A stretch of DNA of 64,000 bases from IMG/VR virus record IMGVR_UViG_3300043395_004689, positions 39,159 to 103,158 of that record, one strand, 5' to 3'. Of the stretch, positions 1 through 64,000 are shown in pieces. The notes below the pieces were generated by a model. That model was not told where the DNA came from. It was given only the letters and a program-made list of their open reading frames with translations, and made no database searches. Source of the stretch: a virus. Position 1 is the stretch's first letter. The number at the start of each line of letters is the position of its first letter. The position numbers were made by a program, and so were the translations under genes.

Positions 1-357
1 GAAAGCCTACAAGGACAAGTGGCTGTGGCCAAGGTTACACTAACTCGTCTTGACGAAGGCTATGCTAGAACAGTTTGTGGCGTTGTACAACAGCGATCAC
101 CTGCCGGTTGCCAATTTGAATGGGTCTGCAAAGAATCTTTGCCCAGACCCGCAGGTGAGGTATGGCAGCAGGCCGTTGCTATTTCGGCTCTGTTACTACA
201 TGCACCGAGAGGAACTGTTGAAGATCCGACTAACGGTGCCACCCATTTCCACGCTACATACATTAACTGGAGACCAAGTTGGACCAGAGACAAGGACTCT
301 GTGCAACGAATTGGTAACCATGTTTTTTATAGAGTAAAACCAAGAGAGGAAAAATGA
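1..357 (+). CDS. Cell wall hydrolase, SleB/Hydrolase_2 family (5' end outside window)
   Basis: Frame open from base 1 (ESLQGQVAVAKV); CQFEW, DPTNGATHFH and IGNHVFY motifs. Confidence 0.85.
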   Translation, partial: ESLQGQVAVAKVTLTRLDEGYARTVCGVVQQRSPAGCQFEWVCKESLPRPAGEVWQQAVAISALLLHAPRGTVEDPTNGATHFHATYINWRPSWTRDKDSVQRIGNHVFYRVKPREEK

Positions 358-698
358 GACGATTGTATCCGGCAAGATTGTTAGAAGTACGCGGCACTGA
401 CATGCTTGATGTAGAACTAGATCTTGGCTTCAATGTCTATACCAGACAAAAGATTCGTTTGTTTGGTGTAGCCAGTGCTGGTAAGGACAGCGATGTACGC
501 ATTGTTCTTACTGAACTGTGCAAAGATGGTTTTCTTGTAGAACCAATCATCACCAAACGGGCCAAACTAGGTCGTGTATTAGGATGGGCTTATATCGCCA
601 ACGAAACCGGCGACCCTACCTTAAATATCAATGAAGCCTTGGTAGAGCAAGGATTAGCAACCAGCTTCCAGGCCCCCGAAGAGGATGATGACGAGTAA
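354..698 (+). CDS. Thermonuclease (SNase)-like protein, degenerate active site
   Basis: DVELDLGF, IRLFGV, GRVLG, INEALVEQGLA pattern. Confidence 0.65.
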   Translation: MRRLYPARLLEVRGTDMLDVELDLGFNVYTRQKIRLFGVASAGKDSDVRIVLTELCKDGFLVEPIITKRAKLGRVLGWAYIANETGDPTLNINEALVEQGLATSFQAPEEDDDE

Positions 699-1457
699 AT
701 GTATGAGCCCGGTCTAACTGCTAGAAAAGTAGCCACTTTCGATACTGCAATATTTGATCAGTATCGAAAGTGGGAATCAGCATGGGATTGGGATCCGCCC
801 AATGATGCAAATAGATATCTGCGAAGCGTTCCACCGGGTCGGCGACCAGATTATACCTACATGATATATCTCCCGGTCAACGAAGCTCGTTGCCGTGCCT
901 TTTACAACGATATGAAAAAGTATCCACCAGAGATTTATCAAATGTGGGAAAATATATTAAAGCCTGCCTGTGAATTCTTAGCCAGTTTGACTGGCCAAGA
1001 CGACCCTGTTATTGTACAAGCAGATATTGCCAGGATGAAACCATTGAATGGTGATACCCTGCTTCACACAGATACTCGATATAATCAACGCTACGCAAGA
1101 CGCTATAACATAGCAATTAGTACTAATAATAACTGCTGGTTATATCACCACGGATATGATTTAAATACAGGTGGCGTGAGAGATCATATCCACGAAGGAG
1201 AGATGTGGGAGTTGAATAATAAAATCCCACATGCCGCTGTAAACCAAGGAGACACTTGGCGCACACACTTAATTCTGGATATTATGCCAAGGAACTATTG
1301 GAATCGCATGTGCGAGTTGTACGATCCATACGGCAAGGTACCAAATCCTCAGGGAAAGAATTACACCTATGATCTTGATTTAGACGGCAAGCTAATTCAC
1401 GAACCGCTGTTCACAGACTTGCCACATTGCTTTAAAGCAAGGACCAACGCGATATGA
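699..1457 (+). CDS. Asp/Asn beta-hydroxylase-like 2OG-Fe(II) oxygenase
   Basis: HTD...H triad; GEMWELNNKIPHAAVN...RTHLILD. Confidence 0.8.
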   Translation: MYEPGLTARKVATFDTAIFDQYRKWESAWDWDPPNDANRYLRSVPPGRRPDYTYMIYLPVNEARCRAFYNDMKKYPPEIYQMWENILKPACEFLASLTGQDDPVIVQADIARMKPLNGDTLLHTDTRYNQRYARRYNIAISTNNNCWLYHHGYDLNTGGVRDHIHEGEMWELNNKIPHAAVNQGDTWRTHLILDIMPRNYWNRMCELYDPYGKVPNPQGKNYTYDLDLDGKLIHEPLFTDLPHCFKARTNAI

Positions 1458-2692
1458 ATACAAAAATAACTTTTTCAGATAAACTAGTTGCATGGTTTGC
1501 CCTACTAAGCGGTCTCAGTATCAGTGCTGTAGCTGTGTGGTACAGCGTGGCTGGTTTGGTAGCAATCTTTGCAGCCAGCGTTATTCCCATTATTGTCATG
1601 GGAGTGGTACTAGAAGTTGGCAAGCTGGTTGCTACCATATGGCTCAAACACAACTGGAGTATTGCTCCTAGGCTAATCAAGCTTTATTTGTTTGTGGCTG
1701 TGGTAATCTTAATGTTTATTACCAGCATGGGTATCTTTGGTTATCTATCTAAAGCGCACCTAGATCAAGCAGTACCTACTGGCAATGTTGTGGCTCAAGT
1801 TGAAATCATTGATCAAAAAATTCAAACGCAAAATGATCTTATAACATCTGCTCGTACTGTGCTTAGACAAATGGACGAAACAGTAAACCAAAGTCTAGGT
1901 CGCGGTGCTTCTACACTACCACCCAATGCTACACCTGCACAAATACAGGCTGCACAAGCGGCTGCTGAGCGTAACACAAATGCGGCAGCTACTCTGAGAA
2001 GAAATCAACAACGAGAGCGCGATGCCCAGCAAGCCATTATCAACAAGGCAACTGCTGAAATTCAAAAGCTTCGCGAAGAACGAGCACCACTGGCAGCAGA
2101 AATTCGCAAGGTAGAAGCCGAAGTAGGTCCTATCAAATACATTGCTGCTCTAATCTACGATACCAAGCCTGACGCAGATCTATTAGAAAAAGCGGTGCGC
2201 TGGGTTATTGTATTAATTGTTATGATCTTTGACCCGTTGGCCGTTGTGCTGTTGCTGGCCAGCCAATACAGCTTTGGTTGGTTTAGACGCCAAAGAGAAT
2301 TGGCCGCAGAGACAGCACCAGCGGTTCCTGTGGCAGTTGTAGAACCTGCGCCAGTGAACAATGAAGTAGGCGAAGTGACCACCGAAAGCTTGCCAGAACC
2401 TTCAACTGTGTTGGCAACTTATCCTCGCACCGAGGAAGAAATAAAAGAATTCAGCGATGCCAAAGCAGAAGCCAAAGCAGTTGTCTTAGCAGACAGTATG
2501 CCTGCGCCAGCGCCAGCAGTAGTTGAAGCGCCGCCCGGTACTCCTGGCGAAGTATGGGATGCACCTGCAAAATCTGAACAACCCGGCGACACTGATCTTG
2601 ATAAAATATATAAGGCAAGCTCAGAGGAACTCGCTAAGAAAAAAAGAAGTCGCGGCTGGTTCAACGTTCAATTTCCTAAACGCGACAATTAA
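1454..2692 (+). CDS. Membrane protein: 3 N-terminal TM helices, coiled coil, C-terminal TM and disordered tail
   Basis: Hydrophobic segments, GIFGYLSKAH, FDPLAV; 412 aa. Confidence 0.7.
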   Translation: MNTKITFSDKLVAWFALLSGLSISAVAVWYSVAGLVAIFAASVIPIIVMGVVLEVGKLVATIWLKHNWSIAPRLIKLYLFVAVVILMFITSMGIFGYLSKAHLDQAVPTGNVVAQVEIIDQKIQTQNDLITSARTVLRQMDETVNQSLGRGASTLPPNATPAQIQAAQAAAERNTNAAATLRRNQQRERDAQQAIINKATAEIQKLREERAPLAAEIRKVEAEVGPIKYIAALIYDTKPDADLLEKAVRWVIVLIVMIFDPLAVVLLLASQYSFGWFRRQRELAAETAPAVPVAVVEPAPVNNEVGEVTTESLPEPSTVLATYPRTEEEIKEFSDAKAEAKAVVLADSMPAPAPAVVEAPPGTPGEVWDAPAKSEQPGDTDLDKIYKASSEELAKKKRSRGWFNVQFPKRDN

Positions 2693-2712
2693 TAACATAA
2701 CAAGGTTTTAAA

Positions 2713-3132
2713 TTGGCAGATTCAAGTGTTTATATTGTGAGCCCTCCTACGCTATACATGCCAGCAGCCGGGCTCACTTTTTGTCTGATCAGCAGCGACA
2801 AAAGATGGCAAGAAAATATTGTAGGCCTGCTGGAAAAAGGAATACAGAACCAGCTTTGCTTTTTTACCAACGAAGATGGCGTTAAAGATCCTAAGGTCTG
2901 GGTTTGGTATTGGCATGTGGCTCCAAATTGTGCAATGGTACTTGTTGATGTGGCCAGCTGCTCCGAGCACGAAATAAGAATGACCTTGGGCATGTGTAAA
3001 GAAGGTCTTCCTGTGATATATCATGTTAAGCCAGGCAACCAAGAATTTGTAGCTTTGCTCAAAGCTATAGATGTTCCGCATTGGGAGACTGATGAAGATT
3101 TTATAGCAATAATGGAATCAATGAATGGATAA
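2713..3132 (+). CDS. Hypothetical protein
   Basis: 139-aa ORF, TTG start, overlaps clpX start. Confidence 0.6.
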
Positions 3133-4351
3133 AAATCAATCATTGAATTGCAGTTTTTGCTCCAAGCACAGAGACGAAGTCAAGGCGTTGATTGCTGGCG
3201 AACGGGCCTATATTTGCAACGAGTGTATCAGCCTGTGCTTGGAAGCATTGGCGTCGGACAGCGATCAAGAAAAAAACAAGATAGCAGACTTGTCTACTCC
3301 AAGAGAAATTAAAAATTATCTAGATAGGTATGTTGTTGGGCAAGAATTAGCTAAACGCAGTCTTAGTGTAGCAGTACGCAACCATTATAAAAGATTAGGT
3401 CAAGGCGAAAGCAATCTTATTAAGAAAAGCAATGTACTCTTAGTTGGCCCTACTGGCAGCGGAAAAACATTGTTAGCGCGAAAACTTGCTGAAAAACTAA
3501 ATGTCCCCTTTGCCATTGGCGATGCAACTACACTCACTGAAAGCGGTTATGTTGGTGATGATGTTGAAAGCGTAATACATCGCTTGGTACAAGCGGCAGG
3601 CGGTGATATCAAAAAGGCTGAAACAGGAATTGTTTATATTGACGAAATTGATAAAAAGAGTCGCAAAAGTGAAAGCACCAGCATTACCAGAGATGTCAGT
3701 GGCGAAGGTGTTCAGCAGGCTCTACTAAAACTTATTGAAGGCACTGAGTGTCGTGTTCCTGTCAATGGCGGGCGTAAGCATCCTGGGCACGAAGCCAATA
3801 TTGTAAACACCAAAAACATCTTGTTTATTCTAGGTGGTGCTTTTGTTGGCCTTGAGGAACAGGTTAAGAAGCGTACTCGCACCGGCAGTGGCATAGGGTT
3901 TGGCGCAGCCCTAGACAACAAGAATGAGAATGTAAATCATTGGCTATCTAGCGTTGAGCCCGAAGATTTTGTTAAGTTTGGCATGATTCCAGAGTTTATG
4001 GGTCGTGTTCCTGTTATTGCTTCGTTAGAAGAACTAAGTGTTGAAGACCTTGTCAGGGTTATGACAGAGCCCGATGACAGCATTGAACGAGAATATCAGG
4101 CTATTTTTAGTCTCGACGGGGTTGAGTTAGAGTTTAATGATGAAGCTAGAATTGCCATTGCTAAACTAAGTATAGCAAAGAAAACAGGCGCTCGAGGATT
4201 GAGAAATATCATTGAGAATCTGCTGTTAGAACTTCAATTTAGTTTACCCGAGCTGGCCAAAGAAGGTTTAAGCAAGGTGATAATCACTGATAAAAGTGTT
4301 GAAGACCACTTACCAGTGTTAGTATATAAAAGTAGAGAAGAAGTAGCATAA
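3125..4351 (+). CDS. clpX: Clp protease ATP-binding subunit ClpX
   Basis: CSFC...ICNEC zinc domain, [31 protein letters not shown] loop, GARGLR. Confidence 0.97.
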
Positions 4352-4357
4352 AATAAA

Positions 4358-4597
4358 ATGACGACTGTGACAGTTAAAGACGGCCAATTTGAAAAGGCCC
4401 TACGCAAGTTTAAAAAGAAAGTTCAAGAAAGTGGAATTCTTGACGAGCTTAGAGAACGCGAGCACTATACCAAGCCCACTACCAAGCGCAGAATGGCCAA
4501 AAATAAGGCAGTTCGTCGCCATCAGCGTGAAGTAGAGCAAGAGGAGTTGGAGGGGCTTAGACCGCCCCGTGAGGGCCGTCTTAAACGGTTATACTGA
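4358..4597 (+). CDS. rpsU: 30S ribosomal protein bS21
   Basis: FEKALRKFKKKV...REHYTKPT. Confidence 0.93.
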   Translation: MTTVTVKDGQFEKALRKFKKKVQESGILDELREREHYTKPTTKRRMAKNKAVRRHQREVEQEELEGLRPPREGRLKRLY

Positions 4598-4600
4598 TTG

Positions 4601-4629
4601 TTGACACTTTGATCAATAATAAATACAAT
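4601..4629 (+). promoter_or_regulatory. sigma70 promoter of hsp20 with overlapping TAAATA late-type motif
   Basis: TTGACA(4601)-17-TACAAT(4624); TAAATA at 4620. Confidence 0.65.
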
Positions 4630-4635
4630 TGCAAA

Positions 4636-4725
4636 TGCAGTCAGTGCCTTGAGGGCTGATTGCAATGCAATAACAAGGCCCAAGAGGGATTGTTAATTAA
4701 AACTCGCTTTATTAAGGAGAATAAA
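4636..4725 (+). promoter_or_regulatory. ROSE-like RNA thermometer leader of hsp20
   Basis: Hairpins 4636-4664 and 4671-4695; CTCGCTT pairs with SD AAGGAG (4703-4719) with a bulged G. Confidence 0.7.
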
Positions 4726-5154
4726 ATGACCAAGCTAGTACCCTTTCCATCGTACTCTCAAATGAGTATCGGTTTTGACCGCATGTTCCAAGAGTTAGAC
4801 AGGCTAACTCAGGTTGCTGGAAATGCCGGTGGTGGATATCCCCCTTTTAACATTGAACGCATTAGCGAAACTTCGCATCGCATTATCATGGCAGTTGCAG
4901 GTTTCTCTGAGTCAGAGATTGATATCACACTCAGCGAAAATGTACTGTCTATCAAGGGCGAAAAATCAGAAGAGACCAATTCTAATCTAGTGTATCGCGG
5001 CATTGCCAAGCGCAATTTCCGTAGAGAATTTGTTTTAGCTGATCATGTTGAAGTTAAAAATGCTGCCCTTAAGGATGGCATGTTAACCGTGGAACTCGAG
5101 CAGTTAGTGCCTGAGGAAAAGCGTCCAAAGAAAATTCCTTTAATTAAGGAATAA
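4726..5154 (+). CDS. Small heat-shock protein Hsp20 (IbpA-like)
   Basis: IGFDRMF, YPPFNI, AVAGF, YRGIAKRNF, DGMLTVEL; SD-supported ATG 4726. Confidence 0.95.
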   Translation: MTKLVPFPSYSQMSIGFDRMFQELDRLTQVAGNAGGGYPPFNIERISETSHRIIMAVAGFSESEIDITLSENVLSIKGEKSEETNSNLVYRGIAKRNFRREFVLADHVEVKNAALKDGMLTVELEQLVPEEKRPKKIPLIKE

Positions 5155-5164
5155 TTCAACCTGG

Positions 5165-5191
5165 CCTAGGTGGGTATATTGCCCACCTAGG
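5165..5191 (+). terminator. Stem-loop after hsp20
   Basis: CCTAGGTGGG/CCCACCTAGG inverted repeat, followed by TAAATA rather than a T tract. Confidence 0.5.
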
Positions 5192-5222
5192 TAAATAACA
5201 TTAGCAAACGGAAACACAAACA

Positions 5223-5534
5223 ATGACAGATACTGCAACCGCTACTGTAAGAAAGACAGAAAACACCACAGGCATTAAAGAGCCTGAAAAGTTTCGCGTT
5301 GTCATTTTAAATGATAATTCAACACCGATGGAATTTGTCATTGAATTGCTTAAGGTTATATTTCATCATACACAAGAAGCTGCTGTACAAATTATGATGC
5401 AAGTTCATAATAACGGCAAGGGTACCGCAGGGATTTATACCTTTGAAGTAGCTGAGCAAAAGGCCATGGAATCAACGCAAATTGCTCGAACCAATGGTCA
5501 CCCATTGGGAGTCAGCGTTGAGCTTGCCGGCTGA
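5223..5534 (+). CDS. clpS: Clp adaptor ClpS
   Basis: VILNDNSTPMEFVIELL, MMQVHNNGKG, EVAEQK. Confidence 0.95.
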   Translation: MTDTATATVRKTENTTGIKEPEKFRVVILNDNSTPMEFVIELLKVIFHHTQEAAVQIMMQVHNNGKGTAGIYTFEVAEQKAMESTQIARTNGHPLGVSVELAG

Positions 5535-6117
5535 TATTGAACGCAAACTAATTATCGACATAGATGATACCTGTGTCGATACCTTAACAGGCTTTGTTAA
5601 GTGGTTGGCCAGCCTTAACCGGCTGAAAAATGTAAATGGTAATATCATCACCCATAGAGAACATCTAGGGTCGTGGCTCAATGTTCCAGATGAGTTGGCT
5701 GAGATTTGGACCAAAGAATTCTGCGAGCAGTCATGGGAATGGGGCGCACTATGGCCTTGCCTTGGTGCAGAAAAAGTATTGCCTCAAATCAAACAGCACG
5801 GCTGGCATGTAATAGGTTACAGCAAGAGTTCAGGAGACATGCATCGTGCTACACTACGCCGAGCTAACCTTGAACTGTTGTTTCCAGGAGTGTTCAACGA
5901 ACTTTATGTAATCAATCGAGCCGCTAATTTTAATGCAGTAATCAAGGAAAACACCAATTCTGTTTGCGTTACTGCATTGGAATCTACTGCATTGGCCAGT
6001 GCTGAGGCAGGTCATATTACCTATCTGCTTAACCAACCTTGGAACAAAGACTTTTCTAATATCTCAGTGAGAAAATTCAACAACTGGTTGGAAATTGCAG
6101 ATGTTATGTTGAATTAG
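5482..6117 (+). CDS. HAD-family 5'(3')-nucleotidase-like protein (start uncertain, possibly TTG 5518)
   Basis: IIDIDDT motif I; QPWN near C-terminus. Confidence 0.6.
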   Translation: MLEPMVTHWESALSLPADIERKLIIDIDDTCVDTLTGFVKWLASLNRLKNVNGNIITHREHLGSWLNVPDELAEIWTKEFCEQSWEWGALWPCLGAEKVLPQIKQHGWHVIGYSKSSGDMHRATLRRANLELLFPGVFNELYVINRAANFNAVIKENTNSVCVTALESTALASAEAGHITYLLNQPWNKDFSNISVRKFNNWLEIADVMLN

Positions 6118-6124
6118 TAAGTGT

Positions 6125-6892
6125 ATGGATCTAAGATTCCTTTCTCACATAAGTCCTACTGCATGGCCACACATCAGCGCAGTAGATGAACAATGGACAC
6201 CGGTTCCTTGGTTGCCATTGGCTGTACCCAAAATAGAACCAGATAACTGGGACCTGTTTTGGAAGCTGTGGAATGAAAAACAAGGTGATATCACTCGAGG
6301 TCTTAACGAAACACAATTCTGGCGAGGACTATGTTGCTGGCTAAACCCCAAAATTGATCACACCAAATTCAACTACAGCAACACAGTGGTCGACGACTGG
6401 AGTCAGCATTTTCCAAAGATGTTTGAACAGATTAAGTCTTGCTTGCCATTTACCTTTTTAGAAAAAGTAGTGCTGTGGAGTAACATCAATGAAGTAACTC
6501 CACACTTTGATCCAGATGCACAGGTTTCGCCATGGCCGGACAGTCTTAGAATAATGATCTGGGACTCAAACGACAGGCCTACTTTTTACATGTGTCGCTG
6601 GCCCGATCGCAATGAAAATTTTAATCCTCCAATAATTACACAGCGCAACAAAGGCTCATATGGTGTCAGCGCATCACGCATACCTCAAAATAAACGCATG
6701 TATGTGAATTTGCCCCCAGACACAAATTCTTTTGTATTCAACAACGGTGCATTCCTACACGGCGCTGACTTGGCCAAACCCAAGATCATCATGGCAGTCA
6801 AAGGTCGCTGTGACAAAGATGCTTGGCTTAAACAGCTAGAACTCAGTAGAGAAAAGTACAAGGATTACATACCCAATGCCAGTGACTATTGA
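6125..6892 (+). CDS. Putative 2OG-Fe(II) oxygenase
   Basis: PHFD...FNNGAFLHG facial triad. Confidence 0.6.
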   Translation: MDLRFLSHISPTAWPHISAVDEQWTPVPWLPLAVPKIEPDNWDLFWKLWNEKQGDITRGLNETQFWRGLCCWLNPKIDHTKFNYSNTVVDDWSQHFPKMFEQIKSCLPFTFLEKVVLWSNINEVTPHFDPDAQVSPWPDSLRIMIWDSNDRPTFYMCRWPDRNENFNPPIITQRNKGSYGVSASRIPQNKRMYVNLPPDTNSFVFNNGAFLHGADLAKPKIIMAVKGRCDKDAWLKQLELSREKYKDYIPNASDY

Positions 6893-7772
6893 TAGAAGCG
6901 AACTGCCAGAGCACTATACAATCGCTCATAGTCTTGACAAGCTGGTGGCATTTAGGCAACATGGCATTGTTGCCAAACACACAGATCCTTTGCTAAAACT
7001 TTCAATCCAAGATCTAAATCTGGAATTGTTAATCAAAGACACCATTGCTTCAATGGAGCAGTTTGGGTCGTGGAATTACAGACTTGGCATGAAAGAAAAT
7101 TCTGTATTGCATGATGCAGGCTATGGCGGCATTGGGTTAACATATAATCCTACGCATCACGAACTTGAAAACTCAAATATACACGAACAGGTTCAAGGAA
7201 ATCCTAGACCAGCCCAGGGAATGAAAAATCCATTTAGTTCTCTAACTGCTGATAAAACTCGTCAGTATGCCACTAGAAACTCACACTACGATACCTATGG
7301 ATTGTCATATCGCACACCGGCTAGCCGCTATGCCTATCTAGGAACTTTTTTAGATCGCTGTCAGCGAACCATGGTGCGATCAGCGGTGAGAATTATATAT
7401 GCTGAAAATGAAGGTCCAGTAGGTGAGGATCGTTATGCTGGTGTGACATGGCACCGTGATGAACCAATGTTTGAAAACCTTAGAGTCAATATCCCCTTGG
7501 TTACGGATCCTATCTTTGTCTTAGAGCAGCAAGGACATGCTCCTGTTCATTTAGAAGCTGGTTATGCTTACTCATGGGATACCAATATACTGCACAGGGC
7601 TTATGCTACCAAAAAGGAACCCAAGCACAGAATACATCTAATGCTGGGTTTTAGCTGTTGGTGGGATTTTGACGAAAACACAGGTACATGGACACAGAAT
7701 GAATTTTTTGGCAAAATGCATCCAAAAGACATGCTGGCCGACGGACTTGTAATAAAAGGTGTGTCGTTATAA
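6876..7772 (+). CDS. Putative 2OG-Fe(II) oxygenase
   Basis: WHRD, RVNIPL, WDTNILHR, RIHLMLG. Confidence 0.7.
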   Translation: MPVTIDRSELPEHYTIAHSLDKLVAFRQHGIVAKHTDPLLKLSIQDLNLELLIKDTIASMEQFGSWNYRLGMKENSVLHDAGYGGIGLTYNPTHHELENSNIHEQVQGNPRPAQGMKNPFSSLTADKTRQYATRNSHYDTYGLSYRTPASRYAYLGTFLDRCQRTMVRSAVRIIYAENEGPVGEDRYAGVTWHRDEPMFENLRVNIPLVTDPIFVLEQQGHAPVHLEAGYAYSWDTNILHRAYATKKEPKHRIHLMLGFSCWWDFDENTGTWTQNEFFGKMHPKDMLADGLVIKGVSL

Positions 7773-7863
7773 CGGTACTTTTTGTGTCTGAGTTGGTAGT
7801 TTAATCAAACTCTCTAAGCAATAAATAGTAGTACTCAGGAGAGGAATATCGAGGGCCCATAAT

Positions 7864-8280
7864 ATGGCTAAGATTCAACTCTATAAGCTGGTAGAAACTG
7901 CCGAACGGCAAGGCCGCAAATCGCCAGTGGTAGCTACTGTTGCTAAAGTAGAACAAATTTATGACGCCATTAACAACGCAGTTTTTGGCGGAGTTCTTAC
8001 TAGGCCAAAAATCGTAGTACGCGATTACACCAAAAGACAAATGTGGGGCGAGTGTGAAGGCTGGCAACGCGGTAGCCGTTGGGGTCCTCATTATACCGCA
8101 GTTATTCGCATAGAAAAAAATTTCCCAAACTTAAAAAAACTTATTGCGGCAGTGGCACATGAAATGGTGCATCAATATGAATGGGAATATTATGGCGTAA
8201 TGACTCATGGCTCAACCACATTCTTTGCTTGGGAAGAAAGACTTCGTTCTAAGGGAATTAGACTAAGCATTACCCTTTGA
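7864..8280 (+). CDS. SprT-like zinc metalloprotease
   Basis: AHEMVHQ (HExxH) and THG. Confidence 0.8.
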   Translation: MAKIQLYKLVETAERQGRKSPVVATVAKVEQIYDAINNAVFGGVLTRPKIVVRDYTKRQMWGECEGWQRGSRWGPHYTAVIRIEKNFPNLKKLIAAVAHEMVHQYEWEYYGVMTHGSTTFFAWEERLRSKGIRLSITL

Positions 8281-8298
8281 TAGTTGATAACTATCTGC

Positions 8299-9042
8299 AT
8301 GGAACCAATTAATCAAGATCAATCAGCAATAGTACAGGGCAGTGGCCCCAGTGGAACACGACAAGGCATTGGCGGATTTAATCCCTTGCTTCTAGCTGCC
8401 GAAATGTCTCTTAGTCAACTTGGAAATTTTGAACCGCTGGAATATCGCTTAGACTATCATGCGATACAATCTACTATTATGCAAAAGTACAGCAACGATT
8501 GGGTGCCGTACCTACCGCGCACAGATCGTCCAAACAATCGTAAAGCACTTACTCTTACAACGCTAGAAGGATGGGACCACAAAGCTTTACCAAGCCTAGC
8601 CGAAGCCACACAGAAGCTGGGCAGACCAGTTAAAGAAACCGAATTCTGTCATCCCACACAATTATATAAAGATTGTGATCAAGCATTTCCTGGAAACCTA
8701 AGCCTTAAAGAATTTCTAGACGAGTGGCAACCACTGGGTAGAACTTTTATTGTTAACAGCGGTATTGGTGGATATTTTGTTCCGCATCGAGATCATCCAG
8801 GTATGCCTAGACCAGTGTTTCGTTTAGTGGCATTTTTAAAGAACTGCGGGCCTTTGGAATATGACTGGTGGATGGATGACCGCAAGGCCAACATTGAATT
8901 AGGTCGAGTTTATTATGTCAACACTCGTATGACACATAGAACAATTAGTTGGACAGAAGATAGTTGGCATCTTATTATTAATGTTCCTTTTACTGTAGGA
9001 AATGTAGATAAGTTACTAAGACATTTACAGCATAGACATTAA
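8299..9042 (+). CDS. Asp/Asn beta-hydroxylase-like 2OG-Fe(II) oxygenase
   Basis: PHRD, GRVYYVNTRMTH, HLIIN. Confidence 0.75.
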   Translation: MEPINQDQSAIVQGSGPSGTRQGIGGFNPLLLAAEMSLSQLGNFEPLEYRLDYHAIQSTIMQKYSNDWVPYLPRTDRPNNRKALTLTTLEGWDHKALPSLAEATQKLGRPVKETEFCHPTQLYKDCDQAFPGNLSLKEFLDEWQPLGRTFIVNSGIGGYFVPHRDHPGMPRPVFRLVAFLKNCGPLEYDWWMDDRKANIELGRVYYVNTRMTHRTISWTEDSWHLIINVPFTVGNVDKLLRHLQHRH

Positions 9043-9043
9043 C

Positions 9044-9694
9044 ATGATTATTTTCAGCGGGCCAGATAACGACAAGCGAGAAATTAAAGTCGAGCTACCG
9101 GCGCACCATCAACGCATAGGTGTAATGCTTAGTGGTGGCGCAGATAGTGCAATACTCTTGTATATTCTTGCACTTGAACTCAAGATGTCTGGCAGCAAAC
9201 AGGAACTAATTACATTGACTGTGCCTAGAGCCGACGGGGCAAGTAACTATGTTGATGCAATTGTCAACAAGGTAAATGAGTTAGTACCAGGTGTAAACAT
9301 TCCTTTGCCAATACGCTTAGGTGATCCAACAGTACATCATAGCCAGCAAGGTAAATCAGGCGAAATAGCTGCCAGACAACATCATAATATTGAGCATATC
9401 TTCTATGGTAGCCAAGCACATCCTCCTGTGCCTATGCCGGGCGAGTACCCAGGCAGACCCGATCGCACTGAATACACAAACAATCAAGGCATAGTCACAA
9501 CAACATGTCCATTTGCACTACTTGATAAGCGTCATACCATAGACCTCTACGAAATATTTCAAGTATGGCCCTTGATTGAGCTAACTCACTCTTGCACACA
9601 CCGCACTGAAGGACGCTGTGGTGAGTGTTATAACTGTAAAGAGCGTGCCTGGGCTATGGAAGCACTGGGCTACACAGATCCAGGTAGACTATAA
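9044..9694 (+). CDS. QueC-like PP-loop ATPase with zinc site
   Basis: SGGADS; THSC-x7-CGECYNCKER. Confidence 0.75.
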   Translation: MIIFSGPDNDKREIKVELPAHHQRIGVMLSGGADSAILLYILALELKMSGSKQELITLTVPRADGASNYVDAIVNKVNELVPGVNIPLPIRLGDPTVHHSQQGKSGEIAARQHHNIEHIFYGSQAHPPVPMPGEYPGRPDRTEYTNNQGIVTTTCPFALLDKRHTIDLYEIFQVWPLIELTHSCTHRTEGRCGECYNCKERAWAMEALGYTDPGRL

Positions 9695-10360
9695 TCTACT
9701 AGTGAAAATACTAAGGCCTAGTTTTTTAGCTACACCCTGCCGCGGAAATGCGCTACTGACATGTAGGCGGTCACGTGGGAATGTAATTGGTGTACCGGGT
9801 ATCCATTGAAAAACTTTATCTACTGTTAGCCCGTAAAAGTTTTTCATATTAAGATGCGGACAATGTTCTAGCAGTATGCCATCAACACTAGAGATTTCGT
9901 CTAAATTACCAACCCCTTCATTGTAATAGTCTCTAACCACTACATTGTATTCGTTTGGTTCAGTGTCTTCTCCGCTTAGAAAAAATGCTGCTGGTCCAGA
10001 CCATGTTTGATTTAGAACTAAAAATTTTACTCGATCAAATCTTGGAACAACATTGGGCTTGGGCGTAAAGCGCAAGGGAAATACAAATGTTTGCCAAACT
10101 TTTTCTGGACCTTCTTTACCGGTGTCTGCGTGAACACGATAGCCTGTTTCAGTTTCAAAGAAATTACCTCCAGCTACAGTCCATGAGTCTTGGCCCAAAA
10201 CCTTATCAATAATGGGCTTGACTATTTCCATTGCAGGACCAAGATCCAATCCAAATTTTCTACCTGGATACTCTTGTAATTTTGAATTGTTTTCAAAACA
10301 AGCTATTAGCCCGTTGAGTTGGTCCTGATTTAACGGATCAAGTATGCGCGGTTCAATCAT
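9689..10360 (-). CDS. Putative 2OG-Fe(II) oxygenase
   Basis: VHAD...FPRDRLHVS...K; ATG 10360 lies just downstream of a minus-strand TAAATA. Confidence 0.6.
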   Translation of the reverse strand: MIEPRILDPLNQDQLNGLIACFENNSKLQEYPGRKFGLDLGPAMEIVKPIIDKVLGQDSWTVAGGNFFETETGYRVHADTGKEGPEKVWQTFVFPLRFTPKPNVVPRFDRVKFLVLNQTWSGPAAFFLSGEDTEPNEYNVVVRDYYNEGVGNLDEISSVDGILLEHCPHLNMKNFYGLTVDKVFQWIPGTPITFPRDRLHVSSAFPRQGVAKKLGLSIFTSRL

Positions 10361-10431
10361 ACGATATTTAGTTGACAAAATAAGCAATTTCATTTACACT
10401 ATGATTATCGTTGATGACTAGAGGTTCAGCT

Positions 10432-11595
10432 ATGAAAAGAATTTGGCATTATTTTGCGGTCACTGCCGTTGTTGCGGCAGCTTTGTTTCCAACTGCAACG
10501 CAGGCTCAAACACTGCCTAGGACCAGTGATAACCGGCCCACACTACCGGATAATCTTCTCTTAGGAAATCCTTCTCGGCATCATTACCAAACTGCAACAG
10601 CACTAGCGCCTTCTACTCTGGTATTCCGCGAGCCGCGCGGCCGCGAAATAGAAATTGTAGCAAGAGCCCAGCAACTACTGGCCAACAGCGAATCCAAAAG
10701 CTTTGCACTGATCAATGGCAATGAGGTAGTGTGGGTTGGCTACAAGTCTCCTGCATCAAGTAATTCTAGATTTCTTAGCATGAGTGTTGGCAAAACTGTT
10801 ACGGCCATGGCCGTAGGAGCCGCCATATGTGAAGGACGACTACAGTCCAGCTCCCGAGTAGGAGACCTGGTACCCGAACTGGCAGACACTCACTTGGGCA
10901 AGTCTACTGTAACTGATCTTCTTCGCATGAGTAGCGGCACACAGGAAGCCGCCAGTGATTCTACCATTGAAACCCCAGCACAACGAGATGCCATATTTGC
11001 CGGGCGAATGAGTTATCTAGATCTACTACGCACCGAGCGAGCAAGTTCGCAACATCGTAGTTTATTTGGTGGACGGCAACCTGGTGAGACATTTTCTTAT
11101 GGCACCACAGATCCTCTGACATTAGCAGTCATGATTAATCGAGCAACTGGTTCAACCTATGCTCAGTATGTTGAACAGAAAGTTTTGATTCCTGCAGGAA
11201 TTGCACGACCTGGCGCAATTGGCCAAGATCATTTTGGTTATGGGCAAGGAGCAGGCAATGTTAGATTGACCATGGAAGATTGGATTAGGTTTGCCGTCTG
11301 GGTCAAGTCCAGCTCACTGAAAAATGATTGCTTTGGCGACTATGTGCGCGAAGCTACACGAACACAGATTTCCAATTCTTCTCGCACTTCGGGCGCAGCC
11401 TTCTCTGGATATGGTTATTTGATCTGGACTGATAATCAGTACAGTACTAGAGACAGCTTCTGGGCCAGTGGCTATGGTGGCCAACGCATTGGTTGGAATC
11501 GGTCCAACAACCGTATGATGGTTGTGTTTAGCAACGAGCAGAGCCATGTTGTTGACCTGTACCGGCTCTATGCAGATTGGGCCGCACTACGATAA
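10432..11595 (+). CDS. Secreted serine hydrolase, beta-lactamase/AmpC-like
   Basis: Signal peptide (AQA), SVGK (SxxK), LLRMSSG, FSYG, WASGYGGQ. Confidence 0.85.
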   Translation: MKRIWHYFAVTAVVAAALFPTATQAQTLPRTSDNRPTLPDNLLLGNPSRHHYQTATALAPSTLVFREPRGREIEIVARAQQLLANSESKSFALINGNEVVWVGYKSPASSNSRFLSMSVGKTVTAMAVGAAICEGRLQSSSRVGDLVPELADTHLGKSTVTDLLRMSSGTQEAASDSTIETPAQRDAIFAGRMSYLDLLRTERASSQHRSLFGGRQPGETFSYGTTDPLTLAVMINRATGSTYAQYVEQKVLIPAGIARPGAIGQDHFGYGQGAGNVRLTMEDWIRFAVWVKSSSLKNDCFGDYVREATRTQISNSSRTSGAAFSGYGYLIWTDNQYSTRDSFWASGYGGQRIGWNRSNNRMMVVFSNEQSHVVDLYRLYADWAALR

Positions 11596-11600
11596 TCTGC

Positions 11601-11693
11601 TAAGTTGTTGATTTTAAAGCGGTTTTTTGTTGTAAAAATACCACAAAAATAGCCCAAAAAACGGTTGACCTTTAGGTACAATGAGCCTATACT
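11601..11693 (+). promoter_or_regulatory. Early promoter module 1
   Basis: IHF consensus (reverse) 11601-11613; TGT-N12-ACA 11628-11645; TTGACC(11665)-17-TATACT(11688). Confidence 0.75.
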
Positions 11694-11724
11694 ATAGGCA
11701 TAGTGTAAGAAAAAGGAGCCAAAA

Positions 11725-11895
11725 ATGAAAGTTGAAACTGCAATTAAACAGATCCAAAACGAAGCCAAGTTTTTGGGCATGGAATTTTTGGATGTGATCC
11801 AAGATGTAGAAAAGTTTGGTCGCATGATTTACAGCGAACGGGTAGTTGAAGCTGTTCGCATTGTTCGTGAAAAAGCCCCTCATATCTTTGCCTAA
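11725..11895 (+). CDS. 56-aa early protein (not in ORF track)
   Basis: AAGGAG SD; MKVETAIKQIQNEAKFLG... Confidence 0.7.
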   Translation: MKVETAIKQIQNEAKFLGMEFLDVIQDVEKFGRMIYSERVVEAVRIVREKAPHIFA

Positions 11896-11905
11896 GGAGA
11901 TCCAC

Positions 11906-12178
11906 ATGTCAGCACTTCAAAAGTTCATTGATCAGAAGAACCATTGGAATAGTTTTTTCAATGGTGAGCAGTACGAAATCCGTACCGCCCAAGGCCGTCA
12001 GCGAGTTGCTGACATGATTGACTCGGCTCTGAGTCCTGAAAATCTGACCTGTGATGGCGAGCTGCCTCGCAGTGAAGTTAACCGCCGCTATCGTGAATTG
12101 ATGTCTGCGGCTCGTGCTCTCTATAAGCTTGATCCTAAGGTCAAGTTTTATGAGTGGTCCAGTGAAATTGAGGCCTGA
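11906..12178 (+). CDS. Hypothetical early protein
   Basis: AAGGAG SD; LSPENLTCDGE. Confidence 0.7.
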   Translation: MSALQKFIDQKNHWNSFFNGEQYEIRTAQGRQRVADMIDSALSPENLTCDGELPRSEVNRRYRELMSAARALYKLDPKVKFYEWSSEIEA

Positions 12179-12180
12179 TC

Positions 12181-12408
12181 ATGAAAACCATTTTTGAAAT
12201 TTTTCCGGGCATCCAGGTCTATGACAAGGAGCCTGTTGAAGTGGCTAACCCTTTCAGCGGCGAAACTGCAATCCTTGAACCCGAGGAAGTTGCAGTATAC
12301 GATTACATCAAGGGCTGTGAAATGGTCAGCGACTATGATGGGGTGCGCCGTGGCCTGGATTGGTTTAGCCGCAAGAACCCCGAAGCTTATATGACCCTCT
12401 TGGATTAA
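12181..12408 (+). CDS. Hypothetical early protein
   Basis: GAGG SD, tandem arrangement. Confidence 0.65.
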   Translation: MKTIFEIFPGIQVYDKEPVEVANPFSGETAILEPEEVAVYDYIKGCEMVSDYDGVRRGLDWFSRKNPEAYMTLLD

Positions 12409-12419
12409 GGAGAAGACGC

Positions 12420-12620
12420 ATGGGGTATGCTATACTGCCTGCTCGTGATAACAAATGGCAACCTAGGAAGGGACTGGAAGGCCCTTTCTGGTATGTTGAC
12501 CGTGTATTGTATTATGATCCTCGGGCTGGTCAGTACTGGGATCCAACCACAGACTTCTATGTTGAGCAGGATGAAATGGATCTGCTTCAACAGCGAGTCA
12601 TTGACATTCTAGCAAGGTAA
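12420..12620 (+). CDS. Hypothetical early protein
   Basis: AAGGAG SD; YYDPRAGQYWDP. Confidence 0.7.
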   Translation: MGYAILPARDNKWQPRKGLEGPFWYVDRVLYYDPRAGQYWDPTTDFYVEQDEMDLLQQRVIDILAR

Positions 12621-12625
12621 TTGAA

Positions 12626-13306
12626 ATGCCTCCTGGAGTTCAAATTAGTCAACAAGATGCATGGGCTTTGGTAGCTTATGCTGACCGCATCAACAAGGGC
12701 CAGTATGTAAAGTTTCCCGAGTTTGATCAGGATACTGGCAAAATTTCAGTACAACCAAATCGCGACATTATCAAAGAGCAACTTCGTTGCGAAATGGCAA
12801 ATGTTACAGACGCCGATCGCGCTCTGGGTGTAAAAATGTATGAGCATTTTCAAGGCTTGGCATTTACTGCATTGGGAGGTGGCGGCCAACCTCTGCGAGA
12901 GTACGACCAAAAGATCATTAACTTGATCAGCAAAGACACCATGCCGGCTGGCATCAGTATGGTTTACCTAGCCCCAATGGGTGCTCGCTATTGGCGAGAA
13001 ATCAAGCGAGAAGAACAAACTGAAATTCAGGAAAAGATTGGCGCTACCAGCACACATCAGGGCTCAGTTGGAGGACCGTATGCTGGTAAAGTAGTAGTAC
13101 TATCAAAGTTTATGGGAAAGCTATTTCCTGGCTCAGTGGTTAAGGCCACTGACGGTACTAACCTTTATTTTTGGACCAGCAGTAAGACTGTTGATGTATG
13201 GCCCGATTCGCCAGAACCTTTTACAATCTCTGCTTCAGTTAAAGCACATGGAAGCACAAGAGAAGGTCACCCCGAAACAAGGCTAACTAGAGTAAAGATT
13301 ACATAA
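12626..13306 (+). CDS. Hypothetical protein, possible C-terminal OB fold
   Basis: Ends in ASVKAH...ETRLTRVK. Confidence 0.55.
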   Translation: MPPGVQISQQDAWALVAYADRINKGQYVKFPEFDQDTGKISVQPNRDIIKEQLRCEMANVTDADRALGVKMYEHFQGLAFTALGGGGQPLREYDQKIINLISKDTMPAGISMVYLAPMGARYWREIKREEQTEIQEKIGATSTHQGSVGGPYAGKVVVLSKFMGKLFPGSVVKATDGTNLYFWTSSKTVDVWPDSPEPFTISASVKAHGSTREGHPETRLTRVKIT

Positions 13307-13321
13307 CAAAAATCAAACTAC

Positions 13322-13348
13322 AAATCCTGCTCCGGCAGGATTTTTTTT
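13322..13348 (+). terminator. Rho-independent terminator
   Basis: ATCCTGC-tccg-GCAGGAT followed by T tract. Confidence 0.8.
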
Positions 13349-13386
13349 GAGTAAACATTCAGCTATCAAGATTGCTACATACAAAC

Positions 13387-13938
13387 ATGTTCGCACCTCC
13401 ACACATTATTAACTACATCAAAGACTCTATTCCTGTATACGCAGATTGGCCAGCGGCAGGAGTACAATACAAAAATACCGTTGAACTTTTAAAGAATCCA
13501 ACGGCATTTGGATACAGTATCGACTGGTTCACCACCCTAGGAAGAACTGTTGGCGCTCAAGCTATTTTTGCCGCAGATGCTCGAGGTTTTATCTGGGGAT
13601 CAGCAACAGCTCGTGATCTAAGACTGCCCATGCATGTGGTACGCAAGCCAGGAAAGTTACCAGGGCTGGTTTGGTCTCAAGAGTATGCCTTAGAGTACGG
13701 CACGGACAAGCTAGAGCTGGGTTGTATTGAACTTGATAGACATCGTCCTGTTTTAATCATTGACGATGTGCTGGCCACTGGCGGAACGGCTGAAGCTATT
13801 TGTAAACTGTTGCACAACAATTTAGGTATAGATTACAGTCTGATGACTGTGGCTGTATTAATTAACCTGGGATTTCTGGGTGGGGATGCAAAATTGACTT
13901 CCATGGGCGTAAAGGTTCATGGACTGATATATGAATGA
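13387..13938 (+). CDS. apt: Adenine phosphoribosyltransferase
   Basis: ARGF, RKPGKLP, YALEYG, IIDDVLATGGT. Confidence 0.92.
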   Translation: MFAPPHIINYIKDSIPVYADWPAAGVQYKNTVELLKNPTAFGYSIDWFTTLGRTVGAQAIFAADARGFIWGSATARDLRLPMHVVRKPGKLPGLVWSQEYALEYGTDKLELGCIELDRHRPVLIIDDVLATGGTAEAICKLLHNNLGIDYSLMTVAVLINLGFLGGDAKLTSMGVKVHGLIYE

Positions 13939-14476
13939 TATTATATTGTTTGCGCTAGAAGACGAGGCTCCGGGTCTTTTCAAAGAGCTAGACAACATAT
14001 TTTGCATTGGGGTTGGCAAGGTAAACGCAGCCATCAATACCACAAGACTTTGCAACACTTATCGGCCCAAAAGAATCATTAACATGGGCACAGCCGGTGG
14101 CATTAGATTGGGGCATGGCATACATCGCATCAATACAGTATGGCAACATGATGTGAACTTGATGGCCTTGGGCATGAAGCCTGGTATCCACTTTAATGAC
14201 TCTGAAAGTATGATTATAATGCCGGGCGTTGGCAAGACCTGTGCCAGTGGAGATATTTTTATCACTGAGCCAAATAAATTACGAGTAGAGTGCGATGTTG
14301 TTGATATGGAAGCATACAGCGTTGCTAAGGTAGCAAACAAACTTGTCACTGATATCGAAATATGGAAATATATAAGTGACCCAGCAGACGCAGGGGCCGG
14401 AAAAACTTGGAAGGAACAAGTAGCAGCCGGTGAACCTTATTATAGAAAAATATTAAAAGAGCTAGGAGCAATCTAA
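13931..14476 (+). CDS. MTA/SAH nucleosidase-like protein
   Basis: GVGKVNAA, GTAG, SGD.F, DMEAY, ISD. Confidence 0.85.
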   Translation: MNDIILFALEDEAPGLFKELDNIFCIGVGKVNAAINTTRLCNTYRPKRIINMGTAGGIRLGHGIHRINTVWQHDVNLMALGMKPGIHFNDSESMIIMPGVGKTCASGDIFITEPNKLRVECDVVDMEAYSVAKVANKLVTDIEIWKYISDPADAGAGKTWKEQVAAGEPYYRKILKELGAI

Positions 14477-15075
14477 TGAATGGACCGACTGGATTTGCTG
14501 AAATGTTTCTCTGGTACGACGGAAATCCCAACAACGAAGACCGAGCCGGAATGACAGTGGTCTTAGAAGAAGGCGACAAAGTTAGGGTAGCAGATAAGCC
14601 ATACGATGCTCGTTACACGGAGCAGATCATAGGCGTTATTGGCGGAGACAATACCTCAGTGAGTGCAATAAGCAATGCATCACCGGAGGAGTGGCATGGC
14701 AAACATCTTCGAGATCCTTTTAATAGATTACTCTGGGAACCACAGGTAATGGTTGAATGGATCGTCGACGGATTTAGGCATTGGTATGAAGCCGACCGCA
14801 TACCAGAAGGAGTTGTAGTACCTGCTAATGCTACCTATTACCGCAACGAGTGGAATGGATACAAACTGCAAAGACAAATACTGTCTGAAGAATTTAAAAA
14901 TCCCGGCAAGCCTGTTGCCCCTTATTTGCCTAGATGGGAGCGTCAAGAATGGGCCATTGTAATTTTGCTAGGTCGTGCTGTAGTACGCAACAACCAATTA
15001 ACAAATCCTGGTTGGAAAAAGATTAGATCTATCAGCGATGGTACAGTAGCACTATCCGAGTGGCTAATAAAATAA
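14476..15075 (+). CDS. Stand-alone peptidase G2 / intramolecular-chaperone autoproteolytic domain
   Basis: FAEMF.W, IIGVI, EWHGKHLRDPF, YLPRWERQEW..V.LLG. Confidence 0.65.
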   Translation: MNGPTGFAEMFLWYDGNPNNEDRAGMTVVLEEGDKVRVADKPYDARYTEQIIGVIGGDNTSVSAISNASPEEWHGKHLRDPFNRLLWEPQVMVEWIVDGFRHWYEADRIPEGVVVPANATYYRNEWNGYKLQRQILSEEFKNPGKPVAPYLPRWERQEWAIVILLGRAVVRNNQLTNPGWKKIRSISDGTVALSEWLIK

Positions 15076-15086
15076 AAAGGACTACC

Positions 15087-15329
15087 ATGAAAGAAAATCA
15101 CTATGAAATTGTAAACACTATTATCATGGGAAGTCTCAAAGAGATGCTGACCAATTCAGATCTAACCTACATCAGTCAGACTAGCCCTCAACATTCTCAC
15201 CTAAGAAACCCTGGTGAAAAATATGTGCTAGATTTGATCAAGTCAGTGCTGCCTTTGCTAGTCAATGCCCACGCACTAACAGCCAAAGAAAATGCTGAAT
15301 TGCTTATGTTGGACAAACTGAGTAAATAA
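15087..15329 (+). CDS. Hypothetical protein
   Basis: ORF between G2 domain and TauD; start uncertain. Confidence 0.5.
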   Translation: MKENHYEIVNTIIMGSLKEMLTNSDLTYISQTSPQHSHLRNPGEKYVLDLIKSVLPLLVNAHALTAKENAELLMLDKLSK

Positions 15330-15332
15330 TGG

Positions 15333-16184
15333 ATGCAAACCAAAGACATCTACACCCAATGGGGTACGGAATTTACAGACATCTCTGATCTGTTTTCTCA
15401 GGATGTAGTTGAACTGCGAAAACTTTTATATCAGCGCAAGATGCTGGTATTTCATGCTCCGGACTGGACTGAACTAGAATATTGGCGTTTTCTTACTCTT
15501 TGGGGTTCTCCTTGGGAAAGAGAAGAGTATATTAAAAGCACAGAGCGGTGGAAAGCAATTCCTGATCCTGGCTCTGGAAAATATCGCTACATCACCTGGA
15601 TGAGCAACAGGCTCAGCAAGAGGTTGCAAGATTTTGCAATGCCTTGGCATGCTGACATTGCTAATCGCGTGACAGGAATCAACTTCCCTCATCGCTGTAT
15701 CTATATGAAGACTGTGCCAAATCCTGAGGCAGGATTTACATACTGGCTAGACATGGAATTGGCTTACCCTGAAGTGCATCCTAAATTGCGGCAACGATGG
15801 GAATCAAAGACTGTGGTTCAACAAAACTGGCACCACCCAGGCAAGGATATTGTGCAAGTAAGTGCCATGAAACAACATCCCATTACTGGCCGCTGGAGCC
15901 CTAGATGTAATTATCACGGGGTCAGCGATAGCTGGATCTTAGATATCATTGACTCAAACGGCAACAGCTACGGCACTGGAATTGTAGAAGAGCTCATGGA
16001 AGCCATGGCTGAAATCAAAGACTGTGTCTATGAAATGCGTTGGCAACCCAACGACATTGTTCTCTATGACAATTGGCCCTTTGTGCATAGAAGAACCGCC
16101 CCAAACCTCAAAGAAGGTCAAGAGCGGTTAATGTGGCGTGCCAATATTGATCACGATCCTAGCATCAAGGAACTGCTGGATTAA
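15333..16184 (+). CDS. TauD/TfdA family dioxygenase
   Basis: WHAD, HPITG, WQPNDIVLYDNWPFVHRR, RLMWR. Confidence 0.9.
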   Translation: MQTKDIYTQWGTEFTDISDLFSQDVVELRKLLYQRKMLVFHAPDWTELEYWRFLTLWGSPWEREEYIKSTERWKAIPDPGSGKYRYITWMSNRLSKRLQDFAMPWHADIANRVTGINFPHRCIYMKTVPNPEAGFTYWLDMELAYPEVHPKLRQRWESKTVVQQNWHHPGKDIVQVSAMKQHPITGRWSPRCNYHGVSDSWILDIIDSNGNSYGTGIVEELMEAMAEIKDCVYEMRWQPNDIVLYDNWPFVHRRTAPNLKEGQERLMWRANIDHDPSIKELLD

Positions 16185-16741
16185 GGTTCTAGCTCAGTAT
16201 CCCAGTAGAGGTAATCTCTCCAGGTTTCGTGCAAGTCCCTGCTCTGCGGCATCTTTCGGGCTTTGACATACAATTGCCAACTAGTTGGTTCCGTTGGCTT
16301 TTTCAAAGGAAGCATACCAACATCCTTGGGCAAATGCGAACCTTTACGATGATTACACGGTCCACAGGCCGCTACCACATTGTGCCATGTGCTAGTACCA
16401 CCATGTGCTCGTGGAATAACGTGGTCAAAGGTCAACTGACGAGTTTCAAATTCGCTACCGCAATATTGACAAGTATAGTCATCCCGTAGGAAAACATTGA
16501 ACCTGCTAAAGGTTGCCATTTGGTCTCGACGCACATATTCTTTAAGGGCCACAACACTGGGTAAACGCCAGGCCCTACGGCTACTGTGAACCTCAATGTC
16601 ATATTCCTCAACCACAGTGACTCTATCACCTATTACAGCCTTGATGGCTTCTTGCCAAGAGATGGTGCTCAGTGGATAAATTTGAACCGGTTGCCAATCT
16701 GCGTTTAGCAGTAGGGCCGGATATTTGCTTTCGTGTAACAT
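16181..16741 (-). CDS. HNH endonuclease (McrA-like)
   Basis: RDDYTCQYCG, TFDHVIPR, ACGPCNHRKG; TATAAATA on minus strand at 16751-16758. Confidence 0.92.
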   Translation of the reverse strand: MLHESKYPALLLNADWQPVQIYPLSTISWQEAIKAVIGDRVTVVEEYDIEVHSSRRAWRLPSVVALKEYVRRDQMATFSRFNVFLRDDYTCQYCGSEFETRQLTFDHVIPRAHGGTSTWHNVVAACGPCNHRKGSHLPKDVGMLPLKKPTEPTSWQLYVKARKMPQSRDLHETWRDYLYWDTELEP

Positions 16742-16798
16742 AATTTCACATATTTATAAGGAGTTGACACTGGATGTAGTTTACTATATAATGTGTAC

Positions 16799-17008
16799 AT
16801 GAGCAAGAAAATATTACGGAAACTTGTGCGGTCCGATGTTGACATGGACAATATTAATTCTTGGCTGCTGGCATTGCATGAAGCAATTGACTCTGAGACC
16901 ATGCTCACTGTCGAAGAACAAGAAGAATTAGAAGCAATAATTTACGGAAACATAAGCCACTATCTAGAAAGGTTTTTTGATTTTCCAGGCTACGGAAATT
17001 ACAACTAA
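16799..17008 (+). CDS. Hypothetical protein, probably leaderless
   Basis: TTGACA(16764)-17-TATAAT(16787), ATG 7 nt after -10. Confidence 0.65.
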   Translation: MSKKILRKLVRSDVDMDNINSWLLALHEAIDSETMLTVEEQEELEAIIYGNISHYLERFFDFPGYGNYN

Positions 17009-17017
17009 ATATATCAT

Positions 17018-17305
17018 ATGCTAAAATCTTTTGTACGGGCCGCCCGGCCTTTCAAAATTTTTGATCCAACTCTAACTGAGCATCGAGAACTTTTCTACAA
17101 GTTTGAACGAACCCAATCTTGGATAGGGTGCCCTTATCAGTGGGCCATAGATGATGACTGCCTGGATGTAGTGCATCATATCCGCAAAAAAATGCTGGAT
17201 TTTTACATGAAAAATGAATTTGTTGCGAAAAAACAACAAAAACAGCCCAAAAATGTGTTAAAAATCAAGCACTTACAGGCTCAAAAAAGCAGAAAAAACG
17301 GTTGA
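17018..17305 (+). CDS. Hypothetical protein
   Basis: 95 aa; TAAATA 6 nt upstream; 3' end overlaps promoter module 2. Confidence 0.6.
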   Translation: MLKSFVRAARPFKIFDPTLTEHRELFYKFERTQSWIGCPYQWAIDDDCLDVVHHIRKKMLDFYMKNEFVAKKQQKQPKNVLKIKHLQAQKSRKNG

Positions 17306-17330
17306 CCATTGGCTCCAGCTTTGCTATACT
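17221..17330 (+). promoter_or_regulatory. Early promoter module 2
   Basis: TGT-N12-ACA 17221-17238; IHF AATCAAGCACTTA 17263-17275; TTGACC(17302)-17-TATACT(17325). Confidence 0.75.
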
Positions 17331-17360
17331 ACTTGTATTGTAAATGAGAAAGGGCCACAA

Positions 17361-17585
17361 ATGACTGAATTTGAAAAGAACTGCTACGGAATTTCTGAAT
17401 CAGACATCCGCGAAGAATACATGAATAGCATCACTGCCAAATTCAGTGGGCTAGAAATGGTCGCAATGAGTGTGCTCAGCGATGCACAAGAATTGATGGC
17501 CATGGACCGAGTTGAACAAGCTCGTAAACAAATCAACATCGCCAAGTTCATACTGTCAGAAATGATGGAAGCTCGTGTTGCATAA
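17361..17585 (+). CDS. Hypothetical early protein
   Basis: VLSDAQEL...INIAKFIL. Confidence 0.7.
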   Translation: MTEFEKNCYGISESDIREEYMNSITAKFSGLEMVAMSVLSDAQELMAMDRVEQARKQINIAKFILSEMMEARVA

Positions 17586-17598
17586 AAACAACACACAG

Positions 17599-17639
17599 TA
17601 ACCCGTCAGGTTGACGGGTTATTCAAACGGTGCTAGAAT
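17599..17639 (+). promoter_or_regulatory. sigma70 promoter with a palindrome over the -35
   Basis: TAACCCGTCA-ggt-TGACGGGTTA; TTGACG(17611)-17-TAGAAT(17634). Confidence 0.6.
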
Positions 17640-17667
17640 AGAGTTATTGTTTAAGAAAGGAACGCAA

Positions 17668-18147
17668 ATGAACTGCTCACCCACTCTTACCGCAGACGAG
17701 TTCAAGGACCTTCACAATGCCCTGTGCGAACTTCGTAGCATTCGGGACAGTATGCATCACAGCATGGTCAAGCTGGACCGTGTTGAAGATGTAATCGACC
17801 GCTTTGAGCAAGCTCTTGCTGGTGCATATCAGCAAGACAACGATGCCTTTAGCACCAAGAGCGACCACTATGATGAGGTTCGCAAGGGCTTGGGGCTCAG
17901 TGCTATTTGGAGCATTTACGAAGTAGACAATCTCAGTGAGCCGCATCCGTTTGGCGATGTTACTACAGTGACCTACGAAAGCCATTGGGGACCTAATCCT
18001 GTGGTCAAGGGCATTGCTGGTACTACCTGGGCGGCCCTGTATACTGCGGCCAATGCTTGCATCCGCGACAGCGGCGACGATCATCATGTGTTTATCGAGG
18101 ACTTTAAGGTCCGCGGCGACACCTTGGTTCTTTCAACCGGTTCTTAA
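17668..18147 (+). CDS. Hypothetical early protein
   Basis: AAGGA SD before ATG 17668; GDDHHVFIEDF. Confidence 0.7.
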   Translation: MNCSPTLTADEFKDLHNALCELRSIRDSMHHSMVKLDRVEDVIDRFEQALAGAYQQDNDAFSTKSDHYDEVRKGLGLSAIWSIYEVDNLSEPHPFGDVTTVTYESHWGPNPVVKGIAGTTWAALYTAANACIRDSGDDHHVFIEDFKVRGDTLVLSTGS

Positions 18148-18165
18148 TCCCTAAGGAGACAGCAC

Positions 18166-18453
18166 ATGGAACAGCTCAGCCCGATTCAGCAGATTAACCA
18201 ATCTATCATGTTTGGTAATTTCACTGACGATCAGCTAAACTCAATTATCAGTGCCGTGAAGTTTGCTCGCGGTTGCTTGGCAAAATCTACCAAGCGGCAA
18301 CTTCGAATCGGATCTTCGGTGCGCTGGGCCAGCCAGCGAACAGGCCGAGCCGAAACTGGTACTGTCGAAAAGATTGCCATCAAGTTTGTAACAGTTAAAA
18401 CCCCTACCGGAATGCGTTGGAAGGTTCCAGCTAACATGTTGGAGGTTGCATAA
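18166..18453 (+). CDS. Hypothetical SH3-like protein
   Basis: AAGGAG SD; GTVEKIAIKFVTV...WKVPANML. Confidence 0.65.
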   Translation: MEQLSPIQQINQSIMFGNFTDDQLNSIISAVKFARGCLAKSTKRQLRIGSSVRWASQRTGRAETGTVEKIAIKFVTVKTPTGMRWKVPANMLEVA

Positions 18454-18914
18454 TGGCAACTCGTAGCACTATTGCAATTGAACACGAAGACGGCACCGTG
18501 TCGCAGGTTTACTGCCACTGGGATGGTTATCTAGATCACAACGGTCGTATTTTGATGGAGCACTATCAAGATCCAGTCAAGGTCGAACAACTGATTGCTC
18601 ATGGATCAATTTCTAGTCTCAAACCCGAAATTGGTGAGAAGCACGACTTTGACTGGTACTTCAATAAAAACGAAATCTCAGAAGAGATGAAGCAGATCTA
18701 CGAAAACCTCTGGACCACATTTTATCATCGGGACCGTGGTGAGGATCTTGCAGTTACCAAATTTTGGAATTTTGATATGTATCGTACCAGTGCTGTTTTT
18801 GAGGAGTACGATTACATTTATCGGTCAGGCAAGTGGTATGTACAGGTACACGGTCGTGGCTGGTCCAGTTTAGAAAAAGCATTTAATGCAGATGCTGCCT
18901 TGGAGGACGCATAA
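18453..18914 (+). CDS. Conserved phage hypothetical protein
   Basis: MATRS.I...YCHWDGY...G..L motif. Confidence 0.75.
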   Translation: MATRSTIAIEHEDGTVSQVYCHWDGYLDHNGRILMEHYQDPVKVEQLIAHGSISSLKPEIGEKHDFDWYFNKNEISEEMKQIYENLWTTFYHRDRGEDLAVTKFWNFDMYRTSAVFEEYDYIYRSGKWYVQVHGRGWSSLEKAFNADAALEDA

Positions 18915-19672
18915 TGAATATTAACACCGATCAATTGATTCAACGACTTGAGCATGGTATTGCCCTTCTCAAAGAATCGCAGTCTGATTTTAGTCGACAG
19001 CAGAAGGTACTAGTTACCATTTCGGCTCTAGCTCGCGAATACGCAAAGCAACTAAACGAAAAGGAATGCGAATATGAAACGCAATGATCAGTGGCTTGAA
19101 GATTTTGATCAACTGATTTGCCAGGTGCCTTCTTTGTTTCTTCCTGAGCCTGTGCGTGATGCTATAATGTTGAAACTGGAAAACATCCAGGAAGAAATTT
19201 CAGAGCAGATTGAACTGCAAAGCACTGACTGGAGCGCATGAATGGATAAAGAAAATTCTCCCAGATATACTGTTCGCTGGACTCAGCCCTATCGCCTGCA
19301 GATTAATCCAGAGCTGATTGCAATGAAAATGCTTGCAGAACTAATTGAACAGCAACAGCTAGAAGAGTCCGAGTACAAAGAGGCTAACCAAGTAATTCAA
19401 CGCATTAAGGAAAAACTATGAACACGAATCGTCAAAAAAATCTTGCACACGAACAGCGCCAACAAGCCAAACAGCGACCTGCTCAACCTCTTTACGATTT
19501 CTCTGCATTAGAATCTGTAGTGCGGGCCTGGGCTAAGCCACAAGCAGAAGAGCTCAGCCCTTACGCTACCTGCAATTCATAATATGGCTTGGGTTGGAGT
19601 TCTCATGCTTTTGATGCTTGGTCATCTTGGCTGGGCGTTGATCTATGCATTGATAATTTTAATTTTTAGCTA
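18914..19672 (+). other. Run of about five short (<60 aa) abutting ORFs absent from the track
   Basis: First is 18914-19087; further ATGs with overlapping stop/start codons near 19073, 19242, 19418, 19584. Confidence 0.5.
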
Positions 19673-19688
19673 GTTGATTATAAATTGT

Positions 19689-20249
19689 ATGAACCTACAA
19701 GAATCATTGCAACAGTTTGTAGCACCGGTCTACGGCAAAACCAAACGCAGTTCAGCAACTTATAAGACTGTGGCCGAACATTGTCACCAGCATCTCATTG
19801 TGCTGAAAACAGAATATGCAACAACTCGCAATGATCAGCAAAAGCTTCGTGAGATTCGTAACGACATGGATTACTATCTTCGTCGGTATCACAAATACTG
19901 CATTGAAGAACGCGACGGCATGGATGCTCATTACCTTGAAATAGGGGCCGATAAGGATACAGATTTTGAACACTTAATTCCTGCGGCTCGCATCCGAGAC
20001 CTGTTGTTGGCTGGTGTGCTCAGTGTGGAGCAGGCCCTAAACGCTCCTACTGTTAAGCTTAGCCGAAGCAAGCACATGGCTCTTAAAGAAGCAGGCTGGG
20101 GCAGTCACACACCAGACATGTGGTTGCCATTTAAACGCTATAGCAAGGTGTTTGCAGGAAGTTACCAAACCCATGATGGAACCATGATAGATCCAGATAC
20201 TTGGACTTTGCAACAGCATTTTGAGTATTTTGCTCACTTGAAAATTTAA
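19689..20249 (+). CDS. Hypothetical protein
   Basis: DFEHLIP (His-Me nuclease-like motif, weak). Confidence 0.55.
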   Translation: MNLQESLQQFVAPVYGKTKRSSATYKTVAEHCHQHLIVLKTEYATTRNDQQKLREIRNDMDYYLRRYHKYCIEERDGMDAHYLEIGADKDTDFEHLIPAARIRDLLLAGVLSVEQALNAPTVKLSRSKHMALKEAGWGSHTPDMWLPFKRYSKVFAGSYQTHDGTMIDPDTWTLQQHFEYFAHLKI

Positions 20250-20271
20250 GCACTCTAGTGTATAATAAAAT

Positions 20272-20598
20272 ATGATTGATTATATTATTAGCACAGATTC
20301 AACAATTATAGAAGCATCCGCCCACGGCGGTAGTGGTGCTTATATCAGCGGTGCAGTTTATTGGGATTCAAACAGTCGCCAGTTCAAGGTTATTGATGGT
20401 AATGGTAATCCGCAGACATTGTCTGGTGGTACTGCCAACATCAGTGTTGGAACCAAGCTTCGAGAAATGATTGCCTGGTTTGAGCAAAAGCAATTTGAAG
20501 AAAAGCAACTGGCCGAACTCTGCAAGCAATATCCGAATCTTGCTGAAGCCAAAAGAGAATTTGATTCCATATACAATCTTGTCAAGGAGCACAAATGA
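20272..20598 (+). CDS. Hypothetical protein, probably leaderless
   Basis: TTGAAA(20238)-17-TATAAT(20261), ATG 5 nt later. Confidence 0.6.
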   Translation: MIDYIISTDSTIIEASAHGGSGAYISGAVYWDSNSRQFKVIDGNGNPQTLSGGTANISVGTKLREMIAWFEQKQFEEKQLAELCKQYPNLAEAKREFDSIYNLVKEHK

Positions 20599-20870
20599 TT
20601 ACTTTCACTACCGAAACAGCAGACGCCCGACGCGGCGTTATTCAAGAGCAGCTACGCGAACAGGTTTGTGTGGTAACCTTTACCAAGGTCGACGGCTCTC
20701 AACGAGAAATGCCGTGTACGCTAAAAGAATCGTTGTTACCGGTTTCTACTGCTATTGGAACCAAGACCAAGAAACCAAACCCAGGTGTCATGAGTGTATT
20801 TTGCACCGACAAGCAAGAGTGGCGCAGTTTTAGGTTGGAGAACGTTATCAACATTCGCCCGCAGGAGTAA
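20595..20870 (+). CDS. WYL-like SH3-fold protein
   Basis: VTFTKVDGSQREM.CTL...WRSFR. Confidence 0.8.
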   Translation: MITFTTETADARRGVIQEQLREQVCVVTFTKVDGSQREMPCTLKESLLPVSTAIGTKTKKPNPGVMSVFCTDKQEWRSFRLENVINIRPQE

Positions 20871-20874
20871 CCAA

Positions 20875-21186
20875 ATGTTTGAAGATAGCTTCAGCTTTTG
20901 GTTACTGATTATTGCTTTGTTTTCGCTTTGGATATGGGTTCGTCGTGTTCGACGCGAAGCAGAGGAATTGAGAACTGAGATGCAGAAGGTGCTTGATGCA
21001 ATTCTGTTTATGAAAATTGAAAACCATGGTGAAACTCTTTATGCTTATAATGCACTCACTGGAGAGTTTATTTGTCAAGGAAAAAACCTAGCTGAATTGA
21101 ATCAAGGGTTTGCTAAAAGATTCCCAAAGTCCAAAGGCGTAATTGTTGAGCCCATTGAAAAACTTGTTCCTCTCAAAGGAGAATAA
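20875..21186 (+). CDS. Small membrane protein
   Basis: AGGAG SD before ATG 20875; N-terminal TM; FICQG. Confidence 0.6.
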   Translation: MFEDSFSFWLLIIALFSLWIWVRRVRREAEELRTEMQKVLDAILFMKIENHGETLYAYNALTGEFICQGKNLAELNQGFAKRFPKSKGVIVEPIEKLVPLKGE

Positions 21187-21381
21187 ATGATTTACACAGT
21201 ATTTAAAATAGCAACATATGGAAGTAATCAGCTGCTCTTGGTCAAGAGCGGTGATGACCTTGCTGTATCTGTGTACAACGAGCATACTGGCAATACCTTG
21301 ATGAGGATGGTAGAAGCTAACCTAGATAATCTAGAAATAGCAATTTCCATTCTCAAAGAAACTGCCTGCGGAGATTCATAA
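21187..21381 (+). CDS. Hypothetical protein
   Basis: AGGAG SD, abutting neighbours. Confidence 0.55.
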   Translation: MIYTVFKIATYGSNQLLLVKSGDDLAVSVYNEHTGNTLMRMVEANLDNLEIAISILKETACGDS

Positions 21382-21711
21382 ATGGCTCGGCAATGGGTAG
21401 TTTTATTTGACACCCTAGGTGTTGATACCTTGCTTCCTTGGGATGATCTCAAAGGCGAAGACATGCTAACTGTGTTAGCAGGCAAGAAGCCCAAGGATTC
21501 AATTAATAAAAGAATCAACATGATGGTAGTCAGAGCGCAGGCCAATATTCAACGCTGGCCTGAAGTATGGGCATATGACACCAGCGAAGACTATGAAGAG
21601 CCTGTTATGCGACAGGCGTGGGAAGCCAATCCTCAGTACATGGCTGATTTGGTAAGAGAAAAGGGAACTAACCTTTTCAAACATCAAAGGCAAAAAGAAA
21701 TCATTGTTTAA
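21382..21711 (+). CDS. Hypothetical protein
   Basis: GGAG SD; RAQANIQR motif. Confidence 0.6.
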   Translation: MARQWVVLFDTLGVDTLLPWDDLKGEDMLTVLAGKKPKDSINKRINMMVVRAQANIQRWPEVWAYDTSEDYEEPVMRQAWEANPQYMADLVREKGTNLFKHQRQKEIIV

Positions 21712-21741
21712 GATTAAATAATTTATAGGAGGTATCAAAAT

Positions 21742-22443
21742 ATGTTTGGAGCAAATTACACACAACCAGGTGCAATGACCTGGCGTTCTGCGGAACAAAT
21801 TAACTCGGCTATGGCTCGTGTTTATGGTCACATGAGTTTGGCCGTGATTACCAGTATGATTGTAAGTTACCTTGTTGGCACCTCGCCGGCTTTGTTGGCT
21901 TTCTTCTTTACTGGCATAATGAAATGGATTGTAATCTTTGCACCGCTGGCAGCAGTTTTTGCCATTGTTTTCCTAATGGAAAAGGTTGGTAAGCAAGGTG
22001 CTCAGCTTATGCTACATGGCTTTGCGGCTCTAATGGGTCTCAGCTTTGCCACAATCTTTGCGGTGTTTACCATGGGCAGTATTGTCAGCGCATTTATGGG
22101 TGCTGCCATTTTGTTTATTGTAATGAGCGGGTATGGCTATTTTACCAAGTCCAGCCTTGACAGCATGGGCAAGTTCATGTTTGTTGGACTGATTGCAATC
22201 GTTATTGCCAGCATTGTAAATATCTTTATTGGCAGTACTGTAATGCAAATGGTTATCAGTGCTTTAGCTATTATCATCTTTCTAGGACTAACAGCCTACG
22301 ACACACAAAAGATTCGCGAAGAGCTCAGTGTGGAAGCAGATACAGGGTTGGCCGAAGTACGAGGTGCCTTGACATTGTACCTTGACTTTATCAACCTCTT
22401 TATTAATCTCTTACAACTGTTTGGCGTTAAGAATAACGACTGA
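21742..22443 (+). CDS. Bax inhibitor-1/YccA family membrane protein
   Basis: 7 TM; AYDTQKI, ALTLYLDFINLF. Confidence 0.93.
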   Translation: MFGANYTQPGAMTWRSAEQINSAMARVYGHMSLAVITSMIVSYLVGTSPALLAFFFTGIMKWIVIFAPLAAVFAIVFLMEKVGKQGAQLMLHGFAALMGLSFATIFAVFTMGSIVSAFMGAAILFIVMSGYGYFTKSSLDSMGKFMFVGLIAIVIASIVNIFIGSTVMQMVISALAIIIFLGLTAYDTQKIREELSVEADTGLAEVRGALTLYLDFINLFINLLQLFGVKNND

Positions 22444-22996
22444 CCGTTTCTGAGATAATCTTAGTTAACTCTGGGCTTTGTAGCACTTCATTGTGCCCGT
22501 AGTCCAGAGTTATTTCTTTTTCTTTGCTATGCAATTCTTGCTGACTGGCCACTGTGACCACACCATCGTTGGCACCTACACCAAACAAATCAAACCCGTG
22601 AGTGGTTATAACATTGGTCCAAGGAACTGCTGGATCAAGCAATCTGGTTTGTGTAGTCCAAGGTTCCATTCTGCTCAACATGTGTAACCAAGGAACATTA
22701 AGGTTGAACATTTTCCAAAAGCCAGCTTGGATAGATCCACCAAAGGGTGTGCCAACACTGATTCCATGCACAATCTTGTTGGGATTTCGATTTGCCAAGT
22801 GCCATGCGTAAAGACCACCCATGCTGTGACCTACTATGACACAGCGGTCAGGTAGTTCGTCTTCCATGGCTTTTAGATTAACTTCTGGATCTAGCATCAT
22901 GCTCCAAGTCAAACAGCGATGCGGATTGATTTTAGATCCGGCCCAGTTCCATGAAGTTTTGGAAGCATTGGCGCCGTGAATAAAAATTGTTTCCAT
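22427..22996 (-). CDS. Alpha/beta hydrolase
   Basis: IHG, GHSMGG, TPFGGS, NDGVV, GHNEVL. Confidence 0.85.
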   Translation of the reverse strand: METIFIHGANASKTSWNWAGSKINPHRCLTWSMMLDPEVNLKAMEDELPDRCVIVGHSMGGLYAWHLANRNPNKIVHGISVGTPFGGSIQAGFWKMFNLNVPWLHMLSRMEPWTTQTRLLDPAVPWTNVITTHGFDLFGVGANDGVVTVASQQELHSKEKEITLDYGHNEVLQSPELTKIISETVSRYS

Positions 22997-23030
22997 TGAC
23001 TTGCTCCTTATTTCTTGTTATACTTATATC

Positions 23031-23486
23031 ATGAAGCCAAAACATATCAAAGCCCACATGCAAACTGCCGAAAACTATGCTAGACTTAGCACAGCTCGCA
23101 GGCTTCAGGTCGGTGCGATACTTGTCAAGGATGATAGAATTATCAGCATTGGCTACAATGGCATGCCGGCGGGTTGGGATAATAATTGTGAAGAAGAGGT
23201 TGTTGTTGCCATAGTTGACGGGGTACCTCAAAGAGAAATCAAAGAACTCAAAACCAAACCTGAAGTGCTTCATGCCGAAGCCAACGCTATTGCCAAGGTA
23301 GCCCGCAGTCCAGAAAGTTCCGAAGGTGCTGTGTTGTTTGTCACTCATTCGCCATGCATGGAATGTGCCAAACTGGTTTTTCAAAGCGGAATAAAACAAG
23401 TTTTTTGGCGACATAATTACAGAAGCGATGATGGTTTAAATTTTCTGCGCCAAGCAGGCGTAACAACTAACAAGGTAGAAGAGTAA
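23031..23486 (+). CDS. dCMP deaminase
   Basis: GYNG, HAEANAI, SPCMEC; ATG 7 nt after TATACT of TTGACT(22996)-17-TATACT(23019). Confidence 0.92.
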   Translation: MKPKHIKAHMQTAENYARLSTARRLQVGAILVKDDRIISIGYNGMPAGWDNNCEEEVVVAIVDGVPQREIKELKTKPEVLHAEANAIAKVARSPESSEGAVLFVTHSPCMECAKLVFQSGIKQVFWRHNYRSDDGLNFLRQAGVTTNKVEE

Positions 23487-24322
23487 TGCGTAGCAACTAT
23501 TGGTCATGTAGCAAATTTGCAGACTGGCTTCGTGGCACTAAAAAGCTTGGAGCAGGTACATCTGAAGAATGGGATGACTGGACCAAACAGGCCAAGAGCA
23601 AGCATTCTGTTCGCTACTGGCTTGCAGAAGAAGGTTTAGATGCCGTACAAAACTTTATCAATTGGCCCATGGACAAATTAGACAACATTCGTTACTATGT
23701 TAACAATCGTTGGGTCAGTCATAGCCATCGCCTTACTGCACATCCTCGAGACATCAAACCTGGTCAATGGAGTGATGTAGGCAATCGTTTCCTGCCATGC
23801 CTTTTCAATGAGCTTGTGGATTTTGTTGAAATTGAACAAGCCTGGCATCACTGCCTATGGAGCGACGAAATGAAAACCAAGTATAATGTACCTTGGTATC
23901 GCAGTGGATGGTTGCGCTGGCGCACATGGCGCTGTCCAGAAGCTGGTATAGAATATCTGCAATGGGCTAGTACTCTTACCAACGAAGAATGGTTAGAAGA
24001 TCATGAGAAGCACAAAGCAGAACCGACCTATCAAGCTAAGGCTGCTAAGGAGATTATAGAACTTTATACTTGGTGGACTACTACCTATCGCAATCGACCA
24101 GATCCATATGAATCAAGCGGCTGGAGTGCTTACTGTGATGCTTGTCGTGCCGAAAACGGTGGAAGTCTTTGGGGTAGCTTAAAAGATACCAAGAATCCGG
24201 CTCTTAAGAAGCAAGGCGACAAGGCACTTAAATTACTTCGAAAAATTGAACTTGCCTACGAAAAAGAAGACGAAGCTATGATGATTCGCCTTATTAAGAT
24301 TCGACAGGCACTTTGGACCTAA
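23486..24322 (+). CDS. Conserved Trp-rich phage hypothetical protein
   Basis: 278 aa; LVDFVE.E, LYTWW, IRLIKIR..LWT. Confidence 0.7.
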   Translation: MRSNYWSCSKFADWLRGTKKLGAGTSEEWDDWTKQAKSKHSVRYWLAEEGLDAVQNFINWPMDKLDNIRYYVNNRWVSHSHRLTAHPRDIKPGQWSDVGNRFLPCLFNELVDFVEIEQAWHHCLWSDEMKTKYNVPWYRSGWLRWRTWRCPEAGIEYLQWASTLTNEEWLEDHEKHKAEPTYQAKAAKEIIELYTWWTTTYRNRPDPYESSGWSAYCDACRAENGGSLWGSLKDTKNPALKKQGDKALKLLRKIELAYEKEDEAMMIRLIKIRQALWT

Positions 24323-24346
24323 TATATTTGGAAAGCGAGAATACAA

Positions 24347-24568
24347 ATGACAATGCCCGATCAACGATACAGAGCCATGCTTGAGGGTATGAGACTGATT
24401 GAAGACCTATTGATTCCTCAGGCAACACCACGAGTTCCGGGTAGCATTAGAGAACGGGCTCGTTGGATTATGAGACATCACCCCAGTCAAAGCGAGCTTG
24501 AACATATGGCTACTCTTTGTCCTCAGATGTTGAGCACTTACGATTTTAATAAACAAAAAATTAAATGA
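24347..24568 (+). CDS. Hypothetical protein
   Basis: MTMPDQRYRA...TPRVP...RHHP. Confidence 0.65.
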   Translation: MTMPDQRYRAMLEGMRLIEDLLIPQATPRVPGSIRERARWIMRHHPSQSELEHMATLCPQMLSTYDFNKQKIK

Positions 24569-24575
24569 GTTAAAA

Positions 24576-24764
24576 ATGAGTACAGAAAACACATGGGTCT
24601 TAACTGTGCAAGAAGACCCTGAAACCGGTGATGCTATCTTAGAATTTCCTCCTGATCTCCTAGAAAAAGCAGGATGGAAAGAAGGCGATACCCTGAAGTG
24701 GACAGATCAGGGAGATGGCAGTTGGATGTTGACAAAGGCGGAAGTTACCGATGAACAAGGCTAA
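24576..24764 (+). CDS. AbrB/MazE-like small DNA-binding protein
   Basis: LEFPPDLLEKAGWKEGDTL. Confidence 0.7.
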   Translation: MSTENTWVLTVQEDPETGDAILEFPPDLLEKAGWKEGDTLKWTDQGDGSWMLTKAEVTDEQG

Positions 24765-25323
24765 TCCCGGAAATCACATTATGGTCGACCTTGAGACCTT
24801 GGGTACCAAGCCCAACAGTCTCATGCTTACAATAGGAGCCGTGCGTTTTAATCCGTGGAAAGATGATGCTGATCGCGACCTCGACAGCATGGATACATTT
24901 TACCGCCGAGTAAGTTTTGAAGGGTATGAAGGACTTGATCATGTCATTGATGACGCTACCTTAGAGTGGTGGGGTCAACAAAGCGACGAAGTACGAGAAG
25001 AAGCCTTTGCCGAAGACAACCGACATGACATTCGTGATGTGCTGGCTGACTTTCATCGTTGGTGCGGTGGTGTAGATGCTATCTGGGCCAATGGTACCGG
25101 CTTCGACCTTAATATCTTGGAACACTTTAGTCGAGAACTCAAGCGCGGTGTTGCTTGGAAGTATTGGCAGGCTCGAGACGCTCGCACACTCTATGCTTTG
25201 GTGCCCGGACTTGAACGACCCAAAGGTGCTGCTCACCATGCGCTATGGGACTGTTGGAGTCAGGTTGTTGGAGTACAGCGAGCATTTAAAGCATTAGGCA
25301 TTAATGAGTTAATTAATAGATAA
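24751..25323 (+). CDS. DEDDh 3'-5' exonuclease
   Basis: MVDLETLG, WANGTGFD, RDART, HHALWD. Confidence 0.88.
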   Translation: MNKANPGNHIMVDLETLGTKPNSLMLTIGAVRFNPWKDDADRDLDSMDTFYRRVSFEGYEGLDHVIDDATLEWWGQQSDEVREEAFAEDNRHDIRDVLADFHRWCGGVDAIWANGTGFDLNILEHFSRELKRGVAWKYWQARDARTLYALVPGLERPKGAAHHALWDCWSQVVGVQRAFKALGINELINR

Positions 25324-25347
25324 CATAGCGATAAATATGTTTCTAAC

Positions 25348-25391
25348 AGAGGTCTTTAGGCATTCATCCCTCTTTAAATATTCTGCATGCC
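25348..25391 (+). ncRNA. Candidate preQ1-I-like H-type pseudoknot in the queD leader
   Basis: P1 AGAGG(25348)/CCTCT(25369); loop GGCAT(25359) pairs ATGCC(25387); A/T-rich linker. Confidence 0.5.
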
Positions 25392-25411
25392 ATCTTTTAA
25401 AGGAGAAAGAG

Positions 25412-25951
25412 ATGGCAGATTTAAATAACGGTGACTTTAGTCACCACCCTTGGCGTTCAAGTAAGCAGTACAAGTACACATCAACCAAAGAGTATCACGA
25501 TGCGTTTCCTTGTGCATATCGACAGTGGCGAGCAGATAGTCATTGTAATCTAATTCACGGCTATAGTTTTAGCATGAAGTTTTATTTTGGCACAGACGAT
25601 CTTGATGTGCGTAATTGGGCCGCGGACTATGGTGGCCTCAAAGAACTTAAAAAGATCCTCGAAGATCAGTTTGATCATACACTTTTGGTAGCACAAGACG
25701 ATCCAGAGTTGGAAACCTTTAAGTTGTTGCAAGAAAAGAAAATGGCCAAACTAACCATATTGCCCCGACTGGGTTGTGAAGGACTTGCTGACATGCTCTA
25801 CAAGTATGTCAATGGAGTTTATATTCCTGATCTGTGGGGACCCGGAGAAGCAGCTCGTCTCTGGTGCTATCGAGTAGAAGTACGCGAAACACAGTCCAAC
25901 ATGGCTTTCCGTGAAGGCCATCGCGAGTGGAATGAAGAGTTGTTTACATAA
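25412..25951 (+). CDS. queD: 6-carboxy-tetrahydropterin synthase QueD (6-PTPS family)
   Basis: CNLIHGY, FDH, VEVRET; AAGGAG SD. Confidence 0.88.
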   Translation: MADLNNGDFSHHPWRSSKQYKYTSTKEYHDAFPCAYRQWRADSHCNLIHGYSFSMKFYFGTDDLDVRNWAADYGGLKELKKILEDQFDHTLLVAQDDPELETFKLLQEKKMAKLTILPRLGCEGLADMLYKYVNGVYIPDLWGPGEAARLWCYRVEVRETQSNMAFREGHREWNEELFT

Positions 25952-25972
25952 ATTAATCAAAGGAGATAATCA

Positions 25973-26587
25973 ATGCTAGATAAACTTTTACAGGGGGTAG
26001 ATCGCTCCCTAGCTTATAAGTTAATGGCTGCACATATTTTTATTATTGCTGTCAGTAACTATCTTGTTCAATTCAAGTTTAACATTGCTGGTCACCCACT
26101 CGCCGCCGCAGCCTTTACCTTTCCATTGGTAGTTGTTCTTACCGACCTTACTGTAAGAATGATTGGCAAGGAAACTGGGCGAGCAGTAATTAACCTTGCA
26201 TTTATTCCTGCAATTCTTGCTAGTATGCTAGTGGTCAAGCTTGGTGGCGCACCAGACTCAGTGGCATTTAGAATTGGTCTTGGATCAGGTGTTGCTTATT
26301 TTATCAGTAACCTACTTGATGTATATGTCTTCCAATACCTGCGTGAAAAGTACAGTACCTGGTGGATTGCGCCGGCTCTGAGTTGTGTGGTAAGCACATT
26401 CATTGACACCTATGTGTTTTTCTTTACAGCGTTTGCTTATGGCGCCAATGAGTTTATGGCTGCTAACTGGCACATTGTAGCAACCAATAATAGCTGGGCC
26501 AAGATTCTTGTTAGTCTTTTGGTCATACTTCCTTTCTATGGATTATTGCTAAATTGGCTCCAGAAAAGAATTTCCACCAATAGTTAA
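25973..26587 (+). CDS. yhhQ: Queuosine precursor transporter, VUT/YhhQ family
   Basis: SNYLVQ, FTFP...TDLTVR, LDV.VF, DT..FF..AF. Confidence 0.88.
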   Translation: MLDKLLQGVDRSLAYKLMAAHIFIIAVSNYLVQFKFNIAGHPLAAAAFTFPLVVVLTDLTVRMIGKETGRAVINLAFIPAILASMLVVKLGGAPDSVAFRIGLGSGVAYFISNLLDVYVFQYLREKYSTWWIAPALSCVVSTFIDTYVFFFTAFAYGANEFMAANWHIVATNNSWAKILVSLLVILPFYGLLLNWLQKRISTNS

Positions 26588-26851
26588 ATGAAACTATTAG
26601 CAACCAAGAGCTTCTCGCAAAGTTACAGTTACTACGATGGCCCAAAGCCTTCTAAAGTTTGGGTCATTGGAGTTGCTGATCCAGCTGGGTTTGAAATGTC
26701 GCAGGGCATCAGCCATGATGTGCTAGAAGAAGTATTCAAACACTCCGAAGACTGGGCCGGGTGGGGATTTGTAGAAGGTAAAGCTTGGTTGCTTTTTGCT
26801 ACAAAAAGCGATGCAATGTACGCAAAAATGATGTTTGGCGATGGAAAATAA
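26588..26851 (+). CDS. Hypothetical protein
   Basis: Abutting ORF. Confidence 0.5.
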   Translation: MKLLATKSFSQSYSYYDGPKPSKVWVIGVADPAGFEMSQGISHDVLEEVFKHSEDWAGWGFVEGKAWLLFATKSDAMYAKMMFGDGK

Positions 26852-27047
26852 AATAGAAAAATGGTTGAGTAAAAAAATCAAAGAAGAGGATGCCAGTAAT
26901 CCTTTGATTATAAGCGCACGGCATGACTTAGAATATCTAAATCAGCTAACTAAGAAAGAAGTCATAGCTTATGCTCGCGAGCACCAAATTTTGGTTAATT
27001 CTCGCAAGAAGAAAAATGAGCTAATTGACATTATTTTAAGGGCCTAA
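26835..27047 (+). CDS. Small protein with Rho-N/HeH-like motif
   Basis: LTKKEV..YAREH.I......KKNELI..I. Confidence 0.55.
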
Positions 27048-27051
27048 CCAT

Positions 27052-27384
27052 ATGATAGAGATAACCGACTCAGCCAAGATCAAAATTCAAGACCTTTTGC
27101 TTGAGCAAAACAATCCCAAGTTAAACCTTCGTACTTTTGTGCAAGGCGGTGGTTGCAGTGGTATGGAATACGGATTTACCTTTGACGAAGAACAAGCAGA
27201 AGATGACTTTGAATTCACAATCAACAATTTTAAGGTACTAGTTGACTCAATGAGTATGCAGTACCTTCAGGGTGCTGTGATTGATTTCAAAGACGACCTA
27301 GATGGTGCTAGGTTTTCTATTTCCAATCCAAATGCACAATCAAGCTGCGGCTGTGGTAATAGCTTTGCACCATGTCATGACTAA
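27052..27384 (+). CDS. erpA: Fe-S cluster insertion protein ErpA/IscA
   Basis: [31 protein letters not shown]. Confidence 0.92.
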
Positions 27385-27395
27385 CAGAGGATGTT

Positions 27396-27623
27396 ATGGA
27401 TCCACAATATTTGACAATGACTTTTGAACAATTGATGGAAAGGCAGAGGTTTATTGCTAAAAAATATAATGTTGCTCTTTCTGCTGGTGCTAATCCTGAA
27501 GTCATTAATCAAATGCTTTCACACATGGAAGCAATTAGACATGCCATGTGGGAACTAGGATATAAACAGCAGTTTGATTCCTCAAATAAAGAAGACCCCT
27601 TTGGTGATAGTATTGTCAACTAA
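27396..27623 (+). CDS. Hypothetical protein
   Basis: GAGG SD; 75 aa. Confidence 0.6.
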   Translation: MDPQYLTMTFEQLMERQRFIAKKYNVALSAGANPEVINQMLSHMEAIRHAMWELGYKQQFDSSNKEDPFGDSIVN

Positions 27624-27624
27624 T

Positions 27625-28101
27625 ATGCCGGCAACAAGTATCCAAGAACAAGACCTTATAGAGTTGCTCTATCAGGACAAAGCTGGCGCTTTGACCGCAG
27701 ATCATTCAACCTTAAACAGCTATTTGCAAGGCTGTGCTGAATTAGGGCAACCACCAGTGTTTAAAATTGAGGAACTTCCAGATTCTGTTGAAGAAGCTGT
27801 TGGCAAATGGTACATGCCCGAGCAATACCAAAACATCGATCTAGATTTATATTTTGCTCAACGGGTAGGCAGCATAGAAGAAGCAGAACGAGTGGCATTA
27901 GAGCTGTCCTTGTTTAGAGAACGCAACATGGAACAGTTGTTAAAATTTATGATTTATCTGGTAGATATTATGAAAGAAAATAAAATTGTGTGGGGAGTAG
28001 GCCGCGGCAGTTCGGTTAGCTCTTTTTTGTTATTCTTGGTCGGACTACACTCAGTTAATCCGATTAAGTATGAGTTAGATATTAGGGAGTTCATTAGATG
28101 A
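27625..28101 (+). CDS. dnaE: N-terminal fragment of a split DNA polymerase III alpha
   Basis: GVGRGSSVSS.LLFL.GL..VNPIKYEL matches the DnaE G.GRGS region; stops before the catalytic aspartates. Confidence 0.75.
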   Translation: MPATSIQEQDLIELLYQDKAGALTADHSTLNSYLQGCAELGQPPVFKIEELPDSVEEAVGKWYMPEQYQNIDLDLYFAQRVGSIEEAERVALELSLFRERNMEQLLKFMIYLVDIMKENKIVWGVGRGSSVSSFLLFLVGLHSVNPIKYELDIREFIR

Positions 28102-28532
28102 GCAAAAATTCAAGATACAAAACTCACCGTGGGTTAGAGTTTAACATGAGTGCCTTTATTGAGAAAAATGGAGACACTCGCGCTGTGGGTAATGCATCAA
28201 TGAATGCCCGCGGCGATATTATTGATCACCGGACCGGTGAAGTAAAGGTGCCTGCTAATAAAATTGCTCAGGCATCGGCTAACCTTTCCAACAACCAATC
28301 TAAAAAGGTTAGCCTAAAAGCTGACCAAACTATTACTCCAGTCAAGCGCGATGCACCAGCAGCCGATTCGACCATTAAGCCTGCTGTAGAACCCGTCGAG
28401 GTTCAAGCGCCTGCGGCTGACGCACCAACTGTTGTAAGCACTAGAAAAGTTGATACGCCAGACGGTCCTGCTACCGAATACGAGTACAGCGATGGTAGTA
28501 TGCAGGTAATTGCAGATTCGGAGAATCTCTAA
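28098..28532 (+). CDS. Conserved phage hypothetical protein
   Basis: AVGN..MNARGD motif. Confidence 0.65.
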   Translation: MSKNSRYKTHRGLEFNMSAFIEKNGDTRAVGNASMNARGDIIDHRTGEVKVPANKIAQASANLSNNQSKKVSLKADQTITPVKRDAPAADSTIKPAVEPVEVQAPAADAPTVVSTRKVDTPDGPATEYEYSDGSMQVIADSENL

Positions 28533-28533
28533 C

Positions 28534-28848
28534 ATGGCGCAAATGATTCGTCCTTTAAGAGAAAGAATTTTAGCAGAACTGCTAGGGCTTGGTGAAAAAA
28601 CAACAGCCAGTGGCATTATTCTAAAAGCCGAAGATGGAAAGGATCATGGTATTCGCGCTCGTTGGGCGCGAGTCAGGCTAGTCGGTGAAGGCATTGATTG
28701 GGTGCAGCCAGGACAGTATGTGCTTGTGTCACATGGCAGATGGAGCCGCCAGTTTGAATGCGAGCACGATGGTGAAAAACTAAAGTTAGTTCACCTAGAC
28801 AACAAAGAAGTACTGTTAGTCACTGATGATGAACCCAGCGACATATAA
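28534..28848 (+). CDS. groES: Co-chaperonin GroES
   Basis: IRPLRERIL, TASGIIL, VGEG, V.PG..VL. Confidence 0.85.
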   Translation: MAQMIRPLRERILAELLGLGEKTTASGIILKAEDGKDHGIRARWARVRLVGEGIDWVQPGQYVLVSHGRWSRQFECEHDGEKLKLVHLDNKEVLLVTDDEPSDI

Positions 28849-29624
28849 TGAATACTGTTATTATTAAATGCTTAACCTGTGGACGAAATTATTCGTCCAG
28901 CTGTGACTGGCAACAAGGTCGCTGCCCTCATCATCCATCTATGCTAGATCAAATACTAGCAGACTCGCATAAAACAAGATTTTTAACCCTCTTTAGAAAA
29001 CTCAAGGAGTTATTGTGCAGGAAGTCAGCCTAAGTTTGGTACTCAGTGAAATTCAAAAACTTGGCTACAACGCCACTGATCCGCGAATGGATGGATACTA
29101 CAACTGGGGACAAAAGCAAAAGCTCTACGAGATTCTCTGGGAAACTGAAAGGCAATTGAAAAAGTGTTCTTCATTTTCCATTGAAGAAGAATGGTTAAAT
29201 GAACGAAAACAAGATAAAATGTTAAAAACGCTACAAGGACAATAATGGAAATTCAACCTAAGGATCCTAGCAAGGGTCATTTTTATGTTAGCCTAATCAA
29301 AAGCGGGCTACGAATGATAGCAGGCAGCAGTATTGTTGCAGCCGGATATGTTATTCCTGGTGCTGGTTGGTTAGTTGCCGGCGGAGTATTATTAATTGGT
29401 GCAGAGATTCTAGGCGTCGTTGAGGAATTGGTATGAACACAATTGTATTGTCCAGACGACAAATTGAACAATTAGCCAAAATTGCCAAGCGATTTACGGA
29501 AACTGATACTTTTACCATTGAGTCAGAAAGTACCAGCGGCATTGGACCAAGTATAACAATTCGTTTTGACCTTTTTGAAAAAGCCGATACCAAAGTCGAC
29601 ATCACTGATGTCAGCAACTGGTAA
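28848..29624 (+). other. Four small hypothetical ORFs (28848-29033, 29015-29245, 29245-29436, 29433-29624)
   Basis: Overlapping stop/start codons; first has CxxC...C, third is hydrophobic. Confidence 0.55.
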
Positions 29625-29680
29625 AGCCAGTCATTGACTATTCAAACCTTATATCGTATAATTTACGATATGAATAACAG

Positions 29681-30619
29681 GTGCCAACAATGAAAGAACT
29701 TTGGGTAGAAAAATATCGTCCAACTACCATTGACGATTATGTATGGATTGACAAGAATCAAAAGCAAATGGTGGAAACCTGGATCAAAGAAAGATACATT
29801 CCACACTTGCTCTTGGCAGGCATTGCTGGTGTAGGTAAAACCACTCTTGCCAAGATCCTGGTTAATCAACTGGGCATTGATCCTGCAGAGTTTATGCATC
29901 TCAATGCCAGTCGTGACAACGGTGTCGATACTCTACGACAGAAGATCACAAACTTTTGTAGCACAATGGCAGTTGGTCCATTTAAGGTTGTTTTGCTGGA
30001 TGAAGCAGACTACATTACTCCACCAGCACAGGGCATCTTGCGCGGTATGCTAGAACAGTATCATGAGGGTGTGCGGTTTATCTTTACCTGTAACTATCCT
30101 AACAAGATTATTCCAGCCCTGCACAGCAGATTGCAGTTTATTTCTTTCCGTAGGCTTGATGAAACTGACTTTACTCGCAGGCTGGCCGAGATCTTAGTGG
30201 CCGAAGGTGTAGAGCTAGATGCTGAGACTCTACAGCTTTATGTCAAGGCCTGTTATCCAGATCTACGCAAGGCTATCAACACAGTACAAATGCGTAGCAC
30301 CACTGGAACTCTGTTGCCTCCTCAGGTGGACGATACTACCACCGACTGGAGATTGGGCATGGTGGATCTGTTCAGGCAAGGTCGTATCAGAGAAGCCAGG
30401 AACTTGATCATTGGTCAGATTACACTGGAAGAATACGATGACATGTATCGCTTCATGTATAGGAATCTAGACCTATGGGGCAAAGATGAGAATACCCAGG
30501 ATCAAGCTCTTTTGCTGATTCGAAAGGGCATGGTTAATCACTCTCTGGCCGCAGACCCAGAAATTAACCTTAGCGCAACTTTTGTTGAGCTTGAGAGAGT
30601 TCACCGAGGTGAACAGTAA
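29681..30619 (+). CDS. Sliding-clamp loader subunit (RFC small / T4 gp44-like)
   Basis: LWVEKYRP, GIAGVGKT, LNAS, LDEAD, ALHSR, DLRKAIN. Confidence 0.93.
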   Translation: MPTMKELWVEKYRPTTIDDYVWIDKNQKQMVETWIKERYIPHLLLAGIAGVGKTTLAKILVNQLGIDPAEFMHLNASRDNGVDTLRQKITNFCSTMAVGPFKVVLLDEADYITPPAQGILRGMLEQYHEGVRFIFTCNYPNKIIPALHSRLQFISFRRLDETDFTRRLAEILVAEGVELDAETLQLYVKACYPDLRKAINTVQMRSTTGTLLPPQVDDTTTDWRLGMVDLFRQGRIREARNLIIGQITLEEYDDMYRFMYRNLDLWGKDENTQDQALLLIRKGMVNHSLAADPEINLSATFVELERVHRGEQ

Positions 30620-30638
30620 GGGGGATTTCTCCCCCTTA
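30617..30638. terminator. Hairpin between convergent genes
   Basis: TAAGGGGGA-tttc-TCCCCCTTA. Confidence 0.65.
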
Positions 30639-30641
30639 CAA

Positions 30642-31397
30642 TTAGTCTCCGTAGATTGACAACACTTGAGCGACTGCAGGATGTCGCTCAACGTGACCCA
30701 ATTCAAACTTCACTACAGAAATTCTGCTAGACTGTTTGCTGTCTAGGATCTTTTCAATGAAATCTTTGAGTCCGTTGTTTTCGTAACCACGGTCATGTTG
30801 TTCAAGATCCCCGGTGATAATAAACTTACTGTTTTCACCAATTCTTGTTAACAACATCTTCATTTGGCTCTGTGTGGCATTTTGCATTTCGTCGGCAATT
30901 ACCACGCTGTCCTTGAATGTGCGACCTCGCATGTAAGCCAAAGGAGCAACCTCAATAATACCTTCAGCAATCATTGATTCAATTTGCTTTGCATTCCAAT
31001 ATTCGCGAAACACATCAAATACAGGACGAGTCCATGGTGCCATTTTGCTCATGAGATCACCCGGCAAGAAGCCATGCTGTTCATCAACGCTGACTGCTGG
31101 TCGTGTAATAACAATTCGCTCAATTTCACCTGCTTTTAGTTGTTTGACTGCCCACAATGTGGCCATGAGAGTTTTACCAGTGCCTGCAGGGCCCAAGGCA
31201 AATACCATGTCTTTTTGGGGATTTTCCAACTGCGCCAAATAGTCTTCTTGGCGTAAATTACGAGGCGTAATTTCTACTCGCTTGTACTTGGAGGGTTTTT
31301 CTTCGCGTTCTCTAAAATGGTTTAGGTTGATTACTGCGTTACCATCATACGCAACTTTACGATCTTGGTTATGAGATCGTTTTTGCTGTTTTCTCAT
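30642..31397 (-). CDS. phoH: PhoH-like ATPase
   Basis: GPAGTGKT, TRPAV, GFLPG, YMRGRT, DEMQN, LTRIG, RHP. Confidence 0.95.
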   Translation of the reverse strand: MRKQQKRSHNQDRKVAYDGNAVINLNHFREREEKPSKYKRVEITPRNLRQEDYLAQLENPQKDMVFALGPAGTGKTLMATLWAVKQLKAGEIERIVITRPAVSVDEQHGFLPGDLMSKMAPWTRPVFDVFREYWNAKQIESMIAEGIIEVAPLAYMRGRTFKDSVVIADEMQNATQSQMKMLLTRIGENSKFIITGDLEQHDRGYENNGLKDFIEKILDSKQSSRISVVKFELGHVERHPAVAQVLSIYGD

Positions 31398-31563
31398 CTT
31401 GCTCCTTACAATAAGTATATTGTTGGGCTGATTTCATGCAAATAATCTTAGAGTTGTATGTTCAGCCCAACTAGTTGAGCTGATTCATCGCTGAACCAAA
31501 CTTATTTAACTCAGAAGGCAAACTTGGGTAGGTGAACGGTGTCAAAGAGCTAAATATCAAACT

Positions 31564-32121
31564 ATGCCAAAGCAAGATACCATTTATCAAAACCTAGATC
31601 GTATACACAACAGCCCTAATGTTATTGATACATTAGTAGAGGTTGACCGTATTCTAGATCGTATGGATGTTTATGCCTACGAAAACTGGATCAACGGCGA
31701 AATTGTTGACGGCCCATTTGTTGAAAGGCACTGGGTTGATTTAACCTTAATGTACCCACATAAAATGATGCCTAATCCTGACGCTGCCATGCGACTTGTA
31801 AAAAATGGCTGCAAGGTAAAATATGGACAGGATGTGCTGGAAACCTTTGCCAAGGTCAAGTCACCAGATGACCTTGTTGCCAACGAAGAAACTGGTGAGC
31901 GTACACCTAGAGTTGTATCCAAACATGTATGGCTGGTAAACCTACGCATACCCAAAACCCTGTTAAATGTCAGCGAAGAGCTCAGTGACCTCGATGACAT
32001 TGACTACGACAGCGTTGATGCAGCCTACGAAGAAGAGCTTGACGGAGCACAGGGTCTTGTAGACAACCAGCAAGAAACAACACAAGAAACACCCAATAAT
32101 GATCAAACAGCGCAAGTATAA
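31564..32121 (+). CDS. Conserved large-phage hypothetical protein
   Basis: YAYENW..GEIV.GP, MPNP; TAAATA upstream. Confidence 0.7.
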   Translation: MPKQDTIYQNLDRIHNSPNVIDTLVEVDRILDRMDVYAYENWINGEIVDGPFVERHWVDLTLMYPHKMMPNPDAAMRLVKNGCKVKYGQDVLETFAKVKSPDDLVANEETGERTPRVVSKHVWLVNLRIPKTLLNVSEELSDLDDIDYDSVDAAYEEELDGAQGLVDNQQETTQETPNNDQTAQV

Positions 32122-32587
32122 ATTACGCGAAAGCCTACGCCACGACGATCTTCGTGACCTGGTCAGCGAACTCATTGAAGTTGATCGCTACAAGCCCAAG
32201 CTTGGTCCAGAAGAAAATACCGTAGTAATTTGCTTTAAAACTTCCAGTGCAGAATCAGCTAGCGATTTGGGTGGATTTTTGGAATGGAGCTCAGCAGGTA
32301 TTGAAGATGTTGAAGTAAGCGATGCCAGCGATAAAGATGGCAAGTTTCATGTGTATATTGAAATCAAACGGCTCCCAGGATTGGCCCAAAAAATACTGGA
32401 CATTGTCAAGGACATTGACAATGTCACAGGAAGCCTGCAATGGAAATTTGCCGGCATGAATGGCAAAAGACTCGACTTGACCTTAGGTAATCTTAGCAGT
32501 ACAATAGTTCAAGATCCAAAGCTTTATCTGTTACCAGCAGAAAGCCGGGATTATTATATGAGAATGAAAAACCTAACTAAGTACTAA
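32099..32587 (+). CDS. Conserved large-phage hypothetical protein
   Basis: 162-aa ORF. Confidence 0.65.
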   Translation: MIKQRKYKLRESLRHDDLRDLVSELIEVDRYKPKLGPEENTVVICFKTSSAESASDLGGFLEWSSAGIEDVEVSDASDKDGKFHVYIEIKRLPGLAQKILDIVKDIDNVTGSLQWKFAGMNGKRLDLTLGNLSSTIVQDPKLYLLPAESRDYYMRMKNLTKY

Positions 32588-32808
32588 TGGCCAAAGAAGA
32601 AAGCTTTACACTTAAAGGGCAAGTGACCGAAGCCCTACCTAATGCACAGTTCCGGGTTGGACTCGAAACAGGACAAAGTGTACTAGGGCACTTAGCTGGG
32701 AAGCTAAGGGTAAATAGAATTACCATAATCCCCGGAGATTATGTGGACATTGAAATGAGTCCATATGATGTGACCAAGGGTCGTATCATATATAGACACA
32801 AAGGATAG
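32587..32808 (+). CDS. infA: Translation initiation factor IF-1
   Basis: MAKEE, EALPNA.FRV, GK.R.N.I.I..GD.V..EMSPYD.TKGRI.YR. Confidence 0.96.
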   Translation: MAKEESFTLKGQVTEALPNAQFRVGLETGQSVLGHLAGKLRVNRITIIPGDYVDIEMSPYDVTKGRIIYRHKG

Positions 32809-32814
32809 AGCTGC

Positions 32815-33381
32815 ATGTGGGCGTTGAATTGGTTACCAGATATAGTGTTTCACCTGATACTGATTGCAGGTGTGCTAGCTCTGTTGGCCGGTTGGGCTCT
32901 GCGGATGGTTCCTTTAATTTCCAAGTATGCATTGCCAATACAAGTTGTAGGTGTGTTGCTGACCATACTTGGAGTGTGGTATGAAGGCGGTATTGCCAAA
33001 GATGCAGAGTGGAAAGCTCGTGTTGCTGAACTTCAGGTAAAGGTAGCCGAAGCTGAAGCCAAGGCAGCTACAGTAAACACTCAGGTAGTTGAGCGGGTGG
33101 TAACCAAAACCCGTGTGATCAGAGAAAAGGCAGATACTGTAGTTCAATATATTGACAGGGAAATAAAGGTTGCTGACGACTCTTGCAAAATAACGCCTGC
33201 CGTTGTTAGAGCGCACGATGCCGCAGCCCAAAATAAATCCATTGCTGAGATAGCTGTTACTGCACCTGCTGCCAATCCGACTCCTCTAAATCCACAAACC
33301 ACAGTAAATACCAGCGAGATAGATCGAGCTGCTCAATCACAACCTAGACGATCATGGCGAGATTTCCTACCAAAACAATAG
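32815..33381 (+). CDS. i-spanin (Rz-like)
   Basis: N-terminal TM, coiled coil, VQYIDRE...C; overlaps a lipoprotein gene. Confidence 0.7.
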   Translation: MWALNWLPDIVFHLILIAGVLALLAGWALRMVPLISKYALPIQVVGVLLTILGVWYEGGIAKDAEWKARVAELQVKVAEAEAKAATVNTQVVERVVTKTRVIREKADTVVQYIDREIKVADDSCKITPAVVRAHDAAAQNKSIAEIAVTAPAANPTPLNPQTTVNTSEIDRAAQSQPRRSWRDFLPKQ

Positions 33382-33638
33382 TGGTATTAACACTGGCTAC
33401 CATGTTGGGTGCTTGCTCAACCACTGTTCCTGTGGCTAGAAAATTTCCTGCTATCCCTGAAAGCCTAAATCAAGAATGCGGTCCTTTGCAAACTGTAGGT
33501 AAAACCGAAGTCAAGCTCAGCGAACTCTTAACAACTGTTACCACAAACTACGGCAAGTATCACGAATGCTCGGCAAAGCTCGAAGCCTGGCGCGAGTGGT
33601 ACAACGAACAAAAGCGAGTATTTGACAGCGTCAAGTAA
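33354..33638 (+). CDS. o-spanin (Rz1-like lipoprotein)
   Basis: Lipobox LGAC, Pro-rich, NY..YHEC. Confidence 0.75.
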   Translation: MARFPTKTIVVLTLATMLGACSTTVPVARKFPAIPESLNQECGPLQTVGKTEVKLSELLTTVTTNYGKYHECSAKLEAWREWYNEQKRVFDSVK

Positions 33639-33652
33639 GGGTAAGTATGCGT

Positions 33653-34492
33653 ATGAGCATACAGCACTACCGCACACTGGGGCTCTCTCCCAGTGCATCA
33701 GAAGAAGAAGTTAAAAAAGCTTATCGCAAGCTGGCTTCTGTGCATCATCCTGACAAGGGCGGTGATACTAAAAAGTTCCAAGAAATACAGACTGCATACG
33801 ATGCTATTCTCAAACAAAAAAGCAGTGGTACTTCTTATTTTTCAGACAGCTCTCGATTTACAGACTTTGAAGATCTAAGAGACTTCTTTGACATGGGTCG
33901 TGCAGCCGCCAGGGATGACACTTTTGCTCAATTTAATTTTAGAATGCATGACGATGCAGGTCGAATTAAAAACCCCGATGTCAATATCAGCGTTCCTTGT
34001 AGCCTAGAAGATGCATTCGCAGGTTTTACAAAAACCGTAGAATTTACCTTGCCTGCTGGTGTAGAGAAACGGCTTGCAGTAACCTTTCCAGCAGGCTCAA
34101 CGCCTGACATTAAAATCCGCTATGCTGGCGAGGGCATGGTTATGACACCAAACCGTCCTCCTGGTGATCTTTATGTAAAGATAGAGCTGTTACCGCATGA
34201 CATTTGGCAGTTAAGAAAAAATGAACTTTTTGCACAAGTAAAGATTAATGTATGGCAAGCCATGCTTGGGGGAGTGATTCAAATTACCGATATTGAAGGA
34301 ACCTTGCTAGATGTTACAATTCCAGCAGGAACACAAGACGGCACCCAGATTCGATTAAAAAATCGTGGATTTATTGTGCGAGGATCAAATCAAAGAACCA
34401 ACGCTTACATTTTAATCCATGTTGAAATTCCAAAACTAGACCAACAGGACTTTGAAAAACAACTAAATGAATTTTATAAACCTAGAAACTAA
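33653..34492 (+). CDS. dnaJ: DnaJ/CbpA-like co-chaperone lacking zinc finger
   Basis: HPD J-domain, PGDLYV, IPAGTQ.G. Confidence 0.9.
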   Translation: MSIQHYRTLGLSPSASEEEVKKAYRKLASVHHPDKGGDTKKFQEIQTAYDAILKQKSSGTSYFSDSSRFTDFEDLRDFFDMGRAAARDDTFAQFNFRMHDDAGRIKNPDVNISVPCSLEDAFAGFTKTVEFTLPAGVEKRLAVTFPAGSTPDIKIRYAGEGMVMTPNRPPGDLYVKIELLPHDIWQLRKNELFAQVKINVWQAMLGGVIQITDIEGTLLDVTIPAGTQDGTQIRLKNRGFIVRGSNQRTNAYILIHVEIPKLDQQDFEKQLNEFYKPRN

Positions 34493-34527
34493 TTGACAGC
34501 AGTACTAATGTAGTGTACAATAATCTT

Positions 34528-35028
34528 ATGATAGAATTAAATTTGGTTAAAAGCAATGACCCAATACTGACAATGCCCATGCCTGCCGTGGGTGAGGACA
34601 TAGATCTAACTCAATTGTCCAAGGACATGTTTTTGATCATGTGGAGCAATGGTGGTATTGGATTGGCCGCCCCCCAGGTGGGCATGGCCTTGCGTATGTT
34701 TGTCATGGGCAGTCAGCAAGGTCCCAATTATGTCTGTATTAATCCAGAAGTGTTAGAGGTTAGCGATGAACTAGCAACTGGAACCGAAGGATGTTTATCG
34801 TATCCAGCTCTTTGGTTAAATATCAAGCGACCTCAATGGGTCCAAGCACGATATCGTACCTTAGGAGGTGAGTTGATCGAGCAACGATTTGAAGGATTGT
34901 TAGCAAGATGTTATCTGCATGAACTAGATCATTTAAATGGCGTAGTGTTTACTAACCATGCCGGCCAACTTAGTTTAAAAATGGCACTTGCTCGACAAAA
35001 GAAGAAATTATCTAAAGGATCAAAATGA
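34528..35028 (+). CDS. def: Peptide deformylase
   Basis: GIGLAAPQVG, EGCLS, HELDHLNG; ATG 7 nt after TACAAT. Confidence 0.95.
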   Translation: MIELNLVKSNDPILTMPMPAVGEDIDLTQLSKDMFLIMWSNGGIGLAAPQVGMALRMFVMGSQQGPNYVCINPEVLEVSDELATGTEGCLSYPALWLNIKRPQWVQARYRTLGGELIEQRFEGLLARCYLHELDHLNGVVFTNHAGQLSLKMALARQKKKLSKGSK

Positions 35029-37241
35029 GTCAGGAAGAAAATAATAACAGTCGTATTAACGAAGTTATTGCTAAGGCTTTTCAAGAAGCACTAAATCGAG
35101 AGCACGAGTATGTTACTCTAGAGCACATACTGCGTGTTATGCTCGACGAAGAAGAAATCAAAGATGCCTTAGGTGAGTTCCAAGTTGATGTGGAGGCCCT
35201 CAAAGAAGAAATTGATCTGTGGCTTCGAGATCAAGAAGATATTCGCGTTGAAGGCATTACCAAACCTCGCAAAACTGCAACCCTAGAGCGTTGCTTTAAC
35301 CGTGCTTACACACAGGCTATCTTTACAGGTCGTGGGCACATGGAACCTTTGGATCTGCTGATCAGCATTGCCAGCGAAAAGAACAGCCATGCCAATTTCT
35401 TCTTGGCTAAAAATGGCGTAACCAAAGAAATTATTATCAATTATGTTGGCAAGCTCAAGGATGGTCGTAGCAAGGAAAGCAAGACTGCCAAGAAGCGCGA
35501 CAACGAAAAAATTCTCAACAAATACACCACAAATTTAAACAAGAGCGCAGAAAAGCAATTAATTGATCCACTGATTGGTCGTGAGCGCGAAGTGTTCCGT
35601 CTTGCACAAACACTTACTCGCAAAAAGAAAAACAATGCCATCATGGTTGGTGAACCTGGTGTAGGTAAGACTGCCATTGTTGAAGGTCTAGCAGTGGCTA
35701 TTGTACGCAATGAAGTTCCTGAGGTACTGAAAAAGAAAACTATCTACAGCCTGGACATGGGCAAGCTTTTGGCTGGCACACGCTATCGAGGTGACTTTGA
35801 AGAGCGTATGCAACATGTTCTCGAAGCACTTGAAGAACGCGATGATGCGATCCTGTTCATTGACGAAATCCACATGATCATGGGTGCAGGTGCTGGCGGA
35901 CAAGGTAGCATGGATGTGGCTAACTTGCTTAAACCCAGCTTAGAAAAGGGCAAGTTGCGTTGCGTTGGTAGCACAACCTATGAAGAGTTCCGTGAGAACT
36001 TTGAAAAGGATCGTGCTCTACTGCGTCGCTTTACCAAAATTGACATTGAAGAGCCCAGCGTTGAAGATACCAAGGCCATGCTACGCAGAGTTGCACCTTT
36101 GTATGCTGCCTATCACAAGTTGGCCATTGACGAAGAAAGCATTGATTTGGCCATTGACTTGTCTATGAAATACATGCTGGACAAGAAGTTGCCCGACAAG
36201 GCCATTGACATCATTGATGCTACTATGGCTAACCTTCGTGTAACCAACTGCCCAGAAGGTCAGTTATTGACCAAAGACGACATTCGCAGAGAAATTAGCG
36301 CATTAACTCGTGTGCCTATTGAACAACTTGGCGAACAAAAGAATGTGGCTGTGGCTGACCTTGAAAGCCGTATGCGTACCAATGTGTTTGGTCAAGATGA
36401 AGCCATTGAACGCCTCATGAACATGGTGTATATTGCCAAGTCTGGACTCAAGGAAATTAATCGTCCAATGGCCAACTTCTTGTTTGTTGGCCCTACCGGT
36501 ACTGGTAAAACAGAACTAGCACAACAGCTGGCACAGGGCCTAGGCATGGAACTGATTCGCTTTGACATGAGCGAATACCAGGAGTCGCACAAAATTGCAT
36601 CGTTGATTGGATCACCTCCGGGCTATGTTGGCTACGGCGAAGGCAAAGCTGGCAGCGGTAAGTTGATCAATGAACTAGAGCGTGTGCCTAACTGTGTGTT
36701 GCTATTTGACGAAATTGAAAAGGCACACCCAGCAGTGATTCAAGTGTTGTTGGGTCTCATGGACAATGGCATTGTTACAGGCAGCGACAACAAACAGGCC
36801 TCAGCAAGAAATGCTTTTGTTATCATGACCAGCAACCTGGGTGCTGTGGATGCAGAAAAACAAATGATTGGCTTTGGTGGTGGCTTCAATGAAAGTGCCA
36901 GCGATGAAGCAGTCAAGCGTTTCTTTGCACCAGAATTCCGTAACAGGCTTGATGCAGTGGTTAAATTCAACAGGCTTGAAAAGGAAGTTATTCAACGCAT
37001 CGCTGATAAGTTTATGCGTCAAATTCGTGATCAATTGGTTGAACAAGGTCAAACCATTGTGTACACAGATGGGGCACTGGCTTGGTTAGCTGAAAATGGC
37101 TTCAGTGACACCATGGGTGCAAGACCCATGAAGCGATTGATCAGCGAAAAGATTAGGTTGCCTATTGCCAAGCGCATTATCAAAGACAACCAAACTGTAC
37201 ATACCGTAGCTGTACATAACAACGAACTGCAAATCACATGA
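35025..37241 (+). CDS. clpA: Clp protease ATP-binding subunit ClpA
   Basis: HEYVTLEH N-domain, two AAA+ modules ([16 protein letters not shown]), IGF loop, no middle domain. Confidence 0.93.
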
Positions 37242-37867
37242 TTGTTCGAGATACGCAAAAGCTTTTTTGGAAACAGTGGCCTATAAAGGTTGTTATTTCC
37301 AGCGAAAGAAATTCTTCAAAATCAAGCAAATCATACTTTTTAGGTCGTGAAGAGCGAGCACAACGCCTGAGAAGCATGGCTGATATTGTCAATGCTGTCA
37401 AGCGAGAGCTACCCAATGCAGGCATTCGCAGAGAAGGTAATGTCAGCGTATTTGTTACCAACGAAACAGAACTTGCTCAACTTGTTGATTTATTTGGCAG
37501 TAGAATCTGTGAAGTTTGGAAGCCAAAAAATGAAACGGCAGCTAAATTGTTATTTGAACATACTGCTGATGTAATCAGAGATCGTCCTTGGTATGGACGA
37601 TTCACAATGCGAGCTAGGGTGTTGTTTACACCGCATTTTAAAACCAATGAAGCATTGAATTTTAAAGCAGCAGTTAACTCTCTAGATGCAGAAAAATGGC
37701 ATGCCGCTGGCTTGCTCAAGGATGTCATCAGTTCTGATGGTCATCTAAAACACGGTGCTTGGGGTCAACCACTGTATCTTTACCTAAGTGACAGCGAAGA
37801 TGCAGCCTTGCTCAAACTGCAATGTGGTACAGTTATCGAACGCTTTGAAAGAATAAGACCTCCTTAA
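37238..37867 (+). CDS. Hypothetical protein
   Basis: 209-aa ORF coupled to clpA. Confidence 0.6.
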   Translation: MIVRDTQKLFWKQWPIKVVISSERNSSKSSKSYFLGREERAQRLRSMADIVNAVKRELPNAGIRREGNVSVFVTNETELAQLVDLFGSRICEVWKPKNETAAKLLFEHTADVIRDRPWYGRFTMRARVLFTPHFKTNEALNFKAAVNSLDAEKWHAAGLLKDVISSDGHLKHGAWGQPLYLYLSDSEDAALLKLQCGTVIERFERIRPP

Positions 37868-37886
37868 AAAGCCATTGGTCCAAACC

Positions 37887-37920
37887 AAGCCTCCACGCTA
37901 AATAGTGTTGGAGGCTTTTT
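37887..37920 (+). promoter_or_regulatory. Hairpin with TAAATA at its apex and the SD in the 3' arm
   Basis: AAGCCTCCA...TAAATA(37899)...TGGAGGCTT, ATG at 37923. Confidence 0.65.
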
Positions 37921-37922
37921 CT

Positions 37923-38087
37923 ATGGCAAAAATACACGAAGAATTAGTTGTAATCAAAATTAGCTCACTGCACAAGGACGATGAAGCTGTGGCCACAATC
38001 CTCAGCGACGAAACCGTTTCAAACCTAGAAGCAGTTGTACAGCAGTTAGTTGGTGAGGTTGCAATTGTTGAAATTATTAAGGAATAA
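37923..38087 (+). CDS. Small conserved phage protein
   Basis: MAKIHEELVVIKIS..; GGAGG SD. Confidence 0.65.
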   Translation: MAKIHEELVVIKISSLHKDDEAVATILSDETVSNLEAVVQQLVGEVAIVEIIKE

Positions 38088-38090
38088 CTC

Positions 38091-38459
38091 ATGAGTATGC
38101 GTAACTCAACCATGCTGGTGGCTAACGGACAGCTGGATCAAGTTGGTCCAGCTACTCGTGCTGACGGATACTACGGTTTTGCAGACGGAATGCATACTGT
38201 TGGTTTTTATCTGAAAAATTTCAAAGGCAAGCTATTCATAGAAGCCAGTATAAGCGACAATCCAGGTGAAAATGACTGGTTTCCTATAGGATTAGGAAAC
38301 GGCACAAGTTTCTTTGATGTTGAAGGTCCTGAAACCAAAATAGAAACATTTAACCTGGTAGGGAACTTTGTTTATCTAAGAGCAAAGATTCAGAGAAGTC
38401 ATTTGGGTCAGCCAGTTTCGGCATTGGGCACCTGCGAACGAGTAGTTCTAAGCCTATAA
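38091..38459 (+). CDS. Putative virion beta-sandwich protein
   Basis: DGYYG..DG.HTV, F.G...IEAS, DWF.I, GNFVYLRA. Confidence 0.6.
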   Translation: MSMRNSTMLVANGQLDQVGPATRADGYYGFADGMHTVGFYLKNFKGKLFIEASISDNPGENDWFPIGLGNGTSFFDVEGPETKIETFNLVGNFVYLRAKIQRSHLGQPVSALGTCERVVLSL

Positions 38460-38481
38460 AAGAATACACAGGAGAAATAAA

Positions 38482-41400
38482 ATGGCAATTAATGCATCTT
38501 CGGGAGGACAACTACAAGGCGGAACAGGTGGTGGCGGAGGCCTCACAGAAGAAGATGTTCAAGACATTGTAGCCGAACAAATTGAAGTAGGTAACGATCT
38601 CAGCATCGGCCTACAAACAAGCTACGACGACACTACGGGCAAGCTTACAATCAGCCTGGCTGGTGGTGGCACTGGTGGTGGAACAGCAGGCAGCATTTCA
38701 GTTAAAGAAAATGGCACAGCCCGCGGTACTGCTGGTGTGCTAAACTTTGTTGGGCCAAATGTAAGTGTTACCAATAATGTGGCCACTATCACAGGCGGAC
38801 TAGATTCTATTGCGGTTTATGAAAACACCAGCAATCGTGGAAATTTTACCAGCATTAACTTTGTCAGCGGAGCCACTGTAACAGTTGACAACGGTACTGC
38901 AAATGTCAGCATCGCTGGGGGCGGTGGCAGCTACACATTGCCAACAGCCAGCGGAAGCACACTGGGTGGTATTAAGATTGGTACAGGTCTAAGCATCGAC
39001 GGCAACGGAGTTGTAAGTGCAACTGGCGGTGGCAGCTACACATTGCCAACAGCTAGCACCGGTACACTTGGTGGTGTAAAGGTCGATGGTACAACAATTA
39101 CCATCAATGGCAGCGGTGTTATCAGTGCCGTAGGCGGTGGTACAGGCGGTGGTATTAGTATCAGCGATGTCAGCACATATCTAACAAACAACGGATACAC
39201 TACAACAACTTATGTTGATGGTCAGATTAGCAACTTAATCAATGGCGCACCTGGTGCGTTGAATACATTGAATGAATTGGCTGCGGCGATTGCCAGCAAT
39301 CCAAACTTTGCCACAGACTTAACAACATCGCTAGCTGGTAAGCTGAATATCAGCGGTGGTACAATGACCGGTGCGCTAACACTGGCTGGTGCTCCTACAT
39401 CCGATCTACAAGCATCAACTAAGAAATATGTTGATGACAGTATTGCAGCTATTCCTGCGCCAACAACAGCGTTGGCAAGTTTAACAGATGTTGATGTTGC
39501 TTCTAAGAGTTCTGGTCAGATTTTAGGCTGGAATGGTACAAAATGGGTAGCGGTAAACAACAGTGGTACAAAAGGTGATACTGGCGAAGCCGGTCCTCAA
39601 GGTCCAGCTGGTCTTAGCATTACTTCTGCTACAGTTAGCGTAAGTGGTCGCTTGTTGGTTACTCTTAGCAATGGCTCTGTGGTAGATGCTGGTAACGTTG
39701 CTGGTGTTAGCTCAGCCACAGTTAATGGCAGCGGACAATTAGTATTAACCAAGCAAGATGGTTCGACTATCAATGCAGGTAGTGTAATAGGACCCACAGG
39801 TGCAACTGGTGCTACTGGTGCTCAGGGACCACAGGGTGACACAGGTGACACTGGCGTTGGAATTGCCGGGGCCGTAGTCGATGGCAGCGGCCGTTTAATT
39901 ATTACTCTCACTGACGGAAGCACAGTTGATGCAGGCAGTTCAGTGGGTCCTCAGGGACCACAAGGTAGCACAGGTGCCACAGGTGCCACAGGTGCCACAG
40001 GACCTGCTGGTAATGGAATATTCAGTGCAGTAGTAGATGGCGATGGCAATCTACAAATTACTCTAGACGATGCTACTTCAATCAATGCTGGTAGCGTGAT
40101 TGGTCCACAGGGACCACAAGGCAGTCAAGGCCCTGCGGGTCGTAGCATTGCCAACAGCGGTGTTGTAGTTGATAGCAGTGGTTATTTACAAATCACATTA
40201 ACCGACGGCAGCACAATCAATGCTGGTTATGTTGTTGGTCCACAAGGTAGCACAGGTGCTACAGGTGCCAAGGGCGATAAAGGTGACACAGGTGCTACAG
40301 GTGCTACAGGTGCTACAGGTGCTACAGGCACAAGTTACACAGTCAACGGCTCAAGCGGTAGCGTACAGATATATGGCTTATCAAGCACAACACAATCTGG
40401 CTATAACTTTGAAGTTGATTTATCTAACAAAGCCAACAAACTTACAACAGCCAGAAATATCAGCTTAACTGGTAAAGTCACTGGTTTGACCAGCTTTGAT
40501 GGCAGCGGCAACGTTAGCATTACAACAGCACTTAGTGGTGTAACAACCAGCGATGTAACTGAAGGTACTAGACTTTACTATAGTGATGGTAGAGCAAGAC
40601 TAGCAATAAGTTCATCTAGCGATAGCAGCATCAGCAGTTTGATCAGTTACGACGACACCACTGGTGTTATCAAGTATCGTGCTAACACTAGCTACATCAC
40701 TGAAGGCAGCAACCTATATTTTACAAACACAAGAGCTGATGCTCGCGCAGATACACGAATTGCTGCCAGCAGTATTAACGCACTCAGCGATGTGGATACA
40801 GTAACAACTGCACCAACCAATGGTCAGGTCTTGACCTGGACTGGTAGTGCATGGACACCTAGCTCTGTAAGTGGAGGTAGCGGTGCTGTATCGAGTGTTA
40901 ACTCTAAGACAGGTGCAGTTGTCCTAAGTACAGATGATGTCACAGAAGGTACAAGTAACTTGTACTTTACTAACTCTCGCTGGGACACAAGATTATCTTC
41001 TAAGTCAACAGATAACCTAAGCGAAGGTACTACAAACAAGTACTTCAGCAACACACTTGCTCGCAATGCTTTGGCTGCTGGTACAGGTTTGAGCTACAAC
41101 AGTTCAACTGGTACATTCAGTATCAATACCAGCACAGACAATGTCACAGAAGGTAGTACAAATCTTTACTACACCAGTGGAAGATTTGATACTCGACTAG
41201 GTCAAAGCAATCTTAACCAACTTGCTGATGTAGCCGACACTACGCCAACAACAGGACAGGCTCTTGTATGGAATGGTAGTGCTTGGTCGCCAAGCACAGT
41301 CAGTGGCGGTGGTTCAGGTGGTACTGGTTCAACCAGTGGTGTGTTCCGTGCCGCAGTTCAAGTTGAATATGATGCATCAGGTAACCTATCAAGTGTAAGT

Positions 41401-41739
41401 GTATTAAGTGGCGGTATCAGTGCTGTGATTGCAACTGCAACAAGTACAACAGCTACCGTGACATTTACTTTCACTGGCAGCGTATGTGCTCCACTAGGTG
41501 TACAGGTTTATGGTTATCAGAGAGCAAGTAATGTTTATGTTTCTCGTGCATTGGCCAGTGACTTTACTTCAAGAACACTGGCTGCTGGTGGTAGCAGTGG
41601 TAGTCCAAGTGCATTCAGTGCATTTGATTCCAGCGTTAACACCATGACATTGAGTTTAACTAAGTCGCTGACAGGTGCCACAGCCGCAGTTGGTCAGACC
41701 ACTCACTGCGTTGTACAATTTTTACTAAGTTCATCATAA
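38482..41739 (+). CDS. Long tail-fibre-like protein with collagen repeats
   Basis: G-X-Y runs, YTLPTAS..TLGG(I/V)K, APGALNTLNELA, repeated (T/S)EG..NLYFT..R. Confidence 0.8.
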   Translation: MAINASSGGQLQGGTGGGGGLTEEDVQDIVAEQIEVGNDLSIGLQTSYDDTTGKLTISLAGGGTGGGTAGSISVKENGTARGTAGVLNFVGPNVSVTNNVATITGGLDSIAVYENTSNRGNFTSINFVSGATVTVDNGTANVSIAGGGGSYTLPTASGSTLGGIKIGTGLSIDGNGVVSATGGGSYTLPTASTGTLGGVKVDGTTITINGSGVISAVGGGTGGGISISDVSTYLTNNGYTTTTYVDGQISNLINGAPGALNTLNELAAAIASNPNFATDLTTSLAGKLNISGGTMTGALTLAGAPTSDLQASTKKYVDDSIAAIPAPTTALASLTDVDVASKSSGQILGWNGTKWVAVNNSGTKGDTGEAGPQGPAGLSITSATVSVSGRLLVTLSNGSVVDAGNVAGVSSATVNGSGQLVLTKQDGSTINAGSVIGPTGATGATGAQGPQGDTGDTGVGIAGAVVDGSGRLIITLTDGSTVDAGSSVGPQGPQGSTGATGATGATGPAGNGIFSAVVDGDGNLQITLDDATSINAGSVIGPQGPQGSQGPAGRSIANSGVVVDSSGYLQITLTDGSTINAGYVVGPQGSTGATGAKGDKGDTGATGATGATGATGTSYTVNGSSGSVQIYGLSSTTQSGYNFEVDLSNKANKLTTARNISLTGKVTGLTSFDGSGNVSITTALSGVTTSDVTEGTRLYYSDGRARLAISSSSDSSISSLISYDDTTGVIKYRANTSYITEGSNLYFTNTRADARADTRIAASSINALSDVDTVTTAPTNGQVLTWTGSAWTPSSVSGGSGAVSSVNSKTGAVVLSTDDVTEGTSNLYFTNSRWDTRLSSKSTDNLSEGTTNKYFSNTLARNALAAGTGLSYNSSTGTFSINTSTDNVTEGSTNLYYTSGRFDTRLGQSNLNQLADVADTTPTTGQALVWNGSAWSPSTVSGGGSGGTGSTSGVFRAAVQVEYDASGNLSSVSVLSGGISAVIATATSTTATVTFTFTGSVCAPLGVQVYGYQRASNVYVSRALASDFTSRTLAAGGSSGSPSAFSAFDSSVNTMTLSLTKSLTGATAAVGQTTHCVVQFLLSSS

Positions 41740-41748
41740 GGATAGTAA

Positions 41749-43734
41749 ATGTCAATTAATGCTTGGAAAACCAGTTTCATTGGGTTAAACAAGCCAGCAA
41801 AGGTAATTGCTGGGGTTGCTGAATCATTCTTACCAGTGGCACTTTGGCCTCATGCCAATGCCACTGACGATCCTTATTGGAGTGGCGGATCAAATCCTCA
41901 GTATTATCGTTGGGAAGTAACATTTACGGTCAATGACAGAATACATGGTAGTAATTTAACTCGCACACCATATGCTTTTAATGCACAAGACATTGAAGTA
42001 GGCGACTTTGTTGCTGGTGCTCAAGATGGCAAGGTTTGTCAAATTATGAGTATCAGCGAAAAAGGCAACAACACACTAACTGCCGTTGTCGAAGACAGAT
42101 TGCGCTATAACACATTTAGAGATCCCACTGGCTTTGGCTTGTTTGGTACTCCGGGTACTGTTATCTTCTTCCAAATCAACGAACTAGGATTCCCAATGCT
42201 GGATCCGGTCCCTGGTGAAGCAGCCGCAGACTTCTTTACCAATGTGATGAGTAGATTCCAATACATGAATCCGCTGACAAATTACTTGCTAGAACAATCA
42301 AGTCATGGATTTCAGCAAGGCGATTCTATCTGTATTGAAAATGGACTTTTTGCTCTAAGTAACCCAGACAACATTGATCGCTTTATTGGTACTGTGGTAT
42401 ACCCAGGTCCAGGGCCCGATCAATTTATTTTAAGACCGGCTAACGGCATTATTGATTTTGTTCCAGGATTGCCCGGCTCCGTTGGAGACTATCTGTATCC
42501 TAGCTTGGATGGCAGCGGTGACTTGACTACCAGCGCAGATAGTCGCAGACCTATCTACTTGAAAATTGCTGATGCTATAACCACTTCAACTACAGGCACT
42601 GGTATTGATCCAACTGGCGTTGATGGTGACATTGTAGAAATTAATAGAATACAGATTACCCTTGCCAGTGGCAGCGGCACATATACCTTAGATGATGCAG
42701 TAACACTGATCAATGCTGCCAGTGCTAGCCACAAAGTAACAGCAGTCAAAGTAGGAGCCGCTACAGAAGTGGCCAGCGATGTTGCTGGTCAAGGTAGTGC
42801 TTATGGTATCATTGCTGGTTATGTGCCTTTTAGTGCAAGTATCAATGGTGTCACAGTTAATTTTACAACAACTACCAGCGGTGCTGCCGCATACGGCGAC
42901 CCAAGTGTAGCTGATGCCAATGACATGATTGCAGATATTAATGCTGCCGGAATAACCGATATTGTTGCCAGCTTGGTCAACGGCAGTGAATTAAAACTTA
43001 GACACAATGCAGGTGGTGCAATTACTATCGTTAATATCAGTGCTGACCTTAACGGTAATAATTTTGCTGGCACAAATTCAGTTTCAAGCTTGCCAGAGTC
43101 TACTCCAGCAAACACAACAACATTTGCGTTGAGACTGATTAGAACTGACGGCGGTCCATTGACCATCAGAGACTTTGCTGGTGTATTCTTAAATACCGCA
43201 GGAGTACTCAGTGGACAAAATGGTCGCTATGCTCTGGGACTAAACATTGAGCAAGGTATCCGCACTGGCGGAATCACCGTAGTAGCAGACATAACAGCCA
43301 GAGATGCTCTCAACTCTCTAGTAGGCGACCAATGTCATGTCATCAACGACGGCAACAACGAATGGGCTACATTTACCTATGATGGCAGTCAGTGGATTAA
43401 AACTGGTGGTCAGCGTAGCGTGGCCGTTGATGCAAGAACACTCAAAGGAACAGTGGCCCTACCAGGTACAACAACCACAATTGGTACAGTCAGCGAAGAT
43501 CGTAGAATTTTAAATGTAAGCGTAGCAGTCTTACAGGACCTAGTAGGAGCGCCTGATTTCACAATTGATGTAGGCAGCGCCACAGTTTGGCAATTTAGTC
43601 AACACGGTGCCAGCAAGGTTGGCACCTATGTAGTAGACACAGATTTGGTTACAACCACAAGAGAAGATGTGGTTGTAAATATACCTAGCAATAGTGCAAC
43701 AGGCAACATCAGAGTAGAGGTATCCTACATATGA
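41749..43734 (+). CDS. Putative virion structural protein
   Basis: 661 aa, Gly/Thr/Ala-rich, in the fibre operon. Confidence 0.6.
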   Translation: MSINAWKTSFIGLNKPAKVIAGVAESFLPVALWPHANATDDPYWSGGSNPQYYRWEVTFTVNDRIHGSNLTRTPYAFNAQDIEVGDFVAGAQDGKVCQIMSISEKGNNTLTAVVEDRLRYNTFRDPTGFGLFGTPGTVIFFQINELGFPMLDPVPGEAAADFFTNVMSRFQYMNPLTNYLLEQSSHGFQQGDSICIENGLFALSNPDNIDRFIGTVVYPGPGPDQFILRPANGIIDFVPGLPGSVGDYLYPSLDGSGDLTTSADSRRPIYLKIADAITTSTTGTGIDPTGVDGDIVEINRIQITLASGSGTYTLDDAVTLINAASASHKVTAVKVGAATEVASDVAGQGSAYGIIAGYVPFSASINGVTVNFTTTTSGAAAYGDPSVADANDMIADINAAGITDIVASLVNGSELKLRHNAGGAITIVNISADLNGNNFAGTNSVSSLPESTPANTTTFALRLIRTDGGPLTIRDFAGVFLNTAGVLSGQNGRYALGLNIEQGIRTGGITVVADITARDALNSLVGDQCHVINDGNNEWATFTYDGSQWIKTGGQRSVAVDARTLKGTVALPGTTTTIGTVSEDRRILNVSVAVLQDLVGAPDFTIDVGSATVWQFSQHGASKVGTYVVDTDLVTTTREDVVVNIPSNSATGNIRVEVSYI

Positions 43735-44129
43735 AAACTTTTAATAACACAGCAGGCACTACCTCAAGCGAATTTACCATTGGTGCAGGCACCACTGGTT
43801 GCAGACAAATTGCGTTGGGCGCAGTTTGCTCGGGCGCAGACACCCTGGCCACAGATCGCAACGGAGAAAATGTCAGCATTGCCGGCACCGAGTTTTATGA
43901 TCTAAAATTTTTAGCCACTGACCAAACAGGCCAACGAGTTGCCAAACAGTTCCGCGGTACCATCACCGCTGGTGGTGCCATCAGCAAGATTGAAGATATA
44001 TTTGAAGAAGGGTTCGACGGAGATGTTGAACTGTCAGTGTCAGGTTCTGACCTAGTGATTAACTGCAAGATTGGAACCGCTAGCACAGCAACATACAACA
44101 TTTATGTTTCGTTGCAAAGAATTGAATAA
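43731..44129 (+). CDS. Putative virion protein
   Basis: Coupled ORF, beta-rich. Confidence 0.55.
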   Translation: MKTFNNTAGTTSSEFTIGAGTTGCRQIALGAVCSGADTLATDRNGENVSIAGTEFYDLKFLATDQTGQRVAKQFRGTITAGGAISKIEDIFEEGFDGDVELSVSGSDLVINCKIGTASTATYNIYVSLQRIE

Positions 44130-44143
44130 GAGAGAAAATCAAC

Positions 44144-45277
44144 ATGTCAAATTTACTTGAAGGAAAAGTGTTTGTTAAAATCAGTGAGCTTGATGCAACC
44201 ACCACCTTTGATACCAACGACGAATTTGTATTGGTACGCAACGGCACCACAGTAAAAACTGCCGGTATTGACTTTGTTGATACTGTGGTCAGCATTGGTA
44301 ACCTTGCTACAAAAACCTACACTGATGCTGCTGTGGCAGCATTGGTTGCTGGAGCACCTGGAGCCCTAGACACACTGAATGAGTTGTCTGCGGCTCTCAA
44401 CAACGATGCTGATTTTGCCAGTACCATTACCAACCAACTGTCTTTGAAATTAGATGTTGGTGACTTTGGTTTGTATTTCTGGAATGAGTTAACCGCAGTA
44501 ACTACCTATCACATTGCTGAAGGTACCAATCTTTACTACACAGAAGATCGCGTTGATGCAAACTTTGCTACAAAGAACACAGATGCATTAGCAGAAGGCA
44601 CAACTAATCTTTACCACACAGATGCTCGTGTGCTTGATATTGTTAATCCATTGATTCCTACAAGTGTATTTGATCTTGATATTCCAGCAATATCTGTTAG
44701 TATTCCTGGGTTTCTTTACTATGATGGCACTAGCCTAAGCTGGCAAACTGTTAATGCATTTTCAACCACAGATGATTTGGCCGAAGGTGCAACTAACCTT
44801 TACTTTACAGATGCTCGTGTTGATGCAAACTTTGCTACAAAGAACACAGATGCATTGGCAGAGGGCTCAACTAACCTTTACTATACAGATACTCGTGTAC
44901 TTGATATTGTTGGACCGTTGATTCCTGCTAGCACAGATGATCTCAGTGAAGGATCAAATTTATTCTTTACCACCAGCCGTGCTAGAAATGCAATTAGCGC
45001 AAGCACCGGCATCACATACAATTCTTCAACAGGAGCCATTGGATTAACTCCAACACCAACATTTACCACAGTAACCACTACTAACTTAAATGTTCAAAAT
45101 GTCACATTTACTGGCACCGGTGCAGTTACAATTACCAGTGGCAACGACTTAAATTTGGTTGCCGCAGGCAGCGTCAATGCCAATGGTAGTCCTGTTATTA
45201 CTAAAGCTCAATTAAAAGCAGTAGTAGCAGCGTCTACGGACTTTGCTGATTTCAAAGCAAGAATTGCAGCGTTGTGA
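44144..45277 (+). CDS. Fibre-like protein with TD.LAEG.TNLY repeats
   Basis: APGALDTLNEL, five repeats, C-terminal ASTDFADFKARIAAL. Confidence 0.7.
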   Translation: MSNLLEGKVFVKISELDATTTFDTNDEFVLVRNGTTVKTAGIDFVDTVVSIGNLATKTYTDAAVAALVAGAPGALDTLNELSAALNNDADFASTITNQLSLKLDVGDFGLYFWNELTAVTTYHIAEGTNLYYTEDRVDANFATKNTDALAEGTTNLYHTDARVLDIVNPLIPTSVFDLDIPAISVSIPGFLYYDGTSLSWQTVNAFSTTDDLAEGATNLYFTDARVDANFATKNTDALAEGSTNLYYTDTRVLDIVGPLIPASTDDLSEGSNLFFTTSRARNAISASTGITYNSSTGAIGLTPTPTFTTVTTTNLNVQNVTFTGTGAVTITSGNDLNLVAAGSVNANGSPVITKAQLKAVVAASTDFADFKARIAAL

Positions 45278-45431
45278 TTTGGTCAAGGCTTTGAATTGTG
45301 TACGAACCTAGAAGAAGAAGATATAACAGAGATTCGGTAGCCATTGGCAGATATGCCGGAGAAGAAAGCGATACTGAATATACTGTTTCTGCAGGTCGCC
45401 GAGCTTACCAGCTTTATAAAGGAACCTTCAA

Positions 45432-46970
45432 ATGAAAGAATACATTATTACAGTTAAAGACCCAATGGTATGGGACACTGGTCTATGGAACGAACTAACA
45501 GTAGATGGCCTTGGGGATAACTTTATTCCTACACGCGGTGTTGAAGTACTCAACGAAAGACCTTTCAATGAATGGTGCGCTCATTTTAATCTCACCGATG
45601 AAGAAGCAGCACAGATAAGACAGGATTCTAGAATTGATACAGTTGAGCTACAGGCTGATCTGCAAGAAGGAGTTGAGAAAGGCTTTTCAGCAGTTCGTAG
45701 CAGTTACAGCTATAATCGTCATCCAAGTCAAACAACCAACACCATGAAGAACTGGGGGTTGCTTCGATGTATAAACCAAGCTGACCCTTACGGTGTCAAC
45801 ACAGCCGTAACAGCAGAGTTTCCTTATAATCTAGATGGCACAGGTGTTGATGTCATTGTTATGGATTCGGGTGTGGAACCTAATCACCCTGAGTTTGCGG
45901 TAAATGCTGATGGCACAGGCGGAAGTAGAGTTGTTGACTTTAACTGGGCCAGTCTTGGTGTTCCAGGAACACCATCGTCAGCCAGCATTGGAGGTTATCT
46001 CGGTGATGGCGACGGCCATGGTAGTCACTGCGCCAGTGTAAGCTGTGGTAACACACAGGGTTGGGCTTCAGGTGCAGCCATTTATTCTATTCGTATTTTC
46101 TCTGGCACTAACATTAGAACCGGTTCTTTTCTAGGTGCCATTAGCTCAGACATTGGATTTGACCTAGTGCGAGCATTTCATTTAGCTAAAATTGCTGCGG
46201 GCAACACTAGACCAACCATCTGTACCAACAGCTGGGGTTATCGTTCCACCTACAGTGGTATGACTTCCACAGTCTACAGAGGAACCACATATCCAGGCAG
46301 CTCGCCCAATGCCACATATGGACAAGTAAATTACCTACATCCATATGTGGTCAACTACCTTGATGCCAGTGCTACCAACTGCATCAATGCTGGTGTTATA
46401 TTGGTTGGTGCTGCTGGCAATTACTATCATAAAGCCGATGTGTCTGGTGGACTAGACTACAACAACTACTATAATTCATACTATGGTGTAACTTACTATC
46501 ATAGAGGAAGTAGTCCTACACGAGCCACAGGATTTATTAATGTTGGCGCAGTTGATACCATACAAACCAGCCCACCAATAGAAAGAAAAAGTAGCTTTAG
46601 TGAAACAGGTCCTAGAGTTGATATCTATGCACCAGGCTCTATGGTCATGGGTGCTTATGCAAATAAACCTTATGCCACTGCTGCGGTTGCAGATCCAAGA
46701 GCCAGCGGGTTTTATCTAAACAAGGTGTCTGGTACTAGCATGGCATGTCCTCAGGTCACTGGAGTATTGGCTTGTTTACTACAGGCTCGACCAACAGCCA
46801 CAGCCGCTGACTGCCTGGCATGGCTTGTTGAAAACAGCACCAAAAATGTGCTGGATCAAAATCCCAGTGGCGGCACAGGATACACCAACAACTTTTTCCT
46901 ACAAGGCGGCAACAACAGATTACTATATCAGCCCTTTAAGAGTGCAACTAGAGGAAGTATTACCAGTTAA
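45432..46970 (+). CDS. Subtilisin-like S8 serine protease
   Basis: VMDSG, HGSHCAS, AAGN, GTSMACP. Confidence 0.92.
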   Translation: MKEYIITVKDPMVWDTGLWNELTVDGLGDNFIPTRGVEVLNERPFNEWCAHFNLTDEEAAQIRQDSRIDTVELQADLQEGVEKGFSAVRSSYSYNRHPSQTTNTMKNWGLLRCINQADPYGVNTAVTAEFPYNLDGTGVDVIVMDSGVEPNHPEFAVNADGTGGSRVVDFNWASLGVPGTPSSASIGGYLGDGDGHGSHCASVSCGNTQGWASGAAIYSIRIFSGTNIRTGSFLGAISSDIGFDLVRAFHLAKIAAGNTRPTICTNSWGYRSTYSGMTSTVYRGTTYPGSSPNATYGQVNYLHPYVVNYLDASATNCINAGVILVGAAGNYYHKADVSGGLDYNNYYNSYYGVTYYHRGSSPTRATGFINVGAVDTIQTSPPIERKSSFSETGPRVDIYAPGSMVMGAYANKPYATAAVADPRASGFYLNKVSGTSMACPQVTGVLACLLQARPTATAADCLAWLVENSTKNVLDQNPSGGTGYTNNFFLQGGNNRLLYQPFKSATRGSITS

Positions 46971-47044
46971 ATATGATTGTACTGCTAACTTGATTGAGTT
47001 TAAGTACATGTGAAGACGGTTTTAATTATACAAGGAAGAATGTC

Positions 47045-47425
47045 ATGGAAACCTTAGAACCAAAAAATTATGTAAGAGTATGTGTTGAAAGAGAACTTAC
47101 AAATACAGAATTTGATCAGATCACTGAAATCATCGACGATGAAATTGGTGACATAGTAGGCAGCGACGAAGTCATTGAACACATCAATGAACTTGGTATG
47201 GTCTGCTATCTTTTTGAACTAGCCACAGACATTCACAACAGCGAGCAAGGAACCATTGCTGGTGACCTAATCAGCTACGAAATAGATCAAGTACTGCCTG
47301 AGGGACTTCAATGGGAATTTGAAGCCAGCACCGAGGATGTGGAACTTGATGTTGCTGACAATGTTTCTGACGAAGAAATCCGCGAAGCTGCTGTAAAACA
47401 CTATCAAAACCTACTAAAGGGTTAA
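47045..47425 (+). CDS. Acidic hypothetical protein
   Basis: AGGA SD before ATG 47045. Confidence 0.6.
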   Translation: METLEPKNYVRVCVERELTNTEFDQITEIIDDEIGDIVGSDEVIEHINELGMVCYLFELATDIHNSEQGTIAGDLISYEIDQVLPEGLQWEFEASTEDVELDVADNVSDEEIREAAVKHYQNLLKG

Positions 47426-47902
47426 ATGAGATATACGCCTGCGGCCCTGAGGTTATTGGGTTATAACCTCAGAAGTCGGCACTGGAACGACTTTGCCGCA
47501 CATACCATGGAAACATGGTTCAAGTTCAGTGCCGACCATACCTTCAGTGATTTTGCATGGTACTCGACCAAACAACACCGAAACATCATGAATGTCACAC
47601 ACGGCGGTGCCTTGGTCACCTACATGGATTATGCCATGGCTGCTAGTATTTGGGATATCACTGCTGGCGGAAATGCATGGACTGTGTCCTTAAACAATGA
47701 ATTTGTCAAGCCTGCTAGAATCAATCGTTGGCTGTTTGCACAGGTAAAAACTGTGGCTCTAGGAGAACTCATTGAGCTTGAAGGAACTATCAGAGCCAAT
47801 GATCCAGATGGTATGCTCGTAATGCGAAGTTTTGGCAAATTTACTCAGCCTAAACGCATTGACATAGAAAATAATTCTGCTATAATTGCGTATAGAGAAT
47901 AA
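47426..47902 (+). CDS. PaaI family hotdog thioesterase
   Basis: HRN...THGGAL.TYMD, TVSLN.EFVKP. Confidence 0.85.
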   Translation: MRYTPAALRLLGYNLRSRHWNDFAAHTMETWFKFSADHTFSDFAWYSTKQHRNIMNVTHGGALVTYMDYAMAASIWDITAGGNAWTVSLNNEFVKPARINRWLFAQVKTVALGELIELEGTIRANDPDGMLVMRSFGKFTQPKRIDIENNSAIIAYRE

Positions 47903-47925
47903 TTCAACCCATTAAGGATTACCCA

Positions 47926-48510
47926 ATGAAGATCAATCTACGCAAGGCCAGTGTTGTTCAAGACCAAATTCAAGCAGAGCTCAAGTTGCTGGGCTCTGAA
48001 AAGACTGCAATCAATGTCAGCATTTTTGACACCGACATTGTCGGTAAGCTAGATGTGCAATTGGCCAAGATCCGTGAAACCAATCACCGTGCAGGTCGCC
48101 TGCTGGAAGCCAACTCTTATCTCAGAGCCACTGTGGCTTTGAAGAATGCCGAAGCAGGTATCACTGGGTATCTTGCTGAAGATGCCATGTTGGCCGCGGC
48201 TGAGGCTCGCACTCGTGCTGTCACTGAACTTGAAGTTCGCCCAAACATTGAGTCGTTGACTCAAGAAATGGAAGCGCGGCGTGCCAGTGCCAGTGCTGTT
48301 GATCGTAACAGCATCTACGGTGGCCGGTCCTATGATATGAATGTTGATGTGGCAACACAAGAATATGTCGACGAGGCTCGTCGTAGTTTGGAAACAATTC
48401 GCCGGCGCCGTCGCAAGATCAAGGATGAGATGGTCACCATCAATGTTCGTACCGAGTTTGAAGTACCCGAAAAGGTAGCACTTGTGCTTACCGAACTTGG
48501 GCTAGACTAA
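47926..48510 (+). CDS. Helical coiled-coil protein (possibly DIP1984-like)
   Basis: Own promoter TTGACA(47859)..TATAAT(47881); heptad helices; C-terminal INVRTE. Confidence 0.6.
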   Translation: MKINLRKASVVQDQIQAELKLLGSEKTAINVSIFDTDIVGKLDVQLAKIRETNHRAGRLLEANSYLRATVALKNAEAGITGYLAEDAMLAAAEARTRAVTELEVRPNIESLTQEMEARRASASAVDRNSIYGGRSYDMNVDVATQEYVDEARRSLETIRRRRRKIKDEMVTINVRTEFEVPEKVALVLTELGLD

Positions 48511-48513
48511 GCC

Positions 48514-48726
48514 GCCACACTTGGTCCAGAGGAATAATGGAAACACCTGCATCCTACAATGATGCAAAGCTTATAGATGGTCTTGAAAACCCGTCTGACT
48601 CAGCCTTGTTTAGGTATCAAAAAATTATATTGATATTTGATGGTATACCTAAGCAACAAGCACATGTTTGATGTTCAATGGTTGATATTCCATGTTTGTT
48701 AGTTTCCGTTACCTCTGCTTCGTGGC
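48514..48726 (+). ncRNA. Candidate ~213-nt multibranch RNA with heptamer repeats
   Basis: 5'/3' closing helices GCCAC/GTGGC, CAGAGG/CCTCTG, TAATGGAAAC/GTTTCCGTTA; three internal hairpins; five ATRNTYN units at 48664-48698. Confidence 0.7.
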
Positions 48727-49195
48727 ACTATTCTTAGGCGTTTGCGCTACTGCACAAGCCCACGATAAAAACTATCGTGGGTTTATTATTGGCTTCACTG
48801 GTCTCAACGAAGCCTTTGATGATTCTGCCTTTACTACCTTTGCTCGCGATCGGCGATTGATTCCTATTAAACTGTCTTGGACACAGGAAAGTGTGGCTCT
48901 AACACTGATACGCAACTCGCAAGGCTACTATGAACTTTATGGTTTTAGCAAGGGTGCTGAAACTGTTGGCGCTGTAATAAAAAAGAAAGTTGGTAGGCCT
49001 CCGGGCTGTGCAACCACAGTTGGCGCTTACAGGACCACCAATGTTGACTTCCGCCTGTACAAGATTCCTTTTATCAATTACTTTGACGCATCTGGTCGAG
49101 GTAACACTGGACCTGGAATATTCATTGACAATGTAGACCACTCTAGTATACAATCGCATATAAATCGTTTTGACTATGAGTGCAAGCAACAATGA
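48692..49195 (+). CDS. Secreted hypothetical protein, minimal alpha/beta-hydrolase-like
   Basis: Signal peptide AQA; GFSKG nucleophile-elbow-like motif. Confidence 0.55.
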   Translation: MFVSFRYLCFVALFLGVCATAQAHDKNYRGFIIGFTGLNEAFDDSAFTTFARDRRLIPIKLSWTQESVALTLIRNSQGYYELYGFSKGAETVGAVIKKKVGRPPGCATTVGAYRTTNVDFRLYKIPFINYFDASGRGNTGPGIFIDNVDHSSIQSHINRFDYECKQQ

Positions 49196-49383
49196 ATAGC
49201 ATAGAAAAAATTTGGGCAAGAGCAACAGGGCACCTTATGGGTCATACCGATGAGGATCGCCCCGATGTGCCAATTCTAACTATTCGTGAAGCCCGCATTG
49301 CACTTTTTTTAAAAACATTTTGGGTAGTGATACATGTGATTACTTGTTTCTTTATCATTGCTAATGTTATCCATCACTGGTAG
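49192..49383 (+). CDS. Small membrane protein
   Basis: IWARATGHLMG; C-terminal TM. Confidence 0.6.
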   Translation: MNSIEKIWARATGHLMGHTDEDRPDVPILTIREARIALFLKTFWVVIHVITCFFIIANVIHHW

Positions 49384-49391
49384 GAGCCATT

Positions 49392-50396
49392 ATGGGACGA
49401 ATTGGATTTTGCTGTAAGTTTGTAGATCCTCATCCAAAAAAGATTTTTGAAAATGTTGAAGGCTACAATACTGGTGCAACCACTGTGGCTTGGCTTAACC
49501 GCCAAAGTCGAGATGTTGCTGAGGAAAAGCTGTGGAACCTCATGGTCCAAAACATTGAGGCCACTCGCAAACTAGTTGAAAAGGTAGGAGCATTAGATGA
49601 ACATCTACGTATGGTACGGCTTTCTAGCGATATCCTTCCTATGTATACTGAGCCTAGTTGGTCTTACTATTGGCGCAGGCCTGAGGTGCTTCAATATTGC
49701 GAAAAGCACTTTCAACAAGTGGGAGATACCGCTCGGCAACTTGGCGTTAGGGTGTCTTTTCATCCTGGTCAGTTTTGTGTGTTGGCTTCTGCTTCACCCG
49801 ATATTGTCAATCGTTCTATAGAGGAGTTTGAATATCATGCAGACATGGTACGCTGGATGGGATACGGAAAGTCGTTCCAGGACTTTAAGATTAATGTACA
49901 TATATCTGGACGACTGGGGCCAAGCGGCATTAGGGAAGCATATAAGCGTCTTAGTGTAGAAGCACAAAATTGTATTACTATTGAAAATGAAGAAATATCA
50001 CATAATCTTGAAACCTGTCTCAGCCTTGCTGACCTATGCCCAATCGTGTTGGACATTCATCACCACTGGATTAATTCGGGAGAGTATATCTCTGTGGACG
50101 ATGACCGTGTTAAAAGGGTTATTGACAGCTGGCGTGGTGTTCGTCCTGCTATGCATTATAGTGTTAGCCGCGAAGACCTACTCGCAGATCATGCCCGAGA
50201 TCAGCTCCCATCCATGGCCCATCTCTTGGAAGTAGGCTATAAGAAACAACAGCTACGAGCACATTCGGATTTCTACTGGAATTCCGCAGTCAATGAATGG
50301 GCCGCAACCTTTAGTCCCCATTTTGATATCCAATGCGAAAGCAAGGCAAAGAATCTGGCCAGTCGGCGATTTGCAAAGGAAATGAATCTAGGCTAA
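49392..50396 (+). CDS. uvsE: UV-damage endonuclease UvsE/UvdE
   Basis: RLSSD, SFHPGQF, IENEE, LDIHHHW, HYS, AHSD, ESKAK. Confidence 0.92.
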   Translation: MGRIGFCCKFVDPHPKKIFENVEGYNTGATTVAWLNRQSRDVAEEKLWNLMVQNIEATRKLVEKVGALDEHLRMVRLSSDILPMYTEPSWSYYWRRPEVLQYCEKHFQQVGDTARQLGVRVSFHPGQFCVLASASPDIVNRSIEEFEYHADMVRWMGYGKSFQDFKINVHISGRLGPSGIREAYKRLSVEAQNCITIENEEISHNLETCLSLADLCPIVLDIHHHWINSGEYISVDDDRVKRVIDSWRGVRPAMHYSVSREDLLADHARDQLPSMAHLLEVGYKKQQLRAHSDFYWNSAVNEWAATFSPHFDIQCESKAKNLASRRFAKEMNLG

Positions 50397-50432
50397 TTTC
50401 TCCAAAACTCATTATATTGGGTTAGAATTATA

Positions 50433-50521
50433 TTGCACCGCAGCATAATTATTGTTATACTGTGTATTGGTGCTCATGATGAGGCCATTGCAGTTAACTC
50501 GCTTAATAAAGGAGAATAAGC
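50433..50521 (+). promoter_or_regulatory. sigma70 promoter with PhaR-type box and ROSE-like leader
   Basis: TTGCAC(50433)-17-TATACT(50456); TGCACCGCAGCA 50434-50445; CTCGCT(50498)/AAGGAG(50509). Confidence 0.65.
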
Positions 50522-50749
50522 ATGTTTGATTTTTACAAGACCTACCAAGCCAACACCAAGTTGGCACAAGATGTTGCTACTGATGTTGTTGCTGCCAGCA
50601 CAGCATTTGCCAAGACACTTTATGATGTAAACACACGCCTAGCTCAGACAGCCCAGGCACAATTTGCCGAAGCTTACAAGAGCATGGAAACATACAAGTT
50701 CCCAGGTTTTGAAGGTACAGCCAAGGCCAGCAAAAAGACCGCAGAATAA
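50522..50749 (+). CDS. Phasin-like small amphipathic protein
   Basis: 75 aa, Ala/Thr/Gln-rich helix, basic tail, PhaR-type box upstream. Confidence 0.6.
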   Translation: MFDFYKTYQANTKLAQDVATDVVAASTAFAKTLYDVNTRLAQTAQAQFAEAYKSMETYKFPGFEGTAKASKKTAE

Positions 50750-51038
50750 TGCTGTCTTTTATAGCAGAAAAAATAAAAGCATTTTTTGAAACAAGTACGG
50801 ACATAGATCGTTTTATAAACAGTAAATGTCCTACTAACTCAGCCGAAGTAGATTATTGGGTGCGTGAATTTCAAAGAATGCAATTTAATCGGAGGCCTTA
50901 TTTTTAATGAAGTACCTAAAAGCATTTTTAAATTTCATTGACAGTCTTCAAAGAGCCAATCATGCAGCTCATTTAGCTAGATCTGGAGACTATGAGGCAG
51001 CTAAACAGGTTATTACACAATAATCTGTTGCCAAACAC

Positions 51039-51074
51039 AAAAGCCCTCTGCTAAATAATGCAGAGGGCTTTTTT
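51039..51074 (+). promoter_or_regulatory. Terminator-like hairpin with TAAATA in the loop and the SD in the 3' arm
   Basis: AAAAGCCCTCTGC-TAAATAAT-GCAGAGGGCTTTT, ATG at 51075. Confidence 0.7.
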
Positions 51075-52154
51075 ATGAAAATTAGTGATTTAGATCAGCC
51101 GAGAATTGGCGACATTGTTGAGTTTGAAACTGACCCAGATACTGTGGTCGAGGGCGTCATTGTTGGCGAAACAGAAGACGGATACATCTACGAATTCAGC
51201 GACACTGGCTACACTGAGCTAGTTGAAACATGTACCTATGGCAAGTATTACTGCTCTACAGACAAGAAGTACAAGTGTCGTCAAGGCCCTAAACAAAGTC
51301 GTGATGTAAGCGAAGATGCCGAGCCTATGGATCGTGAATTTGCGCTGGTCAAAAAGCTAGGCAGATTGGGTGAGCGTATTGTGCAAAATCCCAAACTTTG
51401 GGAAAAATATGACGAAGCTATTGCCAACGACAATATTGACTGGATCATTAGTTTAATACAGGACGAAACCGGTGCCACAGCCAGCGAGGTGTCAAAGCTG
51501 GCTGACTTGTTTGGTGAAATCGGCGGCGGCGTGGGACGACTGACAGATTTTGCTTGGGCTGTGAAAGAAGGCCGCTGGGACGAAGATTTCATGAACCCGT
51601 ACAGAGCGCATAGAAGTCAGGGTGTAGCAGAAGCACACCCCAACAGTAAAATCTACGACAAGTGCTGGGATGGTTATAAGAAAGTCCCTGGTAAGAAGCG
51701 CGGCGAAAAGGGTTCGTGCGTTGAAGAATCCAGCGGATATATTCCTCGCAATAGCAAAGAAGCCCAAGACCCTCGCTGGAGTAGTGCATTAACAGGTGAT
51801 GTAACAACACATACCATGCGCGACCAACTTGCTGATTTTTTTCCTTCTGCCGCACCCAGTGATAGACAACAACAAGTCACTGAAGCAGAGTATCAAGGTC
51901 GCGAAGTTCCGTTGGGTCGCCCAATGCGCGGCGATGTTAAGAAATTCAAAGTCTATGTGCGTGACCCAAAATCTGGTAATGTGAAGAAAATTAACTTTGG
52001 ACACGGCGGTTCAAGTGCAAGACGACTTGGTCAAAAGACCATGCGTATCAAAAAAAGTAATCCAGCAAGACGCAGGAACTTTCGTGCAAGACATCGCTGT
52101 AATACTGCCAAAAACAGAATGACAGCAAGATATTGGAGTTGCAGAGCATGGTAA
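51075..52154 (+). CDS. Modular late protein, probable internal head polyprotein
   Basis: Modules (CWDGYKK, YQGREVPL.RP, FRARH.C...ARYWSC..W) separated by V-x-E. Confidence 0.6.
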   Translation: MKISDLDQPRIGDIVEFETDPDTVVEGVIVGETEDGYIYEFSDTGYTELVETCTYGKYYCSTDKKYKCRQGPKQSRDVSEDAEPMDREFALVKKLGRLGERIVQNPKLWEKYDEAIANDNIDWIISLIQDETGATASEVSKLADLFGEIGGGVGRLTDFAWAVKEGRWDEDFMNPYRAHRSQGVAEAHPNSKIYDKCWDGYKKVPGKKRGEKGSCVEESSGYIPRNSKEAQDPRWSSALTGDVTTHTMRDQLADFFPSAAPSDRQQQVTEAEYQGREVPLGRPMRGDVKKFKVYVRDPKSGNVKKINFGHGGSSARRLGQKTMRIKKSNPARRRNFRARHRCNTAKNRMTARYWSCRAW

Positions 52155-52555
52155 AGAAACTTAACGAAGGCCTAACTAGCCAGAACATTGACACAGAATA
52201 TGATGTTAGTGAAATTCGCAAACTAGCAGGTATTGCCAACAATTCAACAGAAAAAACAGGTGCTGTCCGAGAAAGCCTTCACGTTCAAGACGATCTTACT
52301 GCTGACGAAGCACAGGGCATTGCCGATGACATTGAAGCACAAATGCATGTCATTGCAGAAGCAATGGAAAGCATTGAAATGCTGGTGCGTAATCATTTAC
52401 CCAGTGAATATCGCTACATGGATTCGTACACTTTCCCTCAAATCAAAATCGCACTTGGCGGATATGGTTATGCAGATCGCATGGTAAGATCCTTTGAAAG
52501 CCTAGTTGAAGATTTAAGAGAGTACGCCGAAAATCAAGGCAACGAGGAGATTTGA
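52148..52555 (+). CDS. Hypothetical late protein
   Basis: EIRKLAGI motif. Confidence 0.55.
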   Translation: MVKKLNEGLTSQNIDTEYDVSEIRKLAGIANNSTEKTGAVRESLHVQDDLTADEAQGIADDIEAQMHVIAEAMESIEMLVRNHLPSEYRYMDSYTFPQIKIALGGYGYADRMVRSFESLVEDLREYAENQGNEEI

Positions 52556-52556
52556 T

Positions 52557-52763
52557 TTGGACCAAGTAGATCTAGCACGATTAAAAAAACTTGCTGGTAT
52601 TGAAGAGCCCACTGGTGAAAACGCCAGTCCACTTACACACGGCGGCACAGAAAAAGGCGAATATATGCGAAAGCACAACATTCGTCCGGGGACCGATGAA
52701 TGGTTCCGCTTGTGGTTTGCTCGTCCGGGCCTCACTGGCGAACAGCCAATGAGCAAGGAATAA
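52557..52763 (+). CDS. Hypothetical late protein
   Basis: RLKKLAGI; IRPGTDEWFRLWF. Confidence 0.6.
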   Translation: MDQVDLARLKKLAGIEEPTGENASPLTHGGTEKGEYMRKHNIRPGTDEWFRLWFARPGLTGEQPMSKE

Positions 52764-52840
52764 TTGGACCTAAACTAGCTGGTTGACATTGCGTTTGCAG
52801 GTTGCTATACTGTAGGTAAAGTAACTTGCCAAGGTGAACC

Positions 52841-53266
52841 ATGACAATGCATTTGGTTGGTCCGTATCTAACTACCACCAACTATAAAAAGCGCAAAACC
52901 AAGATGACTCGAGCTAAACAAGCCGAGTTAGATCTGCGCTGGCGCGAGCGTAACAAGTTCCTTAAAAGCATGGGCCTGCCTACAGACACCTTTGAGCAGT
53001 TCCTTGACTATGTGCATGGCAAGAAGGTCCGTGGACCTAAAACAGCCGTTGAACCGTTACAGCGGCCCATGCCTGCATATAGAGAAACAGAACGCATTCC
53101 AAGCTTGCCAATGAGCACCGAAGGCATGCAAAATGCCTGTGCCAAACGGGAGCCAAATCGCTATACCGGAACACTAATCAAAGGTATTGCTACCATGCAC
53201 AAGAGCAATGCGGTGCCAGTCATCAATGATGAGCAGGCACGAGACATCAGCCGTATGCGTCGATAA
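52841..53266 (+). CDS. Conserved phage hypothetical protein
   Basis: YTGTLIKGIATMHKSNAVPV...ISRMRR; promoter TTGACA(52793)-17-TATACT. Confidence 0.75.
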   Translation: MTMHLVGPYLTTTNYKKRKTKMTRAKQAELDLRWRERNKFLKSMGLPTDTFEQFLDYVHGKKVRGPKTAVEPLQRPMPAYRETERIPSLPMSTEGMQNACAKREPNRYTGTLIKGIATMHKSNAVPVINDEQARDISRMRR

Positions 53267-53288
53267 ATATTGTCAAGGAGATCGCACT

Positions 53289-53609
53289 ATGAAAAAGTTT
53301 GCAATCATCGTATTAATGTCCGTGGCTTCGGCTATATTGCTATCTGGTTGTGCTACTCGCACCGGTACAGCTCTATTGGCCGGCGGTGCAGGTGTACTAG
53401 TTGGATCAGCCATTGCCAATGCCCATGCACAACCTAGGACTGTGGTTGTACAAGAGCGTTCTGCTGTGGTTATTGTTGCTGAACAATGCCAGCATTATCC
53501 ACACTACACCGCAGAGCGTGCCGCTTGTGAACGCGGTGCTCGCCAGCGTTATTATGAAGAGCTTCGCCGCCGTGAAAACGAAGCTTACAGAACTGGTTTG
53601 GGCCGTTAA
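53289..53609 (+). CDS. Glycine-zipper lipoprotein
   Basis: AAGGAG SD, lipobox LSGC, GGAGVLVGSAI. Confidence 0.7.
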   Translation: MKKFAIIVLMSVASAILLSGCATRTGTALLAGGAGVLVGSAIANAHAQPRTVVVQERSAVVIVAEQCQHYPHYTAERAACERGARQRYYEELRRRENEAYRTGLGR

Positions 53610-53628
53610 TAGTTAACCAATGCTAAAC

Positions 53629-53801
53629 TGTTGCAAAAATGCCACAGTTTTTGTTGCAAAAATGCCACAATTTAGGGGCTCGCTAAGTCATTGATTTTAT
53701 TAGCATCAGCTAAGTCATTGATTTTTAAGGGTTTTTTAGCCCAAAAAAGTGCTTTTTTAGCCGAAAAAACGGTTGACCTCACGGTCCAGAAGCACTATAA
53801 T
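53629..53801 (+). promoter_or_regulatory. Early promoter module 3 (duplicated boxes)
   Basis: TGTTGCAAAAATGCCACA x2 (53629, 53652); TAAGTCATTGATT x2 (53684, 53711); TTGACC(53773)-17-TATAAT(53796). Confidence 0.8.
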
Positions 53802-53807
53802 AAGAGC

Positions 53808-54137
53808 ATGAACAGTAAGAAACCCACCACCCGCAAGCGCCGCTCAGATCGCAACCATGCGATTTATGAGCTCTATTGCGAAGTTACTGGCGAGAGCTAC
53901 ATTGGTATTACCGTGGTCAGCGGTACTGCTCTTAGCTCAGTTCGTGGCCGCTTTAACCGTCACCTGAGCCGCGCTCGTACAGAGAGCAAAGACTGGCTCT
54001 TGTGCGAGGCTCTGCGTAAATATGGTCGCGAAGGTTTTACTCCGTACCTGCTGGAAGTGGTGCGTGGTAAGACTGCCGCTCACGCTCGCGAGCGTGAGCT
54101 GACTGCTCAACTGAAGCCTGCTCTTAACACACTCTAA
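53808..54137 (+). CDS. GIY-YIG nuclease family protein, probably leaderless
   Basis: AIYEL...SYIG, R...H, E, LN. Confidence 0.8.
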   Translation: MNSKKPTTRKRRSDRNHAIYELYCEVTGESYIGITVVSGTALSSVRGRFNRHLSRARTESKDWLLCEALRKYGREGFTPYLLEVVRGKTAAHARERELTAQLKPALNTL

Positions 54138-54148
54138 GGAGAAGCAAC

Positions 54149-54436
54149 ATGGACCGTCAAAGTTACACCCTTAAGGTCTTCAAGAAGGACCGTCGTTGCC
54201 GCAGTGGCGAGCGCATGGTTGGTACCTATGAGTACACCAATGTCACGCCTCGTTGGATGCAGGAAGAAGTAGCCGATCTGCGCCATGCATTGTATCGTCC
54301 CCAGGATGGTTACCATCTTGAGTTTGACGAAACCTACAAGGTTGTTCGCAACCTTATGAGTGGTGCAGAAGTGGTCATTGCCCGAGATACTCCGCGGTGC
54401 TGTGATCCAAGCTCGGAACTCTACTGGAGTATGTAA
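54149..54436 (+). CDS. Hypothetical early protein
   Basis: AAGGAG SD; NLMSG...DTPRCCDPSSELYWSM. Confidence 0.7.
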   Translation: MDRQSYTLKVFKKDRRCRSGERMVGTYEYTNVTPRWMQEEVADLRHALYRPQDGYHLEFDETYKVVRNLMSGAEVVIARDTPRCCDPSSELYWSM

Positions 54437-54483
54437 CCTTCTGCTGGAGCAGAAGGATGTCACAACGAGCCAAGGAGGCTCAC

Positions 54484-54690
54484 ATGAGAAAACTACTGCA
54501 TACAGCGGTCGCGTTAGGATCGCTGGTTGTGCTCAGCGGTTGTGCAGTACACGGAACAGGCTACACCTATGTGGAACCCAGTCCTGTGTATGTGTCACCG
54601 CCTGTGGTAAGGTACCAGTACTATCGTCCTTACTATTATCATCGTCACTACACTCCGCACTACTATCGACCACGCTACTATTATCGCTGA
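54484..54690 (+). CDS. Small Tyr/Arg-rich lipoprotein
   Basis: AGGAGG SD, lipobox LSGC. Confidence 0.65.
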   Translation: MRKLLHTAVALGSLVVLSGCAVHGTGYTYVEPSPVYVSPPVVRYQYYRPYYYHRHYTPHYYRPRYYYR

Positions 54691-54710
54691 CGGTACAAAG
54701 GAGTCATAAC

Positions 54711-55331
54711 ATGAAGGAGTGGCCAGGCTGGCAGGTTAAACGAATGTTTGACCTAGTGCTGTCAGCCTTGTTGTTGCTTTTACTATCGCCCCTGATGTTG
54801 TTAATTGCTGTGGCTGTGGGGCTACAAGGCAGGCCCATTATATTTTCACACCAACGAGTAGGCCAGGGAGGACGACTGTTTCCTTGCTATAAATTTCGGT
54901 CCATGATTCCCAATGCCGAACAACATCTGCAAACTTTGCTGGCTACTTTCCCAGCCCTGCGGGCTCAATGGGAACAAGATCATAAACTCAAATATGATCC
55001 AAGAGTTACCAGGCTTGGTGCTTTTCTAAGACGAACCAGCTTGGACGAGTTACCTCAGTTGTTCAATGTGTTGCGAGGTGAAATGAGTTTGGTTGGACCA
55101 AGGCCTGTGGTGCAAGCAGAGCTGGAAAAATATGGGCCGGATCAAATCTACTACCTCATGGCCAAGCCCGGCATCACTGGCTTGTGGCAAGTGAGTGGAC
55201 GAAGCGAGCTTGACTATGCCAATCGAGTGGACCTAGACAAGTGGTATGTAAATCATTGGTCCTTGGGCTTTGATTTTTCTATCCTCTACAGGACTGCGGG
55301 CGTGGTGCTAGCAAGGCAGGGCGCCTACTAA
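54711..55331 (+). CDS. Monotopic phosphoglycosyl transferase (bacterial sugar transferase, WbaP/PglC-like)
   Basis: KRMFD, KFRSM, DPRVT, SLDELPQL.NVL.GEMSLVGPRP, PGITGLWQV. Confidence 0.93.
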   Translation: MKEWPGWQVKRMFDLVLSALLLLLLSPLMLLIAVAVGLQGRPIIFSHQRVGQGGRLFPCYKFRSMIPNAEQHLQTLLATFPALRAQWEQDHKLKYDPRVTRLGAFLRRTSLDELPQLFNVLRGEMSLVGPRPVVQAELEKYGPDQIYYLMAKPGITGLWQVSGRSELDYANRVDLDKWYVNHWSLGFDFSILYRTAGVVLARQGAY

Positions 55332-55343
55332 TAAAAGTGTTAC

Positions 55344-55468
55344 AAATCAATGACTTAGCGGGTGTACTAAGTCATTGATTTTTGTGGCAAAAAAACCACA
55401 AAAATCCTGAAAAAAAGTGGTTTTTAGACCAAAAAACGGTTGACCTTTGGTCCTAGCTAGTGCATAAT
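55344..55468 (+). promoter_or_regulatory. Early promoter module 4 (inverted IHF pair)
   Basis: AAATCAATGACTTAG(55344)/CTAAGTCATTGATTT(55367); TGT-N12-ACA 55383-55400; TTGACC(55440)-17-CATAAT(55463). Confidence 0.8.
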
Positions 55469-55499
55469 AGAAGCATAGTAAGCAAAAAGGAGCCACTAA

Positions 55500-56144
55500 A
55501 TGTTTGCATACAAGACCCGTAAGCCCGTGCAAGTTGATGCCGCCCAAAAGCCGGCTGTGGATGCACTGGCCGCTGTCGTTGACAAGCTGAGCCAAAGCGA
55601 TGCCGCTTTTGCCGGCTCCCTGATTGCCAATTTCAACCGCTGGGGAAAGCTCAGCGACAAGCAGATGCCCTGGGTTGATACCCTGACCCAGCGGGCCACT
55701 GCACCCAAGCCCGAACCCAAGGCCTATGTCAATGTTGACTTCAAGCCTATCCAGGACCTTTTTGACACCGCGGCTCGTCGACTCAAGCGAGTCAAAATCA
55801 AGACTCAAGATGCCACGGGTCAGGCTGTGGTTTTCAACCGTGCTGGCCCCAACAGCAAGTATGCGGGCCAGATTATGATCACTGATGGCCAGCCTTTTGG
55901 TCAGAACAAGTTCTTTGGTCGCATCGACACCACAGGCGAGTTCTTTGCAACCCGTGCTGCCACCCAGCAGGTGTGTGAAGCTGTCAAGGACTTTAGCGAT
56001 GATCCGGCCGGTGCCGCGGGTCGCTATGGTAGGCTCACTGGCGGTTGCAGTTTTTGCAATCATGGTCTTACCGATGACCGTAGCCTTGCAGTTGGTTATG
56101 GCCCGGTGTGTGCTCGTAACTTTGGCTTGAAGTGGGGTAACTGA
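55500..56144 (+). CDS. Early protein with C-terminal zinc ribbon (DUF6011-like)
   Basis: LSDKQ; CSFC...LTD..S...GYGPVCA. Confidence 0.75.
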   Translation: MFAYKTRKPVQVDAAQKPAVDALAAVVDKLSQSDAAFAGSLIANFNRWGKLSDKQMPWVDTLTQRATAPKPEPKAYVNVDFKPIQDLFDTAARRLKRVKIKTQDATGQAVVFNRAGPNSKYAGQIMITDGQPFGQNKFFGRIDTTGEFFATRAATQQVCEAVKDFSDDPAGAAGRYGRLTGGCSFCNHGLTDDRSLAVGYGPVCARNFGLKWGN

Positions 56145-56145
56145 A

Positions 56146-56289
56146 ATGCGTATCGTGTTCAACAAGATTCTCAACGGCTGGTACATTGTGCGTGGTCGGC
56201 ATGACACGCCCATCAGTGGCAGGTTTGAAACCAAGGAAGCCGCACTGGCACACCTTCGTCAACGCAACCCGCTTCACGCAGGAGTCTAA
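56146..56289 (+). CDS. 47-aa early protein (not in track)
   Basis: MRIVFNKILNGWYIVRG.H.TPISGRF. Confidence 0.6.
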   Translation: MRIVFNKILNGWYIVRGRHDTPISGRFETKEAALAHLRQRNPLHAGV

Positions 56290-56290
56290 C

Positions 56291-56557
56291 ATGAACCAGG
56301 AGTTACCGCGCATTGCATTAAAGCTCTGTGAGTACGACAAAGGTCGTCGTGTGCTAAAGTTAGCCAGTGAGTTCTTTGGTATGCCCAGTGAGTTCTTTAT
56401 AGTAAGCCATCACACTGGCAAGGAAGTTCGCTTTGTGCCTGTTGGTGAGCACGATGTACTGTTTGACTCGGACCAGTGGGACGGCGAACAGCAGATTTAT
56501 CGTCCCGTAGGCAATGTGCCTGGCGTGGATCACATGGTTATCTATCATCAGTGGTGA
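56291..56557 (+). CDS. Hypothetical early protein
   Basis: AGGAG SD; DQWDGE. Confidence 0.65.
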   Translation: MNQELPRIALKLCEYDKGRRVLKLASEFFGMPSEFFIVSHHTGKEVRFVPVGEHDVLFDSDQWDGEQQIYRPVGNVPGVDHMVIYHQW

Positions 56558-56562
56558 TTAAT

Positions 56563-57105
56563 ATGCTTAAAAAATTAATTGTTACTGCTGTCGTTGGTCT
56601 CAGTATCACTTCCATAGTGCATGTTGGGACTCCTTATATCGCGCTATACCAAGCAAAGTCAACTATTGACTCTGGCGACGAAGCATCTATAAAAATGATG
56701 CTTAAAGAGCATGTGGACTTCAATGAAGTTCGTTCAGATATTAAGAGCATTTTAACCGAAGCTTCAGCTATTATCTTGAATGATCTTGACAAGGACTTAA
56801 CAGGCAATCCTTTTAAAGGATTTGCAAGAGGAATAGCAACCTTAATGATTCCTGCTTTTGTTGAAAATTTACTCAATGAGGTTACCCCCGATCGTATAGC
56901 TACTATGATTGTCAAAAGAGATCAAAATAAAATTACAAACTGTAAAGTAGAGCTAATAGGTTTTGGTAAGGCGCAATATAATTGCTTTGATAATTCTGGA
57001 AAACAGCAGGTTTCATTATTGGCCCAATCCATTGGTTTTACCTGGAAGGTTACTGGTATATCTGTCACTAATAAAGAAGAATTTTTTAAGAGTCTTAAGA
57101 AATGA
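56563..57105 (+). CDS. DUF2939-like exported protein, AT-rich
   Basis: N-terminal TM, PYIAL, VDF.EVR..IK, GFTWKVTGI. Confidence 0.65.
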   Translation: MLKKLIVTAVVGLSITSIVHVGTPYIALYQAKSTIDSGDEASIKMMLKEHVDFNEVRSDIKSILTEASAIILNDLDKDLTGNPFKGFARGIATLMIPAFVENLLNEVTPDRIATMIVKRDQNKITNCKVELIGFGKAQYNCFDNSGKQQVSLLAQSIGFTWKVTGISVTNKEEFFKSLKK

Positions 57106-57365
57106 ACAGCCAAGAAATTCAAACCGCAGTTTACGAATGGGCACAGGCTCAGAACTTCTCTGCACCCTACGGTGTGCTCACTGGCGATCATGTCAACAAG
57201 AAAGGCACCAAGTACCTGAGCGTGACTTTTGGTCGTGCTCGCATTCTAGACGCCACTGTGGAAATTTATAACCGCAATTTTATAATTTTGAGAACCAGCC
57301 GGGAAGTTACCGGGCAGGTGTTTCGTTCTGTTGAGGACCTGCAAACAGCATTGGACCTGCTTTAA
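57102..57365 (+). CDS. Hypothetical protein
   Basis: Coupled ORF. Confidence 0.6.
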   Translation: MNSQEIQTAVYEWAQAQNFSAPYGVLTGDHVNKKGTKYLSVTFGRARILDATVEIYNRNFIILRTSREVTGQVFRSVEDLQTALDLL

Positions 57366-57428
57366 GACTTGACCACTTGCCCAAAATTGTGTAGAATATC
57401 AACTGTAAACTAGAAATTGGAGTAAACT

Positions 57429-57713
57429 ATGAGCCACGGAACTTGCCCTGTTTGTAATGGTACTGGTCGCCGCCCTGCGGGCAATGACCAATACAAGCAT
57501 GTCTATGCTGGGTATGATAAGGAAACTGATACCTTGGCTTGCAATAACTGTGGTGGGCAAACCATGTACGGTCGACCCACGGGTCGTGTTCCGCTTCGGC
57601 CCGATGGCACACCTTGCAAGCATGAATACACCAGTGCTACAGTGGGTCGTTGTTTGACTCGCTATACTTGTAAACATTGTGGCAGTAGCCACGAAATTGA
57701 TTCGGGAGATTGA
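57429..57713 (+). CDS. Zinc-finger protein
   Basis: CPVCNGTG, CNNCGG, CKHC; promoter TTGACC(57369)-17-TAGAAT. Confidence 0.7.
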   Translation: MSHGTCPVCNGTGRRPAGNDQYKHVYAGYDKETDTLACNNCGGQTMYGRPTGRVPLRPDGTPCKHEYTSATVGRCLTRYTCKHCGSSHEIDSGD

Positions 57714-57714
57714 C

Positions 57715-58005
57715 ATGACTACTGTGGTTGATCCAGCAATGGATAAAATATTTAAAGGCACATTCAACATGCCTAGTCCAGTGGCAGTGACCACTATTGG
57801 CAAGCTGACCATCAGTACCGTTGACCTCAATGATGCGGCTTTGGGTCAGGCTGCGTATGAAACCTGTGTTTTCTATCCCAATGGCAACAGCTCAGTGGTT
57901 GGCCGTTGGGTGTCAGAGTCTGAGGCTCTGCAAAATCATGCCAAGATTGTTGAGCATGAAGTTGGCCACATTGTGGCTCGTAAAAAGATCCGCATGATTG
58001 AATAA
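57715..58005 (+). CDS. Hypothetical protein
   Basis: GGAG SD; ISTV...YETCVF. Confidence 0.6.
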   Translation: MTTVVDPAMDKIFKGTFNMPSPVAVTTIGKLTISTVDLNDAALGQAAYETCVFYPNGNSSVVGRWVSESEALQNHAKIVEHEVGHIVARKKIRMIE

Positions 58006-58029
58006 AAAGACCAAGACTCAGATTACCAC

Positions 58030-58057
58030 AGCCTGCTCAATGAGCAGGCTTTTTTTT
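58030..58057 (+). terminator. Rho-independent terminator
   Basis: AGCCTGCTC-aat-GAGCAGGCT followed by T tract. Confidence 0.85.
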
Positions 58058-58213
58058 GACTTTGTTTGACTATCAAGCTACAATGTAGAAACATTAACAA
58101 ATTTTGTAATTTTTGCGTTTTTCGTAGATTTATAATACTGATGTTTATCTACTACTTCCTAAAGGGTTGGCCTTACAGATTTAGTTTTAAGTACTACACT
58201 TGAAAGGCCTCTT

Positions 58214-58906
58214 ATGTTGTATTTTTCAGATTCTCCAGGTTCGCCCATGGTTATAAATTTTAAACCTGATTGGAAAGGGAAGATTCGCCCAGAGTATTTT
58301 GACAAAATACACGAAGAAAATTTTTGTAGTCTGCGAGTGCTTGGAGATCTAAGCAACCTTGGCACAGCTTTATATCTTGCACCTGACCTTATAACTTTCA
58401 ATGCAGACATCTTGCTAACCAACAAATGTTCTCCCAGTGAACTCATGACAACCTTAGATCTATTGTCCAGGCTCATTGGATTAAATAAAAAATATACTGT
58501 TGCCCTTGGCGTTAATGCCAACACACCAAGTAGTCTAATCAAAGAATGCAAGCGAGCTGGAATGCAGGGAATAGTACCCAGCAATGACTGGAATGTTGAT
58601 GAAACATTAACAGCAACCAAAAAGCTATTGAGTGGCGAATCCTACTGGCCTAATCACATCATTGAGAAGTTACCGGGCGCAGTGATTCGTAGTCGGCGAG
58701 CAAGCGAAGAAATACAGCTAACCCCAAGGCAGCAAGAAATCTTAGATTTGATATGCCGGCGTGGTGCTAGCAATAAAAAGATTGCTCAGATCTTACACAT
58801 CAGCGAAAGCACAGTTAAGGTTCACGTGAGTGCAATTTTAAAATCCTACAGAGTAAGAAACCGAACGCAGTTAGCTCTGTCAGGTATACAGACCATGAGT
58901 GTTTAA
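58214..58906 (+). CDS. LuxR/NarL-type HTH regulator with degenerate receiver domain
   Basis: LTPRQQEIL...G.SNKKIA..L.ISESTVKVHVSAIL....VRNRTQ; promoter TTGACT(58056)-17-TACAAT(58079). Confidence 0.88.
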   Translation: MLYFSDSPGSPMVINFKPDWKGKIRPEYFDKIHEENFCSLRVLGDLSNLGTALYLAPDLITFNADILLTNKCSPSELMTTLDLLSRLIGLNKKYTVALGVNANTPSSLIKECKRAGMQGIVPSNDWNVDETLTATKKLLSGESYWPNHIIEKLPGAVIRSRRASEEIQLTPRQQEILDLICRRGASNKKIAQILHISESTVKVHVSAILKSYRVRNRTQLALSGIQTMSV

Positions 58907-58927
58907 ATCCCCGTCAAGGGGATTTTT
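58905..58927 (+). terminator. Rho-independent terminator
   Basis: AAATCCCC-gtcaa-GGGGATTT followed by Ts. Confidence 0.75.
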
Positions 58928-59066
58928 ATGAGTTGGTTTTCTAATACTGGAGTTAATATCATACTTTAGCTAGATCAAGGTCAGCTGTTTTTATTCTAAG
59001 TAATTGTGTTACCGCAAATAAATTGATTTTATTGTAGTGACATTTTTACTTAAAGGAAAAATTAAC

Positions 59067-59630
59067 ATGGCTGACATGACAAGTCTAACAACTGATCCTT
59101 TCTTTGCACTAACTGGACAAGTTAACGGTGTAAGAGAAAAAGTTTCAGATAGTATTTTTGAAAACTACAAACTTCAAGTTGCACAAACCAATGATATCAA
59201 CAACCGTGCAATGCAAGTTGCACTACACGACGCCAGCGAACTAGCTGCTATCAAGCAAGAAATTGCCAACAGTACGCTACAAGCTATGCTGGCTGCTGCT
59301 CGCACAGATGCACAGATTGGCGCCACAAGTGCTGCTCAACAGCGTCTGGTAATGGAGCAAGCTGAAGCTACTCGTCGTCTAATTGTTGACCTGAACACTC
59401 AGAACCTCAACACCGCACTGATCAATACAAACACAGCATTAAATGGCCTAAATGGTCAGTACGCTGGTTTAGGTCTTGCTTATGGTGGTGCCGTTGCTGC
59501 TTACCAAAGTGCAAACACTAACAGCGCATTGAGTGCGTTGAATAGTGCTATTGCTAGCCAAAGCTCTAACGTCATTGGCGCTGGCGCTGTAGGTGGCACA
59601 CAAACTGCTACACCAACAACAGTTGTTTAA
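59067..59630 (+). CDS. Ala/Gln/Asn-rich coiled-coil protein with C-terminal GGTQTATPT tag
   Basis: AAGGA SD; 187 aa. Confidence 0.75.
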   Translation: MADMTSLTTDPFFALTGQVNGVREKVSDSIFENYKLQVAQTNDINNRAMQVALHDASELAAIKQEIANSTLQAMLAAARTDAQIGATSAAQQRLVMEQAEATRRLIVDLNTQNLNTALINTNTALNGLNGQYAGLGLAYGGAVAAYQSANTNSALSALNSAIASQSSNVIGAGAVGGTQTATPTTVV

Positions 59631-59650
59631 GCAACTAAAGGAGGACCGCT

Positions 59651-59827
59651 ATGTATAGAACATGGGGTTACAGTTATCCGCGTGGCTATCTAGGCGCCGG
59701 GCTTGGCTATCCATATGGAGCATACGCTGTTCCATACTATGGCTGGGGTTACCCAGGCTATGGCTATCCAGGACCATTCTGGGGTTACCCAGGCTGGGGC
59801 TACTACGGATCAGGCGGCCTGTTATAA
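59651..59827 (+). CDS. 58-aa Gly/Tyr/Pro/Trp-rich peptide (not in track)
   Basis: AGGAGG SD; MYRTWGYSYPRGYLGAGLGYPYGAYAVPYYGWGYPGYGYPGPFWGYPGWGYYGSGGLL. Confidence 0.75.
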   Translation: MYRTWGYSYPRGYLGAGLGYPYGAYAVPYYGWGYPGYGYPGPFWGYPGWGYYGSGGLL

Positions 59828-59842
59828 AATAGGCTGCTGAAT

Positions 59843-59876
59843 GATGGGTTAGCTCACAAGGCTGACCCATCTTTTT
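59843..59876 (+). terminator. Internal terminator-like hairpin
   Basis: GATGGGTTAGC-7-GCTGACCCATC followed by T5. Confidence 0.7.
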
Positions 59877-59890
59877 AAAAGGAGTGAAAA

Positions 59891-60088
59891 ATGTTTACAG
59901 GTTATTATTATCCATTTTACAGAGGTTTTGTTAACCCATACTATGCATGGGGAGCTCCGTACTATGGATTCAACAACAATTATGGCAACTCAATTATAGG
60001 AAGTGCCATTGCCAATCAAAACATGAATGTGATTGGCCCCGGAGCCATTGGTGGTACACAAACTGCCACACCAACAGTTATTTGGTAA
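59891..60088 (+). CDS. Tyr-rich peptide with C-terminal GGTQTATPT tag
   Basis: AAGGAG SD; shares ~25 aa with the 59067 protein. Confidence 0.75.
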   Translation: MFTGYYYPFYRGFVNPYYAWGAPYYGFNNNYGNSIIGSAIANQNMNVIGPGAIGGTQTATPTVIW

Positions 60089-60096
60089 AGAACAAT

Positions 60097-60789
60097 ATGT
60101 ACAGCAAAGTTACTCATAACATTGTCGAGGAACATTTTCAAGAACAGGCCCGACTAGGCATGGCATTGCCTGGAACAGTACTTCCTGGAACAGACCTGCC
60201 AATGGTGGTATTAAACGAAGCTACCTTGGTATTCAGAATGGATTCTAGAAGTCTATGGGCAAAGTATGCTTGGAGTCTGTTGAACTATTCAATTAGCATG
60301 AATTCCAATCTACCTGGCACGCCGCAAGTTGAGTCTCGCCTTTTAAAGGCAGGCACGGCAATTGGAGACTTTTTAGTTCCATATTATGGCATCACGGCCG
60401 GCAACCTGGTAGGAGATAAACTTGCGGCGATTGCCAAGGTAGGCACACAAGTAGTTGATGCAGTAAAAGATCGTCGCAACTTAGAAAAATTTGACAAGAT
60501 CTGGGAAGAGCTTATTGAAGATCTTGTTGATTTTTTAAATCAACAGAATCCTACTCAGTGGCCAAAGACCTTACTAAATGAGCTGTTTACCAACCTAGTT
60601 CAAACCTGGACCAAAGCTATAGTTTCTAGATTTGATGAAAATTGGAATGAAAACGAAGAAGCTATCAACAATTTAGAAAAATTAGTTGTTACTGGTATTG
60701 CCAATCATGTTAACAAAGGCTTTAGCAGTATAGCCGATGTTGTTAGCAGAGGTGTTATTGCTCAATATCCAAGTTTATTTGTAAAGTAA
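60097..60789 (+). CDS. Helical protein resembling an uncharacterised Bacillota family
   Basis: R.LW, RLL, PYYG, FL...NP..W, AD..S.G.I.QYP pattern recalled from Bacillus/Clostridium proteins. Confidence 0.55.
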   Translation: MYSKVTHNIVEEHFQEQARLGMALPGTVLPGTDLPMVVLNEATLVFRMDSRSLWAKYAWSLLNYSISMNSNLPGTPQVESRLLKAGTAIGDFLVPYYGITAGNLVGDKLAAIAKVGTQVVDAVKDRRNLEKFDKIWEELIEDLVDFLNQQNPTQWPKTLLNELFTNLVQTWTKAIVSRFDENWNENEEAINNLEKLVVTGIANHVNKGFSSIADVVSRGVIAQYPSLFVK

Positions 60790-60790
60790 T

Positions 60791-61024
60791 ATGTCAGTGA
60801 TCAGGTTATCAGATAACAAGAATCAAGAATTTAGTAATCTTGAAACGCATGTGATCTTGGCCGAACAACGCCGGTCTCTCATTGAGGACAGAATTAAAAA
60901 GCTTGAAGAAAAATTTTCTGTCTTAGAACAAGACGAGCGACTGAGTAGACGCTTGCTGATAGGAAGCTTGATCACAATCTTGGGCGGAATACTCACTACA
61001 ATTTTGACTATTTTACTTCGTTAA
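60791..61024 (+). CDS. Coiled coil plus C-terminal TM (XhlA/holin-like architecture)
   Basis: LETHV...RIKKLEEK, hydrophobic C-terminus. Confidence 0.6.
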   Translation: MSVIRLSDNKNQEFSNLETHVILAEQRRSLIEDRIKKLEEKFSVLEQDERLSRRLLIGSLITILGGILTTILTILLR

Positions 61025-61033
61025 GGATACATC

Positions 61034-61507
61034 ATGAGCGACGTTGATCAGAAAAAATTAATGGAAATATTGAGACTTGCTAGATCAAGCCTCAATGAGG
61101 AACTTATGAAGCGACAACACGAAGCCTACCAAGCATGGCAAGTGTCTGCTTTAAATTCATGGCAATCCAATGGCATGTTGTTGCCCCCATACAGCATCAA
61201 GTTTGCGTATCCCACTGAGCAAGACATAGTAAAAAAAGCATTGGAAATTTACAACACACTGACTCCGCCAGCTGCTCCGGGTGCTGCGTCTTCTCCGACA
61301 ACAGCATCGGAGCCAGCCAACATAATACCACCAGGGGATGCAGTTGACAACGAGAAGCCACTGGTCGATGCAGTTGCAACACCAGCTGAAGAAACAAAAA
61401 TTGAAGATACCACAGCACAAGATAGTATCCAACCAGAATCTACAGAAACAACCGAAAACAAATTTAAAAGCCTACTCACCAAGTGGGGTGGCCGAGGAAC
61501 ATTCTAA
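61034..61507 (+). CDS. Hypothetical protein
   Basis: EIL.LAR...YPTEQDIVKKA..IY; disordered tail. Confidence 0.65.
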   Translation: MSDVDQKKLMEILRLARSSLNEELMKRQHEAYQAWQVSALNSWQSNGMLLPPYSIKFAYPTEQDIVKKALEIYNTLTPPAAPGAASSPTTASEPANIIPPGDAVDNEKPLVDAVATPAEETKIEDTTAQDSIQPESTETTENKFKSLLTKWGGRGTF

Positions 61508-61515
61508 GGAACACA

Positions 61516-61980
61516 ATGTTTAATAATCTAGGCTTTTATAGTCGTCGACCTGTGAGAAGAGTAGTACCTGTACGCAGAGCTTATCCTGTGGTTGCACAAT
61601 ATGGTGGTGCTGGCGCAGATGTGTTTTACAACAGCAGCGGAGTAGGGCCACCGGGACCTCCCGGGCCACCTGGACCACCAGGACCGGCCGGAGCACCAAG
61701 TCCTGTGCCAACCACAGAAGTAACAACTCCAACCTTCACTCCCACTGCCTCGGATTACTTTTTGTGCGTAGATCATACCGCACCTGTGATCATTACATTG
61801 CCTGTTGGTATACTGGGTACAGTTTACATTGTTAAAGACTGCTCAGGTAATGCACAGACATTTCCTATCATTGTGGCAGGCAGCGGAGGTCAAACAGTTG
61901 ACGGAAGCTTTGCCACTATTAACACCAACTATGGAAGTCTAACTTTCATATTCAATGGCACAGAATGGAGCATTGTGTAA
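61516..61980 (+). CDS. Short collagen (GPP) fibre protein with C-terminal beta domain
   Basis: (GPP)4-GPA-GAP; TLP.G..G.VYIVKD...TVDG...FNG.EW. Confidence 0.75.
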   Translation: MFNNLGFYSRRPVRRVVPVRRAYPVVAQYGGAGADVFYNSSGVGPPGPPGPPGPPGPAGAPSPVPTTEVTTPTFTPTASDYFLCVDHTAPVIITLPVGILGTVYIVKDCSGNAQTFPIIVAGSGGQTVDGSFATINTNYGSLTFIFNGTEWSIV

Positions 61981-62546
61981 TGGGCTACAAAGAACCACTG
62001 GCATCAATTGCTGACTTTGGTGTGATGAAAGTTGGCTCAGGTCTATCAGTAACTGACGGAACTGTGTCTGCTGTTCCAGTGGCATTGCTTGATCAAGGCT
62101 ATTTTTATAACACCGCCACACAGACCAATCCAGTTGCCAGCGGTGTTAATTTGGTAGCATATGATAGCACAGCAGTTAACGTTGGAATAACTGTGGTTGG
62201 AGGGTTGCCGGGTACACAACTTCAAGTATCACGAACAGCAAACTACAACCTACAGTTTACTGTTCAACTAGAAAAGACCACGGGTCCAAAAACTGATGTC
62301 AACATTTGGATTCGTCGTAACGGTGCATTATATCCTGACACCAATACCACCCTGGCCTTGACTGGCAGTAATACTGTTCTCTTAGCAGGGTGGAGTTACA
62401 TTTTGGCTCTCAACGCAGGAGACTATGTTGAGATAGCCTGGGAAAGTCCAGATACTTCTGTTACTCTAACAGCAGTACCGGCAACAGCAGGGCCTCCAGC
62501 AAGGCCAGCATCACCTAGTGCAAGATGCACCATGGTACAATTATAA
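61980..62546 (+). CDS. Short fibre protein with C1q/BclA-CTD-like domain
   Basis: FGVMKVGSGL; YNLQF.VQ, IWIRRNG, LNAGDYVEI. Confidence 0.7.
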   Translation: MGYKEPLASIADFGVMKVGSGLSVTDGTVSAVPVALLDQGYFYNTATQTNPVASGVNLVAYDSTAVNVGITVVGGLPGTQLQVSRTANYNLQFTVQLEKTTGPKTDVNIWIRRNGALYPDTNTTLALTGSNTVLLAGWSYILALNAGDYVEIAWESPDTSVTLTAVPATAGPPARPASPSARCTMVQL

Positions 62547-62557
62547 GGAAGACAATC

Positions 62558-62962
62558 GTGTCATATACAAATAATCCAACCTCGATACTAGCAGGAGCAG
62601 GTATTACAGTGGCGCCAACAACAGGTACAGGTGCCAACACAATCACAATCAGCGCCAGTGGCATTAATCCTCTGGCTGTTAGAGTTGCAGTGGCTACTCC
62701 TGTTGCAGTTAGTGGAACCACCGATGAAGTCATCAGTGTTCAAGTACCCGGCCCAGTTGCTGTGGCAGTGAACTTGCCAGCAGGCGTACTAGGAAAAGTG
62801 TTCACTATCAAAGATGGATTGGGTTTGGCTGCGCCAGCAACACCTATTACTATTACACCCACAGGTGCTGACACCATTGACGGTGCTGCCACTGCCACTA
62901 TCAATGCTCCATTTGGTTCATTGACCATGGTGTTTGATGGCACACAATGGATTTTAATCTAA
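62558..62962 (+). CDS. Short fibre paralog
   Basis: GTG start after AAGGA; LPAG..GKVFTIKD...TIDG...FDG.QW. Confidence 0.7.
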   Translation: MSYTNNPTSILAGAGITVAPTTGTGANTITISASGINPLAVRVAVATPVAVSGTTDEVISVQVPGPVAVAVNLPAGVLGKVFTIKDGLGLAAPATPITITPTGADTIDGAATATINAPFGSLTMVFDGTQWILI

Positions 62963-62971
62963 TAGAATAAT

Positions 62972-63445
62972 ATGGCTTACAATAGACCACCACAAGTAAC
63001 ATTGGCTGGCGTAGGACTTAAACAAAATCCTCCTCCATCTATTATTCAGCCTCCGGGTATTGTTCCGGTAACGCTGGATGCTGAAATTGCAACTACCAAC
63101 AGCCTTGGTGTAATTCAGGTTGGCAGTGGCTTGTCTATCACACCCAGTGGTGTATTATCAGCAACAGGCAGCAGCGGAAGTAATTTTGTAAATGTTACTC
63201 TCACAGGTGTTAGCTATCTAATCACTGCTGATGATTCATATGTTGGTGCTACTAGTAAAAACATTACGCTAACTTTGCCCACTGGTCTATTGGGTAGAGT
63301 GTACTATATTAAAAACCAAAGTGATGGAAACATCAAAGTACAAGGCTCGGGAGGTGAAACCATAGATGGTAGTGCTTTCCAAACATTGGGTTCCAACAGC
63401 GGCTTTATGGTCGTGTTTGATGGCGCCAGATGGAATATTTTATAA
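62972..63445 (+). CDS. Short fibre paralog
   Basis: LGVIQVGSGL; TLPTG..GRVYYIKN...TIDG...FDG.RW. Confidence 0.7.
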   Translation: MAYNRPPQVTLAGVGLKQNPPPSIIQPPGIVPVTLDAEIATTNSLGVIQVGSGLSITPSGVLSATGSSGSNFVNVTLTGVSYLITADDSYVGATSKNITLTLPTGLLGRVYYIKNQSDGNIKVQGSGGETIDGSAFQTLGSNSGFMVVFDGARWNIL

Positions 63446-63454
63446 GGAAACGAA

Positions 63455-64000
63455 ATGTCATATCTATTCCCCGAAGGTTCTACCACTGAGCGCGGTGTAG
63501 TAGAAATTGGATCTAACATTGATGTCTTAGATGGCATCATATCTATACCGCAAAGTGTTGCACCAACTGCCGCAATCTTTTTTGATGAGCTTGATGCAAC
63601 CAGTGCGCTAAGACTAGACGGCAAGTCTGTTGTTACAGAAATTACACCCACAGCCGGTAGCGGTATCAGCATAACCAACTTGGTTGGAACTGGCCCTGAC
63701 TCTAGCTTTACTGTAAACAACACCGGTGTTCTGAGTCTGGTTGCTGGTGCCGGTATTACTCTATCAGCCAGCACTGGCATTATCACTGTCAGTGCCACTG
63801 GCGCTGATTTTTTAAACACCATTGGCGTCACCAACAATTATACTGCAACAGCCACAGACGAGTATATTGGAGTTAACAGTACAAGCTTGGTCACTGTTAC
63901 TTTACCAGCAGGTGTCCAAGGGCGACAGTATATCATCAAAGAAGAAAGAGGCACAGGCACAGGAAGAGTAAATGTGCAAGGCACTGGCAATGAGACCATT
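63455..64000 (+). CDS. Short fibre paralog (runs off window)
   Basis: AAGGA SD; MSYLFP...TDEYIGV...TLPAG..GRQYIIKE. Confidence 0.7.
   Translation, partial: MSYLFPEGSTTERGVVEIGSNIDVLDGIISIPQSVAPTAAIFFDELDATSALRLDGKSVVTEITPTAGSGISITNLVGTGPDSSFTVNNTGVLSLVAGAGITLSASTGIITVSATGADFLNTIGVTNNYTATATDEYIGVNSTSLVTVTLPAGVQGRQYIIKEERGTGTGRVNVQGTGNETI

Follow-up and report, generated by a model that had tools for sequence, protein, structure and literature searches.

A structured RNA with a row of 7-nt units adjoins a DIP1984-fold protein gene in giant phages and is probably part of an undescribed protein–RNA particle

Introduction

What is the biological role of the DNA that directly follows a small helical protein gene in a giant phage genome, and does this DNA work through an RNA? 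The question is raised by a 64,000-nt stretch of viral DNA (hereafter, the window) from a 103-kb IMG/VR virus record, which is estimated to hold about one third of its genome. The genes of the window lie on the + strand almost throughout, and its GC content is even. Because homologues of the 194-aa gene under study are found on contigs of up to 332 kb, the source is a giant (jumbo) freshwater phage from lake water.

A first-pass annotation had proposed that the 194-aa gene and the segment behind it make up a new ribonucleoprotein (RNP) system. This proposal is upheld in part: the locus contains a genuine structured RNA that belongs to no catalogued family, and the RNA is tied to the upstream gene. 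A small DIP1984-fold gene adjoins a same-strand RNA that is closed by a stem and in which successive 7-nt units share a conserved triplet. The pair of gene and RNA is common to hundreds of giant phages, including cultured Salmonella, Klebsiella and Cronobacter phages, and probably constitutes an undescribed protein–RNA particle.

Results

A conserved structured RNA follows the 194-aa gene

The gene and the RNA domain consist of the following features.

47926..48510, + strand: 194-aa helical protein gene (homologue searches, AF2 model and fold match)
48505..48726, + strand: whole structured RNA domain, about 222 nt (fold energy, covariation and covariance model)
48505-11/48520-26, + strand: P0, hairpin GACUAAG/CUUGGUC that spans the stop codon, with an 8-nt loop (covariation)
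48514-18/48722-26, + strand: P1, outermost closing helix, GCCAC/GUGGC (covariation)
48527-32/48712-17, + strand: P2, CAGAGG/CCUCUG (4 of 6 pairs changed on both sides)
48535-44/48702-11, + strand: P3, 10 bp (8 of 10 pairs changed on both sides)
48548..48566, + strand: hairpin A, 6-7 bp, variable in sequence (covariation)
48569..48604, + strand: hairpin B, with the conserved loop CUUGAAAAC (covariation in two helices)
48603..48661, + strand: hairpin C, a long stem with apical invariant units (9 of 12 pairs changed on both sides)
48664..48698, + strand: single-stranded row of five 7-nt units (per-column conservation)

The 220 nt that follow the stop codon fold to -63.3 kcal/mol, compared with a mean of -47.1 kcal/mol for shuffled sequences (z = -3.9), and none of 200 shuffles folds as well. 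The helices and hairpins listed in the first-pass annotation are those of the minimum-energy fold. All three closing helices (P1-P3) are present, as are all three hairpins, with B and C extending over about 48569-48604 and about 48603-48661, respectively.

Covariation was counted in a plain MAFFT alignment of 44 distinct relatives over 55 pairs in nine helices, and the pairing partners were moved by 1-3 columns to provide slid controls. The 55-pair structure leaves 90.2% of the cells paired in the 44 sequences, compared with 30-43% in the slid controls. Compensatory changes on both sides are observed in 37 of the 55 pairs, compared with 7-20 in the controls, and the covariation score reaches 0.281 against at most 0.10. 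None of 500 shuffles attains any of the observed measures. The expectation that DNA behind homologues would carry a conserved element is thus borne out, with the 44 relatives keeping both the fold and the 7-base register of the repeats. The excess of G-U cells (117) over A-C cells (68) favors an RNA that is read from the + strand. A covariance model of the domain (R1) detects a single copy in the 103-kb record, with an E value of 3.5e-44. Together, we regard the structured RNA domain as real with near certainty.

The individual helices contribute to this result in different ways. P1 is paired in 98% of the cells and changes from AU to GC in five sequences and from CG to AU in one, and P3 is paired in 94% of the cells. 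Hairpin A, whose stems differ among relatives, displays changes on both sides in five of seven pairs even in the plain MAFFT alignment. The loop motif of hairpin B is found again in distant clades.

The domain was originally thought to begin 3 nt past the stop codon. This segment is indeed structured, but the domain begins within the last codons of the gene, at 48505. P0, which was absent from the earlier helix list and has been added by the present analysis, is paired in 100% of the cells and changes from CG to UA in two sequences. In seven sequences, the stop codon in P0 is UGA instead of UAA, and the 3′ arm compensates by changing U to C. The 5′ strand of P1 is supplied by the P0 loop, so that the domain is founded on an H-type pseudoknot, whose loop lengths of 2 nt and 1 nt should be sterically ordinary.

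The repeat row has a fixed 7-nt register

The row in the window reads AUGUUUG AUGUUCA AUGGUUG AUAUUCC AUGUUUG. The family consensus, CAU-GUUUGAU-nUUAGAU-GUUUGAU-nUUUGCU-GUUUGAC, is composed of (A/G)UUUGAU-type units with a G at exactly each 7th base. The heptad run noticed at 48664-98 is a real conserved feature: the UUUG of units 1, 3, 4 and 5 is 93-100% conserved, and conservation in the spacers falls to 36%. The RNAalifold consensus displays no conserved pairing in the row. The apical part of hairpin C adds two invariant units, UUGAU(G/A)UUUGAUG at 48630-48642, which are 100% conserved. Three further degenerate units had been placed in hairpin C; two of them are these loop units, and the claimed third is part of the stem.

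Two observations on the row call for caution. Units 2 and 4 of the window (UUCA and UUCC) differ from the UUAG and UUUG of the family, and the subclade of the window keeps UUG in units 1, 3 and 5 only, a degeneration that counts against an RNP. Moreover, in a scan for a five-TTG pattern, TTG rows at period 7 also appear in unrelated viral DNA, and the protein is present for only 3 of the 119 matches listed. Therefore, the row alone is not diagnostic.

The gene and the RNA share a promoter and occur in RNA libraries

Two further features flank the gene–RNA unit.

47859..47886, + strand: sigma-70-type promoter TTGACA-16-TG-n-TATAAT of the gene-plus-RNA unit (12 of 12 positions match)
48692..49195, + strand: 167-aa signal-peptide gene (conserved in the nearest relatives)

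The sigma-70 promoter that had been assigned to the gene agrees with the consensus at all 12 positions and has an extended -10 element. Its position is kept in relatives, which carry TTGAC(A/G)-16/17-TGnTATAAT/TATACT at an equal distance from the ATG. In four studies, RNA libraries yielded contigs that cover 47916-48770 and little else of a 2-kb stretch, with one exception, a 151-nt piece in the gene upstream; such contigs say nothing on strand, ends, level or discreteness, and DNA carry-over is possible. Three of these contigs, from three studies, bridge the stop codon, and one of them is 541 nt long and ends at 48725. The contig ends at 48725 (X1) and 48770 (X4) and the uncovered parts are not evidence on the ends of the RNA.

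Could the gap encode a protein or act as DNA rather than RNA? A 44-aa open reading frame (ORF) at 48537-48671 is preceded by a GAGGA box 6 nt upstream, a frame of 11-12 codons runs through the repeats, and heptad TTG rows exist elsewhere as plain DNA repeats, which might act as iterons. However, neither frame is conserved. Stop codons interrupt the 44-aa ORF in relatives, and only the window and a near-identical copy have it intact. The repeat frame would begin with AUA in many relatives, and in L008 a stop codon interrupts it. Neither coding nor iterons explain the 37 compensated pairs, long-range pairs included, and we consider it extremely improbable that the gap holds no functional RNA.

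The 167-aa gene overlaps the RNA, whose 3′ arms make up the first 35 nt of the gene. It is 80-86% conserved from residue 1, in the three nearest relatives (L107-L109) only, and in relatives that lack it the RNA ends 8-20 nt ahead of the ATG of a membrane-protein gene. The 167-aa gene is an insertion confined to one lineage, in which it separates the RNA from the 67-aa membrane-protein gene.

The protein adopts a predicted DIP1984 fold and a predicted dimer

The 194-aa protein begins with an invariant MKINLRKA, ends with an invariant ELGLD and contains an Arg-rich helix, IRRRRRKIKDEM, at residues about 157-168. It has at least 162 homologues, and an exhaustive search yields 250 clusters at 50% identity, comprising relatives of the same length down to 23% identity. 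The window protein has no match in Pfam, NCBIfam, PHROGs or PADLOC, and 9-10 distant homologues searched together with it have no Pfam or NCBIfam match at E values up to 1. Some distant homologues match phrog_25230, which PHROGs annotates as "unknown function".

The AlphaFold (AF2) model of the protein (pLDDT 83.6) is an all-helical bundle with short terminal strands. DIP1984 of Corynebacterium diphtheriae (3KDQ) is the top match of this model in two structural searches. Foldseek ranks 3KDQ first with a probability of 0.97 and an E value of 0.09. VIA-align also ranks it first, with an rmsd of 4.6 Å over 143 aligned residues of the 152 in the chain (model residues 2-179) and a Z score of 11.2 (next row, 9.5), although helical bundles can attain a Z score of 11 through arrangement alone. 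The first-pass annotation had likened the protein termini to those of the DIP1984-like family. The likeness holds at the level of the fold, but the sequence models of DIP1984/DUF6847 give no match: searches with PF20935, NF038048 and PDB sequences find no relative, and PF20935 has no match anywhere in the 103-kb record at E values up to 10. Hence, we term the protein DIP1984-fold rather than a family member. An Atlas feature search lists one DUF6847-bearing viral cluster, and a literature search on DIP1984 and DUF6847 found nothing relevant.

A TRAP-like ring had been envisaged for the protein. Modeling argues for a different assembly, a helical bundle that forms a symmetric dimer. When two copies are predicted together, the ipSAE is 0.71 compared with 0.13 for the best control, three runs share at least 97% of the contacts, and the partner pLDDT is at least 87. 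The mark applied to such dimers is attained by 20 of 30 solved homo-pairs and by 1 of 23 single chains, and the pass may come partly from the likeness of the model to the multi-chain 3KDQ crystal. The predicted interface is formed by residues 19-147 and would thus leave the Arg-rich C-terminal helix free. Distant clades have a weaker Arg-rich patch, which counts against an RNP.

The RNA stays linked to the gene through deep divergence

Protein-guided searches identified 27 loci in IMG/VR and 49 loci in JGI metagenomes. The element is present in every homologue locus of the clade of the window that reaches past the stop codon. A pattern of the RNA only finds further copies, and the gene lies beside all of them. 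The distant homologues are 23-30% identical and reside mostly inside tRNA gene arrays of giant phages; in bacterial genomes, the family is essentially absent and is represented by one MAG contig only.

The 7-nt periodicity that the first-pass annotation had suggested looking for behind homologues is found at these distant loci, at period 7 or 8 and confined to the gene strand. Of 110 distant loci, 51 have a row of four or more TTG on this strand; the period is 7 in 45 of them and 8 in 8 of them, two loci being counted under both. At periods 5, 6, 9 and 10, the gene strand of these 110 loci contains no such row, and the opposite strand has none at 7 or 8. The repeat differs by clade, with UUUGAU at 7 nt, AUUGC at 7 nt and GGUUGC at 8 nt. 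A strict UUG row is missing from about half of the distant loci, an L241-type clade has a different-looking RNA after the gene, and three loci (L239, L253 and L290) have a coding gene directly after the stop codon. These loci count against an RNP.

The RNA plan recurs beyond the clade of the window. Model R1 gives 12 weak matches in distant loci, 11 of which are located right behind the stop codon of the homologue. A second clade of 19 sequences exhibits the same plan, in which a closing helix is combined with a UUG row and with a hairpin whose loop is CUUGAAAAC. R1 gives no match to the enterobacterial RNAs at E values up to 1; these are judged to be kin by their architecture, by their UUG row and by a UGCUUCG..GCAC 3′ motif held in common. 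The gene and the RNA are also not always in the same order. In L187-L199, the RNA precedes the gene and the row lies about 57 nt before the ATG; in L190, the RNA is ahead of the gene and has its own TATAAT box; and in L201 and L207, the RNA is 600 nt away, past an inserted ORF. This variable order indicates that the RNA is a module of its own. In distant loci, the next tRNA often starts 2-10 nt past the closing helix. GOLLD was found separately in L243.

Does the RNA act only in cis, as a part of the mRNA? It could be a stabilizer, a processing or termination element or an autoregulatory operator like that of T4 gene 32, with no free particle being formed. The domain starts inside the stop codon through P0, so that translation termination would compete with P0/P1 folding, and an mRNA cut out of a tRNA array would require its ends to be protected. 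The place of the row ahead of the gene in L187-L199 is operator-like, and a U-run follows the closing helix in some relatives (GCGGCCUUUUUU in L011 and CACAAUCUUUUUG in GAP32). However, the RNA lies behind the gene in most clades, ahead of it in some and 600 nt off in others, which is hard to fit to one cis mechanism, and three conserved hairpins with conserved loops exceed the needs of a stabilizer. Therefore, we consider an exclusively cis-acting role distinctly unlikely.

Cultured phages carry the gene and the RNA

Distant homologues are encoded in 23 cultured jumbo-phage records, whose members include GAP32, CBB, BF, pEa_SNUABM phages, XbC2, Kaldavass, fHe-Yen9-03/04, fENko-Kae01, Munch, 7t3, SE_PL and PHA46. 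In the seven phage records that were read, about 250-330 nt with no annotated RNA lie behind the homologue. A small ORF is called on the opposite strand behind the homologue in two of these seven records. The stretch behind the homologue is closed by a 12-bp helix, in which 8 of the 12 pairs change on both sides and five compensated versions are seen, and also includes a hairpin that covaries and a row of UUG with period 8. The homologue of Klebsiella phage fENko-Kae01, ENKO_435, was detected by LC-MS/MS in a lysate preparation (PMC11218385). Because cultured phages whose hosts are tractable carry the module (Cronobacter phage GAP32, Pectobacterium phage CBB, Serratia phage BF, Salmonella phages Munch and 7t3, and Klebsiella phage fENko-Kae01), it is testable by ordinary genetics and biochemistry.

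The RNA matches no catalogued family

An Rfam 15 search of window positions 47000-50000 at E values up to 10 returns chance rows only (14.7-22.6 bits, compared with gathering scores of 33-55), and Rfam has nothing over the homologous RNAs of GAP32 and Yen9-04 or of 19 distant loci. ARAGORN finds no tRNA or tmRNA gene in 64 kb. The impression that the RNA is no tRNA, tmRNA or Y RNA is therefore correct, and it extends to the other Rfam families, including YrlA, 6S, GOLLD and the freshwater motifs. The domain may be an unnamed entry in a 2023 catalogue of 8,495 candidate RNAs from IMG/VR (PMC10690425).

Three functional assignments were also rejected. A tmRNA-like tag is excluded by the lack of a T-arm and of a G-U at P1 position 3 and by a frame that is broken in L008. 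Mimicry of an anticodon loop, in which GUUUGAU resembles the Gln-UUG loop, fits the freshwater clade only and not the AUUGC or GGUUGC clades. Membership in an anti-phage defense family was dismissed because PADLOC gives no match.

Discussion

What does the RNA do beside its gene? The linkage persists through deep divergence and through changes of gene order, and the flank and period of the repeat co-vary with the protein clade. For these reasons, we consider the RNA to be the cognate partner of the adjoining protein, which is the best explanation of the data and one that we hold with moderate confidence.

An RNA with multiple single-stranded repeats could also work without the adjoining protein. 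Sponge RNAs such as CsrB carry multi-site single-stranded repeats. The phage RNA might likewise be a sponge or decoy for a host protein that binds U/G-rich single strands, such as a cold-shock-type or S1-type protein or an RNase, and the adjoining protein would then be merely co-expressed or act elsewhere. A sponge role agrees with early expression from a host-type promoter and with the location of the RNA among other stable RNAs (tRNAs and GOLLD) in relatives. However, repeat flanks and periods that vary by clade are more easily reconciled with a phage partner that co-evolves than with a single conserved host protein, and the linkage to the 194-aa gene family holds at 23-30% identity and through gene-order changes. 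We thus regard a sponge role as unlikely.

As a cognate pair, the small helical protein gene and the stable folded RNA of about 220 nt would form a two-part unit that is expressed as one early transcript. In distant relatives, an RNase P cut of the next tRNA in the array would free the 3′ end of the RNA. The closing stem would hold the repeat row as a loop, and the protein would bind the periodic UUG units side by side, with one site per 7-8 nt, to generate a defined ribonucleoprotein in which a row of dimers decorates the looped-out single strand. The proposal of the first-pass annotation that one subunit occupies each unit is conjectural.

Since most of the distant relatives lie inside tRNA arrays, where RNase P would free the 3′ end, the particle most likely acts in the RNA or tRNA economy. 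It could process, protect or control the tRNA-array transcript, or it could serve counter-defense. As a tentative and rather doubtful generalization, we put forward a widespread undescribed class of phage RNPs made of DIP1984-fold proteins and stem-closed repeat RNAs, in which a helical dimer reads a triplet, UUG in this case, at a fixed 7-8-nt register and, in the tRNA operons of giant phages, controls or protects the tRNA supply of the infecting phage, for example against host tRNA-directed defenses. If the particle exists, it would be a new kind of phage RNP with a periodic RNA code, made of a triplet and a fixed spacing, that shifts between clades, and it would provide the first function for the DIP1984/DUF6847 fold. 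The crystal structure of DIP1984 (Pfam DUF6847, PF20935) has been available since 2009, and its function is unknown. The phage protein resembles 3KDQ over its whole length, both being helical bundles with a short strand at each terminus, but it is about 40 residues longer and matches neither PF20935 nor NCBIfam.

Other proteins that read evenly spaced RNA triplets provide precedents for this arrangement. HutP of Bacillus subtilis recognizes two sets of three UAG triplets with 4-nt spacers on the hut mRNA, upstream of a terminator. HutP is oligomeric and, as would be the case for the phage protein, reads a triplet at each 7th base of single-stranded RNA. However, the phage row is made of UUG in 5-7 units, adopts period 8 in enterobacterial phages, and is combined with a helical protein and a closed multi-hairpin RNA. 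A HutP-type antiterminator was rejected because there is no HutP Pfam match, no terminator/antiterminator alternative was found and the 7-nt spacing alone is in common. TRAP is an 11-subunit β-sandwich ring that binds 11 (G/U)AG triplets in the trp leader with 2-3-nt spacers (a spacing of 5-6 nt). The phage system would resemble TRAP in having a binding site for each of its evenly spaced triplets. TRAP-type attenuation was rejected given the all-helical model, the absence of a TrpBP Pfam match and the UUG triplets with 4-5-nt spacers, and nothing indicates attenuation.

Two further precedents come from phages. The T4 gene 32 operator consists of a 5′ pseudoknot followed by UUAAA/UAAA repeats, which gp32 coats cooperatively at about 7 nt per monomer. 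Both systems place a pseudoknot and an unstructured repeat row on the own mRNA of a phage protein. In the present system, however, the row is mostly 3′ of the gene, the protein is not an OB-fold ssDNA binder, and three further conserved hairpins are present. Stable small RNAs also occur in phage tRNA clusters, as T4 RNAs C and D and as GOLLD beside tRNAs, and their function is unknown. The RNA described here has no sequence or structure match to these RNAs, and we know of no dedicated partner gene for T4 RNAs C and D or GOLLD. In distant relatives, it shares with them its location inside tRNA arrays, with a 3′ end that abuts the next tRNA. Thus, if the gene and the RNA form a particle, it would be a protein-partnered member among the puzzling stable RNAs of phage tRNA clusters.

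The 167-aa gene overlapping the RNA and its downstream neighbours

The 3′ part of the structured RNA, which carries a row of five 7-nt units and lies directly downstream of the 194-aa protein gene, is shared with a second coding sequence, and its 3′ arms double as signal-peptide codons of that gene.

48692-49195 (+), 167-aa gene with a signal peptide, starting within heptad unit 5
49125-49154, second sigma-70 promoter (TTGACA-18-TACAAT), near-perfect, preceding the 67-aa membrane-protein and UvdE genes
49180-50396, 67-aa membrane-protein gene and UvdE UV-endonuclease gene, behind this promoter

The signal peptide of the 167-aa protein is clear (MFVSFRYLCFVALFLGVCATAQA). The protein has no match in Pfam, PHROG or PADLOC, no Shine-Dalgarno box precedes its gene, and conservation of the gene is limited to the nearest relatives (L107-L109). 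In relatives that lack the gene, the RNA is separated from the membrane-protein ATG by 8-20 nt, and no Shine-Dalgarno sequence is visible before this ATG.

On its 3′ side, the RNA of GAP32-like phages is flanked by a T4-late-like box (TATAAAAATG), which is conserved, and by a "tRNA-Thr(UGU)" of unusual length (82-85 nt); the annotation of Serratia BF at the corresponding site is a pseudo-tRNA.

L157:3373-3490 and L158:3343-3457, region 3′ of the RNA in GAP32-like phages, with the box and the long "tRNA-Thr(UGU)"

Divergent stretches and separate heptad rows

One homologue clade (L241, L257, L262, L267, L273 and L283) has a different-looking conserved non-coding stretch in the first ~300 nt after the stop codon. 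This stretch begins CAGACCCCG, retains a CUUGAAAA-type hairpin loop and may be a divergent version of the same RNA; it contains no strict row of evenly spaced UUG triplets and has no Rfam match.

Heptad rows of the nnGCUUG type, such as GGAGCTTGATGCTTGCGGCTTGAAGCTTG, occur several per contig, 800-1200 nt apart, on many small (4-6 kb) viral contigs, including L293, L296, L308, L311, L314, L316, L345, L355, L364 and L398. No homologue of the 194-aa protein is found on these small contigs, and their rows are a heptad-repeat phenomenon separate from the gene-RNA pair.

tRNA setting and matches to known RNAs near the homologues

Most distant homologues of the 194-aa protein are located in tRNA arrays, in contrast to the 64-kb window, in which ARAGORN detected no tRNA gene (1-64000). 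Matches to known RNAs lie downstream of some distant homologues. The freshwater-2 RNA motif gives sub-gathering matches (45.6-45.9 versus 49.9 bits) a few hundred nucleotides downstream at L249:2871-2943 and L186:2538-2608, and a GOLLD RNA with a tRNA within it (L243:2946-3409; 205 bits, E 1.6e-56) lies ~900 nt downstream on a 360-kb phage contig.

Follow-up and report, generated by a model that had tools for sequence, protein, structure and literature searches.

A conserved accessory cassette of jumbo phages with its own regulator may add a fibrous appendage to the virion

Branched receptor-binding complexes of phages are built on T4 gp9/gp10-type XD domains, as in T4 gp10-gp11-gp12 and in CBA120 TSP1-4 (PMC8825819). 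The cassette described here resembles them in encoding several short, predicted trimeric proteins adjacently, each with a small, predicted beta domain (a docking platform or spacer in known phages), in its matches to PHROG baseplate and tail-fibre-connector families, and in a common short N-terminal motif that could be a plug. Unlike them, its fibres are just 134-205 aa long and lack enzymatic tailspike bodies, and a rod protein, Tyr-rich peptides, a protease and a private regulator are all absent from the known complexes. In the exosporium nap of the Bacillus cereus group, collagen-like BclA stands on the TNF-like trimer BxpB/ExsFA (PDB 1WCK, 8D02, 7R1M). Protein I of the cassette shares the jelly-roll fold of these proteins (Foldseek E 7e-08 to 2e-06), has a slight profile similarity to ExsFA (E = 0.02, its best spore-related sequence signal) and adjoins a collagen-stalked fibre, and assembly may involve proteolysis. 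However, the cassette splits collagen and knob over two polypeptides, has neither an exosporium-targeting N-terminus nor an ExsY/CotY-type basal-layer protein, and is carried by giant phages (one with psbA) and not by spore formers, the resemblance being at the level of fold only.

The best structural matches of I are tail fibres with C1q/TNF-like knobs, namely the short fibre of cyanophage A-1(L) (8KE9), the tail of cyanophage A4 (9K09) and the central spike knob of phi812 (9EUL), and I also has a fibre-like N-terminal G-x-x-K-V-G-x-G-L strand motif, but it sits in a regulated cassette and not in a tail module. Among phage coiled-coil rods such as the T4 fibritin (wac) whiskers, protein B is comparable as a predicted helical rod with a conserved C-terminal element and a predicted co-expression with fibre proteins; it differs in having no sequence relation to fibritin and no foldon, in being conserved much more strongly than the neighbouring proteins and in sharing its tail with a Tyr-rich peptide (D). 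Outside phages, keratin intermediate filaments lie in high-Gly/Tyr keratin-associated proteins, and spore coats contain the Tyr-rich CotC/CotU. The combination of helical rods with tiny Gly/Tyr-rich proteins recalls these systems, and such a composition serves tough cross-linked materials elsewhere, but this is an analogy only: the cassette shows no homology to them and encodes no cross-linking enzyme.

In the window (the whole stretch of 64,000 nt that was analysed), 11 tightly packed plus-strand genes (B to L) lie 3′ of the LuxR-type gene A, and each described cassette gene has its own ribosome-binding site (Table 1). The start codons of H, I and J were reset using homologues and ribosome-binding sites. 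L is cut at the record end (64000), and the record holds the front part of the block, its first three quarters. The original prediction had described, after the LuxR gene, an operon with a coiled-coil protein, peptides, a helical protein, a membrane protein and five fibre proteins, all of which are present. It had also set the cassette apart from a fibre block at 38-47 kb, and the tail-fibre block, which we placed at 38-45 kb, is indeed separate. Gene G was not mentioned in that gene list.

Table 1. Features of the cassette and its upstream region in the window.
Feature	Position	Strand	Basis or remark
Putative terminator of preceding unit	58030-58050 plus T run	+	Consensus scan
Putative sigma-70-like promoter, TTGACT-17-TACAAT	58056-58084	+	Ahead of A; consensus scan
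Predicted private promoter PA	58133-58193	+	Direct-repeat pair, spacer, TAAGTA box
A, LuxR-type regulator gene	58214-58906	+	First gene of block
Short hairpin and T run (CCCC-loop-GGGG, TTTTT)	58908-58929	+	Directly 3′ of A; read from sequence
Predicted private promoter PB and leader	58942-59043	+	Repeat pair, box, hairpin
B, rod protein, 187 aa	59067-59630	+	AlphaFold2 from alignment of relatives
C, Gly/Tyr/Pro/Trp peptide, 58 aa	59651-59827	+	Sequence, homologue alignment
Internal intrinsic terminator	59843-59871	+	Between C and D; 12-bp stem, 6 G-C pairs, T run
D, Tyr-rich peptide, 65 aa	59891-60088	+	Alignments
E, 230 aa, family unknown, reads as helical	60097-60789	+	Sequence reading
F, tail-anchored membrane protein, 77 aa	60791-61024	+	Sequence
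G, linker-like, 157 aa	61034-61507	+	Sequence, homologues
H, short fibre with collagen stretch	61516-61980	+	Alignment, PHROG, Pfam
I, short fibre with TNF/C1q-like jelly-roll knob	61980-62546	+	AlphaFold2, Foldseek
J, short fibre, 134 aa, GTG start, common C-terminal beta domain	62558-62962	+	
K, short fibre, 157 aa, common C-terminal beta domain	62972-63445	+	
L, short fibre, cut by record end; about 205 aa in relatives	63455-64000	+	

The regulator A (230 aa) is of the LuxR/NarL type, with a C-terminal GerE helix-turn-helix (Pfam GerE, 8.5e-15); its N-terminal part resembles a degenerate receiver. In NCBIfam, alignments to ErdR, NarL and MadR extend back to residues 65-99, far under their cut-offs, and no Response_reg or autoinducer-binding domain was matched. 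A lies upstream of B in 29 of 36 loci. A predicted composite promoter, made of a direct-repeat pair, a 31-nt spacer (the box starting 32 nt past the last repeat base) and a TAAGTA box, is found at exactly two places in each locus, 5′ of A and 5′ of B. The repeats read TAATACT-N10-TACTACT (58133-58156) in PA, with the box at 58188-58193 and the A start codon 21 nt downstream, and TAATACT-N10-TCATACT (58942-58965) in PB, with the box at 58997-59002 and a 5′-proximal hairpin in the leader (59006-59043). The layout recurs 5′ of A in at least six distinct relatives and the 32-nt offset 5′ of B is kept in 13 of 13; shuffling a 64-kb window yields 0.2 such pairs. A hairpin follows the PB box in all loci, with sequences that differ between them, and hairpins like the one 3′ of A are also found at that place in many relatives. 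A contig from an RNA library starts at 59026, inside the PB leader, which is weak evidence for the transcript. The C-D spacers of relatives carry a hairpin and T run in all 25 distinct cases, with compensatory changes, which predicts overproduction of B and C; this agrees with the expectation, voiced beforehand, that an internal terminator makes the first two products the most abundant.

The model of B is one continuous coiled-coil-type helix spanning residues 11-165 (155 residues, about 23 nm), followed by a Gly/Thr-rich C-terminal tail of 20 aa with an invariant Gln, predicted to be disordered. B is the best-conserved cassette protein: its relatives show 35-88% identity and an N-terminal block that hardly varies. 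B has no match in Pfam, PHROG, NCBIfam or PDB. It forms 775 clusters in a set of 5.8 billion proteins, on contigs of up to 333 kb, and was found in the genomes of only one of 185,579 species, on a 10-kb MAG contig, indicating that B is a phage gene. Peptide C, which has a strong AGGAGG ribosome-binding site and 21 distinct homologues, is built on the conserved core RGYLGAGIGYPY. In D, a Tyr/Pro-rich N-terminal half precedes about 35 C-terminal residues homologous to the end of B, and the tail variants of B and D co-vary (identity 0.59 within the same locus versus 0.46 across loci, permutation p < 0.0005). This co-variation, the private promoter in two copies and the conserved terminator after C are new here.

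For E, comparison with PDB and Pfam gave chance-level matches only. F joins an N-terminal coiled coil to a C-terminal hydrophobic, transmembrane segment; its similarity to XhlA is weak (15.5 bits in Pfam, below the cut-off of 34.7; phrog_937, 3.6e-4), and its 17 homologues (78-83 aa) were detected in part of the loci only. G, with no family match found, has about 75 conserved N-terminal residues and then a variable, acidic Pro/Thr-rich linker. H consists of an Arg-rich N-terminus, six uninterrupted G-X-Y triplets and the common C-terminal beta domain of about 85 aa; five H homologues match Pfam Collagen, and H itself matches PHROG baseplate and tail-fibre families. Fibre-domain proteins match phrog_20556 'baseplate protein' in 16 of 39 cases (best 2.2e-7), others matching tail-fibre PHROGs, and two of the 39 match Pfam T4_gp9_10 marginally (0.024); a search of PDB with the fibre-domain profile found no sequence. 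In I, an M-x-Y-K-x-P motif lies at the N-terminus and the stalk measures just some 40 residues; the AlphaFold2 model of I (pLDDT 85) matches BxpB, ExsFA, BclA, C1q and phage tail-fibre knobs in Foldseek searches of PDB and BFVD. Long fibres of the collagen, Stf and S74 types in uncultured Caudovirales have tips that match this knob, and solved cyanophage tail fibres match it as well.

The order A-B(B)-C-D-E(E)-F-G-H-(I)-J-K-(L)-E′ is constant in 38 distinct IMG/VR loci, where E′ is an E paralogue ending the fibre block, so that the synteny search proposed with the original prediction shows a co-conserved cassette. Such a gene order goes far beyond chance. Beyond L, the relatives encode this paralogue and then a papain-family protease, present in 23 loci with the catalytic Cys, His and Asn aligned (Pfam Peptidase_C1, 1e-10 to 1e-15; 1.7e-35 to PDB 3OIS). 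The protease also gives weak Peptidase_C39_2 matches, has a 27%-identical homologue labelled 'endolysin' in Alicyclobacillus phage MMB025, and stands by itself in Burkholderia phage FLC9 and one 595-kb phage. A further 56 loci, among them complete genomes of 258-400 kb, one with psbA, hold a reduced cassette in the order [LuxR]-B2-collagen fibre-fibre-protease-two Tyr-rich ORFs-coiled-coil/TM protein, with related ACTGAAG/TAAGTA elements preceding B2. In this second clade the Tyr-rich peptides reach 57% Tyr plus Trp in 30-aa windows, and Cys clusters flank the collagen stretch, which suits an extracellular life. Both versions together are carried by roughly ninety uncultured giant (jumbo) phages, and no cultured phage was found to carry B, B2 or J. 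The number of fibres per locus ranges from one to six. One contig has an in-frame deletion from mid-C through the end of the protease, and a complete 357-kb genome has no B despite a 68%-identical neighbour gene, suggesting that the product is probably dispensable.

The original prediction, a spore-coat- or exosporium-like extra coat, matrix or occlusion-like body around virions or the cell, made conditionally, stands as a description of parts (coiled coil, Gly/Tyr peptides, collagen, a knob of C1q/BclA fold and a LuxR gene of its own) and fails as homology to coat proteins. The extreme composition of the Gly/Tyr- and Tyr-rich peptides, the presence of both a collagen fibre and a BxpB/ExsFA/BclA-fold knob, a protease in the block (spore coats also use processing proteases) and a switch-like regulator of an apparently dispensable cassette all speak for it. 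However, no coat or exosporium family has a significant sequence relation to the cassette, collagen and knob belong to different proteins (H and I), and no laccase, peroxidase or transglutaminase family was noted among the module genes. The fibre domains fall into phage families of baseplate and tail-fibre proteins, and the knob is a common tip of phage tail fibres, which makes the spore-coat reading a matter of resemblance. No product has a signal peptide, as judged by eye from the N-termini, so that nothing would be deposited around the cell from outside and a coat on the infected cell is unlikely; the proposal as a whole appears improbable to us. Slightly better placed, but still doubtful, is an intracellular membrane-anchored scaffold, filament network or Tyr/Gly condensate that organises late infection and is tethered by F. 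Gly/Tyr low-complexity peptides are like condensate-forming sequences, which counts for this proposal, as do the coiled coil and membrane anchor of F, the similar protein that ends the reduced cassette and the position away from virion genes under a private regulator. It is opposed by five or more fibre proteins with receptor-binding-type knobs and baseplate-type domains, by the Cys-bordered collagen of the second clade and by the sub-threshold family match and patchy detection of F.

The PHROG matches to baseplate and tail-fibre families, together with a weak T4 gp9/10 lead in a protein atlas and Pfam, could also mean that these genes belong to the normal, essential baseplate or tail-fibre set of a T4-like jumbo phage, with the regulator adjacent by chance. 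We consider this quite improbable, since the block retains the regulator and the repeat-box promoter in two clades, cultured phages have nothing corresponding to B, C, D, E and G, a deletion variant and one complete genome without the cassette are known, and the fibre number varies. Least probable of all is a role in lysis, egress or host-envelope attack through the protease and the XhlA-like F, or a bacteriocin- or RiPP-like function of C and D with a C39-like protease under LuxR control. This draws on the XhlA/haemolysin match, the 'endolysin' label, the Peptidase_C39_2 matches and the pairing of small peptides with a LuxR regulator, but every supporting match lies under curated cut-offs or is annotation only. 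Furthermore, no holin, endolysin, transporter or modification-enzyme family was noted among the module genes, the protease can stand alone, and the rod protein, the common tails and up to six fibres would be left unexplained.

An extra fibrous appendage on the virion has its own difficulties: the recognisable tail-fibre block does not include the cassette, which, in a complete 258-kb genome, forms an opposite-strand island amid nucleotide-metabolism genes and psbA; virion genes seldom have an autoregulated activator of their own; and the membrane-anchored F has no obvious place in a virion. The lack of export signals in turn means that assembly must be cytoplasmic, and the virion would be the obvious carrier of the product to the outside. 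For such an appendage, A would bind the repeats, activate its own gene and cause strong expression of B and C, whose mRNA a hairpin would stabilise, while the smaller amounts of D to L would come from read-through past the terminator. B may oligomerise into rods of about 23 nm, the tail common to B and D may dock both on one partner or be a protease site, the Gly/Tyr peptides may form a sticky or cross-linkable matrix, and the short trimeric fibres may be anchored by the N-terminal M-[SA]-Y-x-x-P motif that they have in common. Judged from gene content and conservation, this is an accessory cassette of jumbo phages with its own regulator, and its most likely role, which we hold with about even confidence, would be to add to the virion a fibrous appendage, a 'hair' or nap of short knobbed fibres on a rod-and-matrix base.

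The cassette that opens with the LuxR-type regulator gene (A) is real, conserved, structural and undescribed, and has a regulator of its own. The original prediction had described it gene by gene, and this description is correct: downstream of A lie eleven closely packed genes, B to L, each with its own ribosome-binding site. The amendments concern the starts of the fibre genes H, I and J, the linker-like protein G, which had gone unmentioned, the truncation of the fibre gene L where the record stops, and the continuation of the block past this point; we infer the missing end from relatives. The window makes up the final 64 kb of an IMG/VR record of 103 kb, which is classed as a provirus and has a CheckV completeness of 31%. 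Contigs of 327-333 kb, one of them labelled 'uncultured Caudovirales phage', encode the same or almost the same proteins, near-identical DNA occurs in freshwater metagenomes from many studies, and the genes of the window, nearly all on the + strand, include a recognisable ClpA/Lon-like protease, an endonuclease and tail-fibre genes at 38-45 kb. The window is thus part of the genome of a freshwater jumbo phage.

The rod protein B is modelled as a single unbroken helix spanning residues 11-165, with pLDDT above 90 over residues 30-120, followed by a disordered tail of 20 residues. It is accompanied by C, a Gly/Tyr/Pro/Trp peptide of 58 residues, and by D, whose first half is rich in Tyr and Pro and whose final ~35 residues are homologous to the end of B. 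F consists of a small coiled coil and a C-terminal membrane segment. Among the short fibres, H, J, K and L have a C-terminal beta domain of ~85 residues in common; H carries six uninterrupted G-X-Y triplets, its homologues have longer runs, and the Pfam Collagen model matches 5 of the 39 members (best 7.2e-05). The model of I is a TNF/C1q jelly roll (pLDDT 85).

B, C, D, the helical-reading protein E and G had no family match in Pfam, PHROG, NCBIfam or the PDB, and for B, E, K and the fibre domain the sequences in the PDB gave chance-level matches only, to single-sequence and profile queries alike. R-body, phasin, curli and flagellin-like identities were ruled out for B, as no family model in Pfam or NCBIfam matches, and an alignment of E to the spore-coat kinase YutH (NCBIfam, 18 bits against a cut-off of 215) was treated as chance. 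F is like the XhlA (holin-associated/haemolysin) family in topology alone, and the family HMMs do not place it there (Pfam, 15.5 bits against a cut-off of 34.7; phrog_937, 3.6e-4). Neither DNA nor protein searches found a match in 50,697 GenBank phage records for the region, for B or J, or for B2, the rod protein of a reduced cassette found in a more distant clade; the protein atlas returned viral clusters without names and a single weak lead to T4 gp9/10, and no description of such a cassette was found in the literature. Across the genomes of 185,579 species, B had one match, on a 10-kb MAG contig bearing A, a paralogue of E (E') and B; B is therefore a phage gene. This contig (CAZXGO010000088.1), from a MAG labelled Chitinophagales, is probably phage DNA that was binned with a bacterium, and gives at best a faint hint of the host; a host from the Bacteroidota is made less likely by the strong AGGAGG ribosome-binding sites in the cassette.

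Retrieval from IMG/VR gave 40 loci by B and 4 by E, which corresponded to 38 distinct loci after removal of duplicates, and in these the order is A-B(B)-C-D-E(E)-F-G-H-(I)-J-K-(L)-E'. Of 36 loci, 29 have the LuxR gene directly upstream of B. In the 26 loci with 7 kb or more of downstream sequence, fibres were present in 25, Tyr-rich ORFs in 22 and a papain-family protease within 8 kb in 19. In the loci with the BB order (L007, L027-L040 and L045-L047) the rod gene exists as two tandem diverged copies, both with a tail; the two tails are of unlike type and only one copy resembles the tail of D from the same locus. In one relative (IMGVR_UViG_3300047391_000033; L020:3213-3437) the reading frame passes from the middle of C straight into the final 29 codons of the protease gene, a natural deletion that runs from D through most of the protease and spares B, half of C and A, which is present twice. 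If this is no artefact of assembly, the deleted genes would seem to be dispensable. B was also missing from one complete genome (357 kb) that has a neighbour gene of 68% identity, and from these two cases the cassette looks dispensable.

The genes at 54.4-58.2 kb are missing from the relatives, in which the cassette directly follows homologues of 53691-54436. The stretch of ~3.8 kb that separates the conserved upstream neighbours from the cassette in the window (54360-58005) is matched by nothing at the corresponding place in the related loci, and its genes therefore look like a recent insertion; apart from a sugar transferase it encodes a phrog_4046 protein and a Cys-rich protein of 94 aa. 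The GIY-YIG gene upstream may aid movement or fixation of the cassette block. Another neighbour gene (52841-53266) was considered as a gauge of cassette absence and dropped, being far too widespread.

Features of the cassette and its upstream neighbourhood, with positions in the window
Feature	Position	Strand	Remarks
GIY-YIG homing-endonuclease-like gene	53691-54137		Pfam 9.3e-05; commonest upstream neighbour of the cassette (21 loci)
Bacterial-type sugar transferase gene	54360-55331		Local G+C 0.50; within the 54360-58005 stretch
Sigma-70-like promoter (putative)	58056-58084
Repeat-box element, first copy	58133-58193	+
Repeat-box element, second copy	58942-59002	+
Internal terminator	59843-59871		12 pairs, 6 of them G-C
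Corrected start of H	61516
Corrected start of I	61980
Corrected start of J	62558		GTG

With the B profile, 107 proteins were found among 1.84 billion representatives, and beyond the close B family these comprise ~70 proteins of 200-450 residues. The last ~130 residues of these B2-type proteins align to B from about residue 50 through the C-terminus, and the tail is nearly invariant. Their genes were located in 70 loci, 56 of them distinct, and lie in a reduced version of the block made of the rod gene, an H-type collagen fibre, an L-type fibre, the protease and two extremely Tyr-rich small ORFs, the second of which terminates in a segment resembling the tail of the rod. A LuxR gene is present in 22 of 51 loci of this kind, and one locus (L049) also encodes a coiled-coil protein with a membrane anchor. 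The recurrence of a reduced version of the same block in this second set indicates that the association of rod, tail-bearing Tyr-rich peptides, fibres, protease and regulator is old and under selection.

The carriers of the reduced block include several complete genomes of 258-400 kb. In the 258-kb genome, which is complete with terminal repeats, the block forms a + strand island surrounded by genes of the − strand, which include psbA and encode an exonuclease, PhoH and thymidylate synthase; the cassette (L052:14749-15843) lies 4 kb from psbA (phrog_182, 5.7e-186), which is itself flanked by homing-endonuclease genes. Given the psbA gene beside the cassette, this phage is probably a cyanophage, and the cassette thus also occurs in probable jumbo cyanophages. 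The collagen fibre of the locus with the membrane-anchored coiled coil (L049:8789-9394) begins with a coiled coil, and its G-X-Y run is flanked on either side by Cys clusters (CPDECPPGPP ... GECSCKCK), a disulfide-knot arrangement like that of extracellular collagens, whereas H of the window is without these cysteines.

The tails of B and D were more alike within a locus than across loci (identity 0.59 vs 0.46), a difference reached by none of 2000 permutations, with phylogeny uncorrected. Two tail types, 'VIGAGAVGGTQ' and 'VNTGTMTGTTQ', switch jointly in B and D, and one Gln is invariant in both. The shared tail suggests that B and D bind one partner, assemble together or are processed by the protease at an equivalent site. 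The papain-family (C1) protease is the last gene of the cassette in the relatives; it lies outside the window, as the record ends first, and was found by tblastn in 23 loci overall. In five loci it matches Pfam PF00112 with 42-58 bits (cut-off 20.7), and the alignment to PDB 3OIS (1.7e-35) brings the GSC, GGHA and NS(F/W)G motifs, which hold the catalytic Cys, His and Asn, into register. The one cultured jumbo phage with the protease, the 322-kb Burkholderia phage FLC9, carries it (gp163; L119:8899-9690) as a lone + strand gene among − strand genes and has neither B nor the fibre domain, and a 595-kb uncultured phage (LR756511.1) likewise has the protease without rod or fibres.

The regulator A matches the GerE family (Pfam PF00196) over residues 168-221 with 54.6 bits (cut-off 23.5; E 8.5e-15). 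Its N-terminus looks like a degenerate receiver: the Pfam Response_reg model does not match, and NCBIfam alignments to ErdR, NarL and MadR reach back to residues 65-99 with 52-66 bits against cut-offs of 250-390, without locating a phospho-acceptor Asp. An autoinducer-binding domain is lacking, as Autoind_bind does not match and the SdiA match covers the helix-turn-helix only. The A-B spacers of the relatives have a direct-repeat pair in common (TAnTACT, 10-11 nt, TAnTACT), and in nearly all of them a TAA[G/C]TA box begins 32 nt past the last base of the repeat. The whole element precedes A as well as B, in the window as in about 20 relatives; the window has only these two pairs in its 64 kb, as compared to 0.2 in shuffles, and related ACTGAAG + TAAGTA elements precede the rod gene in the second set. 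Immediately after the box a hairpin of varying sequence is present in every locus. The box is not a general late promoter of this phage, and a T4-type late promoter was rejected as its identity: TATAAATA does not occur in the window, and TnTAA[G/C]TA occurs only 8 times, of which 2 are in the cassette.

The internal terminator that had been predicted between C and D is borne out, with a real hairpin and T run; the 25 distinct C-D spacers have folding energies of -15.7 to -26.3 kcal/mol, and in all of them T runs follow the hairpin. These elements could form a private circuit, in which the sigma-70-like promoter would supply a little A, and A would bind the repeats as putative operators, boost its own expression and fire the B promoter. 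From an mRNA stabilised by its 5′-hairpin, much B and C would then be made, and read-through of the terminator would give less of the products from D to the protease. In two metatranscriptomes from different studies, short contigs map to B, C, E, F/G, I, K and L and none to A, and in one run 5 of the 8 listed pieces lie between 59026 and 59773; such contigs hint at the circuit in being compatible with it, cannot rank expression, and may reflect DNA carry-over, and the parts that they leave uncovered are no evidence either way.

As to the site of action, the fibre domain of H, J, K and L matches phrog_20556, a 'baseplate protein' family, in 16 of 39 members (best 2.2e-07), and other members match tail-fibre families, with phrog_967 and phrog_972 among the matches. 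In Pfam there were marginal matches to T4_gp9_10_N (2/39 at 0.024) and Phage_depo_C (11/39 at 0.0015 or weaker), and none among PDB sequences. In T4 gp10 and CBA120 TSP4, XD-type beta domains dock further trimeric fibres to build branched complexes (PMC8825819); by analogy, the N-terminal motif M-[SA]-Y-x-x-P of I, J, K and L could be a plug for an XD domain. These tail-fibre-type parts, together with the Cys-bracketed collagen of the second set, make a virion appendage the most economical reading, to which we give an even chance. Against it stand the position of the cassette outside the structural block, its own activator, its membrane-anchored protein and its apparent dispensability. By-eye judgement of the N-termini revealed no signal peptide in the cassette proteins, so that assembly must be cytoplasmic and only lysis brings the product outside; an intracellular assembly is a live rival to the appendage.

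The reading as a spore-coat-like matrix, proposed in the original prediction, is likewise alive, and holds as an analogy of composition and fold; as homology it fails, since no significant family match was obtained. The knob of I matches the exosporium proteins BxpB/ExsFA/BclA (Foldseek 8D02, 7R1M, 9H3D and 1WCK, E 7e-08 to 2e-06) and C1q, and solved cyanophage tail-fibre and spike knobs were matched equally well. In a library of viral models, I matched the ends of long fibres of the collagen, Stf and S74 types from uncultured Caudovirales with E down to 1e-21. It does not belong to the BclA/ExsFA family by Pfam or NCBIfam, and its profile reached PDB sequences only at E = 0.02 and 0.12. Moreover, BclA has collagen and a C1q-like domain in one chain, whereas here the G-X-Y run is on H, which has a different head, and the knob is on the collagen-free I. 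A bolder reading, which we think improbable, is that giant phages possess a switchable kit for a new viral biomaterial, in which the common C-terminal tail would join coiled-coil rods and tiny Tyr/Gly-rich peptides into a tough, sticky layer. The papain-type protease would perhaps trim or ligate the tail at the invariant Gln, the layer would bear short receptor-binding fibres, and the private autoregulated activator would set whether a burst of particles is 'hairy' or 'bald'.

The cassette adds at least four protein families without a described relative, namely the B/B2 rod, two kinds of Tyr-rich peptide, E and G, and the pair of rod and Gly/Tyr peptide could be of interest as a self-assembling material. 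It also offers a compact, testable regulatory unit of a regulator, a putative 24-bp repeat operator and a TAAGTA promoter. If the product is on the particle, the cassette would provide optional adhesins or host-range fibres under a phage-encoded switch, and thus a novel means of surface variation for a virus, in carriers that are abundant freshwater (and cyanophage-like) giant phages.
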